The notes under the pieces: generated by a model
Told to the model about the DNA's origin: nothing
Database searches by the model: none
Seen by the model: the letters and a program-made list of their open reading frames with translations, nothing else
From: a virus
Lineage: Duplodnaviria; Caudoviricetes
Virus record (IMG/VR): IMGVR_UViG_3300032212_000101
Span: 1 to 34,437 of that record
Length of the DNA stretch: 34,437 bases
Reading direction: 5' to 3' (one strand)
Shown: positions 1 to 34,437 of the stretch, in pieces
Position numbering within the stretch: position 1 is the first letter of the stretch
How the letters are laid out: every line of letters begins with the position of its first letter
Made by a program: the position numbers and the translations under genes

Positions 1-2
1 TA

Positions 3-191
3 ATGTTCGATATATTCCAAAGCGCAGCAGACAGAGCTGATGTGATTGAGAAGTTAAGAATAACAGTTCAATTCAGGCCAGCAAAAATCATGGAGGATTG
101 GTCTTGTTCTGAGCCTAGTGGTGATTTATTTGCAGACAAATCCCGCACAGAAGCCATCCTTAAATGTATTTGTGAAGTGGTGAATGCATGA
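3..191 (+). CDS. C-terminal part of a small phage protein (ABA-sandwich/NinX-like), continuing from 34315-34437
   Basis: FDIFQSAADRADVIEKL...W.C...RTEAILKC pattern fits the C-terminal half of that family. The N-terminal half (INIKCAELLG) lies at the window end. Confidence 0.55.
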   Translation: MFDIFQSAADRADVIEKLRITVQFRPAKIMEDWSCSEPSGDLFADKSRTEAILKCICEVVNA

Positions 192-265
192 AGATTAAAT
201 ATAAGATTAAACAGTGCCCCAAGTGTTCAAGACTATACGTTTTTGTATGCCCTTGCGGTAATTAG
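188..265 (+). CDS. Possible 25-aa Cys-rich micro-ORF (MKIKYKIKQCPKCSRLYVFVCPCGN)
   Basis: ATGA overlap with the upstream stop; CxxC...CxC zinc-ribbon-like motif. Read by hand. Confidence 0.35.
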   Translation: MKIKYKIKQCPKCSRLYVFVCPCGN

Positions 266-271
266 AGTTAT

Positions 272-366
272 GGCAGGAAGAAAACAGGATACTTGTAGAT
301 AGTGCGCATACGCTACAAGAGAGCGCGATAGCTGGAGAACGCTTAGAGGTTCCAGCCCTGCCACCA
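272..366 (+). ncRNA. tRNA-like structured RNA ending in ACCA (not a canonical tRNA)
   Basis: Stems GGCAGG 272-277/CCTGCC 357-362, GCTGGA 331-336/TCCAGC 351-356 and CTTGTAG 292-298/CTACAAG 313-319. Discriminator-like A363 plus CCA 364-366. Intergenic on the coding strand. Confidence 0.55.
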
Positions 367-402
367 TACAACAGCAAGCTTGCTTGCAATAGGAGAATGA
401 GA

Positions 403-678
403 ATGAGTGAAAAAAATAAGAAATTTGAAGTTTGGACGTGCAAGATACTTGTACCAGAAGGCACTAAAATGACTCCGGGTTTTGACTTGCCTCCACGTAC
501 TGCCGCAATAGAGGCAGTTGAGAAGGAAGGCATACACGTAATAGCTTGCGCTTCTGGCTGGGGAGGCACACTAACCAAAGAGGAGCAGGAGTTTTACAAC
601 AGGTTTGTTGGGAAGCCAAGTGATAGCTACTATGCCGGATTAGTTGATTGTGATACAGAAAACGATAAACCAATTTAA
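403..678 (+). CDS. Hypothetical phage protein
   Basis: AGGAG at 391-395 favours the Met at 403; in operon orientation. Confidence 0.75.
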   Translation: MSEKNKKFEVWTCKILVPEGTKMTPGFDLPPRTAAIEAVEKEGIHVIACASGWGGTLTKEEQEFYNRFVGKPSDSYYAGLVDCDTENDKPI

Positions 679-690
679 CGGAGTCCAACA

Positions 691-882
691 ATGAGTGTTG
701 ACTTTCCAAGAGCATGGCAAATAGCAAAAACTGTTAAAACAGAGTATCACCATAATGACTGCTCATACAATAAAACAAATGGTTCAATTCTCTGTGATTG
801 TGACGTTATCTATAAACACCCTGATTACTTAGATGATGTTATGCACACAAGGGTGATTGAAAAGGAGCCTAATAATGAATAA
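691..882 (+). CDS. Hypothetical His/Cys-containing phage protein
   Basis: GGAG RBS; HH..CS...CDC motif. Confidence 0.7.
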   Translation: MSVDFPRAWQIAKTVKTEYHHNDCSYNKTNGSILCDCDVIYKHPDYLDDVMHTRVIEKEPNNE

Positions 883-908
883 ATCAACACTTATAATGAG
901 AGGATGAG

Positions 909-1112
909 ATGAATAATTATAATGACTTTTGCAGAGATATTGGCTGCGAAGAATATATTGAATGGGATTATGAGTTCGAGCCTTGTTCCCCGCCATACCC
1001 ATGTACAAGCTGCCAGAAAGTAGGGCAAAGTTACGATATTGACGCATACCCTGATGACTGCCCTCATCTAATGGCGATACAAATGATTGTATTGGAGCAT
1101 AACAATGAATAA
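909..1112 (+). CDS. Hypothetical Cys-rich phage protein
   Basis: GAGG RBS upstream; several Cys; overlaps the next gene. Confidence 0.65.
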   Translation: MNNYNDFCRDIGCEEYIEWDYEFEPCSPPYPCTSCQKVGQSYDIDAYPDDCPHLMAIQMIVLEHNNE

Positions 1113-1665
1113 CACAGACGAACAAATGAAAGGCTATGAGCGTGATGTGAATAAATCAATGCCTGATGAAATAAACGAAGCCATCGAAAACAGCGACGAT
1201 TTAATCGAATCGGTTAAAAATACTATCGTTGGGATGATTAACTGTGACACTGAATTTCATAATGAAATGGCTGAGTTTTGCCTCAAAGCTCTTGGTGTAT
1301 CGGAAGCCAAGCACAAACAAGAGATTATTCAAGCTAAAACAGAATATGATGTGGCTATACGTATTGCTAAGAATTACTTAAAAGACAATTATCTTAAAGC
1401 CCTTGCTGATTTAGAGGCTCGGTGCGTCATTGAAACTGACAAGGCGCACGCATTAGAAGATTTGTATTTACAAAGTAAAAACAGAAATATTGAAATACTT
1501 GAAATGGTTATCGACTTTATAGATGGCAACACTCTTAAGCCTCTCACTGCCGCGAAAACAAAACATGATGCCTTTGAGATACGACTTAGAGAAAATAATA
1601 ATTTTGCTAACGGGTTGAAAGAGTATATCAACGCCTTAAAATCAGTAAATATAACTAATAGGTGA
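1105..1665 (+). CDS. Hypothetical helical phage protein
   Basis: GGAG just upstream favours the start at 1105 (MNNTDEQ). Confidence 0.7.
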   Translation: MNNTDEQMKGYERDVNKSMPDEINEAIENSDDLIESVKNTIVGMINCDTEFHNEMAEFCLKALGVSEAKHKQEIIQAKTEYDVAIRIAKNYLKDNYLKALADLEARCVIETDKAHALEDLYLQSKNRNIEILEMVIDFIDGNTLKPLTAAKTKHDAFEIRLRENNNFANGLKEYINALKSVNITNR

Positions 1666-1680
1666 GAAGGGGGGGGAGGG

Positions 1681-1881
1681 ATGAATCAGCAATTACAAGA
1701 TTTTGCTAGATCAACGTTAAAAGCAAATTTAAGAAAATGCACGTTAGAACAGCTAAGTATATTCAATCGAATGTATTCTCCTGACGATCTGGAAAAATCA
1801 ATAGATGATGTTGTTGACGCTATGCCAGAGAAAAGGCTTGATTGGGCAATGCAGCAAATACAAAGGACGCTGGATAAATGA
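1681..1881 (+). CDS. Hypothetical phage protein
   Basis: G-rich RBS; ATGA overlap with the next gene. Confidence 0.75.
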   Translation: MNQQLQDFARSTLKANLRKCTLEQLSIFNRMYSPDDLEKSIDDVVDAMPEKRLDWAMQQIQRTLDK

Positions 1882-2147
1882 GTGAATATGAATTAATCCC
1901 GCCATATCCTAATTACGTGCTAACACCTGAAGCGCAAGATGAATACGATGATTGGTATTCAAATTATTCAGATGAACCATGTTATTGCAGTGCATGTTCT
2001 ATGCCTCCATGTAGCGTTTGTGAAAACGGCGGGACTCATTCAGGCCATCCTTATTCACTAAATGAAGACCCAAGTGCATGGGAGAACCAATTAATAAGTG
2101 AAGTAAGAAAAGTTTATTTAACCACCCCACAGAAGGATAGAAGATGA
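1878..2147 (+). CDS. Hypothetical Zn-finger-like protein (CYCSAC..PPCSVC)
   Basis: Coupled overlaps at both ends; Cys motif. Confidence 0.7.
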   Translation: MSEYELIPPYPNYVLTPEAQDEYDDWYSNYSDEPCYCSACSMPPCSVCENGGTHSGHPYSLNEDPSAWENQLISEVRKVYLTTPQKDRR

Positions 2148-2425
2148 ATGAAGTAATAATATTAACATGCTGTAAAAATATTGGGTTGAGCGGCACTACT
2201 GAAATTCATGTTAAAGAAATAAACGGTAAATTCGTTGCTCGCATGGGTTTCGCAATTATGGGTTCAACTCAGATGGATAAAGCAGGTTTTGAAGCAGCTG
2301 AATACAATCCATTCCATGATGAGTTTTATGATAACTATATTGAAGGTATTGGCGATACTCAGGATGCCGCGATAGTTGCGTTAGAGGCTGATGCGGAAAA
2401 TACAGCTAACTCATTTTGGTTTTAA
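2144..2425 (+). CDS. Hypothetical phage protein
   Basis: AAGGA RBS; ATGA overlap. Confidence 0.75.
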   Translation: MNEVIILTCCKNIGLSGTTEIHVKEINGKFVARMGFAIMGSTQMDKAGFEAAEYNPFHDEFYDNYIEGIGDTQDAAIVALEADAENTANSFWF

Positions 2426-2444
2426 CCACCTATAAGGAATAGAT

Positions 2445-2720
2445 ATGAGTAGTCAATGTCCATATTGCGGTAATTTAGTTTGGAATAACCCAATGCAAGT
2501 TAACGCCCCACCAATTGAAGGTGGATTTAGTAATGGCAAAACATTAGGCGAATCTCTTGTAGACACCTTCGGAGGTAAAGAGAAAACCTACACAGCCGCA
2601 GAACTTAAGGCCGCTAAGATTGAAATGTTAGATATTGCATTAAGTCTGTATTGCCAAAATGGAGATCATTTTGAGGGGCAGATCAACGAATTAAAACGGG
2701 GGATTGAGGCTGGTGTATAA
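2445..2720 (+). CDS. Hypothetical phage protein
   Basis: TAAGGA RBS. Confidence 0.7.
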   Translation: MSSQCPYCGNLVWNNPMQVNAPPIEGGFSNGKTLGESLVDTFGGKEKTYTAAELKAAKIEMLDIALSLYCQNGDHFEGQINELKRGIEAGV

Positions 2721-2877
2721 AGTCCAGCCATCTGGCAAAGCCTTTAACATTGTAAGAATCTCTGACAATAGAGTGATAGATACTCACTCGGAAAGATGGT
2801 CAGCCGATAGACGGTGCGAAGTGATTAATAGCTTAATTGAAACTTGGAGCGAGAATGCAAAGAAAAAAGAAAAGTGA
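2713..2877 (+). CDS. Small hypothetical protein (54 aa, GTG start)
   Basis: GAGG upstream; fills the gap between neighbouring genes. Read by hand (MYKVQPSGKAFNIVRISDNRVID...). Confidence 0.5.
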   Translation: MYKVQPSGKAFNIVRISDNRVIDTHSERWSADRRCEVINSLIETWSENAKKKEK

Positions 2878-3268
2878 CTTACAAAAAAAGAAGGATAACC
2901 CGCGCTCAAAATATTGGAAAAATAAAGCTGATAATCTATGGGGTTTAATTATTCATTCGAGAGAATGCTGCGCTGTCAATGATAACTGCGCTGGAAACCT
3001 AGAGGCTCATCACCTAATATCAAGGGCAAATACAGCAACTAGACATTCCATACAGAACGGCATTCTACTTTGCTCAAAGCATCATAAATTTGATTCTCGC
3101 TTATCAGCACATAAAGCACCTATGGCCTTTGCAGAGTGGCTACAAGAGAATGACCCAGACACATACGAATGGTGCAGCATGAATAAGTTTAAGGTAGCTA
3201 AGGCGGATTATGAGAAGGCTTACGGGTTATTGTTAGAATACTGTATTGAGCATCATATTGATGTTTAA
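2855..3268 (+). CDS. NinG/Rap-like HNH (beta-beta-alpha-Me) endonuclease
   Basis: KADNLW..II..R.C...LEAHHLISR...TRHSIQNGILLC..HH motif; GGAG RBS before ATG 2855. Confidence 0.75.
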   Translation: MQRKKKSDLQKKKDNPRSKYWKNKADNLWGLIIHSRECCAVNDNCAGNLEAHHLISRANTATRHSIQNGILLCSKHHKFDSRLSAHKAPMAFAEWLQENDPDTYEWCSMNKFKVAKADYEKAYGLLLEYCIEHHIDV

Positions 3269-3331
3269 TAAGTTTTATTAATAGCTAATAAAATATTTTG
3301 ATTTCACAAAGACCGATTATTAAACGAGAAT
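3268..3331 (+). promoter_or_regulatory. Sigma70-like promoter with tandem ATAA-N7-nnAT boxes (copy 1)
   Basis: ATAAgttttatTAAT-N5-ATAAaatatttTGAT, then TTCACA (3303-3308), 17 bp, GAGAAT (3326-3331). Confidence 0.65.
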
Positions 3332-3336
3332 AAATT

Positions 3337-3483
3337 ATGATTACATTAATTCGAGAAGACATACTTAACGCTTTCTCATCGTTTATTAAGACGATCACAG
3401 AAGGCATGGCGCCACAGGCTAAACAAGAGCTATATCAGGGCTTGATTGATAAGCTTGAGAGACTACAGGACATAAGCAAATGA
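3337..3483 (+). CDS. Small hypothetical protein (48 aa), probably leaderless
   Basis: ATG 5 nt after the -10; no RBS; ATGA overlap with recT. Read by hand. Confidence 0.55.
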   Translation: MITLIREDILNAFSSFIKTITEGMAPQAKQELYQGLIDKLERLQDISK

Positions 3484-4448
3484 GTGAAGCAGAGCAACAA
3501 GTTCAAGAGCTACCGCCATGGCAAATGGCTATCAGCAAATCAAAGGAAAACTTTGAGGAAATAAACGCTGTTAACAAGTTTGTAGACTATAAAACAGAAG
3601 CTATTTTTGCTGGTCAGTTAATCACTAAAAATGACTATCTAATGAAAATAGCAAATGATAACCCGCGCTCATTGCGGAATGCTGTTTTAAATATTGCAGC
3701 TATCGGATTGAGCCTTAACCCTGCGACTAAGTACGCCTATTTAGTGCCTCGTGATAACCAAGCATGTTTAGATATTTCTTATATTGGTTTAATAAAACTA
3801 GCGACAGACACCGGCTCGATTATGTGGGCTAGAGCTGAGCTGGTTTATTCAAACGATGATTTTATTTACCACGGCACAACAGAAAAGCCAGAATTTAGCA
3901 CTAAAAACGCTTTTGACCGGGGTGAAGTTCAGGGCGTTTACTGTGTAGCCAAGACAAAAGAAGGCGACTTTTTATCTGGTGTAATGTCAATTGCTGAAAT
4001 AAACGACATTAAAAACCGATCAATGTCAGCGCGTAAGAATAGCGGTCCGTGGATTACTGACTTCGGTGAAATGGCTAAAAAGACAATTATAAAGCGAGAG
4101 TCTAAGACCTGGCCTAAAACAGACAAATCTGAGCGCTTTGATAATGCTATTGATGTTATCAACCAGCATGACGGGATAGACTTCGACGCTCACCCAGTTC
4201 AGAAGGCCATAGAGAAGCATAAGGCCACAATTGAGGTAGTCGTTTCGGCCTTAGCTAATGAACGCTACGAGGAAGCAGCAGAGGCTTATTACGAGCTAGA
4301 CCATGATGAAATGATGAGTATTAATATCTCACCAACCAAGTGCAAAAAGCTAGGTATTGAGCCACCATTTACAACTGCTGAGCGTAAGTTTATAAAAGAA
4401 TCGCTTAGCCAGTACCACCCACAGCGAATTATAGAAAACGGAGAATAA
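3480..4448 (+). CDS. recT: RecT-family single-strand annealing recombinase
   Basis: GLSLNP...AYLVPR...LDISYIGL..LA, VYSND.F and PW..DF.EMAKKTIIKR motifs. Confidence 0.9.
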   Translation: MSEAEQQVQELPPWQMAISKSKENFEEINAVNKFVDYKTEAIFAGQLITKNDYLMKIANDNPRSLRNAVLNIAAIGLSLNPATKYAYLVPRDNQACLDISYIGLIKLATDTGSIMWARAELVYSNDDFIYHGTTEKPEFSTKNAFDRGEVQGVYCVAKTKEGDFLSGVMSIAEINDIKNRSMSARKNSGPWITDFGEMAKKTIIKRESKTWPKTDKSERFDNAIDVINQHDGIDFDAHPVQKAIEKHKATIEVVVSALANERYEEAAEAYYELDHDEMMSINISPTKCKKLGIEPPFTTAERKFIKESLSQYHPQRIIENGE

Positions 4449-4452
4449 TAAA

Positions 4453-5448
4453 ATGAGTGATTTAATAACAGTAGAGAAGACACAAATAGCAGATGTATTT
4501 AAGCAAGGCGGTATCGACCCTTATATTCAAAAGGTAAAAGACGAAGTATTGAACCATGTTCCAAATCTTGAAACAGATAAAGGCAGAAAGGAGATAGCAT
4601 CATTAGCTAATAAAGTAGCAAAGTCAAAGACTTATCTTGACGGGCTAGGCAAAGACCTTGTTTCAACCATTAAAGCCCAAGCAAAGATTATAGATTCTGA
4701 GCGTAAAAAAATGCGTGATGAGCTTGACGAAATAAAGAAAGACGTAAGAAGACCATTGACAGAATGGGAGGACGAAGAAAAAGAGCGCGTTAATAACATT
4801 CTAGCTCGATGCAACTGGTTTACAAAAATGAAAGATTCGGAGTATGAAGGCTCTGAACAGCTTGAAAAAATTATTATTGATATTGAATCAATAGCAATAG
4901 ATGAATCTTTTGAAGAGCATGACGGATTTGCTGCTAAAAACAAAGACGAAGCTTTAACTCAATTAAAAGCTAAGCTTATCGTGATGAAAGACGAAGAACA
5001 AAAAGCAGAAACAGCACGAAAAGCAGAGGCCGAACGAATCGAAAAAGAGCGAATTGAACGCGAAGAGCGCATAGCAAAAGAAGCGGCTGAAAATGCCAGA
5101 CTAGAAGCTGAAACTAAAGCGAAAGCCGAAAAGGAAAAAGCAGAATCAGAAGAGCGCGAACGATTAGCAAAGATCGAGCTTGAAAAACAGCGAGCTATCG
5201 AGGAAAAAGAGTTAGCACAACGACAAGCGAAAGAAACAGAAGAGCGCATTCGACGTGAAGCGGAAGAAGAAAAACAGCGAGCTATCGAGGAGGAGAAGCA
5301 GCGAGAGGCAAACAAAAATCATAGGGCGTCAATAAATAATGCAGCAATGGAGGCATTGATAGAAAATGGGATGCCAAAGACTCATGCTAAAAAAGCCGTA
5401 ACTTTGATTGCTAAAAAGCTTGTTCCTAACGTGAATATTAAATATTAA
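4453..5448 (+). CDS. Coiled-coil phage protein with an E/K/A-rich C-terminus (often mis-annotated as TolA-like)
   Basis: KGRKEIASLA.KVAKSKT.LD..GK.L...VRRPLTEWE N-terminal domain typical of lambdoid early regions. Confidence 0.75.
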   Translation: MSDLITVEKTQIADVFKQGGIDPYIQKVKDEVLNHVPNLETDKGRKEIASLANKVAKSKTYLDGLGKDLVSTIKAQAKIIDSERKKMRDELDEIKKDVRRPLTEWEDEEKERVNNILARCNWFTKMKDSEYEGSEQLEKIIIDIESIAIDESFEEHDGFAAKNKDEALTQLKAKLIVMKDEEQKAETARKAEAERIEKERIEREERIAKEAAENARLEAETKAKAEKEKAESEERERLAKIELEKQRAIEEKELAQRQAKETEERIRREAEEEKQRAIEEEKQREANKNHRASINNAAMEALIENGMPKTHAKKAVTLIAKKLVPNVNIKY

Positions 5449-5449
5449 A

Positions 5450-5599
5450 ATGACTGAGAGAACCGGCGAATCTGAACGTATCAGGCAGAAGAAGTTTAGA
5501 GATGCCAAGCGCGAGCAGGGCTATGTCCATTTGCAAGCGTGGGTAAAGCATTCAGACAGAAACAAGGTTAAGCAGTTTATAAAAGCGCTTAATCAATAA
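5450..5599 (+). CDS. Small basic protein, ribbon-helix-helix/antitoxin-like DNA-binding candidate (49 aa)
   Basis: RQKKFRDAKREQGYVHLQAWV pattern. Read by hand. Confidence 0.5.
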   Translation: MTERTGESERIRQKKFRDAKREQGYVHLQAWVKHSDRNKVKQFIKALNQ

Positions 5600-5608
5600 C
5601 GAGTAAGT

Positions 5609-5654
5609 CGCAGTCTGGTTTATTTTCACGCGATTGTTTATCTTCCAGACTGCG
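5609..5654. other. Intergenic hairpin: perfect 10-bp stem, 26-nt loop
   Basis: CGCAGTCTGG 5609-5618 / CCAGACTGCG 5645-5654. Confidence 0.7.
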
Positions 5655-5673
5655 CAATTTAATAGGGGTAAAA

Positions 5674-5871
5674 ATGAATACATTTATTGAGATACTGGCC
5701 GTAGTAACTTTGGTTTGCATATTAGTGTTTTTGGGTACTGAAACAGCTAAAGCCGATGATTGTGAAGAGTATGATAAGCAGTTTAAAGAAAGCATCGACA
5801 AAGAGTGTGAGCGCATACGCTGCGTGGATTGGGAAAAGCTCGAAAGACCGGCTGTATATCCGAGCTTTTAA
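5674..5871 (+). CDS. Small exported or membrane-anchored protein
   Basis: AGGGG RBS; hydrophobic N-terminus with an AKA cleavage-like site. Confidence 0.65.
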   Translation: MNTFIEILAVVTLVCILVFLGTETAKADDCEEYDKQFKESIDKECERIRCVDWEKLERPAVYPSF

Positions 5872-6087
5872 CTACTGAGTTGAGCGTATCTGATCCCATT
5901 TATCGTCACAAGCATCCTTGAATATCTTATTTAGCTCATTAGCCTTGAGGCACATATAAGCAGGGTCAGAGCTATCTAAAATTGCATACTCGCAATCCTG
6001 AACAATTAGACTACCTCTAGTCTGGCTCTTCGGGAGAGTGCAGGAGATCACCAATAGACACATTGCCGCAGTCAGTAATATCTTCAT
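5872..6087 (-). CDS. o-spanin (Rz1-like lipoprotein)
   Basis: Signal peptide with lipobox LVIS-C; overlaps the 3' end of the upstream TM gene; last gene of the lysis cassette. Confidence 0.75.
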   Translation of the reverse strand: MKILLTAAMCLLVISCTLPKSQTRGSLIVQDCEYAILDSSDPAYMCLKANELNKIFKDACDDKWDQIRSTQ

Positions 6088-6307
6088 CTTTAATGTTCTC
6101 CCATTTTTCTTTATGTTTTAGCTCTTCATTGAATAATGCTCTATATATTCTAGAGCCCACTTGTGAATCACTGATATGTACAGACAGCTCGTTTTGTAAT
6201 CCCCAAGAACCTCGTGAGTTCCAACCAGACCAGAAGCCTAGTAGTAGCATTAAGATTCCCAAAAAACGATTAACTAGGGTTTTGTGATTCGATACCCAGT
6301 TACTCAT
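6017..6307 (-). CDS. i-spanin (Rz-like)
   Basis: Single N-terminal TM (FLGILMLLLGFWSGW) and a periplasmic tail with Cys; start re-assigned to MSNWV at 6307. Confidence 0.7.
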   Translation of the reverse strand: MSNWVSNHKTLVNRFLGILMLLLGFWSGWNSRGSWGLQNELSVHISDSQVGSRIYRALFNEELKHKEKWENIKDEDITDCGNVSIGDLLHSPEEPD

Positions 6308-6500
6308 TAGGTTTACCGCTAAACTTAGCCAGCACATTAAACGCCATGTAGCCGCCGATAGTGGCAATCGTTAAAGCCTGAAATGTCGCCTCTGATATGC
6401 CGCCTAGAAGCACCATAGCTATCCAGATCAGCTCATAAACATTCATTGTTATGAATTTACGCGAAGCAGCCTTTTTAAAAAATTCTTTATTTGTATCCAT
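6300..6500 (-). CDS. Holin-like two-TM protein
   Basis: 66 aa with an SRKF motif and two hydrophobic helices, in the lysis cassette. Confidence 0.6.
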   Translation of the reverse strand: MDTNKEFFKKAASRKFITMNVYELIWIAMVLLGGISEATFQALTIATIGGYMAFNVLAKFSGKPNE

Positions 6501-6537
6501 AATCTCTCAATCCATGCAATTATTAAGCCAAGAATAC

Positions 6538-6891
6538 CTAGTTCAATGTCACTGTTATTCCGGCTGGTGACTTTGGGCGCTGTTTTACCTGCACATTTAC
6601 TGGGGCCGTATTAGACGGAATAGATTCGTTATTATAAAAAGATGAGTGAGCCGTAACGTGATAAACAAACGAGCCAGCAACATTGCTATCCAGACCGAAA
6701 GAGCAAGTCATTTGTTGCGCTATCTCTACATTATCTCGGTATAGCTTGTAAGTGATAATATCATCAGCTCTTAAAGGGTCGCCGCTTTCATATCCGTCTA
6801 TTTCAGTACAGCTTAAAGTAGCCGTCTGCCCTTCCCATACTTCAAACGCATAAACCGAAAAAGAAACTAAAAACAATATTAGGTATTTCAT
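6538..6891 (-). CDS. Secreted fibronectin type III/Ig-like protein
   Basis: Signal peptide MKYLILFLVSFSVYA; Y.LYR...Y.VTA....ES.PSN FnIII-like pattern. Confidence 0.65.
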   Translation of the reverse strand: MKYLILFLVSFSVYAFEVWEGQTATLSCTEIDGYESGDPLRADDIITYKLYRDNVEIAQQMTCSFGLDSNVAGSFVYHVTAHSSFYNNESIPSNTAPVNVQVKQRPKSPAGITVTLN

Positions 6892-7322
6892 AATTTATTG
6901 TCCATTTTATTCAATAGAATCTCTAATACAGAGTGTTTTTCTATCACCTTTTCTAGCTTTTCCAATACTTTTACATTTGATTGGTGAGAATTAATATCCC
7001 TCTGCTCCCTAACAATATCAGTAACCACACTAAAAACAGCTTCCAGTTGTTTTGCAAGCAGCTCTTCACAGTCGTCTTGATCTGTTCCCTGATTGATAAC
7101 TTGCCCAAGTGTTTTGATAATCTCTTTTGATGTTTCGTTGATCTCGCTAATAGCAGCATTGATTGATTCAAGCTCGCGTTTATTTCTTTGTTTGTCATCT
7201 TTTGAGCCTCTTGGAGTTTTTATCTCCTGTAAAAATCGAGTACCTGCTGTAAACATCAAAGCAGCAGCCAATAATGTAAACGGATTAGCGCTTAAATCCG
7301 TGACCGTCTGTATATCTGACAT
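6888..7322 (-). CDS. Single-TM coiled-coil protein (holin/antiholin candidate)
   Basis: N-terminal TM and a coiled-coil tail, directly after the endolysin. Confidence 0.55.
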   Translation of the reverse strand: MSDIQTVTDLSANPFTLLAAALMFTAGTRFLQEIKTPRGSKDDKQRNKRELESINAAISEINETSKEIIKTLGQVINQGTDQDDCEELLAKQLEAVFSVVTDIVREQRDINSHQSNVKVLEKLEKVIEKHSVLEILLNKMDNKL

Positions 7323-7353
7323 AAAATCCCTTGCCCGTTCTTATTTTTGTTGG

Positions 7354-7779
7354 TTAGGGGTTAAAAATCGCTATCTGACCGGCTCGTTTATCATAATCGC
7401 ACTCGATATGAATCCAAGACGGTGTGTAATCAATGCTCTCCATGCGTATTATATATGGATATTTATCCTGATTGTTTAAAATATGGTAATAAACCTTCTC
7501 AGCGGTTAAGCCAGTAAACTTCAAATCGGCCGCTTTACCTGTTTTGTGCATTGAGCGCTTAGCGCCTACGGTTGAATCTAAGGGCCGTAGACCAGAAAAC
7601 TTAAAGTTGCCGCCTCTATGCCAATCATTAATAGTAATTCCCGTCTGCACTTGATCTCGCAAAGCCTGACAAGTATCTACAAGCCGTGGGTTAATTAAAT
7701 GAGCTGCCCTATCCCCAAGCATGTTAATAAAATCAGGGTGGACCAGCTCCTCTAGTGAGAAGTTTTTAGATAGCTTCAT
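7354..7779 (-). CDS. Endolysin, peptidase M15A family
   Basis: LSKNFSLEE, SG.R, SMH..GKAAD and WIHI zinc-peptidase motifs. Confidence 0.85.
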   Translation of the reverse strand: MKLSKNFSLEELVHPDFINMLGDRAAHLINPRLVDTCQALRDQVQTGITINDWHRGGNFKFSGLRPLDSTVGAKRSMHKTGKAADLKFTGLTAEKVYYHILNNQDKYPYIIRMESIDYTPSWIHIECDYDKRAGQIAIFNP

Positions 7780-9164
7780 AATTTAGTCGGATGGAATGGG
7801 CCGTGTTTAGATTGATTCGCCCCCATATCTGTGTCTATATCTGAGAATGGCTCCCCGTCGACACCTATCGGATTTACTCCTGTCCAATACTTAGCCCCGT
7901 TACCAATACAAGGACTTGTACTTTTTAGCGAGAAATCACATGCTGTAAAGTCTTTTAAATTAATATTAGTGAATTGTGGGTCGCCACTTGCATAACCAGC
8001 CGTAACCATAGCAGCATCAATTGCCGCGCGTGTTGTTGTATCTGTAGTTAGGCTTGGGGGTAAACTTGTGCTATCGGTAGTAGTCCATGTATTATCTGCC
8101 CCGTCTGGATACTCTAAAGCACCACCGCCGTTAAACGATGGATAAAACAGATTGTTATTTTCTGTGAACGTGCCAAGCGTGTTCGCATTTGTATCAATAA
8201 AGCCAGCGGATTGATTGTAAGCAATACTATTTCTGATAGTAAACGTAGCTGCATAAGTAGCGTGCATCCAAGCAAACAAGTGCGAATTTACATCTATAGC
8301 GTTATTTATTGTTAAGTTGCCAGATGTTGCAACTGTTGCTGTATATGCTCTATGCCCCGCAAAGAATGATATAGGATTATTCAATACAACATGGTTTGCT
8401 GCCTGATTCTCAACACCGCTAGCAACACCACAGAATAAGTACTTACAATTATTGTGTGTGTGTGTTCCACTTGCTGCTCTATGTCTTACATTTGAGCTAT
8501 TCGCATACATAAAAGTACAGTCATTAACTGTCATGTCTGTGAAGTTAGAATCAATGTTATAGGTAATTTGAGCAGCAATAACTTTTATAGTTTCTAAACC
8601 GGCATCATATCGCGCATAAACAGTGCTATAACCAAGTGTGTCAATATCCCCCCACCCTAAACGCTCATTTTCCAATGTTGTAGCATCGATATTTCCATGC
8701 GGGTTGCTACCATCTGCAATTTGGTATTGAAGTTCTTCTGCGCCCTGTCCTGCTATTGTGCTGGACTCTTGGAACTGACCATTGATAGTGGCTGCATTAG
8801 GTTTTGTTAATGACGGATTACCGCCCCCCGCAAGCTCAATATAATAAGCATTAGGATTAGCTGTGCTTTGAGTCCACTTATAAGTCGATGAGTTCAGGTC
8901 AACGCCACCACTTATAAAATTATTATTAAAGTTAAGCGTTTTAGTATTACCATCGCCCGACCAAGCCGAAAGATTTAGATAAGGATCATGGAAAGAGCTG
9001 GAACCTACCACAACCTCTAGCGAATGAGCACCGCTTGTAGGCATAACTACATCAGCTATTGATTGGTAAGCATCCTGCACAATGCCGTTAGCATCCGGTG
9101 TACCGCCATCAGGGTCGCCATTATTCGCCCCAGTTGCTCTTTTATCTAGGTAATAGACAGTCAT
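7776..9164 (-). CDS. Tailspike-like right-handed beta-helix protein (possible depolymerase)
   Basis: YY.D..ATGANNG N-terminus; Asn-rich beta repeats; DPQF...DFSLKSTSPCI.NG...DMGA C-terminus. Confidence 0.65.
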   Translation of the reverse strand: MTVYYLDKRATGANNGDPDGGTPDANGIVQDAYQSIADVVMPTSGAHSLEVVVGSSSFHDPYLNLSAWSGDGNTKTLNFNNNFISGGVDLNSSTYKWTQSTANPNAYYIELAGGGNPSLTKPNAATINGQFQESSTIAGQGAEELQYQIADGSNPHGNIDATTLENERLGWGDIDTLGYSTVYARYDAGLETIKVIAAQITYNIDSNFTDMTVNDCTFMYANSSNVRHRAASGTHTHNNCKYLFCGVASGVENQAANHVVLNNPISFFAGHRAYTATVATSGNLTINNAIDVNSHLFAWMHATYAATFTIRNSIAYNQSAGFIDTNANTLGTFTENNNLFYPSFNGGGALEYPDGADNTWTTTDSTSLPPSLTTDTTTRAAIDAAMVTAGYASGDPQFTNINLKDFTACDFSLKSTSPCIGNGAKYWTGVNPIGVDGEPFSDIDTDMGANQSKHGPFHPTKL

Positions 9165-9166
9165 AA

Positions 9167-9634
9167 TTAAACACCTTGTGTAACCATAACAACTTGAACT
9201 AAGCCAGCAACACCGTTGCCAATAGCTGCATGAGTGGCGTTAGCTGGAATACCAACAATTAAATCAGGAGCAGCGCCACCCGCTGTAGAATCGCCAGATT
9301 TAATAATCACACCTGCATTAGCAATAATATTAGGAGTTGTTCCAGTTAAGCCCAGATTAGCTTGTGCGTCTGCCGCGCTAGTTCCGAAGGCGAGTATTGC
9401 ATATTCCTCAATACCCGTAACTTCAAGGCTTTGCAGGAGCAGTCTTTGTGCGCCTGTCGCAATAGCGAATGTTGTGCCGTCTTCATCTGATGAGATCCGC
9501 CCCGTGTAACTAGAAGGCTTAAAACCGTCTATTGTATGCTTTGCGCCGTTACTATAATTCTGCAAAACCTTAGATTGCGGAAAATCGTCTTGTCTGCTGC
9601 CCGGAATTTGTGCTTTACCTGTACCTGTACTCAT
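9167..9634 (-). CDS. Putative virion structural protein
   Basis: AGGTAG RBS before Met 9634; Gly/Ala/Thr-rich; in the tail module. Confidence 0.6.
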   Translation of the reverse strand: MSTGTGKAQIPGSRQDDFPQSKVLQNYSNGAKHTIDGFKPSSYTGRISSDEDGTTFAIATGAQRLLLQSLEVTGIEEYAILAFGTSAADAQANLGLTGTTPNIIANAGVIIKSGDSTAGGAAPDLIVGIPANATHAAIGNGVAGLVQVVMVTQGV

Positions 9635-9650
9635 AATATCTACCTTTAAT

Positions 9651-10427
9651 TTATTCAATAATTTCCATTGATAGCCAAGACGTTCCACCACCTATCTGAG
9701 TGATACCAGCAGTGGTGGATACATTAACTGTGAAATAATCGCCAGCAACTACGGATATAATTGGTGTCCAAGCTGGCTCTGTTGCATTTGTTCCACTTGG
9801 AAGCGCACTAACCTTTCCGGGGTAATCTGTTGATAAACCATTTTTATACAATATTAAATTTGGAGTGCCACCAACCATATCAATAGCAAAGCCAACCCTT
9901 ACCTTTGTCACTCCGTCTGGAACTGTTACGCGCTCTGTATTTACAGATGTGCTATGGATGCTATCAGTATCATAATCATTAGTATCGAATGTTGCAGGGT
10001 CAGCGATTGATATATTTGAAGACTGATAAGCCAAACACCCTCTATTCGTTTCTTTTGATGAGGCTATATTGTATCCATCACCAGCTTGATTTACTTTTAA
10101 AATAAAAGACGTGTTTGATATTAATGTAATGTCGCCTGCAACACCATCTATTGTATCTAACGCCGTAGCTCTATCAACAGTTATAACGCCGGTTCCTATA
10201 TTCTTTATAGTAACCTCAAAATCACCACTATCACTCGCAGCTAACACAGTAGCAGCGTCTGGAAGAGTCACAGCAAAAGTACCATCACACTCAATCAAAT
10301 CCCTGTTGTCGCTCTCAGCTACGCTATAAAGCGCTGTTTTTGCTTGAGCTGCTTGTTTAAAGTTAGCATCTAACTCAGTATGCGTTAAAGCTGAGCCTTT
10401 GCCTGCTCTTGTTGTGATAGTACTCAT
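9651..10427 (-). CDS. Tail fibre / receptor-binding protein
   Basis: TTRAGKGSALTHTELDANF virion-anchor motif; C1q-like beta C-terminal domain. Confidence 0.7.
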   Translation of the reverse strand: MSTITTRAGKGSALTHTELDANFKQAAQAKTALYSVAESDNRDLIECDGTFAVTLPDAATVLAASDSGDFEVTIKNIGTGVITVDRATALDTIDGVAGDITLISNTSFILKVNQAGDGYNIASSKETNRGCLAYQSSNISIADPATFDTNDYDTDSIHSTSVNTERVTVPDGVTKVRVGFAIDMVGGTPNLILYKNGLSTDYPGKVSALPSGTNATEPAWTPIISVVAGDYFTVNVSTTAGITQIGGGTSWLSMEIIE

Positions 10428-12211
10428 TCGTTGTCCTCTTGATCTTTAATAGCTTTAGCAAAAAACACAGCATCGCTAATTAGCTTTTTATGCTTTTTTG
10501 GTATGGTTGCGAGCTTGGCTTCTAGCTTATTTAGGCCAACATCTGGTCTAAGAAGTAATTCTGACAGTTCTTGAGCGCTGCGCTCTTTAGCTGGTACTGC
10601 TTTTATATACGCCTTAGCTACATTTTCAGCATTCTTACCAGCTCTAACGACTGTATTAGTTAATTCAGCACTATTTCTTGTTAGTTTTTGAGCTAGGTTT
10701 CTTGATACTTGACCAATCAAAGGAACGGCAACAGCGCCACCAGTTCCAAATGCAGCCGCACCTCCAGCAACACCAAGCGAACCCATTAACATATTGGAAG
10801 CCTGTCCTTCACTGAAACCAAAGCGGCCAAGCATTTTGGCTACATTTTGCAACCCAGTACCCTGAACAACTTCTCGCATAGCATCTTTTTCTTCTTGTGA
10901 AAAGCCAGCCATTTTCTTTTTGTTATTTAGCATCTGTCTAAATTGCGTTCTTATTCCGTTCTCAAATCCGGTCGCTTGAAGTCTCGCTCTATCGAAAGCG
11001 TCTTCTATTAATTCGGATTTCTTAGCCCTCTGCCATAACTGGCGAGCATCCCTAAATTTTGCACCTACATCACCTCCGCCACGTTTAAAGTCTTGTGCGG
11101 TAAGGCCGTCCATAGTGTCATCAATTTTATTAACAATTAATGAGCCGAGCCTCTTCTCTGATGGGTCTATGCTTGCAGAAGCATTCCTAGCTACTTTCCG
11201 CAGAGTGTCTAACTCTGTTACGCTCAAATCCGTATCTGAAACATTTGAAAATCGTTTTAAAACAGTGTTAACTTTTGGTTGAATATCAGCATCAAAGCCT
11301 TCTTTTGAAGCTAAAGATCGCAATTCTCTTCCCAATCTATCAACGCGGCTAGAATCAATAACAGCACCAAGGTCGTCAATTTCTTTATACACCTGTCTTG
11401 CGGCGGTTTTTAAACCGTCGATTGTTGGGGCGCTCTCTTTTAATAACTTTTTAGCGCCAGTAGTCGTTAATTTTTTACCAGTTTGAGTGATGACGGCTCC
11501 AGAAATAGGAAAGGCTATTGAGCCTATAAATTCTCCTAGCTCTCTACCTGTCTCACCTTCACCACCTAGAGCAATATCAGCTGCTTCGCCTGCTTCACCA
11601 CCTAATTCTAAGCCTGCACCAGCCAGTCCAACACCCGCTACATCCTGACCAGCCGTAGAGCCGCCTAATTGCTGTGTAACTCTTTGTCCTACCGTCTGAG
11701 CGCCTGCCTGAACAGCTGGAACAGCTTTAGCCGCAGTCCGCATCATAGCGCCACCAACGGCACCCGGAGCGATTAACTCGCCACCAGTTCTAATAACGTC
11801 TTTTGCCAGTCCTTCTTCCATAAATTGACCAGTGGTAGCCGCCTGTCCTAATTCAGTCTCACCTAGTGTTGGCGTTTCAAATGCGCCGGTTAATTGACCA
11901 ACCGCTTGAACAGGTTTGCCAACAAAGAAGTCAGCAACATCTACCGCACCACGGCTAATAGCACTACCTAGCTCAGCCAAAGCGCTGCCACCGGGAGCCG
12001 CTAAAATCTCTTGATTTAGCTTATCCATAAAGCCTTTATCAGCTTGAGGCGTTTCACGTGTAACGTCTTGAGCCTGTGGCTGCATAGGTTGCGCCTGAGC
12101 AGGCTGTTGTGCTGCAAATATCTGCTCCAATTCTGCCTCAGTAGGCGCAGACTCACCTATAAGCTTTAAAGTTACACCTGTATTTGGGTCTGTTACTCTA
12201 AATGTTGGCAT
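10424..12211 (-). CDS. DNA ejection protein (P22 gp16-like position)
   Basis: Large Ala/Gly-rich helical protein, third of three coupled genes. Confidence 0.65.
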   Translation of the reverse strand: MPTFRVTDPNTGVTLKLIGESAPTEAELEQIFAAQQPAQAQPMQPQAQDVTRETPQADKGFMDKLNQEILAAPGGSALAELGSAISRGAVDVADFFVGKPVQAVGQLTGAFETPTLGETELGQAATTGQFMEEGLAKDVIRTGGELIAPGAVGGAMMRTAAKAVPAVQAGAQTVGQRVTQQLGGSTAGQDVAGVGLAGAGLELGGEAGEAADIALGGEGETGRELGEFIGSIAFPISGAVITQTGKKLTTTGAKKLLKESAPTIDGLKTAARQVYKEIDDLGAVIDSSRVDRLGRELRSLASKEGFDADIQPKVNTVLKRFSNVSDTDLSVTELDTLRKVARNASASIDPSEKRLGSLIVNKIDDTMDGLTAQDFKRGGGDVGAKFRDARQLWQRAKKSELIEDAFDRARLQATGFENGIRTQFRQMLNNKKKMAGFSQEEKDAMREVVQGTGLQNVAKMLGRFGFSEGQASNMLMGSLGVAGGAAAFGTGGAVAVPLIGQVSRNLAQKLTRNSAELTNTVVRAGKNAENVAKAYIKAVPAKERSAQELSELLLRPDVGLNKLEAKLATIPKKHKKLISDAVFFAKAIKDQEDNE

Positions 12212-13308
12212 TATTCCACCGTTACCTGAAAACGTCCGACAGTTGTTTGACCTGCTGCGCCGGTTTTTTCAGCTTCTTTTTTTTCATTCTTTTTAAGCTT
12301 AACCCAATCTGCAACACTATTACCCGGCGTACTTAAGAAAACCGCAGCTTCCTCCAAGTTATTAGCAAGCTTTTCTTGTGCTGCAATCTTGTTATTAGCC
12401 CAATTTATCAACTCAGGCCCATCTAGATTTGTTGGTAGCGCAGTATTTAAGGCTAAATTCAATTCACCCTCAGACAGCGCACCAAATGTAACCGAGCCAA
12501 CAACGTCTAAGCCTAACTGATTCTTAAGCGTATTTAGTTTAATTGTTTCAGCTCTAAAGCTTGGCAATTTATCAGCTAATGGGCCGGTTTCCGCACCATC
12601 ATCAACCAAAGAGATGACCTCTCTTAAATTGGCTACGTTGCTTCTAATTCCAGAAACCTTATCAAACGAATCTAAAGCGATTTGAGCCGTTCCTTTGCCT
12701 ACTTCGCGCTCTTGCGCCCTTAATCCCTGCAATTCAGCACCACGGGCCTCAGAAGCTTCTACAAGCTCCTTATTAGCTTCATTTGCTGGCAATATCTCAA
12801 CTGTGCCATCTTTGCGCACCAATTGAACCAGTCCGCCCGGCAGAATCTTTGAAGATTGAACCTCTGCCTTGCCGGTTGCTGATTGAGCCAATCTAGCCAG
12901 CCCTTGAGGGCCAAGCTGTAACAATGTTTGTTTGTCGTCATCATCAAATAACGTGCTTGCCTGAACTTTTTGGCTAAATTCATTAGGGTCAGTTATTCCA
13001 GATGTTAAAGCCGTAGCTTTTTTAACCGTGTCGTCTAACTCTAACTGTTGAGCCTTACCTAAGCTTGCACGTAATTGAGCTAATTTAGCGCCTTGATCAA
13101 CAAAGCCAGCTTGAGCCATTTCCGTAGGCGTAGCGCCCATCTGTTGAAGCTGCAAAAGCCTGTTCTGTCGGTCTTGCGCAGTTTGTGCGCCTTGCAATTT
13201 AATATCACCAGCCTGCAACTGTTGTGCAGCTTGTCTACCACCAACGACAGCGCCCAGAATATCTGGGCCTTGTTGTGTCGCTATCAGTCTATTAATACCG
13301 TTTGCCAT
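12211..13308 (-). CDS. DNA ejection protein (P22 gp20-like)
   Basis: Q/A-rich N-terminus; LGLDVVGSVTFGALSEGEL motif; synteny. Confidence 0.65.
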   Translation of the reverse strand: MANGINRLIATQQGPDILGAVVGGRQAAQQLQAGDIKLQGAQTAQDRQNRLLQLQQMGATPTEMAQAGFVDQGAKLAQLRASLGKAQQLELDDTVKKATALTSGITDPNEFSQKVQASTLFDDDDKQTLLQLGPQGLARLAQSATGKAEVQSSKILPGGLVQLVRKDGTVEILPANEANKELVEASEARGAELQGLRAQEREVGKGTAQIALDSFDKVSGIRSNVANLREVISLVDDGAETGPLADKLPSFRAETIKLNTLKNQLGLDVVGSVTFGALSEGELNLALNTALPTNLDGPELINWANNKIAAQEKLANNLEEAAVFLSTPGNSVADWVKLKKNEKKEAEKTGAAGQTTVGRFQVTVE

Positions 13309-14600
13309 TACGCATTAATCCTAGTTGGGCCAGCGAACACCTGACCGCCTGTAGTAAATCCACCGCCTAGCAATGGGTTTTGCTGTGGCTGAGGGGTAAA
13401 CGCACCACCGAGAGCCGCTAAGCCTACGCCCTGCTGTAGTGCGCCGCCTATTGCTGATTGTTGACCTAATCTACCAGCCGCTTGAGCTTGGCCTTGAGCT
13501 GCCAGTAAATTAGCTGTATTAGCGCCTGCTGTTTGTCCTGCTGATGAAAGTGAGCCAGCCGCACCACGCCCAACATCGACTAAACCGGCTAATCTATTTA
13601 AACGCTGATTAAACTGATCGCTAGTTAATCCATATTGAGTTAACAATCTGTTTTGCTCTTGTTGAGCTAAAGCCTGTTCATCTGATAGCTGCTGTCTTTG
13701 AAGCCCTTGCTGCTGAATGGCTTGTTGATTAGCTAATTCACTTAAACCAATTTGCTGTCCTAACTGCTGCGAGCCTAATCCGAATTGCTGAACATCGCGG
13801 CCTAACTGCTGTTGAAATTGAGTGCCTGCCGCCTGATTTCTTGCTTGACTAGCCGCTAATTGACGCTGAAATTCATCACCTATAGATTGAGCTGCAAGCC
13901 CTTGACCAAGTCTTTGAGCCTCTATTAATCTCTGACCTGAGCCAAGTGATCTATTTTTGCCTAATTGACGCTCTAAAACCTGCTCACCCATTTCACGCTG
14001 AAATGCTAAAGCTGGATTATCTAACGCTGCTTGTGGGTCAAATCTAAACTGTTCTAATTGCGGGGCTTGGCCTAATGTTGGCGCTCGTACTGCCTGCCCT
14101 TGAAATCTCTGTAAGGTCGGGGCTTGAACCGCTTGCCCCTGAAACCGCTGTAACTGTGGAATGGCTGGAGCTTGCTCAATGCCAGCTTGGAATTGCTGCA
14201 AAGCACCACCCTCTCTACCTAGAATCTCTCTACGGCCTGTAGTTGGGTCAATCCTAAACCCTTGCTCATCAATGCTACCCATTCCGCGCAATGTCTCAAA
14301 ACGCTCTCTCTCATGCGGAGCCAGTCTAGAAGGGTCAAATATTCTATTGAATTGAGGGGTTCCGGTGGCAGCTTCAAGAAACGGCTGGAATTGTTCTTGG
14401 GTTATATCAAATTGTCTTTGAGTTTCAGCTATACCAGCTTGAGCGGCTCCGGCTTGAGTGCCTGCTGCGCTTCTTGCAGCGCCAGCAGCATCTATTCCAC
14501 CACCTAAAGATGCGCCTATAGCGGCACCAGCTGGCCCACCGACTAGAAAGCCTAAGCCACCGCCTACAGCTGTTCCTACAAAATCAGATAAACCGCCCAT
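13308..14600 (-). CDS. DNA ejection/pilot protein (P22 gp7-like)
   Basis: Gly-rich hydrophobic N-terminus; AAQAGIAETQRQFD..QEQFQPFLEA motif; Q-rich. Confidence 0.75.
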   Translation of the reverse strand: MGGLSDFVGTAVGGGLGFLVGGPAGAAIGASLGGGIDAAGAARSAAGTQAGAAQAGIAETQRQFDITQEQFQPFLEAATGTPQFNRIFDPSRLAPHERERFETLRGMGSIDEQGFRIDPTTGRREILGREGGALQQFQAGIEQAPAIPQLQRFQGQAVQAPTLQRFQGQAVRAPTLGQAPQLEQFRFDPQAALDNPALAFQREMGEQVLERQLGKNRSLGSGQRLIEAQRLGQGLAAQSIGDEFQRQLAASQARNQAAGTQFQQQLGRDVQQFGLGSQQLGQQIGLSELANQQAIQQQGLQRQQLSDEQALAQQEQNRLLTQYGLTSDQFNQRLNRLAGLVDVGRGAAGSLSSAGQTAGANTANLLAAQGQAQAAGRLGQQSAIGGALQQGVGLAALGGAFTPQPQQNPLLGGGFTTGGQVFAGPTRINA

Positions 14601-14612
14601 TTTTTCACCTTT

Positions 14613-14628
14613 GCTGTCTCACGACAGT
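14613..14628 (-). repeat. Late-gene leader hairpin ACTGTC-GTGA-GACAGC (copy before the gp7-like gene)
   Basis: Identical to 18820-18835; GNRA-type loop. Confidence 0.75.
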
Positions 14629-14660
14629 TTCAATAATTATAACTTATATTAAGATAAATT

Positions 14661-15527
14661 CTAGTTATCAACTAGAACTATATGCAGCCTTCCATCAATA
14701 TCAGCGCTACCAGCATCAACAACACCTGTAACTCTAATATCTGTTTTTTCTGGAATAGGGTCTGTTGATTGCTCAATTAAATTTGTAGGGTTTCCGCCAT
14801 TCAATGTAATAAAGCTATCGAACAAATTACGCCATGACTCATAATTATTGTTTGAATCTGTATTATACAGCCTAGCAACCCCGTATAGCTTGCATTCAGC
14901 AGCAGCACCGCCGCCGCCGGAGGTTTTAATCCATGAGAATCTACCACCACGAATATAAGCTGTTTTACTTGCTGGAACCGTAAAAAATAACTGTTGTGAC
15001 TGTCCTTGACCAGTAGATATAAAGCATTGCGTTGTTCCACCTGTAACAGCTTCTATTGCTATGTCGCCTGCATTTTTCTCGCCACTACCTACTTCACCTA
15101 CCCAAGCCCTTAAGACTCTAAGATATGTTTGTGTTGTAGCCGCAGAAGCACTAGCACCAGCTGTAACCAACGTATCAGTAATTATATTGTAATCAGCATC
15201 AAGGCCAATTACATGTACTTCCTGTGCGCCTGTGCCTGCTGCGGTGTCTGCAGCATTGCCACCCGCTGCTACACGAATCGTTGAAGCCGCTGTTAGATAT
15301 AAAAACGTACCACCGGGCCATATTACGGCGCCTGCAGAAGTTACTGCAGGATTACGCCCGAATTTTGTTTCGCTAGAATAGCCGTTGACATTCCCCTGAT
15401 CAACCTCAAAAAAGAAATCTTTATTCATGTTTCTATACACATATTTATAGAGGTTAAACAGCCAATCACGCCACTGAATGCCGAATATATTAATGCCTCG
15501 TGGTGGTGGCTCAAGATTATCATTCAC
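14661..15527 (-). CDS. Virion protein following the nozzle (tail needle/accessory position)
   Basis: PPPR...WRDWLFNLY N-terminal anchor; synteny. Confidence 0.6.
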   Translation of the reverse strand: MNDNLEPPPRGINIFGIQWRDWLFNLYKYVYRNMNKDFFFEVDQGNVNGYSSETKFGRNPAVTSAGAVIWPGGTFLYLTAASTIRVAAGGNAADTAAGTGAQEVHVIGLDADYNIITDTLVTAGASASAATTQTYLRVLRAWVGEVGSGEKNAGDIAIEAVTGGTTQCFISTGQGQSQQLFFTVPASKTAYIRGGRFSWIKTSGGGGAAAECKLYGVARLYNTDSNNNYESWRNLFDSFITLNGGNPTNLIEQSTDPIPEKTDIRVTGVVDAGSADIDGRLHIVLVDN

Positions 15528-17040
15528 TTACATCCACCTCTATAGCTTCAACCTCTATTTGCTCATCGCCTGAGAAGGTCAACTTATGGTTACGCTGTCT
15601 AAATCTGCCTAATCTGGTTAATTTATTATTGTGATTCGATAAATCCAAAGTGCGGCCTGTGTTGTAATTGTCATTGCCCTCATCAGACCATTGAACCGTC
15701 ATTTCTTGGGTGCTAGCCTCTGGAATAGCGACAAGCTTTAAATTATCAGCGTATTTATAGTTTCTATTTCCATAATCAACTGGGCCGGGTATTAATACCA
15801 TTTCAATATTATCGCCTGATTGCCCTGTATCAGATATGTAATTAGCGTCAACGTAGCCAGCTTCTACATATATCTGCGCCTCTGTTAAATCCTGCGGGTT
15901 TTTATCATCTGCTATGGTGATTATGTCGCCATTAGATAAAATCCCGTTACCGGCCCTCGTAGACGTGCTTTGAGTCCATCCAACAACCGGACAATCATCG
16001 ATACCCGTTTGCATTAATTCCCAAAAACCCCAAACACCATTAGAGGTATCTAATACTAGACTAGATAAAGGCTGGATAGTCCCTGATACATAATTAGTGG
16101 TTAATATATAAAAACTTCTACCAGCCGTAGAAAACCCATCTGCAACCAGCTCTAAACTATCCGTAATAACAGAAGATGTTATAAACGTGTCTACGTCACT
16201 GGTTGAAATCTTCTGCAATTGGAAGTTATTCAATAAATTAATATTTAAATCACCAGCAGGATTAAGGTTTACAAAATAAATACTTTCGCCATCCTGCCAA
16301 ATAGTATCGAAATTAACCGTTCCTATATCATGACTAATATCCGTTCTAGGACTTAATGATGAGCCTGTTGGATTGGCAGCATCATAGAAAAACTCTAATG
16401 ATCTAGTGCCAAATGCGGCTATATGCTCGTTATGTTTGGTTAAAAATACCCCGTTATCGGGTGAGATTTCAGCACTGATAAAGTTCAATAAGCCCCAAGT
16501 TGTCGGGTCTTCCAAATCGCTTTCCCATATCTCGCCATTGGTAGCCATAACAAATAGCTTGCCATTAAGGCTAGCACCACCCTTACATAATGTTAGTGCA
16601 GGCGTTTGATTAGGTGGAAACCCTGTAGAAGTAATACTTACCAATGTAGTAGAAGCACCGGATGTTATATACCAACCCTCATTATTCTCAGGGTCGATGA
16701 TTACTAAATTATCACCTACCTCGAAAAAGTATATTTTATCCGTACCGCTTGATAGCGCTACACCTAAAGGCGCTGAATAATTACCCTTATAAACTGTGTC
16801 ATCGTTTACAAAATATAAAGCAGAAACCTTATCCCAATAATAAACACCTCTACCCTTAGCGTCTGCCACCGTAGCGCTGGCATCTTCAAATATATTCACA
16901 CTAGGGCGCTGAGTGGCAAAATATCGGCCATCAGCATATTGATTGAAAATAGCGTTAGTAGATGAGCTAGAAGCTACATTGACAACACCACCAGAGAAAT
17001 TATCTATTGATAGCGTAGTGGTAACAGGTATGCGCGGCAT
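15520..17040 (-). CDS. Tail nozzle / packaged-DNA stabilisation protein (P22 gp10-like)
   Basis: SAE..PD, FGTRSLEFF and WSDEG...R.GRFRQR motifs; beta-propeller-like composition. Confidence 0.85.
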   Translation of the reverse strand: MPRIPVTTTLSIDNFSGGVVNVASSSSTNAIFNQYADGRYFATQRPSVNIFEDASATVADAKGRGVYYWDKVSALYFVNDDTVYKGNYSAPLGVALSSGTDKIYFFEVGDNLVIIDPENNEGWYITSGASTTLVSITSTGFPPNQTPALTLCKGGASLNGKLFVMATNGEIWESDLEDPTTWGLLNFISAEISPDNGVFLTKHNEHIAAFGTRSLEFFYDAANPTGSSLSPRTDISHDIGTVNFDTIWQDGESIYFVNLNPAGDLNINLLNNFQLQKISTSDVDTFITSSVITDSLELVADGFSTAGRSFYILTTNYVSGTIQPLSSLVLDTSNGVWGFWELMQTGIDDCPVVGWTQSTSTRAGNGILSNGDIITIADDKNPQDLTEAQIYVEAGYVDANYISDTGQSGDNIEMVLIPGPVDYGNRNYKYADNLKLVAIPEASTQEMTVQWSDEGNDNYNTGRTLDLSNHNNKLTRLGRFRQRNHKLTFSGDEQIEVEAIEVDVSE

Positions 17041-17390
17041 TATAGCCACTCCGATGGAACAGGTTCAGAAACATAGTCCATTGCTAGTACTTCTGTGATC
17101 TGCTCTACAGCACTACTAGCGCCTTGAAGTATCATTTGCTTAACATCGGCTGGAGGACTAAAGAAAGACAGCCTAGACGCTGCCATAAGGTCGCACAATG
17201 GAATAATTACCTCATCAGGAACTTCTGTATCTTCCCAGCTAACCAGATGACGAGTATAGAGCATAGCTTTTATCTGATCGTATGCTTCCTCAATAATAGT
17301 CGTGTCGTTTGTTTCTGGCGTTGCATCCCCGTCAACGACCTTCATAGATTGCAAACATTGTAACCCGACTTCCGCTTTAGTCTTCGCCAT
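17040..17390 (-). CDS. Head-tail adaptor (P22 gp4-like)
   Basis: TK.E....L..M.V.......P N-terminus; VPDEV..PL..L.A; synteny. Confidence 0.65.
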   Translation of the reverse strand: MAKTKAEVGLQCLQSMKVVDGDATPETNDTTIIEEAYDQIKAMLYTRHLVSWEDTEVPDEVIIPLCDLMAASRLSFFSPPADVKQMILQGASSAVEQITEVLAMDYVSEPVPSEWL

Positions 17391-17652
17391 TCTCTAACGC
17401 CTCTATATCGGCCTTGATCTTATCCACACCTGATTTATGATGCGGCTTTTTACCCGTAATACTTTCGTAAGCATCTCGAGCAGCTTGTAATTCGTCATCT
17501 ATCTCTTTTACTTCAGGTTTATCACCATCAAAGTCAGGGTGATTTTTCATCTTATTAATAATTGTTTCGCGTGTTTCTTCTACCGCCTGACCATTCATTA
17601 GAGTGTGGCCGTAATAATTATTAATTCCTTTGCCAGTGTAAGTAAATTTCAT
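17377..17652 (-). CDS. Small head-associated protein with a C-terminal HeH/LEM-like motif
   Basis: ARDAYESITGKKPHHK.GVDKIKA.I; immediately after the capsid gene. Confidence 0.6.
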   Translation of the reverse strand: MKFTYTGKGINNYYGHTLMNGQAVEETRETIINKMKNHPDFDGDKPEVKEIDDELQAARDAYESITGKKPHHKSGVDKIKADIEALENGED

Positions 17653-17662
17653 TTATCATCCT

Positions 17663-17689
17663 AAAAGACGGGAGAGCCGAAGCCCTCCC
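17663..17689 (-). terminator. Intrinsic terminator after the major capsid gene
   Basis: Minus strand GGGAGGGC-TTCG-GCTCTCCC followed by GTCTTTT. Confidence 0.75.
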
Positions 17690-17696
17690 TGATTGG

Positions 17697-18788
17697 TTAA
17701 GCGTCTGCTACAGCAGCGAAGAAACCAGTTAACACACCATGATCTTTTAAATCATCTGTGTCAGCCGTACCGCTACCAAATAGCATCTTGCTAATTTCAT
17801 GCCAAGAACGCACAGCCAAGCCTTGCTTGTCGCCGTAATCGAACTCTTCTTCTTTAGATTCTGAGCGCTTAGCTACTGCCATCGCGATAGCCTGTGCGCC
17901 ACATAAGTAGCAAGGGCCAACATCAATACCAGCTGCGCCTACACCTGAAAGAACTGCAATATCTTCAACTTCAACTACTGCAATGTTTTCATAGATGTAA
18001 TCAGCACCCTTGAAGATAGGGTTCATCTTACCGCGCTCACGCGCTTCACGATTAGCCTGTTGAAAAGCTGAATCATTAGCAAGATCACGAACTAGCAAAG
18101 ATGGTGCGTAAAGAATGAATGAATCAGACGTTACACCGCCATCACGTGGCTTAAGAGGCTTAATGCGTGGGTCTGCTGTCTTAGCCAAACGCTTCATTAG
18201 TGATAATGAGCTAGCTGTTAGCGTGTCATTAGTAGCATCTACTTGAAGTAAAGCCGCTGAATGATCGTTAGCAGCGTTGTTACCTACTGCATTGCCAAAT
18301 AAAGCGCGGTCTGCATTATCAACTAACCAAGCATCTTTCTGAGCCTCAGAAGCAGAGCCATAAGCTACACCATTGATTGAAGCAAGAGCCGCGATAACTT
18401 GATCACGTACTAGCTCCATATTCCAATCCATAAGCACCGACTTAGCTGCATCACGTAAAGGAATTGCAGAGAATTGCTCTTCAAGAACTGGAACACGCAC
18501 CGCATTACGATACTGGTCAATAGTTACTTTGAAAGAACGAGAATCCATATCTTCTTCGTTGCCTTCAAGTGTAGAGCTACCTGTTACCGCCGCGTTTTGT
18601 AGACGATTAACTAGAGCAAAAGTAACGGAGTCGCCTTTTTTCTTAGCTAAATCTTCTTTAACTTGAATTATCGAGTTTTCACTCGTACCCATGACAGGCT
18701 TAAAAACATTAGCATTTAATGCTTCTGTCCAAAACTTATCATCCCATTGTTGAACCGTTAGGCCGGTTGCTGCACTAGAATCAGTCAT
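17697..18788 (-). CDS. Major capsid protein (N4-gp56/DUF4043-like)
   Basis: EDLAKKKGDSVTF.L..RL, LEGNEE, DQYRNAV, CGAQA and EEEFDYG motifs. Confidence 0.9.
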   Translation of the reverse strand: MTDSSAATGLTVQQWDDKFWTEALNANVFKPVMGTSENSIIQVKEDLAKKKGDSVTFALVNRLQNAAVTGSSTLEGNEEDMDSRSFKVTIDQYRNAVRVPVLEEQFSAIPLRDAAKSVLMDWNMELVRDQVIAALASINGVAYGSASEAQKDAWLVDNADRALFGNAVGNNAANDHSAALLQVDATNDTLTASSLSLMKRLAKTADPRIKPLKPRDGGVTSDSFILYAPSLLVRDLANDSAFQQANREARERGKMNPIFKGADYIYENIAVVEVEDIAVLSGVGAAGIDVGPCYLCGAQAIAMAVAKRSESKEEEFDYGDKQGLAVRSWHEISKMLFGSGTADTDDLKDHGVLTGFFAAVADA

Positions 18789-18791
18789 TAC

Positions 18792-18835
18792 TTGTCTCCC
18801 GACAATTAAAGGGGTTCATGCTGTCTCACGACAGT
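18792..18835 (-). repeat. Two leader hairpins (TGTC-GKGA-GACA) before the capsid gene
   Basis: Copies at 18820-18835 and 18792-18805; the second contains the GGAG RBS. Confidence 0.75.
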
Positions 18836-18836
18836 A

Positions 18837-19583
18837 TTAATTCCCATAAAGTTTATTCGCTGGCATCGGCCCGGCCCACTTGGTGGAGCCTGTTCCCGCT
18901 GCCGCCGTTGCTGTTGAGAGAGTACCCGGAATTGATTTAGTTATAGCTTCCTCAGTTTGCGCTTTTAATTTATCAGCCATCTCAGCTTCAACCTTGGCGC
19001 GTACTTCTGCCTCGATTTTCGACTTAAGATCATCAACAGAATTAACACCTTTAAACTCGCTGTGAGTCTTAGCCTGTTGATAAATAAACTCGTAAGGATG
19101 CTGTTGCTGTAAAGCCTGCTGCTGTAACAAGGGATTTGAACTGACCATTTCATTGAAAAATACATCAACCATTTGATCAAAATCCTCGCCATGCTGCTGC
19201 CTAGCCATCATTTCTGACATATCGTAAAAACGATTATCCATCTGTGATTGCAACTGCTGAGCCGTAAAAGCTATTGCCTTGTCTGGTTCAACATAAGCAT
19301 CTGGCGTTTCCGCTTGTTGCTGCTGGGCTTGCTCTAAAGCTTGCCTTTTCCTTACTTCGTCTAGTGCTTTTGCCTTAAATGCACTTACTTCGGACCGTAA
19401 CTTTTCAATCTCAGTCTTTGTATCATACGCTTCACTCGTTTCAGCCGTAGGCGCTGCTTGCTCGGTTTCTACCTCCTGATTCTCATCGGTGGCTTTCACT
19501 TCGCTTGTATCTACCGTGGACTCTTCAACAACAGGTTCAACCGCCGCTGGTTCATCCCCAACATCATAAATCGAATCACTCAT
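18837..19583 (-). CDS. Scaffolding protein
   Basis: Acidic N-terminus and coiled coil; between portal and capsid; AGGAG RBS. Confidence 0.8.
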   Translation of the reverse strand: MSDSIYDVGDEPAAVEPVVEESTVDTSEVKATDENQEVETEQAAPTAETSEAYDTKTEIEKLRSEVSAFKAKALDEVRKRQALEQAQQQQAETPDAYVEPDKAIAFTAQQLQSQMDNRFYDMSEMMARQQHGEDFDQMVDVFFNEMVSSNPLLQQQALQQQHPYEFIYQQAKTHSEFKGVNSVDDLKSKIEAEVRAKVEAEMADKLKAQTEEAITKSIPGTLSTATAAAGTGSTKWAGPMPANKLYGN

Positions 19584-19696
19584 ATACTCTCCTAAATGCC
19601 CATTAACGATGGCAGCTCGTATCTTTTATGCCCGAAACCCCGGCAGCAGGAAGCGATTACGCTCATTAAAATTAATTATACACCTATAAAATCTAT

Positions 19697-21598
19697 TTAT
19701 CTAACACCGCTAAGCATCTGCTGGTTTTCGATCAATGTTTGTTCAGTGTCCGCTATTTCCCCATCTGTCTCAGCTTGAGTTTTACGAGTTTCAATCATGG
19801 TTTTTTCAGCTTCTGCACGTTTCTTCAGTGCGCTTGCTTGAGCGTCTAGGGCTTGTGATGAGTCTTTCTCAATAGCTGCTGCTACCGCCTCGGTAGTTAA
19901 TTGCTGCTGCGCGTCTTGTTGCGCCTGTAGAGCTTGTGCTTGCTGTTCTGACTCGCCTTGCATCTTATTAAGAATATCCTGCTTATTGCGTAAGTTAGAC
20001 GCCCTGATATAAGTCTCTTGATCGAATGTAATACCTGCATTAGCCAAATCAATAAGATTTCTAAACTCTTCCTGTTGAATACTTACAACATCTGGCGAAT
20101 CTTCAATAATAATATCAACATCCATTTCAGCAACATTGTTATCAATGCGCGAAACCACGTTTAATCGTGAGTCATTCTGAAACTCAGGCGGGATAAAGCC
20201 AATTTCCTCAGTTACAGCATCGGCTACCGATACAGGCTTATTCAACGACACAAAGCGTACATTTTCCTCGTTATCCGTCACTCTCACCCATCTTTCGCTT
20301 GTCCAGAACTGTCTAATGCGATTCCACCAAGCTTTATAAATCTGTTTTTCCCACTGTCTTTTCCCATCTGCAAGAGGGCTATACTCCAACATTGCGCCAT
20401 TCTGATTAGCTAATACTGCACGCCCGGACTGATTGCCCATTGATTGAGCAGAAGCAAACTCAGCGCCGCTTGTACGAGCCATTTCTGATTTAGCTTCTTG
20501 AAGTAACGCCATCTGGCCTTGAGCCATATCACCAGTAGGCAAAATACCAAAATCTTTACCAAATTCAGCATTACCACTTAAAACAACATGACCATCAGGC
20601 TTAGCTAATTCTATCTTTTGCGCTCTCACGCCATCAGGGAATGCACGTAAATTACCGAATGTTTGGCGCTGTGAGATTAAATGAACCGCTTTAGATTCTC
20701 GCTTGTTAATAGAATCTTGCATTTCAATCATAAAACGAGGCTCGCCGTAACGATTTCCCTCACGATCTACATAAGCAGAACGCATAATAATGCAGCACTC
20801 TGGAAACCCATCCTCATCAAGCCACGGAGAAACAACAGGCTTCATTAAGTAGCCTGCCTTAGTATAAAAAGCTAAATGCCATATTCCACGGTATAAGAAG
20901 TAAATCTGAACTATACGAATTCGCTTACGCTTGGAATCAACCCATTTAACAGGCTTGTCAGAATAGGTGTCGTCAAATTCATCACTCAAAGAAGCGCTTA
21001 TAACGTCTTCTGCATCTGGAAAGTTACGCTTTACATTGTCGCAATCATCCCAAATAACAATGCCTTTATAACGAGCATCACTAAAATCAGCTTTTCTTGA
21101 GTGGAAATCATAAAACAATCTATCCCACTGAATATGATGTGTTTGTATTTCTCGCTTTTCATCACGACTAACAACGACCTCAGCAGCGCCAATGCCCTCA
21201 ACTATGAAATTCTCCCAAAACTCTGAGCGTTTCTCATCAAAATTAGTATTATCAGCAACGTATCTAAGCGCGTCTGTAGCCGCTGTTGCATCTTCTTCAT
21301 GCTGTGGTGTTCTTGGGTAGGCTTTAGGGTCTGTGCGTATCTGTCTCTCGAAACCACGGAGGAAATTAATTTTTTTACGAATGTAGTTGTTTTGTACAGG
21401 AGGCTGCTTGCGCTTGCGTAGAATCTCTCTTTCTTCTGATGTTAACTGCTTATGGTCAACGTAATCACGATCACGCTCAGATAGCTCTCTAGCGTCTCGC
21501 GTTGAATCTTCCGAATCTTCAAAGTATTGGACTAGCGTAGACAGTAAATCAGGGTCTTCGTCCGCTCTTAATGGCTGCTTAGCCTTAGCTTGTGGCAT
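19697..21598 (-). CDS. Portal protein (P22 gp1-like)
   Basis: R.Y.D.KQ.T.EE...L.KRKQP....N.I..KI, RYG..R.M...QD.INKR.SK and SGRA motifs; Q-rich barrel tail. Confidence 0.9.
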   Translation of the reverse strand: MPQAKAKQPLRADEDPDLLSTLVQYFEDSEDSTRDARELSERDRDYVDHKQLTSEEREILRKRKQPPVQNNYIRKKINFLRGFERQIRTDPKAYPRTPQHEEDATAATDALRYVADNTNFDEKRSEFWENFIVEGIGAAEVVVSRDEKREIQTHHIQWDRLFYDFHSRKADFSDARYKGIVIWDDCDNVKRNFPDAEDVISASLSDEFDDTYSDKPVKWVDSKRKRIRIVQIYFLYRGIWHLAFYTKAGYLMKPVVSPWLDEDGFPECCIIMRSAYVDREGNRYGEPRFMIEMQDSINKRESKAVHLISQRQTFGNLRAFPDGVRAQKIELAKPDGHVVLSGNAEFGKDFGILPTGDMAQGQMALLQEAKSEMARTSGAEFASAQSMGNQSGRAVLANQNGAMLEYSPLADGKRQWEKQIYKAWWNRIRQFWTSERWVRVTDNEENVRFVSLNKPVSVADAVTEEIGFIPPEFQNDSRLNVVSRIDNNVAEMDVDIIIEDSPDVVSIQQEEFRNLIDLANAGITFDQETYIRASNLRNKQDILNKMQGESEQQAQALQAQQDAQQQLTTEAVAAAIEKDSSQALDAQASALKKRAEAEKTMIETRKTQAETDGEIADTEQTLIENQQMLSGVR

Positions 21599-21603
21599 GT
21601 CTT

Positions 21604-21619
21604 GCTATCTCCCGACAGT
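21604..21619 (-). repeat. Leader hairpin ACTGTC-GGGA-GATAGC before the portal gene
   Basis: Variant of the same motif; overlaps the RBS. Confidence 0.7.
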
Positions 21620-21670
21620 ATAATGTAGATTTTATGCCATTAATTGATTGTAGTCTATGATAAGTCATAT

Positions 21671-23203
21671 TTAAGCAGTTTTCCAATCATCAGCATCGTC
21701 ATCATCCCAGTCATCCCACCTGTCTTTAGATTTAGTTTCTTTAACTTCAATCCCTGCTTCGTGTATTTTATCTATCAATCGCCCCATTATTCCGCACACA
21801 TCAACTTTGTCGTCAAATGCGCCAGCTGGGAATTTTAGCAACTGGTTTAATAATTTATCACCATGTTCAGTATTAGGAATATAAACCTTTCCCGATTTAG
21901 CCAAAGCCTGAAATGATCTAGCGTTAGCTGTCTTGTCTCCGATATGCGGCATTTCCTCAATATCAAACCACTTCTTACGCTGCTCCTGTCTTTTCCTTAA
22001 CCACGGAGCTATAGCACGTCTTATCTGGCCTTTCTCAGCGCCGAACATATATAAATCATGCTTCTCGTGTAAATCTATTAAATCCTCAACCCATACATCA
22101 GACTCAGACTGACAACTAATCCAATCAATTATATACAAATCACTAACCGGGTCTAAACCGCACACGCCTTGCTCAGTGAAATCACCACCCCCATCAGTAA
22201 CAGCATAGTCAGCAGCGCCAAACTTTGTTAAATGCTTGGGGGTGTCTTCTATGTCATACCGATTAAACCAATCGCGCTTAAAATACGTACCGCTTTCCGG
22301 GCTTGGCGTTTGTTGGTATAAAGCTGTCCAAGTTCTAATATCTGACTTTTGAACCGCTTGCTTTGTTTCTTCCCAATATTCAGGTGTAAACCATTCAGGC
22401 CACAACCATTCACCAGCCTTTCTACCTAGTGGGTCGTTTTTCCCTTCCTGAGCTTCTGCCTGTAGACAAATAACATGCCATTCCTTGCCGTCCTTACCAA
22501 TAAATATACCGCTTTCACCATCCCAATCATCAGGCAATATCCGACCGCTTAAATCATCCTCAACCCATCGAGTCTGAATAATCACTTGAGCCGCACCGGG
22601 CTTTAGTCGTGTGAGAAAGTCTGAAACATACCAATTCCATGTATCTTCTTTTACTGTATGGCTGTCAGCTTCCTTCCTGCCCTTAACAGGGTCATCAATC
22701 AAACCTAAGTCAGAACGCCTACCAGTTACGCCACCACCCACACCAACGGCAAAATATGCGCCGCCATCTATAGTCTCCCACTCACCACGGGCTTTTTGGT
22801 CTTCTGTTAGCTGTAACTCAGGGAATAAATTCTTACTGGCTTGGCCGTCTACAAGATTTCTAACCTTGCGGCCAAATGAGGTGGCTAAATCGCCACCGTA
22901 TGAAGCCGTAATTATGGACTTCTTACCCATACGACCTAGATAGTAGGCAGGAAATCTAACCGAACCATAACTAGACTTAGCTGAACCCGGAGGCATAAAT
23001 ACCATCAGGTTTCTTATCTCGCCATCAATTACCTTGTCTAAAGCTTCACACAATAACTTGTGATGATCAGCTGGAGGCTCATCAGGCGCTATATACTCGC
23101 AATAGCTAGTGAAGTTCCTTCTTGCTATTCTTCTGTTTAGTAGTTCCTGTGCTGCCTGCTGTGGCGATATTTGCGAGTTCGTCGTCTGTGAGTTGTTTCT
23201 CAT
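21671..23203 (-). CDS. terL: Terminase large subunit
   Basis: MPPGSAKS Walker A-like, GLIDDP Walker B, IIQTRW..DDL, ALYQQ.P and nuclease D.A...FP.G..DD.VD motifs. Confidence 0.95.
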   Translation of the reverse strand: MRNNSQTTNSQISPQQAAQELLNRRIARRNFTSYCEYIAPDEPPADHHKLLCEALDKVIDGEIRNLMVFMPPGSAKSSYGSVRFPAYYLGRMGKKSIITASYGGDLATSFGRKVRNLVDGQASKNLFPELQLTEDQKARGEWETIDGGAYFAVGVGGGVTGRRSDLGLIDDPVKGRKEADSHTVKEDTWNWYVSDFLTRLKPGAAQVIIQTRWVEDDLSGRILPDDWDGESGIFIGKDGKEWHVICLQAEAQEGKNDPLGRKAGEWLWPEWFTPEYWEETKQAVQKSDIRTWTALYQQTPSPESGTYFKRDWFNRYDIEDTPKHLTKFGAADYAVTDGGGDFTEQGVCGLDPVSDLYIIDWISCQSESDVWVEDLIDLHEKHDLYMFGAEKGQIRRAIAPWLRKRQEQRKKWFDIEEMPHIGDKTANARSFQALAKSGKVYIPNTEHGDKLLNQLLKFPAGAFDDKVDVCGIMGRLIDKIHEAGIEVKETKSKDRWDDWDDDDADDWKTA

Positions 23204-23459
23204 CTTTGTGTACTACCTCGCCACTTAGTTCAACCATTTTCATATCTGGAAGGTATTTTGATATTAAGCCTTTTTGTATATCAGCAGCCGCTTTAAGTCG
23301 TTGAACTTCAACAGGTTCTAGCGACTCAGTTAAATCTGACAATTTTTTAGATATTTCAAGAACATGCTGAACAAGTCCCTTATTGGCTAATTGCTCTCTT
23401 AATGCTTCTTGGCGTATAGCTCTATTTTCTTCTGCTCGGCTCTTTCCTTTACCAGCCAT
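23106..23459 (-). CDS. terS: Terminase small subunit
   Basis: Directly upstream of terL; KYLPD.K.VEL.GE and LTDDEL motifs. Confidence 0.75.
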   Translation of the reverse strand: MAGKGKSRAEENRAIRQEALREQLANKGLVQHVLEISKKLSDLTESLEPVEVQRLKAAADIQKGLISKYLPDMKMVELSGEVVHKDEKQLTDDELANIATAGSTGTTKQKNSKKELH

Positions 23460-23461
23460 AA

Positions 23462-23674
23462 CTAGCCGACCTCTTCCAAATCATCTAAATTTTCAGGCTC
23501 TAAGTTCTTACGGCTTATACGTTTTACGTATGGCTTGCCCTCTAATATTACCAAAACCTTAAATTGTCCGTCATCAGCTTCAAAACCAATGCCTGAGCCG
23601 TTTTCTTGTGTGTATAGCTTAAGCTCTTCTAGTGGCTTTTGTGTTTCGGGTAGTTCGTGTAAGTTTAATTCCAT
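23462..23674 (-). CDS. Hypothetical protein
   Basis: Coupled to its neighbours in the late operon. Confidence 0.6.
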   Translation of the reverse strand: MELNLHELPETQKPLEELKLYTQENGSGIGFEADDGQFKVLVILEGKPYVKRISRKNLEPENLDDLEEVG

Positions 23675-24024
23675 TACCAGTTCCTTGAACTACAGCCGCA
23701 ATAGTCGTTTCCTGCGCCTGATTGATTGTCTTTAACTCTTAATTGAAATTGCTGCTCGAATGTATCGCCAGAGGTAGTAAGCGTTATTTTATTGGTTAAT
23801 AGATACTTACCCGGACTAGCAGATAATCTAGCAGATGCCTTAACCGTTGTATTAGCCTCATTCGCGATAGTAACGCCTGAATCTTCACTAGACCATGTAG
23901 ATGAGGCTATTGTGTCGCCATCTAATCTAGGAATCCAGTTCAAAGTGTAGGTAATTGCCGCATTTTCACCCTGACTAACTATAGCTTTTGGGTGAGTGGC
24001 TAGTATTTCTCTTTGATGGCTCAT
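23674..24024 (-). CDS. Putative virion adaptor protein (Ig-like)
   Basis: Y..NW...L.GDTIASSTW...Y..TN.IT pattern seen in phage virion-associated genes. Confidence 0.6.
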   Translation of the reverse strand: MSHQREILATHPKAIVSQGENAAITYTLNWIPRLDGDTIASSTWSSEDSGVTIANEANTTVKASARLSASPGKYLLTNKITLTTSGDTFEQQFQLRVKDNQSGAGNDYCGCSSRNW

Positions 24025-24049
24025 TTTAAATAACCAATAATTATATAGG

Positions 24050-24118
24050 TCGATTATAACATAATTCTATATAACATAAAAAACTTCTATTGGCTCTTTT
24101 TTGGTAGGGGTATATTAT
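24050..24118. promoter_or_regulatory. Divergent promoter pair overlapping tandem ATAA-N7-CTAT boxes (copy 3)
   Basis: Boxes at 24056-24070 and 24076-24090. Plus: TTGGCT-17-TATTAT (24090-24118). Minus: extended -10 TGTTATAAT (24061-24053) toward the late operon. Confidence 0.6.
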
Positions 24119-24147
24119 TTAGCTATAACTCAAACGAAGGATTGAAC

Positions 24148-24330
24148 ATGAAACCACTACACCCACACATCAAAAAAGCAATAGACACCTTTAAGCAAAT
24201 TCAGAACATGAGCGAAAAAGAAGAAACCGAGCTTGAAGCATTGGGCTTTATTGACTTAACGCCAGATGAAGAAAGAGAGATTAATAAACTTGACGACCTG
24301 TCTTCTAACTTGCAACGTCAAACTGTATAA
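24148..24330 (+). CDS. Small acidic hypothetical protein (moron-like unit, gene 1)
   Basis: AAGGA RBS before ATG 24148. Confidence 0.6.
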   Translation: MKPLHPHIKKAIDTFKQIQNMSEKEETELEALGFIDLTPDEEREINKLDDLSSNLQRQTV

Positions 24331-24340
24331 GGGGATTATT

Positions 24341-24460
24341 ATGGAATTTTTACTAATTTTTTTAGGCGCTTCAATTTTGGTTACTGTTTTAGCTTGTCGC
24401 TTATGCTCAATAAATAAGTGCTTTGAAGATGACGAGCATGAGGACATAAACGAGTTATAG
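24341..24460 (+). CDS. 39-aa single-TM membrane protein (moron-like unit, gene 2)
   Basis: AGGGGA RBS; MEFLLIFLGASILVTVLAC followed by an acidic tail. Confidence 0.6.
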   Translation: MEFLLIFLGASILVTVLACRLCSINKCFEDDEHEDINEL

Positions 24461-24470
24461 TCGTGGTTTT

Positions 24471-24494
24471 AGGGGCTTTTCAGCCCCTTTTTTT
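24471..24494 (+). terminator. Intrinsic terminator
   Basis: AGGGGCT-TTTC-AGCCCCT followed by a T run. Confidence 0.85.
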
Positions 24495-24512
24495 ATTCTA
24501 TCCTGTTCCTAT

Positions 24513-24647
24513 CTAAACTGTTTCATACCACGGCTTATCGCATTTAATCCAGTCTCCGAATATATGGACATAAACTAAACTGTGTATGCCTTTTCTGTAA
24601 AATAACCCGTCACACTTGTATTGAGCGCCTTTTGGTATATCTTCCAT
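24513..24647 (-). CDS. Small hypothetical protein (44 aa)
   Basis: TAATG coupling to the upstream gene; MEDIPKGAQYK...FY.K.....VY......W pattern. Read by hand. Confidence 0.55.
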   Translation of the reverse strand: MEDIPKGAQYKCDGLFYRKGIHSLVYVHIFGDWIKCDKPWYETV

Positions 24648-24874
24648 TAATCACGCGCCTTTATTTCATTCATAACATCGTTAATATCTAATTCAATGAT
24701 CTTGCCGTTAAAGAATAACCGGGTATCTTTACTGGCTACCGCAGCTAATAGCTCATCCATACTTAGTAGACCGCAGGCAATTTTTGAAGTCATCGCATTA
24801 TAATTAAGCGTTACTTCTGAGTTACCGGCTTTTTTTATTCTGTGTTCTGTTAGGCTAACTACATTTCCCATCAT
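24647..24874 (-). CDS. Hypothetical protein
   Basis: ATGA overlap; MGNVVSL.EHR N-terminus. Confidence 0.65.
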   Translation of the reverse strand: MMGNVVSLTEHRIKKAGNSEVTLNYNAMTSKIACGLLSMDELLAAVASKDTRLFFNGKIIELDINDVMNEIKARD

Positions 24875-25413
24875 GCCGCCCTCTTACATTGACTGCCCCT
24901 GAAAAGCTCCTTAAAAGCCCTTACAGGTGGGTTAAAACCGTATATAAACTTTCGTGTAATGTCGCCGCGCTTCTCACACGTACTAACCACATAAAACTGT
25001 ATGTGATCGTGAATATCAACTTTTGTAATTTCGCCATCTTCACGCATTGCGGCAAGAATATTGCTTATAGTTGATTGGCCTTTCTTGAATATCTTAGCCA
25101 GCATTGGACCTGAAAACTCTTGACCTTTATGCTCGTATATCCAGTTTCTAACCTTCTGCTTTACGGTTTCCTCCGTGGTTTCGTCTAGTTCAGCAATAAC
25201 CTCGTAAACCTTGAGATCAGCGCCGGTTCCATGCTCTCGCTTTTTATAGCCTACATGCTTAATACAGCCTTTTTGCTTAAGTACAAATATAGCCTTACAT
25301 ACAATCCAGTTAGGAATATGCTTTTTAGCGTCACTGATACTGTGTGAGGTGAATTTTCCACCTTGATTTAAAATATAACGCTCTGCTGTTTTTCTTTTCT
25401 CTGCTGTTGCCAT
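24871..25413 (-). CDS. Tandem winged-helix DNA-binding protein
   Basis: Two repeats of helix-F[TS]-HTH-[L/M]..[K/D]G.I-wing; AAGGA RBS. Confidence 0.65.
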   Translation of the reverse strand: MATAEKRKTAERYILNQGGKFTSHSISDAKKHIPNWIVCKAIFVLKQKGCIKHVGYKKREHGTGADLKVYEVIAELDETTEETVKQKVRNWIYEHKGQEFSGPMLAKIFKKGQSTISNILAAMREDGEITKVDIHDHIQFYVVSTCEKRGDITRKFIYGFNPPVRAFKELFRGSQCKRAA

Positions 25414-25432
25414 GAATATCCTTTATTAGTAT

Positions 25433-25491
25433 TAATAACAGTCTGATCAAGCTGACACTAAAAATCAGTGCAGCTTATCAGGGTGCTAGCT
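25433..25491 (+). other. Integron attC site (59 bp), 3' core mutated GTT>GCT
   Basis: R'' TAATAAC, 5-bp spacer, L'' GATCAAGC ... L' GCTTATC, 5-bp spacer, R' GCTAGCT. Unpaired C and A on the top strand correspond to the canonical extrahelical G and T on the bottom strand. Confidence 0.8.
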
Positions 25492-25662
25492 ATCAAAAAT
25501 ACGACTTAGTTTCTCCATCACCGCGCCCCTTAAAACCAAATTAAACAGTCTAGGTTTATTCTTGTGCCAGTTGTTTAATGTCTGTACGCTTTCGCCTGTT
25601 ATCTCTGAAAGCTCAAGCAGGCTTTTTAGTCCTGCTTGCTTACATAGTTCACTAGGTTTCAT
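25486..25662 (-). CDS. 58-aa HTH protein, likely the cassette autorepressor
   Basis: MKPSELCKQAGLKSLLELSEITGESVQTLNNWHKNKPRLF; ATGA overlap. Read by hand. Confidence 0.75.
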   Translation of the reverse strand: MKPSELCKQAGLKSLLELSEITGESVQTLNNWHKNKPRLFNLVLRGAVMEKLSRIFDS

Positions 25663-25898
25663 TTATACACACTAGGTAGCTCTTTAAGCTCCAAGAACAT
25701 CTCGTTAAAAATATGTGTTATCGGCTTTACTATGTCATCGCCATTTTCAACAGTTCTCATTAAGCCGATAACATAACAACCATCATCCAGCCATACATGC
25801 GCTCGACCACCGTGTTCATCCTCCATGCTTAAAACTGGAAAAATATCAGCTCCGTTTTCTAATTTCGCCGCTGCAAATGGTTTTGTTTTAACAAACAT
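25659..25898 (-). CDS. Cassette hypothetical protein (79 aa)
   Basis: GAGGG RBS. Confidence 0.65.
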   Translation of the reverse strand: MFVKTKPFAAAKLENGADIFPVLSMEDEHGGRAHVWLDDGCYVIGLMRTVENGDDIVKPITHIFNEMFLELKELPSVYK

Positions 25899-25900
25899 TT

Positions 25901-26059
25901 TTAACCCTCTCTTTTAATAATTTCAGCGTTATCATTATTCATTGCTTTATGCTCTAAACATTCTGATAAAGTCATCCATTTTGTTGAGTATTCTTTATCA
26001 ATAATACTGTCTGTCTTTGTTGATAATTCTTGCTCTGTATATTTAATTCTGTAATTCAT
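25901..26059 (-). CDS. Cassette hypothetical protein (52 aa)
   Basis: GAGG RBS; first gene after the cassette promoter. Read by hand (MNYRIKYTEQELSTK...). Confidence 0.6.
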   Translation of the reverse strand: MNYRIKYTEQELSTKTDSIIDKEYSTKWMTLSECLEHKAMNNDNAEIIKREG

Positions 26060-26101
26060 TTTATAACCTCTTTGTTGTGTATTTTCCTAACCAGTGACTA
26101 T

Positions 26102-26130
26102 ATATTACTATAACTATTTTAGTTAATCAA
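26102..26130 (-). promoter_or_regulatory. Cassette promoter with a palindromic operator
   Basis: TTGATT-17-TAATAT; perfect inverted repeat TAACTA-ttt-TAGTTA (26111-26125) in the spacer. Confidence 0.7.
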
Positions 26131-26146
26131 GTGATTTAGTATAAAT

Positions 26147-26208
26147 AGCTAACAAATAAATTAAGCGCGATAACATAAAGCGTTGCGCCTTATTAAGTGT
26201 CGTTATTA
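26147..26208 (+). other. Integron attC site (62 bp)
   Basis: R'' AGCTAAC ... AATTAAGCGCGATAAC / GTTGCGCCTTATT ... R' GTTATTA. Imperfect palindrome with two extra top-strand bases; the right spacer is slightly long. Confidence 0.7.
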
Positions 26209-26735
26209 ATCAGTCTTTCTAGTCGTCTTCTATATTCAGGGTATGTCTCGCCTCTGCTTGGCTGCGGTAGATCATTATCCTTTGCAAACCCTTCAAGCTT
26301 TTCATTGTCTCTTGGTAATGTAAGCCTTGTTGCCTGCTCTGGTATCTTCCAAGCCTCTAAATACAGCTCGTTTTTAATAAAATTACTTAATTTATATACA
26401 AATTCGCTCTTTGTTGCCTTGATATAAGCAGAATATCGCTCTGTTCCTGCCTGTATGACGCTGTGAGGCACTTTTTTGTTAATCTTTGCTAAGTACTCCT
26501 TATAAGCTAGTGGCTTCGAGTTGCCTTCTCTGTGTGGCTTTAATTTATACAGTGTTTCAAATTCTGGTGAATATTCGTGCTGCTTTCTAGGCCGTGACTG
26601 CTTGGCCTTCTTAGTCACAACATAATCAAACTGGCCGTGTATAATCTCGCCGCTTTCCGTGGTCTGCTGGATGGTTTCTATTTCACAGCCTACGCCTTCA
26701 ATAAAAGCGCGTAAAAGCCTTATTTCGTTGGTCAT
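26193..26735 (-). CDS. Replication-protein-like gene (C-terminal domain of lambdoid initiators, no N-terminal HTH)
   Basis: YSPEFE..Y...P.REGNSK..AYK.Y.A......GTERY.AY.......FV.....F motif; C-terminal GETYPEYRRRL. Confidence 0.6.
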   Translation of the reverse strand: MTNEIRLLRAFIEGVGCEIETIQQTTESGEIIHGQFDYVVTKKAKQSRPRKQHEYSPEFETLYKLKPHREGNSKPLAYKEYLAKINKKVPHSVIQAGTERYSAYIKATKSEFVYKLSNFIKNELYLEAWKIPEQATRLTLPRDNEKLEGFAKDNDLPQPSRGETYPEYRRRLERLINNDT

Positions 26736-26738
26736 TGG

Positions 26739-27944
26739 CTATGCCGCTTCGCTTCTTCTCTTCTGCTGTATTGCTTTAAACTTGCCGTAAGCCTCTGATT
26801 TGGGCTGAGTCTGCCCAAGACCTTTGCAGTAGTAATCATTTCTCAATATACACCTGCACATTCTTCTCCATGAAGGCGCCCATTGTTTTACCTCAAGATC
26901 GTGCGGAGCAAGATCAGGAATTGTTTTATATCCTCTTTTCTTCCAGCATGAAATAAACTTTGTGAATCTATCTTTGTAATTATCCTGCATCGGCTTTGGT
27001 AGGCTCTTTAACAGAAAATTAGTGTATTCTTGCCAATTGTATTTATCTGGCTTTGATATTTTGTTATTCCCATTAATATTCCCGCTTTCTTGAGAATACA
27101 AGGCGCCAGAATTAACACCGCTTACCCGATTCAATAACTTGTACCATGTATCAGGTTCGAGCAACTGATAAAGCCATAGTCCTTTCTTTTGATCATCACC
27201 AAAAGGCTGGCATAGCCTCTGGTTACTAAATTTAACGCCTGCTCTTGTCATAAGGTCGTATATTTTATTGTAGCCCAACTCCTCGCTTTTTGCGTGATAC
27301 AGCCATATATCCTCAGTTCTCCAATCATATATCGGATACACGTTATAAACATTCTTGTCTATTTTTGTTGTCCATTTCTTCTTATTAGCCATAAGTCCTG
27401 TCTTTTTAGACACAATAGCTCTGTATCTGTGCAAGCTTTCATCAGATCGAATACCTATTAACGCGCCACAAGTTTTTCCTTTTGAATACCACTTACCAAA
27501 AATAACCATCAACTCTTCAAACTCCATTCTTGGGTGATAAAAATCATATTGACTTAAATCAGAGGCCAAAGCAGGCTTTTCCCTTACCCATAAATCCTTT
27601 TTTGACTCATCCCAGCAAACCCATTTAGGCTCATAATCAGAAACTGCATTTCTAAGCAATAGCTCACCACAAAACCAATGAAGATCAATACAATCAGAAT
27701 ATTCATCAACCATATAATTTACATGACTTATTGTTGCCGTATATTGAGCTTCAAGATCAATAACTAAAATACCAACTTTTCGTCCTCTACGCCTAGCCTC
27801 TTGACATACCAAGTGCATTAAAACAGTAGAATCTTTACCACCTGAAAAACTTATATAAAGCCTTTCAAACATATCAAATGACTCGGAAACCCTTCTATTT
27901 GACGCATCTAAAACACTATGTTTCTGATATACCTTATGACTCAT
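26739..27944 (-). CDS. ibrA: PAPS-reductase-domain / DUF3440 protein (IbrA/YbdN-like)
   Basis: PP-loop SFSGGKDS, IDLEAQY..T, GIRSDESLHRY, YPIYDW.TEDIW, QRLCQPFG and PSWRRMCRCILRNDYYC. Confidence 0.85.
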   Translation of the reverse strand: MSHKVYQKHSVLDASNRRVSESFDMFERLYISFSGGKDSTVLMHLVCQEARRRGRKVGILVIDLEAQYTATISHVNYMVDEYSDCIDLHWFCGELLLRNAVSDYEPKWVCWDESKKDLWVREKPALASDLSQYDFYHPRMEFEELMVIFGKWYSKGKTCGALIGIRSDESLHRYRAIVSKKTGLMANKKKWTTKIDKNVYNVYPIYDWRTEDIWLYHAKSEELGYNKIYDLMTRAGVKFSNQRLCQPFGDDQKKGLWLYQLLEPDTWYKLLNRVSGVNSGALYSQESGNINGNNKISKPDKYNWQEYTNFLLKSLPKPMQDNYKDRFTKFISCWKKRGYKTIPDLAPHDLEVKQWAPSWRRMCRCILRNDYYCKGLGQTQPKSEAYGKFKAIQQKRRSEAA

Positions 27945-29078
27945 TTAATAAATCTCCACTTGACGACCAGAGCTTGTTGCCTCAACCATATCTACAGGGT
28001 CTCTTCCATTCTGCAAAAGCCAGTCATTCAAAACATCTAACGCTACTTCGTTTGCTTCTTCTTTTTGATCATCTGTTAACAAGTTAAATCCAGCGCAAAA
28101 TTTAGATGGAATACCCGTTTCATAACACATCGCTGCTTGACCAATCCAAGCTATTCTATTCATAGCGAAATTAGTTAAATAATGCTCACACGAATTATTC
28201 CATTCGTTTATTACAGAGTTGGCCGCTTTTCTGAACCTGTTAGAATCAGATAAAAAGTCTCTATATGCGTTCTCGCATTCATCTTTTGTCATTCCGTCTA
28301 CTTTGCTCGCATAAAATCCAGATTTTTGGCATTCCCATTTATCAAAAGTATGAAATATTCTATCTCCCTTACCTTCGTTTGGAATTCTTGCCTTACTTAT
28401 TTCGTCATCACTAATATTATCAGTTAGATCATCCCAAGACTCTGTTGAATCGTCAGCTTCCCATGCCCTGCTAAAGTCATTGTCACTAAATAAATTCTCC
28501 ATTCCTGATATTTGGCATAGCCTTAAAACCTCTTCCTCGTCCATACCAAGCTCTTTTGCTATTCGCGCATTTCGCCAATTTCTATTCTTTAGCTCAATAA
28601 CAATTTCACTCATTGCGTCAATTTGGTGCTTTCCTCTTGCCCTGTTATGCCTGATTGTTGATGCAATTCTATCGTTTTTGCTAGTTTGCTCATTTCTAAC
28701 AGACACTATTGGCAGATAACCATTTACGCGCTCTTTAACAGATTTAGACTCTTTTCCAACTCTAGAACGATGAAAACCGTCAATAACCTCTATCTTGTCA
28801 TCATTAGGCCAAGTAACAATTGGCTGAGTATAACCATCATTCATAATGGATATTTCCAATAGTTCCATCTCAGGTGGCGCAACTTTGTTTGGATTATAGT
28901 CATTCGCCTGCACCGAATCATTTTTCACCCACAAAACACAATCAACCGGCTCACTTGAAAATGGACTAATCTCATGCAATGCTAATTTTAGTTTATTAAT
29001 AGCATCTACTTTTGCATCAATATCAAGCAAATTAATATTTCTTGTTATCGAATCTATTTCTGTATCTAAAGACATCAT
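27945..29078 (-). CDS. ibrB: ParB/sulfiredoxin-domain protein (IbrB/YbdM-like) fused to an extra C-terminal domain
   Basis: EPVDCVLWV, ANDYNPNKVAPPEM.LL..SI..DGYTQPIV, IDGFHR and STIRHNRARGKH, plus about 140 extra residues. Confidence 0.85.
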   Translation of the reverse strand: MMSLDTEIDSITRNINLLDIDAKVDAINKLKLALHEISPFSSEPVDCVLWVKNDSVQANDYNPNKVAPPEMELLEISIMNDGYTQPIVTWPNDDKIEVIDGFHRSRVGKESKSVKERVNGYLPIVSVRNEQTSKNDRIASTIRHNRARGKHQIDAMSEIVIELKNRNWRNARIAKELGMDEEEVLRLCQISGMENLFSDNDFSRAWEADDSTESWDDLTDNISDDEISKARIPNEGKGDRIFHTFDKWECQKSGFYASKVDGMTKDECENAYRDFLSDSNRFRKAANSVINEWNNSCEHYLTNFAMNRIAWIGQAAMCYETGIPSKFCAGFNLLTDDQKEEANEVALDVLNDWLLQNGRDPVDMVEATSSGRQVEIY

Positions 29079-29096
29079 CTTTCCTCTATGTTTTTA

Positions 29097-29765
29097 CTAA
29101 ACAGGCTTAATATCTTTCAATGCTTCTTCAATATCACTGGCTAAATAATCTTTACCACCGATATTTACTGTAGGCTCATTCTTTGCTTCTACATCTATTC
29201 CTGAAATCTCTTTAAAAATAGCCGCGTCGAAGTTTGGAAGATCAAATAATTTAGCCCTATCCTCTTCACTTGCATTATCCCATGATCGCTTCCATGCTTC
29301 GTGGTAATCGTAAGACTTCAAATAACCGTCTACCACTTCCCATTTTGGATTGTCTTCTTTTTCCTTATCCGTCATATCGCATCCATAAATCCATTCTTTA
29401 GTCTCAAAATAAAAGAAATCCGGAAATGATATATCATTAAATTTAACACCTGAATCTTTATTAAATATTCTTACTGTTGGCTCGGTAGTGTTCAGGTAGC
29501 CTGTGTTCCGATTTCCTACGTTCCAATTTCCTGCGTTCCAATCGCCTGTGTTCCGATTTCCTACGTTCCAATTTCCTACGTTCCAATTTCCTGTGTTCCG
29601 ATTTCCTACGTTCCAATCGCCTGTGTTCAGGTAGCCTGTGTTCCGATTTCCTACGTTCCAATCGCCTGTGTTCCGATTTCCTACGTTCCAATTTCCTGCG
29701 TTCCAATCGCCTGCGTTCCGATTTCCTGTGTTCCAATTTCCTGTGTTATTCTTTGAATCACTCAT
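29097..29765 (-). CDS. Phage N-x-G-x-x pentapeptide-repeat protein
   Basis: 17 NTGNW-type units, then a conserved FNK...GYLK...Y.EAW...W...LPNFD..IF.EI.GI tail. Confidence 0.85.
   Translation of the reverse strand: MSDSKNNTGNWNTGNRNAGDWNAGNWNVGNRNTGDWNVGNRNTGYLNTGDWNVGNRNTGNWNVGNWNVGNRNTGDWNAGNWNVGNRNTGYLNTTEPTVRIFNKDSGVKFNDISFPDFFYFETKEWIYGCDMTDKEKEDNPKWEVVDGYLKSYDYHEAWKRSWDNASEEDRAKLFDLPNFDAAIFKEISGIDVEAKNEPTVNIGGKDYLASDIEEALKDIKPV
29493..29747 (-). repeat. 17 tandem 15-bp coding repeats
   Basis: Units such as GTTCCAATTTCCTGT, GTTCCGATTTCCTAC and GTTCCAATCGCCTGT on the plus strand. Confidence 0.9.
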
Positions 29766-29843
29766 TTTCTCTCTCCTGTTTTTTACTTATTCTAGCTACT
29801 GTGTAGCGGGTGTCTAATCAGTATTTTTTATGGGTGGTATAAA

Positions 29844-30023
29844 TTAATGCTCTATTTTAATTCCCGCCTTATCAAATTTATTAAAATACTCTTTGGCCGC
29901 TAATTTTGCCCAATCTGGTAAATTACTCGTCCCTCTATCAATCTCATCAAAAAATAAAACGAGTCTCTTGGCATCATCTTCTGTCATTTGTATATGAACA
30001 TATTTAATCGTTTTTATTCTCAT
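29844..30023 (-). CDS. Small hypothetical protein (59 aa)
   Basis: AGGA RBS; abuts the upstream stop. Read by hand (MRIKTIKYVHIQMTEDDAKRL...). Confidence 0.55.
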   Translation of the reverse strand: MRIKTIKYVHIQMTEDDAKRLVLFFDEIDRGTSNLPDWAKLAAKEYFNKFDKAGIKIEH

Positions 30024-30260
30024 TTATTTATCCTGTTTTTTCTTAATAATTAACACTCTACCGTCTTCAAGATCAATCCTTCCGTCTTGTTTCCCATGTC
30101 CGCAACAGCAAGCAACAGTCTTTACGCCACCAGCATTAAGTGATGCCACTATCTGATGAATGCACCAATCAATGCATCTAACCTTTCCATTTATAGGCAT
30201 TACAACTTGATTGCTATAAGTTTTTTCGCCACCGCATGAATCACATTTATCACAAGTCAT
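30024..30260 (-). CDS. Small Cys/His protein with a TYW3-like motif
   Basis: IDWCI..IV..LN..G..T..CCCGHG. Confidence 0.6.
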   Translation of the reverse strand: MTCDKCDSCGGEKTYSNQVVMPINGKVRCIDWCIHQIVASLNAGGVKTVACCCGHGKQDGRIDLEDGRVLIIKKKQDK

Positions 30261-30262
30261 AA

Positions 30263-30487
30263 TTATTCTCGATTTCCAGATATGTATTGATCTAAATGCA
30301 CCCTAAAGCAATGCAAGTGCATCAATAGCTCTGGTATGTCAGACATTGTGCTTGCAATATACAAGCTGCCGTCATCCTCAAAACCAACTAATACAGCTGT
30401 TTTTAATTTGTCTTTTGCGCCATCAAGCACATCATTTACTGGCAAATCAACCGCAGTCAAACCGTTAAAATCAATAACATCACCCAT
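30263..30487 (-). CDS. Hypothetical phage protein
   Basis: AGGAGG RBS. Confidence 0.75.
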   Translation of the reverse strand: MGDVIDFNGLTAVDLPVNDVLDGAKDKLKTAVLVGFEDDGSLYIASTMSDIPELLMHLHCFRVHLDQYISGNRE

Positions 30488-30522
30488 CTTTCCTCCTAGC
30501 CAAAATTAATGGCTGTCATTAC

Positions 30523-30927
30523 CTACTTGTTATCTCTACTAGGCCATAAAAGCCCTATTCCAAACTTTTCAGATGTTAGCCGGTTTAAATTCTCGTAAAC
30601 TTGGCTAATTTCCACTGTAGACAGCTCTTTAGTGCTGGTTTTATCAGGAAATAGCGCCTTCATTATCGGGTGAAACATATATTTCTTGACGGTTTCAGGC
30701 GTGAAATCCACCGGTGCCGTGATAGTTTCTTTTACATCATAACCCGCGTCATTTAAAGCCTTCGCCAGATCAGCTATATACTCATGCAAACAGCCGTTCT
30801 GAGTTAATGTGCGCTTACCCGGCTTAGACTTTTCAACACTAACAGTAAATGAACCGTCTAGCGGTAAATCCCGTATATAATCCATTAATTCGGCCTTACT
30901 AGTGAAGCTGTCTATATTTTGCTTCAT
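30523..30927 (-). CDS. NinB/Orf-like recombination accessory protein
   Basis: KRTLTQN..LH....DLA..L and ST.ELST.E motifs. Confidence 0.7.
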   Translation of the reverse strand: MKQNIDSFTSKAELMDYIRDLPLDGSFTVSVEKSKPGKRTLTQNGCLHEYIADLAKALNDAGYDVKETITAPVDFTPETVKKYMFHPIMKALFPDKTSTKELSTVEISQVYENLNRLTSEKFGIGLLWPSRDNK

Positions 30928-31040
30928 GCCAGCCTATAGCCTGAATAGTGCTTTCTATTGGGTGAGGCTATGTTTCTGCTCACAATGTCATGCCCTGATT
31001 GCAAGGCTTCTAATATCTGTTTATTTTGTGATTTACTCAT
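30924..31040 (-). pseudogene. Internally deleted phage winged-HTH gene (38 aa)
   Basis: MSKSQNKQILEALQSG joined directly to HDIVSRNIASPNRKHYSGYRLA; the central HTH helices are missing. Confidence 0.5.
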
Positions 31041-31185
31041 CTTCGCTGCCCTCTAAATCCGCTTGCTCTGCTTTTTCATCTTCTACCATTTCATCAGCGT
31101 ACTGCTCTGCGTCTTTATCATTCATTTTTAAAGTGCGCTTGGCAAAGGCAAATGCATTTTCATATACGACTCGTAGATTAGTCAT
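31033..31185 (-). CDS. Small acidic hypothetical protein (50 aa)
   Basis: AGGAG RBS; overlaps at both ends. Read by hand. Confidence 0.6.
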   Translation of the reverse strand: MTNLRVVYENAFAFAKRTLKMNDKDAEQYADEMVEDEKAEQADLEGSEDE

Positions 31186-31480
31186 CTATCGCTACTCCTG
31201 TGATTATTTTGGTTGCGTCAGCTGTGATATAAGCCGTGGTGTCTTCTAATAGCAGCTCGCCAAGCTCAACCAAAGCTAACAGCCTTTCGCCACTCTTGGC
31301 GCCTCTAGCCTTACTTAATAGCTTTGCTAGGTCATTACTTATATTCTCGCCTATCGCGTCCTGTACGCTGCCATAGTCATTCCAAAGCTCATTTTCACAG
31401 TCTTTTATAGCTTGTACTGTTTCTGATGTGTGCTCTTCGTTGCGTGGGTCGCTTATTCCGTACCATTTGCGCTCGCTCAT
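31178..31480 (-). CDS. Hypothetical phage protein
   Basis: GGAG RBS; ATGA overlap. Confidence 0.7.
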   Translation of the reverse strand: MSERKWYGISDPRNEEHTSETVQAIKDCENELWNDYGSVQDAIGENISNDLAKLLSKARGAKSGERLLALVELGELLLEDTTAYITADATKIITGVAIDD

Positions 31481-31800
31481 TCTTGTATCTCCGGTCTAAC
31501 AGTTAAGGTAAACCCATAAGAGCTACCATAATCACAAGTTTCACATCCACCAATAGAGAAACGATTATCATCATTTATATTTTTTGTGCCAAAGAAATCT
31601 GCTAAATTCATAAGAACATCTAGGTTTAAGTTTGGTTGCTCATACATGCAATCAAATGTTATTTTAACTTCATCCGATTTATTGCTGTCTATATTTACTG
31701 ATTTCTCGCCTTCCCAGCCCATTGAGTAATGCTTTTTATGGTCTTCATTCCAAATATCAACAACTTTATTAAGTATTTCTTCATCTGAATACGTCTTCAT
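31477..31800 (-). CDS. Hypothetical phage protein (GCETCDYGS motif)
   Basis: AAGGA RBS; ATGA overlap. Confidence 0.75.
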   Translation of the reverse strand: MKTYSDEEILNKVVDIWNEDHKKHYSMGWEGEKSVNIDSNKSDEVKITFDCMYEQPNLNLDVLMNLADFFGTKNINDDNRFSIGGCETCDYGSSYGFTLTVRPEIQE

Positions 31801-32060
31801 TTCTGTTCCTTTCTGAATTTGTCGTGAATAGAGATCAATTCATCTTCTATCTTGTGAATAGCCTCTACTGGCTCATCAGCATCAGCATAAGTATAAAATT
31901 CGTGACTATAGTTTTTACCATTCCAGCCGTTTAAACATATATCAATGCCGATCTTTTCAACATGGCCGCTATAGTGTAAAAATACGTGAAAATCATCTGC
32001 GTTAAGGTTTGCGACTGTCTCCATCAATCCAGCCATCGCTCGTTGTGTTCTAATGTCCAT
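31797..32060 (-). CDS. Hypothetical phage protein, first gene of the leftward early operon
   Basis: GGAG RBS; YSGHV..I.I motif. Confidence 0.75.
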   Translation of the reverse strand: MDIRTQRAMAGLMETVANLNADDFHVFLHYSGHVEKIGIDICLNGWNGKNYSHEFYTYADADEPVEAIHKIEDELISIHDKFRKEQK

Positions 32061-32085
32061 CTCTCTCTCCGTTGTGTATGGTGTA

Positions 32086-32148
32086 AATATAGCGGAATGA
32101 CAGAATTATGGTAATGAAAAGATTTTATAGCGTATAAGTAGGATTTAT
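32086..32148 (-). promoter_or_regulatory. Leftward early promoter with tandem ATAA-N7-nnAT boxes (copy 4)
   Basis: Minus strand ATAAatcctacTTAT-N5-ATAAaatctttTCAT, then TTACCA-17-TATATT. Confidence 0.65.
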
Positions 32149-32151
32149 AGC

Positions 32152-32181
32152 AAAAGAAAACCCGCCAGAAGGTAGCGGGTT
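32152..32181 (-). terminator. Intrinsic terminator of a short leftward transcript
   Basis: Minus strand AACCCGC-taccttctg-GCGGGTT followed by TTCTTTT. Confidence 0.75.
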
Positions 32182-32322
32182 AATAACAACATAGAGAGGT
32201 TTAGTATAACTTACTTTGTGCCTTTTTATCATCTGTAGGCCGTAACAGGATTTGCCGAACTCTTTCGAGCCAGCGCCCAAATGCAGAACAAATGGGTAAG
32301 CGCGATACTTGATTGTATAGCT
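32152..32322 (-). ncRNA. Candidate ~170-nt small RNA
   Basis: Extended -10 TGGTATAAT (32337-32329), internal GAAA-tetraloop hairpin (32254-32274), terminator; no credible ORF. Confidence 0.5.
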
Positions 32323-32352
32323 GTGTTTATTATACCAGAAAAGAAAAAAGAC

Positions 32353-32381
32353 TTGCTAAGTTAATAACAAATCTTTATTCT
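32353..32381 (+). promoter_or_regulatory. Rightward sigma70-like promoter
   Basis: TTGCTA (32353-32358), 17 bp, TATTCT (32376-32381). Confidence 0.6.
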
Positions 32382-32387
32382 TTATGA

Positions 32388-32652
32388 ATCTGTAACGTGT
32401 TTGGCGACACTTGCAGGAATCAGTAGAACGATTACGTAACTCTTGCTTCAACAGATTTTCAGTGATTATACCTACCTTTCCTAGCATTTAAAACCGTTTT
32501 CAGACCTTGTTATATGTCCCGCTGAGAGTCTGGGAGCAGTGAACCAGATTAAAGGCTTTGAGCCTCGATATAAGATAATGCACCGGCGGGTGGTAGTGGT
32601 TCAGGCCACGATACAACAAAATTACCGCGACAATAGCATATAACAAGCCTGA
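32388..32652 (+). ncRNA. Long structured non-coding leader/RNA
   Basis: 5' hairpin at 32390-32416; multibranch domain closed by CTTGTTATATG 32506-32516 / CATATAACAAG 32637-32647. Confidence 0.6.
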
Positions 32653-32670
32653 TATAGCATGACTATGGAC

Positions 32671-32690
32671 TTATCCACAGGTTATCCACA
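32671..32690 (+). promoter_or_regulatory. Two tandem perfect DnaA boxes; candidate replication origin
   Basis: TTATCCACA at 32671-32679 and 32682-32690 (11-bp period), followed by a T-rich tract at about 32726-32752. Confidence 0.75.
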
Positions 32691-32781
32691 GTCCCTATAA
32701 AAAGATTAACCGTACTTGACCGGTGTTTCTTTTCGTCTTTAATTTTTATTTAGATCAAAAGCGTTAAGCAAAGGATATATT

Positions 32782-33192
32782 ATGAAAAAGAAGTTTTATG
32801 CAATTAAGAAAGGCTTTAAATGTGGTGTTATTGTTAAATCATGGAGTGAGTGCGAATCATTAGTAAATGGTTATAAAAGCGCAGTATTTAAGGGTTTCCC
32901 TGACCATGAATCTGCTAAAAAGTGGCTTGGAAAACCTGAACCAGTAGAGCAAAAACAGATTATTCAGAAAGATGGAACTATATTTTTGCCAGCTACAAAC
33001 AAAAAGAATAAATACGGATATTACAAAGAGCGATATTACACAGTAAAAGGCCAGTTATTAGCGCATCATGGAACTACTATAGGGTGTAACTGTGATGTAA
33101 ATAACCTTTATTCTGGATTCGAGCCGCCGTGGGATTTATTGCCAATTAATGAAGCGCTAGATTTACAGCTATTAAGCTCATCACCGTTATAA
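32782..33192 (+). CDS. RNase H1 N-terminal hybrid-binding (Cauli_VI/viroplasmin) domain protein with no RNase H catalytic domain
   Basis: KFYAIKKG...GV...SW.EC...V.GYKSA.FKGF.....A..WL; AAGGA RBS. Confidence 0.8.
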   Translation: MKKKFYAIKKGFKCGVIVKSWSECESLVNGYKSAVFKGFPDHESAKKWLGKPEPVEQKQIIQKDGTIFLPATNKKNKYGYYKERYYTVKGQLLAHHGTTIGCNCDVNNLYSGFEPPWDLLPINEALDLQLLSSSPL

Positions 33193-33252
33193 ACAAAACT
33201 AATAACCTATAAAAAACTTTGATTTCACATACTGAGATAATAATAAGATACT
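33189..33252 (+). promoter_or_regulatory. Sigma70-like promoter with tandem ATAA-N7-nnAT boxes (copy 2)
   Basis: ATAAacaaaacTAAT-N5-ATAAaaaacttTGAT, then TTCACA (33224-33229), 17 bp, GATACT. Confidence 0.65.
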
Positions 33253-33279
33253 GACTGAAAGTTAATTGGAGAGAGATAG

Positions 33280-33489
33280 ATGAACAGGAAAAGAGTAAGA
33301 ACTATATTAAGGGAAGCTTTTGGTGATTACTGCTACTGGTGTGGGTTAAAAATGGATTTCCCTAGATATGGCGAGATTGATCCATATCATAAAAACATGG
33401 CGACTATAGAACATCACATCGCAAAGAAAAAGAACAAAGGAAATGAAATTTATTACCTAAGGCTCGCACATAAAAAGTGCAATATTTAA
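33280..33489 (+). CDS. Small HNH endonuclease-like protein
   Basis: CYWCG...ATIEH.I.K...G.....LRLAHKKCN. Confidence 0.75.
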   Translation: MNRKRVRTILREAFGDYCYWCGLKMDFPRYGEIDPYHKNMATIEHHIAKKKNKGNEIYYLRLAHKKCNI

Positions 33490-33498
33490 GGACTAACC

Positions 33499-33750
33499 AT
33501 GAAAGATGATATGCCAGATAAGATTTATGCAAAGGTAGACGTTTTCGCAACCGATAGAGTGAAATTTGGCCAGTGGGGAACAGGTCAAAAAGACAATACC
33601 GAATACCTAAAACGCTCTCATGCGAATGAGCTGGTTAAGGAGGCTGTTGAGAAATCATTTCATTCAATTATGAATGAACTTGATTATGATGAAGAGCTTT
33701 ATGACAGATTACATACAGCAGCATTAAACCCCACAACCGAGGACAAGTGA
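33499..33750 (+). CDS. Hypothetical phage protein
   Basis: AAGGA RBS; MPDKIY...EY.R motif. Confidence 0.7.
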   Translation: MKDDMPDKIYAKVDVFATDRVKFGQWGTGQKDNTEYLKRSHANELVKEAVEKSFHSIMNELDYDEELYDRLHTAALNPTTEDK

Positions 33751-33950
33751 TGGATATAACAGTAAGTGAAGCGGTTGCAGAATATTTCTACGATCAATGC
33801 GCAGGTATGTATAGCGGCCACATGGCAGCAATACCTAATAATCCTGTTATTTATGGATTAATAAAGGCTCATAGCGCAGATCAGAAAGTAGATTTTGCAA
33901 GATTCCTGAGACAAGTAGCTGACAAGCTTGAAGCTGAACCTAAATTTTGA
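33747..33950 (+). CDS. Hypothetical phage protein
   Basis: GAGGA RBS; overlap coupling. Confidence 0.65.
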   Translation: MMDITVSEAVAEYFYDQCAGMYSGHMAAIPNNPVIYGLIKAHSADQKVDFARFLRQVADKLEAEPKF

Positions 33951-33974
33951 ACCAACCGAAGGCAAGGATAAAGA

Positions 33975-34172
33975 ATGATTAAACCGATTAAAGAACTCAG
34001 ATTTGTAATAACTGGTGAAGAGGCAGAGAAAATAGTAGCAGATCACATTGAATCTTTAATGATTGCAGAAGGTTATGAATTAAGGCGATCGGTTAAGCAG
34101 GATGATAATTACTGGCCTGATATGGTCTATGTGGGTCAATTGGTTCACGAAACACCGGAGCTATTGAAATGA
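33975..34172 (+). CDS. Hypothetical phage protein
   Basis: AAGGA RBS. Confidence 0.7.
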   Translation: MIKPIKELRFVITGEEAEKIVADHIESLMIAEGYELRRSVKQDDNYWPDMVYVGQLVHETPELLK

Positions 34173-34318
34173 ATGCTTACATGACTGTTTATTGGTTTGC
34201 TACTGGTCATAATGATGCAATTTTACCTACGTACCTTTGGCTTGATTTGCACTTGCAGAAACAAATTGATTTACATAACAAACTAGAATCATTTGCTGAA
34301 CGCTTGGAGTTGCTATGA
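34169..34318 (+). CDS. Small hypothetical protein (49 aa)
   Basis: GGAG RBS; ATGA overlaps at both ends. Read by hand. Confidence 0.5.
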   Translation: MNAYMTVYWFATGHNDAILPTYLWLDLHLQKQIDLHNKLESFAERLELL

Positions 34319-34437
34319 ACCTAACACCCGCAGAGAAACAAGCGATAAATATTAAGTGTGCTGAGTTGCTTGGTTATACATTAGGTGAGTATCAATCAAA
34401 TATTTACAGTTACTTGCATGTGCTGCATGGCGAGTTA
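34315..34437 (+). CDS. N-terminal part of the protein continuing at position 3
   Basis: GGAG RBS; 41 open codons (MNLTPAEKQAINIKCAELLG...) up to the window end. Confidence 0.6.
   Translation, partial: MNLTPAEKQAINIKCAELLGYTLGEYQSNIYSYLHVLHGEL

What the first reader, a model, noticed from the sequence alone, without database searches (positions are those of the whole stretch)
25433..26208. A phage genome with its own attC site that has captured an integron gene cassette, without an integrase
Seen: two attC-like palindromes about 0.7 kb apart. The first has textbook geometry: 59 bp, 7-5-8...7-5-7 boxes and extrahelical G and T on the bottom strand. Their cores are swapped: R'' of site 1 (TAATAAC) complements R' of site 2 (GTTATTA), and R'' of site 2 (AGCTAAC) complements R' of site 1 (GCTAGCT, one change from GTTAGCT). 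Known: this is the footprint left when IntI inserts a circular cassette at G/TT of an attC. The genome appears complete and has no tyrosine recombinase. Cargo genes face opposite to the usual cassette polarity, in line with the phage operon, and look phage-like. Inference: phages may use host integron integrases in trans to swap accessory modules at attC sites, forming a phage-integron cassette exchange system.
Basis: partly seen in the sequence, partly recalled or inferred. Interest (0 to 1): 0.9.

Follow-up and report, generated by a model that had tools for sequence, protein, structure and literature searches.

The report
Backward integron cassette inside a phage
This phage carries a 717-base gene cassette between two integron-type recombination hairpins, with its genes facing backwards, and the same kind of cassette sits between such hairpins in other viral and metagenome DNA, so phages likely swap these modules using an integrase probably borrowed from the host.

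Summary
Both attC-like sites are real (25433-25491; 26147-26208). A covariance model built only from bacterial attC ranks them first and second in the window, and site 2 has VCR-like three-bulge geometry. The 717-bp unit between the crossover points (promoter-like stretch, two orphan ORFs, 58-aa HTH) is a true cassette. The same promoter-HTH unit, with different middle ORFs, lies between matching cores in five other loci, three of them viral. A terminase relative has its own array upstream of the terminase. All are reverse-polarity. The cargo looks phage-derived, not captured from a bacterial integron (1 weak hit in 400 Gammaproteobacteria). The GTT-to-GCT change is silent in the HTH stop codon and probably locks the cassette. 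Three claims are weaker than stated. The genome is not shown complete (linear, 88%). No empty-site relative was found. The 'swapped core' also arises in about 12% of ordinary neighbouring sites. No tyrosine recombinase is encoded, so host IntI in trans is likely but untested. Phage attC clusters are published (Qi 2023); reverse polarity was not found in nine literature searches. This scan noted reversed phage arrays (14 findings) and the 'giant cassette' reading on other DNA before.

The parts
25433..25491 (+). attC site 1 (top strand), 59 bp: R'' TAATAAC, two extrahelical bases (bottom G16, T23), R' GCTAGCT with a broken crossover triplet; probably inactive
25486..26202 (+). 717-bp gene cassette between the two crossover points; GC 34.4% against 40.7% for the window
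   Evidence: the same end modules lie between matching cores in L019, L021, L024, L029, L036
25486..25662 (-). 58-aa HTH protein, predicted repressor of the cassette promoter; its stop codon (TAG) lies inside R' of site 1
   Evidence: phrog_409 E 1.4e-6; PF13443 19 bits, under the cut-off of 22; 138 homologs; 10 of 35 aligned homologs are also 58 aa and end in F-x-S
25659..25898 (-). 79-aa variable cargo ORF, no family
   Evidence: 46% homolog in phage locus L007 with no attC called; only itself; no usable Atlas hit
25901..26059 (-). 52-aa variable cargo ORF, no family
26102..26130 (-). promoter-like stretch (TTGATT-17-TAATAT, read by eye) with an imperfect palindrome at 26107-26123 (predicted operator)
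   Evidence: 86% identical to L019 and 79-83% to L021, L022, L023; the consensus scan alone is not above chance (6 found, 8.2 expected)
26147..26208 (+). attC site 2, 62 bp: R'' AGCTAAC, three extrahelical bases (16, 20, 24), intact R' GTTATTA
   Evidence: geometry as for VCR G16/T20/T24 in PMC2727003
26193..26735 (-). 180-aa replication-initiator-like gene; its last codons run through R' and the spacer of site 2
   Evidence: phrog_270 E 5e-11; homologs are of similar length and end at the same place
24871..25413 (-). 180-aa predicted winged-helix protein starting 20 bp from R'' of site 1; backbone gene, possibly an old domesticated cassette
   Evidence: C-terminal homolog at the same position in L005; Atlas feature hits to HTH clusters at 0.91-0.93

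Best explanation
The 717-bp unit is a reverse-polarity gene cassette of a family shared among phages, lying between two integron-type attC sites, and it was likely inserted by attC x attC recombination catalysed by an integron integrase that the host probably supplies in trans. Shown: both sites have attC anatomy; the unit's ends are the cognate G|TT and AAC cores; the same promoter-HTH frame with other middle genes occurs between cognate cores elsewhere; the genes run opposite to normal cassettes, so the recombining bottom strand is the coding strand; and no tyrosine recombinase lies in the contig. Inferred: (1) bottom-strand hairpins fold on single-stranded DNA during phage replication, and host IntI inserts a circular cassette at G|TT. 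(2) Reverse polarity keeps the cargo co-oriented with the phage operon, with the stop codon built into R'. (3) The cassette brings its own promoter, which the HTH would repress and which could also drive downstream phage genes. (4) The T-to-C change in R' of site 1 is silent for the HTH (TAA to TAG) but breaks the crossover triplet, which would fix the cassette in place. Whether site 1 was the phage's own self-complementary landing pad (about 60%) or the end of an older, decayed cassette (about 40%) is open.
For: Anatomy. The model was validated on seven held-out bacterial loci, where 54 of 54 matches >=20 bits fell on the expected strand. Mobility: L019 and L021 carry the HTH ending at an intact GTTAGCT and close with (A/C)GCTAAC, among different neighbouring attC-like sites. 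Similarity to L019 is confined to the two cassette ends (25487-25641, 75%; 26047-26165, 86%). L024, L029 and L036 hold the unit between 7/7 cognate cores. Over six arrays, 16 of 17 cassettes have 7/7 cognate cores, the window's being 6/7, and 16 of 17 are reverse by longest ORF; bacterial cassettes ran 38 same, 10 reverse, 1 none of 49. HTH genes end in TAAC in 10 of 23 viral loci, against 19 of 183 background ORFs. L008 (terminase 64%) has an array upstream of its terminase. G550 is complete, has the cassette and has no PF00589. The computed empty site pairs 7/7 and folds at -15.2 against -10.9 kcal/mol. Phage attC sites recombine with IntI1 (5 of 6 tested, PMC9892861). The palindrome differs where the HTH differs (L036, by eye).
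Against: No recombination was tested, and the host and its integrase are unknown. The contig is 88% complete, so a recombinase could lie in the missing part. No relative with the empty site was found. The run's contig spans 23088-29517 with no joint at the sites (contigs drop rare variants). Site 2 does not fold better than shuffles, and site 1 scores under 20 bits. The promoter-HTH module also occurs with no attC called: the model called attC in 3 of the 26 viral HTH loci (default filters for 23 of them). The sites were picked by eye, which favours matching cores.
Confidence: 0.7

Rival explanations
1. Same cassette, but the recombinase is not host IntI. It would be a phage-encoded or helper tyrosine recombinase, such as a short Xer-type enzyme, lying in the unassembled part of this genome or on a co-infecting element.
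For: The record is linear and 88% complete. G551, which carries the same cassette family, encodes a 204-aa tyrosine recombinase.
Against: The G551 enzyme lies about 15 kb from the array and scores 14 bits against the IntI cut-off of 265. Complete G550 has the cassette and no PF00589. The sites match bacterial IntI-linked attC geometry.
Confidence: 0.12
2. Fossil block: the two sites and the cassette were assembled by an integrase in an ancestor and then moved or were kept as a block by RecT-type recombination. Nothing is exchanged at these sites now.
For: R' of site 1 is broken. The phage encodes RecT. Sites nearer the terminase in L008, and the left site in L036, are decayed. The module occurs without called attC in many phages. 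No excised form was seen.
Against: Site 2 keeps GTT and full stem pairing, and site 1 keeps a perfect stem. Sister arrays keep 7/7 cognate cores. This differs from the best explanation only in present activity.
Confidence: 0.1
3. The whole phage is one giant cassette. It integrates into the host's integron through its own attC and took a neighbouring cassette along on excision.
For: Removing the 717 bp leaves a site with 7/7 cores and a better fold, and Rep stays open (186 aa against 180). TAATAAC matches 0 of 81 bacterial R' at 7/7. No integrase was found. Qi et al. describe a Vibrio prophage whose ends lie at two attC sites.
Against: No repressor-like hit in the ORF scans. No close prophage relative in 401 Gammaproteobacteria (best 36%). 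The cargo is phage-like, not a bacterial cassette. First-R''/last-R' matching is 7/7 in 0 of 4 other arrays. R' of site 2 coincides with the natural end of Rep, as expected for a secondary site.
Confidence: 0.06
4. The hairpins are terminators or chance palindromes, and the module is an ordinary phage moron.
For: Site 2 has unremarkable free energy. Single weak attC calls in phages can be noise (PMC13676570, passages).
Against: Both sites rank top under two scorers. Neither is called as a terminator. Boundaries recur at cognate cores in five other loci.
Confidence: 0.02

Closest known systems
[quoted passage not shown] 2023, PMC9892861; parts 1-4 of 7 read, supplement passages)
   Same: Two or more attC sites close together in a phage without intI; the authors show IntI1 recombines 5 of 6 such sites and propose phage-integron exchange.
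   Different: The parts read do not describe systematic reverse gene polarity, a cassette family shared among phages, a promoter-HTH cassette or a locked site. They suggest illegitimate or homologous uptake of the sites.
Integron gene cassettes and attC sites (VCR and aadA7 types; Bouvier et al. 2009, PMC2727003, passages; review PMC8946536, passages)
   Same: R''-L''/L'-R' anatomy, extrahelical bases on the bottom strand, crossover at G|TT, cognate cores at cassette ends.
   Different: The genes run backwards, so the bottom strand is the coding strand and the stop lies in R'. The cassette has three ORFs and its own promoter-like stretch. There is no intI or attI, and one crossover triplet is broken.
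CALIN in bacterial genomes (Cury et al. 2016, PMC4889954, passages)
   Same: [quoted passage not shown]
   Different: Here the array lies in a phage operon, with one site overlapping the end of a replication gene.
Phages that integrate with a host recombinase at a folded single-stranded site (CTX-phi and XerCD; recalled, no call)
   Same: No own integrase and a hairpin recombination site.
   Different: No integrated copy, repressor or lysogeny evidence was found here, and the site is attC-type, not dif-type.

Membership tests
attC site | R''/L''...L'/R' inverted boxes, 57-141 bp | tested here: met
   59 and 62 bp; length range from PMC12901181 passage
attC site | Extrahelical bases on the bottom strand at conserved positions | tested here: met
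   Site 1 G16/T23; site 2 A16/G20/T24; the nature of base 16 is not critical in VCR
attC site | Intact AAC/GTT crossover triplet | tested here: not met
   Met for site 2; site 1 has GCT, while L019 and L021 keep GTT at the same place
attC site | Scores with an attC covariance model | tested here: met
   Own model from 21 bacterial sites, not IntegronFinder's: 25.8 and 17.6 bits, top two in the window; site 1 is under 20 bits
attC site | Recombined by IntI as a folded bottom strand | not testable with these tools
   Needs a bench assay
integron gene cassette | Unit bounded by cognate G|TT and AAC cores and found in different neighbourhoods | tested here: met
   6/7 here; 7/7 in L019, L024, L029, L036 and 6/7 in L021
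integron gene cassette | Gene read on the top strand towards its attC (usual polarity) | tested here: not met
   All three ORFs are reversed; 16 of 17 reversed in six phage or metagenome arrays, against 38 of 49 same-strand in bacteria
integron gene cassette | Present in a bacterial integron array | tested here: inconclusive
   1 weak HTH hit in 400 sampled genomes, no attC called near it; L019 and L021 are too short to assign
CALIN | At least two attC within 4 kb | tested here: met
   Two sites 655 bp apart
CALIN | No intI nearby | tested here: met
   0 PF00589 matches in 34,437 bases; at least 8 kb are sequenced on each side of the sites
complete integron | intI gene and attI site | tested here: not met
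   No tyrosine recombinase; attI was not searched (no profile available)
integrase-less temperate phage using a host recombinase | Integrated copy flanked by hybrid sites | tested here: inconclusive
   No close prophage in 401 sampled genomes; host unknown
integrase-less temperate phage using a host recombinase | Lysogeny repressor | tested here: inconclusive
   No hit among the ORFs scanned, but the genome is 88% complete and many ORFs are orphans

The most novel reading that the evidence does not exclude
With the cassette removed, the phage is itself a single giant integron cassette. It enters its host's integron through its own attC site using the host's SOS-induced integrase, leaves the same way, and trades accessory cassettes at that site, giving lysogeny and module exchange without any phage recombinase.
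Probability: 0.06. Interest if true: 0.92.

Novelty: new variant of a known kind. Interest (0 to 1): 0.62.

Why it matters
Integron cassettes are treated as a bacterial system, and the source of new cassettes is a long-standing open question (recalled; PMC4889954 calls the mechanism unknown). Here one cassette family, a promoter plus variable small genes plus an HTH regulator, can be followed across several phages at exact crossover points, always back to front. That points to a phage-side cassette pool running on integron chemistry, probably with the host's integrase. It would give phages a programmable slot for accessory genes and make the stress-induced host enzyme a tool of its parasite. 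This locus is a compact test case: two short sites, a computable empty site and circular form, and a natural one-base lock.

Tried and rejected
Empty-site relatives: none found. Searches (blastn, 0 records covering 80%; no confirmed viral locus for Rep or the 180-aa gene; 14 terminase loci, most not reaching the position). Read, none continued as site 1 and the viral one lay in a coding gene; dropped. The site-2 motif gave 0 viral hits. The promoter motif gave 4 viral hits: L103 is a related module with degenerate cores; L101, L102 and L104 showed no attC >=11 and were dropped. One search gave 3 hits, one of them (L020) the window's own record, dropped. Site 1 against plasmids gave one chance hit. 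Rfam gave nothing relevant. The sequence-only model R1 gave site 2 a partial 4.3 bits and missed site 1. The first loose scan did not separate signal from noise. Laid contigs showed no joint at the sites, which is weak because contigs drop rare variants. Cargo ORFs had no PADLOC or NCBIfam hit. First-R''/last-R' matching as a general rule was not supported (0 of 4). A possible decayed 'swapped' left site in L036 was non-canonical and was not counted. Nine literature searches listed no paper on reverse-polarity phage cassettes or phage integration by IntI; subscription papers and bioRxiv supplements are not covered.

Full report
CONTEXT. The window is a 34,437-base virus record. It has a portal, terminase, capsid and head-closure set, RecT, NinB-like and replication-initiator-like genes, and comes from a microbial mat run. 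It is classed linear at 88% completeness and has no terminal repeat. Contigs of the one holding run stop at the same two ends. Completeness is therefore not shown. A six-frame search for tyrosine recombinases found 0 matches at E<=1, while all 14 control genomes rang. ORF scans (59 proteins against PHROGs, 57 against Pfam of which 54 were the window's, 13 against NCBIfam) showed no integrase and no repressor.

THE SITES. Site 1 (25433-25491) has the stated boxes and bottom-strand bulges G16 and T23, and folds far better than shuffles (z -3.49, 0 of 200). Site 2 is 26147-26208. Its free energy is ordinary, but its stem pairs with three bulges at 16, 20 and 24, the positions reported for VCR (PMC2727003, passages), where the identity of base 16 mattered little. 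To get an outside yardstick I found IntI in 83 of 151 genomes of one order and fetched 20 flanks (19 used, one being 352 bases). A geometry score found 53 sites >=13 on the expected strand and 1 on the other. It gave the window's sites 14.8 and 14.6, the next best being 11.4, and 60 shuffles gave none >=14. I wrote this score after seeing the sites, and a stricter version missed site 2. A covariance model from 21 of the bacterial sites, chosen with that score and mostly three-bulge, ranked site 2 (25.8 bits) and site 1 (17.6 bits) first and second in the window at exact coordinates. On seven held-out loci, 54 of 54 matches >=20 bits lay on the expected strand. It is not IntegronFinder's model.

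THE CASSETTE. Between the crossover points lie 717 bases (GC 34.4% against 40.7%) with, on the minus strand, a promoter-like stretch, ORFs of 52 and 79 aa, and a 58-aa HTH whose stop lies inside R' of site 1. Ten of 35 aligned homologs have the same length and end in F-x-S. A DNA pattern for that end found two other metagenome contigs. In L019 the gene ends at an intact GTTAGCT, a different 65-aa ORF follows, then the same promoter stretch (86%), then AGCTAAC, all among other attC-like sites. L021 is built alike with two other ORFs. Of 26 viral HTH loci, L024, L029 and L036 hold the unit between 7/7 cognate cores. The model called no attC in the other 23 (default filters), so the module also lives without recognisable sites, though HTH genes end in TAAC in 10 of 23 readable loci (three near-identical) against 19 of 183 background ORFs. 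Over six arrays read by eye, 16 of 17 cassettes have 7/7 cognate cores and 16 of 17 are reverse by longest ORF; the exception is an HTH cassette whose HTH is reverse. Bacterial cassettes ran 38 same, 10 reverse, 1 none of 49. L008, a relative with 64% terminase identity, has a reverse array 1.4 kb upstream of the terminase match; it is the only one of 14 terminase loci with a call, and most do not reach this position. The HTH occurs in 29 phage records and weakly in 1 of 400 Gammaproteobacteria, with no attC called near it. The cassette thus belongs to a phage-side pool; capture from a bacterial array is not supported.

THE SWAP. R''2/R'1 pairing is what any cassette shows (36 of 49 at 7/7 in bacteria). 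Only R''1/R'2 is special. For it: no cognate GTTATTA lies within 13 kb to the left, TAATAAC matches 0 of 81 bacterial R' at 7/7, background is 15 of 357, and the computed empty site pairs 7/7, folds at -15.2 kcal/mol and leaves Rep open at 186 aa. Against it: such swaps reach 7/7 in 6 of 49 bacterial and 2 of 15 other phage or metagenome pairs, first/last matching fails in 4 of 4 other arrays, and R' of site 2 coincides with the natural end of Rep homologs, as a secondary site would (attG sites: seen only as a mention in PMC12901181). Arrays such as L008 decay towards the terminase, so site 1 may end an old cassette. I put a resident self-complementary site at about 60%.

MECHANISM. Shown: anatomy, boundaries, recurrence, polarity and lack of a recombinase in the contig. 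Inferred: host IntI acts in trans. Phage attC sites work with IntI1 (5 of 6; PMC9892861). A complete phage with this cassette has no PF00589 (G550), and the one recombinase seen (G551, 204 aa) is distant from its array and far under the IntI cut-off. Folding is favoured on the lagging-strand template (PMC8946536, passage). If the origin lies to the right of the sites (in the replication gene, or near the skew minimum at 32070), the bottom strand is that template; the origin is not established. The HTH probably represses the cassette promoter: the palindrome in the spacer is conserved with this HTH type and differs in L036, whose HTH differs (by eye). The GTT-to-GCT change is silent at the stop codon and would block excision, which suggests domestication. 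The run's contig crosses both sites without a joint.

KNOWN AND NEW. Phage CALINs are published (17 in 10,705 genomes; PMC9892861, parts 1-4 of 7 and supplement passages read). By the definition in PMC4889954 (passages) this locus is a CALIN, and it is not a complete integron. Reverse polarity and a cassette family shared among phages were not found in nine searches of the open-access library. This scan's own notes list 14 findings of reversed phage arrays and one giant-cassette reading (e1-9884300); these are unchecked leads, not support. The giant-cassette reading is not excluded, but no repressor hit and no close prophage in 401 genomes leave it at about 6%.

VERDICT. A real feature and a new variant of a known kind; interest 0.62.

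Noticed in passing
   Followed up: partly
window 29097-29765 (-): 222-aa pentapeptide-repeat protein with a 15-nt tandem repeat at about 29443-29792.
   Followed up: no
window 32782-33192 (+): 136-aa protein with an RNase H1 N-terminal (Cauli_VI) domain as first gene of the rightward operon, where a repressor might be expected.
   Followed up: no
L008 471-1929 (-): Terminase relative with five attC-like sites and four reverse cassettes, all with 7/7 cores; sites decay towards the terminase.
   Followed up: yes
L109 16853-19609 (-) (G549): Reverse array of at least seven attC sites, each cassette with a different 7/7 cognate core, including very short 48-52 bp sites.
   Followed up: partly
L103 312-383, 605-674, 1468-1529 (-): attC-like hairpins (22-28 bits) whose cores read TAAT...ATTA instead of TAAC...GTTA, around a related promoter module with another palindrome; possibly a changed core specificity.
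   Followed up: partly
L106 1477-2091 (+) (G551): 204-aa catalytic-domain-only tyrosine recombinase in a phage with a reverse array about 15 kb away; not IntI by TIGR02249.
   Followed up: partly
L019 1-215 and 705-1030 (+): Very short, apparently gene-less or truncated attC units beside the HTH cassette.
   Followed up: no
L116 8741 (+) (G551): The first cassette of this array starts at a G|TTATGT with no attC upstream, a candidate attI-like or secondary site (by eye).
   Followed up: no
window 14609-14650, 18816-18857, 21600-21621: Repeated 22-nt palindromic motif in front of or between morphogenesis genes, a possible late regulatory signal (families D10 and D14).
   Followed up: no

Follow-up and report, generated by a model that had tools for sequence, protein, structure and literature searches.

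Many small tailed phages carry no recognisable initiator, helicase or primase, which leaves the start of their replication to be explained; the phage analysed here is of this kind. The window, i.e. the whole stretch of DNA under analysis, is an entire virus record of 34,437 bases that was sequenced from a microbial-mat run. Its portal, capsid and terminase are P22-like in PHROG/Pfam profile searches, and its last ORF ends on a stop made by the record's first bases, overlapping the next start, so that the window fits a complete circle; a terminal repeat was looked for in the window and not found. In line with what a first-pass annotation of the same DNA had stated, no polymerase, primase or helicase was matched among the 62 ORFs, and neither was an integrase, 40 of the 62 being without any PHROG match. 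A complete initiator is likewise absent, as claimed there: the product of 26193-26735 resembles lambda-O-type initiators in their C-terminal part only (matches that are also annotated as primosomal protein I), i.e. a DNA-binding initiator encoded by the element was not found, yet this O-C-terminal protein is encoded. With no DNA-binding initiator, helicase, primase or polymerase among the ORFs, it seems that host enzymes must open the origin.

The locus of interest is a control region of 720 bp, the gap that separates the divergent early gene blocks, from which the sense direction leads into an early operon that includes RecT. Here an RNA-primed, ColE1-like origin had been proposed, consisting of a promoter, a folded leader, two DnaA boxes and the gene of a hybrid-binding protein (Table 1). 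The leader is indeed free of ORFs (no plus-strand ORF of at least 35 aa in 32388-32781). The best-supported part of the locus is one that the proposal missed, namely a conserved element (element A) with convergent promoter-like sites in two phages. Following these results, an antisense switch may well gate RNA priming of replication beside the DnaA box pair, a reading to which we give a probability of roughly 45%. A check by GC skew, as had been suggested, does not bear on it: the GC and AT skew minima of the window (32070-32084) coincide with the gene strand switch and fourfold sites are silent, i.e. they give no replication signal independent of gene direction, and the skew is therefore no evidence for an origin.

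Table 1. Positions of the predicted features in the window (RNA features are predictions)
Feature	Position	Strand	Remarks
Stand-alone C-terminal part of a lambda-O-type (DnaT-like) initiator	26193..26735	-	without N-terminal DNA-binding domain
Terminator-like hairpin (intrinsic), further left of the module	32159..32181	-	
Possible second, upstream promoter	32197..32213	+	exact 17-nt match to the G018 sense promoter at its -10 region
Predicted antisense small RNA, RNA I-like, ~120 nt	32340..32459	-	element A plus terminator; z -4.94
Terminator-like hairpin of the antisense RNA, over the sense promoter	32340..32383	-	12-bp core with two G-U pairs, then U-run
Sense promoter-like site, TTGCTA-17-TATTCT	32353..32381	+	predicted start ~32388
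Element A, overlap of the two predicted RNAs	32388..32458		common to G018, 58/71 identical, E 8e-12
Predicted rod, long irregular hairpin, first ~115 nt of the sense RNA	32388..32504	+	separate folds of both phages
Segment alpha, mostly antisense-covered, partner of beta	32441..32464	+	duplex prediction
Antisense promoter-like site, TTTAAA-16-TATAAT	32465..32492	-	predicted start ~32458
Domain B, multibranch fold of the earlier annotation	32506..32647	+	MFE and centroid of 32500-32655
Segment beta, 5' arm and loop of domain B; pairs with alpha or within domain B	32520..32542	+	duplex prediction
G-rich tract; domain B pairs it, the alpha-beta state leaves it partly free	32585..32600	+	unpaired probabilities
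Two perfect tandem DnaA boxes, 2-nt spacer, flanks GGAC/GTCC	32667..32694	+	boxes 32671-79 and 32682-90
T/A-rich tract with weak promoter-like site TTGACC-16-TTTAAT (32716-32743)	32716..32781	+	GC 0.23 in 32740-32779
RNase H1 hybrid-binding domain (HBD) gene	32782..33192	+	HBD residues 4-48, small conserved basic beta-rich domain, PPW-type end

Element A is shared with a contig from the same run that is ~30-fold more abundant and that belongs to G018, a complete P22-like phage of 42,115 bases whose terminase is 59% identical to that of the window. In both phages the element lies between two facing promoter-like sites. The sense site ends 6 nt before element A in the window and 5 nt before it in G018 (TTGCGT-17-TAGTAT), while the antisense sites end 6-7 nt before it on the other side (G018: TAGACT-18-TAAAAT, 7 nt). 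Since the promoter sequences differ between the two phages, it is their position that is kept. The sense promoter, already named in the earlier proposal, thus gains a counterpart at the same place in G018, but as an 8/12 match it falls under the scan threshold. The antisense site scores 10/12 and is the best, untied, among 7 sites in 32000-33400; a -10 of its quality occurs at 2-6% of positions, and one of sense quality at 6-12%. Between the possible upstream promoter and the sense promoter lie 125 nt (32214-32340) that show no significant fold; an insertion is possible, and so is a further small RNA.

On the minus strand, element A and the terminator-like hairpin together form the predicted antisense RNA, whose z-score (Table 1) was equalled by 0 of 200 shuffles, compared to a z of -2.25 for the plus strand, and none of the 440 genome tiles has a lower z than the one that overlaps this unit. 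The equivalent in G018 is a predicted small RNA of ~140 nt (z -3.27), which ends in a different hairpin with a U-run (at about 10140-10165 of L154, a stretch of G018). At the level of sequence, a candidate antisense RNA with its own promoter and terminator over the 5' end of a predicted long RNA is present in both phages, and this module of predicted sense and antisense RNAs is the firm part of the present analysis.

Element A itself is predicted to fold as a three-way junction on either strand. In its two copies 17 of the 18 pairs are invariant and none shows a compensatory change, which amounts to conservation and not to covariation. Of 13 differences between the copies, 6 sit in the 11 hairpin-loop positions (P 0.003, with the fold taken from the window alone), as expected for the specificity loops of antisense pairs (PMC3035462). 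Only two copies are known: a gapped-pattern search returned four loci among viral contigs (G018 and three chance matches) and five chance matches among prokaryote genomes, and a model of the element (R2) matched nothing beyond the two known copies across 28 sources and gave no match in 29 whole records. Rfam gave only chance-level matches in window 32000-33400 and in the G018 region, and no other target complementary to the minus-strand RNA was found in the genome or in the other loci compared.

Downstream of element A, the multibranch fold that had been described for the leader was recovered in full, with every named helix in place. This domain B reaches -49.6 kcal/mol (32500-32655, plus strand; z -3.31, 0 of 200 shuffles), compared to a z of -1.63 for the minus strand of 32500-32649. 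The score is modest, since 12 of 440 genome tiles reach z < -3 (each tile shuffled 10 times) and 5 of the 440 have a fold of equal or greater stability, and it depends on the boundaries, with out-of-register windows of 150 nt giving z -0.2 to -1.3. No homologue was found by blastn in 50,697 phage records, 72,556 plasmid records or 17 capsid-related records, nor did a single-sequence model (R1) match in 148 loci or in G018. An exact 18-nt scan for domain B returned two matches, both by chance and inside a coding region. Likenesses to hammerhead, pistol and twister ribozymes, TPP riboswitch, group I intron and retron were rejected by eye (judged against consensus features), because key residues or partner genes were missing and there was no Rfam match.

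The nascent sense RNA is predicted to have other options than domain B. Its first part would form the rod, whose core duplex prefers its own partner (-16.2 and -18.7 kcal/mol in window and G018) over the swapped one (-12.3 and -10.3 kcal/mol). The swap over the full length is mixed, the 5' part of the window giving -22.5 with the G018 partner versus -21.4 with its own; the rod of the window comes out as weak (50 of 300 shuffles) and is absent from the RNAalifold prediction on a MAFFT alignment. More pronounced is a helix of 22 bp (5 of them G-U) between two segments that we call alpha and beta, names that come from the ColE1 literature. At -27.8 kcal/mol (0 of 1000 shuffles) it is exclusive of the domain B fold. 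Although alpha was picked after the fold had been seen, beta is its best partner among 880 genome windows, its own complement aside (next, -24.1), and the pairing is strand-asymmetric, the opposite strand giving only -13.2 kcal/mol. In the folding predictions the alpha-beta helix dominates nascent RNAs that end within 32535-32612 (0.91-0.99 at seven of eight lengths tested, 0.07 at 32592), and it is lost at nascent lengths once element A is masked. For the full-length RNA the equilibrium prediction is domain B, whether or not the antisense RNA is present, which means that a switch would need a kinetic trap.

What such a switch would expose is the G-rich tract. Its presence was confirmed (10 G of 16, reached by 0.05% of genome windows). 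The ColE1 pre-primer has a long G run, whereas the longest one in the phage is only 3. The mean unpaired probability of the tract is 0.03 in the final fold, 0.35-0.37 in nascent RNAs of 213-225 nt, and 0.11-0.26 with element A blocked. No intrinsic terminator was found on the plus strand within the leader.

The two perfect DnaA boxes announced at the end of the leader are there as well; they are two of only three perfect boxes in the genome and its only pair, and by base composition a perfect pair at 2-nt spacing is expected 2e-6 times. The arrangement is not peculiar to this phage, as tandem TTATCCACA-NN-TTATCCACA occurs in ~2,500 IMG/VR stretches, mostly with GG or AG as spacer and often in longer arrays (GG being the commonest among the 124 box-pair loci that were fetched, L001-L124); a literature search returned no survey of tandem DnaA boxes in viral contigs. 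In the basal unwinding system of oriC-like origins, tandem DnaA boxes are followed by an array of DnaA-trios, and no such array (i.e. no run of at least three trios) was found in 32061-32800. The boxes stand 25 bp before the weak promoter-like site in the T/A-rich tract, and may therefore be regulatory.

The gene that follows was correctly recognised in the earlier proposal: Pfam Cauli_VI (PF01693) matches at residues 4-48 (E 2.5e-13; 50.5 bits versus a cut-off of 21), and a catalytic RNase H domain was found neither in this ORF nor in any other scanned. Members of this family also bind double-stranded RNA. The same residues match solved HBDs of RNase H1 (PDB 3bsu and 1qhk, E 1e-13 to 5e-10), with a predicted fold that superimposes at an rmsd of 0.9 A over 47 columns. 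Y6, W21, F36 and K37 coincide in the alignment with aromatic and basic residues that are conserved in the RNase H1 HBD, while G38 takes the place of the second lysine of the human FKK motif, and in place of a catalytic domain there is a domain of ~50 residues without solved match. The protein belongs to a small family of 106-139 aa (full length) that shares the second basic domain and the PPW-type end; a weak search found no longer fusion of the C-terminal domain. Viral scans for relatives with DNA context gave none with the single protein and five distant, HBD-only matches with an alignment, and a metagenome scan gave the window itself, one false match and one locus, L131. The latter, the only homologue with DNA context, has ORFs preceding the HBD gene, and no RNA model match or box pair was present in the ~1 kb upstream of it. 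The HBD protein is best read as an optional accessory, probably binding hybrids or double-stranded RNA, and not as a fixed part of the origin.

The stand-alone O-C-terminal protein has a low-confidence structure model (pLDDT 56), its complete structural look-alikes carry an extra helix-turn-helix domain, and a pattern search returned no relatives. A homologue (34% identical) is encoded by G018, where the arrangement around element A is different. There, the element with its promoter-like sites and terminator-like hairpin stands ahead of a protein-coding operon that includes the O-C-terminal gene, and an ORF of 190 aa, of no known family, starts 140 nt after the predicted sense start. G018 has no domain B, no HBD gene and no beta partner downstream of element A. 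Its four perfect DnaA boxes (L154 6723, 7237 and 8828, and G018 38287) are all single and all on one strand. The nearest, 1.2 kb downstream of element A, ends an AT-rich gap of 580 bp preceding the genes that lead to the O-C-terminal ORF; three of the boxes lie in short gaps just before ribosome-binding sites, and two have the same following bases. In neither of the two available comparisons do RNA, DnaA boxes and HBD gene form the linked set that had been assumed: fold, box pair and HBD are all missing from G018 although the switch is there, and L131 shows neither the RNA nor the boxes upstream of its HBD gene. One might speculate that what both phages have in common is a transcript under such gating that runs into an AT-rich gap bearing DnaA boxes.

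Several known systems invite comparison. In P22 sar/ant, P4 CI and P1 c4 a small RNA acts on the 5' leader of an early transcript. The present locus would resemble these in that respect, and differs in that there is no Rfam match and that no antirepressor gene or termination site was identified. In ColE1, going by the available text of PMC5043065, RNA I lies over the 5' end of RNA II and makes it fold differently, which prevents a persistent hybrid. The phage locus is similar to ColE1/pMB1, as far as these are set out in PMC5043065 and PMC3167613, in that no DNA-binding initiator was found, in a predicted long non-coding RNA whose 5' end lies under a predicted antisense RNA of ~110-120 nt that would alter its fold at nascent lengths, and in that host enzymes would do the remaining steps. 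It differs in having no Rfam match above chance and only short chance pieces as matches among 72,556 plasmid records, in the length of the RNA (~280 nt to the boxes, compared to a pre-primer given as ~550 nt in the text available), in an overlap limited to 71 nt, the antisense terminator being placed over the sense promoter, and in the tandem DnaA boxes at the RNA's end and its own HBD and O-C-terminal proteins, while R-loop and priming enter here by analogy. The ColE1-like reading of the first-pass annotation thus survives in part: it is strengthened by a predicted antisense RNA over the 5' end (kept in G018) and by a likewise predicted alternative helix that this RNA would block, whereas membership of ColE1 by sequence is lacking.

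The marine RNA-based (MRB) origins of the pB1067 type share with the phage, in the text of PMC3035462 at hand, an ORF-free region of ~500 bp, a small antisense RNA that overlies the 5' part of a longer one, and a specificity that stems from small differences in the overlap, where single changes relieve repression. Their RNA I is given there as 68 nt with two stem-loops, wholly inside RNA II, and neither DnaA boxes nor RNase H are mentioned in that text; moreover, the 54-94% identity to the pB1067 origin core by which the group is defined there has no equivalent here, as no such match exists in the 72,556 plasmid records. In its layout the locus would work like ColE1 or MRB replicons, but by sequence it belongs to neither. 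Among phages, the origin of lactococcal Ceduovirus c2 is, by the available account (PMC7150918), divergent and intergenic with a non-coding transcript (PE1) between two promoters and no need of a phage protein. An ORF-free stretch between co-directional promoter-like sites is found here too, between 32353-81 and the weak site at 32716-43. On the other hand, c2 belongs to another host and phage group, the available part of that account mentions no antisense RNA, DnaA boxes or HBD gene, and the c2, bIL67 and 923 types gave no sequence match to the window among 50,697 phage records. In T4 oriF/oriG, as far as covered by PMC3016281, a promoter is likewise followed by an AT-rich element and the transcript serves as primer, but T4 has its own replisome and a full RNase H, hybrid formation is not sequence-specific, and antisense control is not described in the part available. 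The earlier remark that no described phage replicon has a similar layout was thus too strong, considering that c2 needs a non-coding transcript (PMC7150918) and T4 oriF an R-loop (PMC3016281), on the available text of both. The novelty is thereby narrowed to the combination of antisense control, DnaA boxes and a dead HBD, for which no paper at a phage origin was found in the open-access literature (titles and abstract starts).

On the reading that we prefer, the two facing promoters would give a long sense RNA and an antisense RNA of ~120 nt. The nascent sense RNA would first form the rod; the 22-bp alpha-beta helix would follow, prevail at most lengths between ~150 and 225 nt, and keep the G-rich tract out of domain B. 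Antisense RNA bound to element A would forbid this helix, upon which domain B would bury the tract. By analogy with ColE1, the freed tract could seed an RNA:DNA hybrid, from which a primer near 32650-32700 would be generated and elongated by host RNase HI and Pol I. Loading of the host helicase would fall to DnaA of the host, bound at the box pair, to the O-C-terminal protein of the phage, or to both, with the HBD protein perhaps acting as an optional accessory on such hybrids. Evidence at the sequence level exists for element A, for the promoter-like sites and hairpins of both phages and for the alpha-beta complementarity, and likewise for the box pair, the HBD gene and the absence of an initiator domain, whereas the rod, the alpha-beta switching and the antisense effect on domain B are folding predictions only. 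In favour of an origin is that an AT-rich tract and two of the three perfect boxes come directly after the RNA. Against it speak the short distance of ~280 nt from start to boxes, the lack of a G run longer than 3, the fact that the G018 switch leads into an ORF, and the HBD gene of L131, which stands in no such neighbourhood.

The alternative that deserves most attention, and that we consider possible if less probable, is that the antisense switch controls the early operon, by attenuation that is probably Rho-dependent, with domain B as a leader structure and the boxes regulating the promoter-like site at 32716. Without any repressor protein, this would provide for timing, for a carrier state or for immunity to superinfection, which would suit two phages in which no integrase or clear CI was detected, and the divergence of the loops would equally give phage-specific immunity. 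The gene order fits, since the sense direction of the window leads into the early operon with RecT and the same switch in G018 directly precedes a protein-coding operon with the O-C-terminal gene, while single G018 boxes stand just before ribosome-binding sites. The output of such control is, however, not apparent: the sense strand has no intrinsic terminator, and the predicted accessibility of the G018 ribosome-binding site is the same with element A blocked. In addition, the HBD gene lies at a distance of 390 nt, where a separate promoter may drive it, and a Rep-less genome still needs an origin, its only box pair being here.

Two further explanations take the locus apart. The box pair and AT-rich tract could constitute a DnaA-dependent origin at the DNA level, helped by the O-C-terminal protein and activated by transcription through supercoiling or melting, the RNA not being a primer and the antisense RNA tuning transcription. 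In favour of this, perfect tandem boxes are followed by an AT-rich tract, a long G run is missing, and the box pair is widespread in phages without this RNA (model R1 of domain B had 0 matches in the 124 box-pair loci); yet with only two boxes and no DnaA-trio array, and with the 22-bp alpha-beta complementarity and domain B left unexplained, it seems distinctly unlikely. Very unlikely, in our view, is that the minus-strand RNA is a free-standing, trans-acting sRNA in a mosaic neighbourhood, with the sense promoter and domain B unrelated or due to chance. It is true that the minus-strand unit is the best-folding piece, that domain B has no homologue and that parts of the locus are found separately in G018 and L131, but the position of the sense promoter-like site is kept in both phages, the pairing on the sense strand is G-U-biased, and another complementary target was found neither in the genome nor in the other loci compared.

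The preferred reading, i.e. antisense-gated priming, can be extended to a replicon with a split initiator, which as a whole we regard as unlikely. The antisense-gated RNA would then replace the DNA-binding half of lambda O, and the dead HBD would hold or mark the R-loop and recruit host restart proteins via its acidic/aromatic PPW tail (SSB-tail-like by eye), with DnaA on the two boxes and the O C-terminal domain loading the helicase. For phages that occur together, the diverged loops would define separate copy-control or immunity groups, and the outcome would be a plasmid-like carrier state without integrase or repressor.

If the preferred reading is true, a plasmid-style RNA I/RNA II switch answers the question of replication start for a phage of this kind, in a form that is testable on a 450-bp fragment; it would assign a function to stand-alone HBD and O-C-terminal proteins, and add an orthogonal antisense pair of which two natural loop variants exist. 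If the switch controls the operon instead, it would still be an uncatalogued RNA-only regulator in two phages without detected integrase or clear repressor.

Some observations concern other parts of the two genomes. A promoter-like motif is repeated at window 33187-33250 and 3279-3327 and also occurs at L154 13108-13147 in G018, being probably a shared early promoter, and a pentapeptide-repeat protein (window 29097-29765, L154 12167-12832) is 75% identical between the phages, far above their structural genes. At window 26739-29078 a PAPS-reductase-like (DUF3440) gene adjoins a ParB-like gene, a couple that we take to be an IbrA/IbrB-type pair, possibly involved in DNA modification. In the late operon a palindromic repeat of 22 nt marks three gene boundaries (14609-14630, 18816-18837 and 21600-21621) and may be a processing or regulatory site. 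At window 33530-33733 a minor contig (depth 3.9) has 190 other bases instead of 202, which we read as a gene cassette that is exchangeable among strains. On the minus strand of G018, at about L154 2510-2640, a tRNA-like element can be made out by eye, with an acceptor-like stem, D-like and T-like arms, a 3' CCA and ~70 nt replacing the anticodon arm; ARAGORN and Rfam returned nothing for this stretch. Finally, at L154 9114-9163 of G018 the contigs of the run branch at a stretch of ~30 nt that is also present in two low-depth contigs, and which may represent a repeat or a site of recombination, or else a CRISPR protospacer from which the host might be traced.
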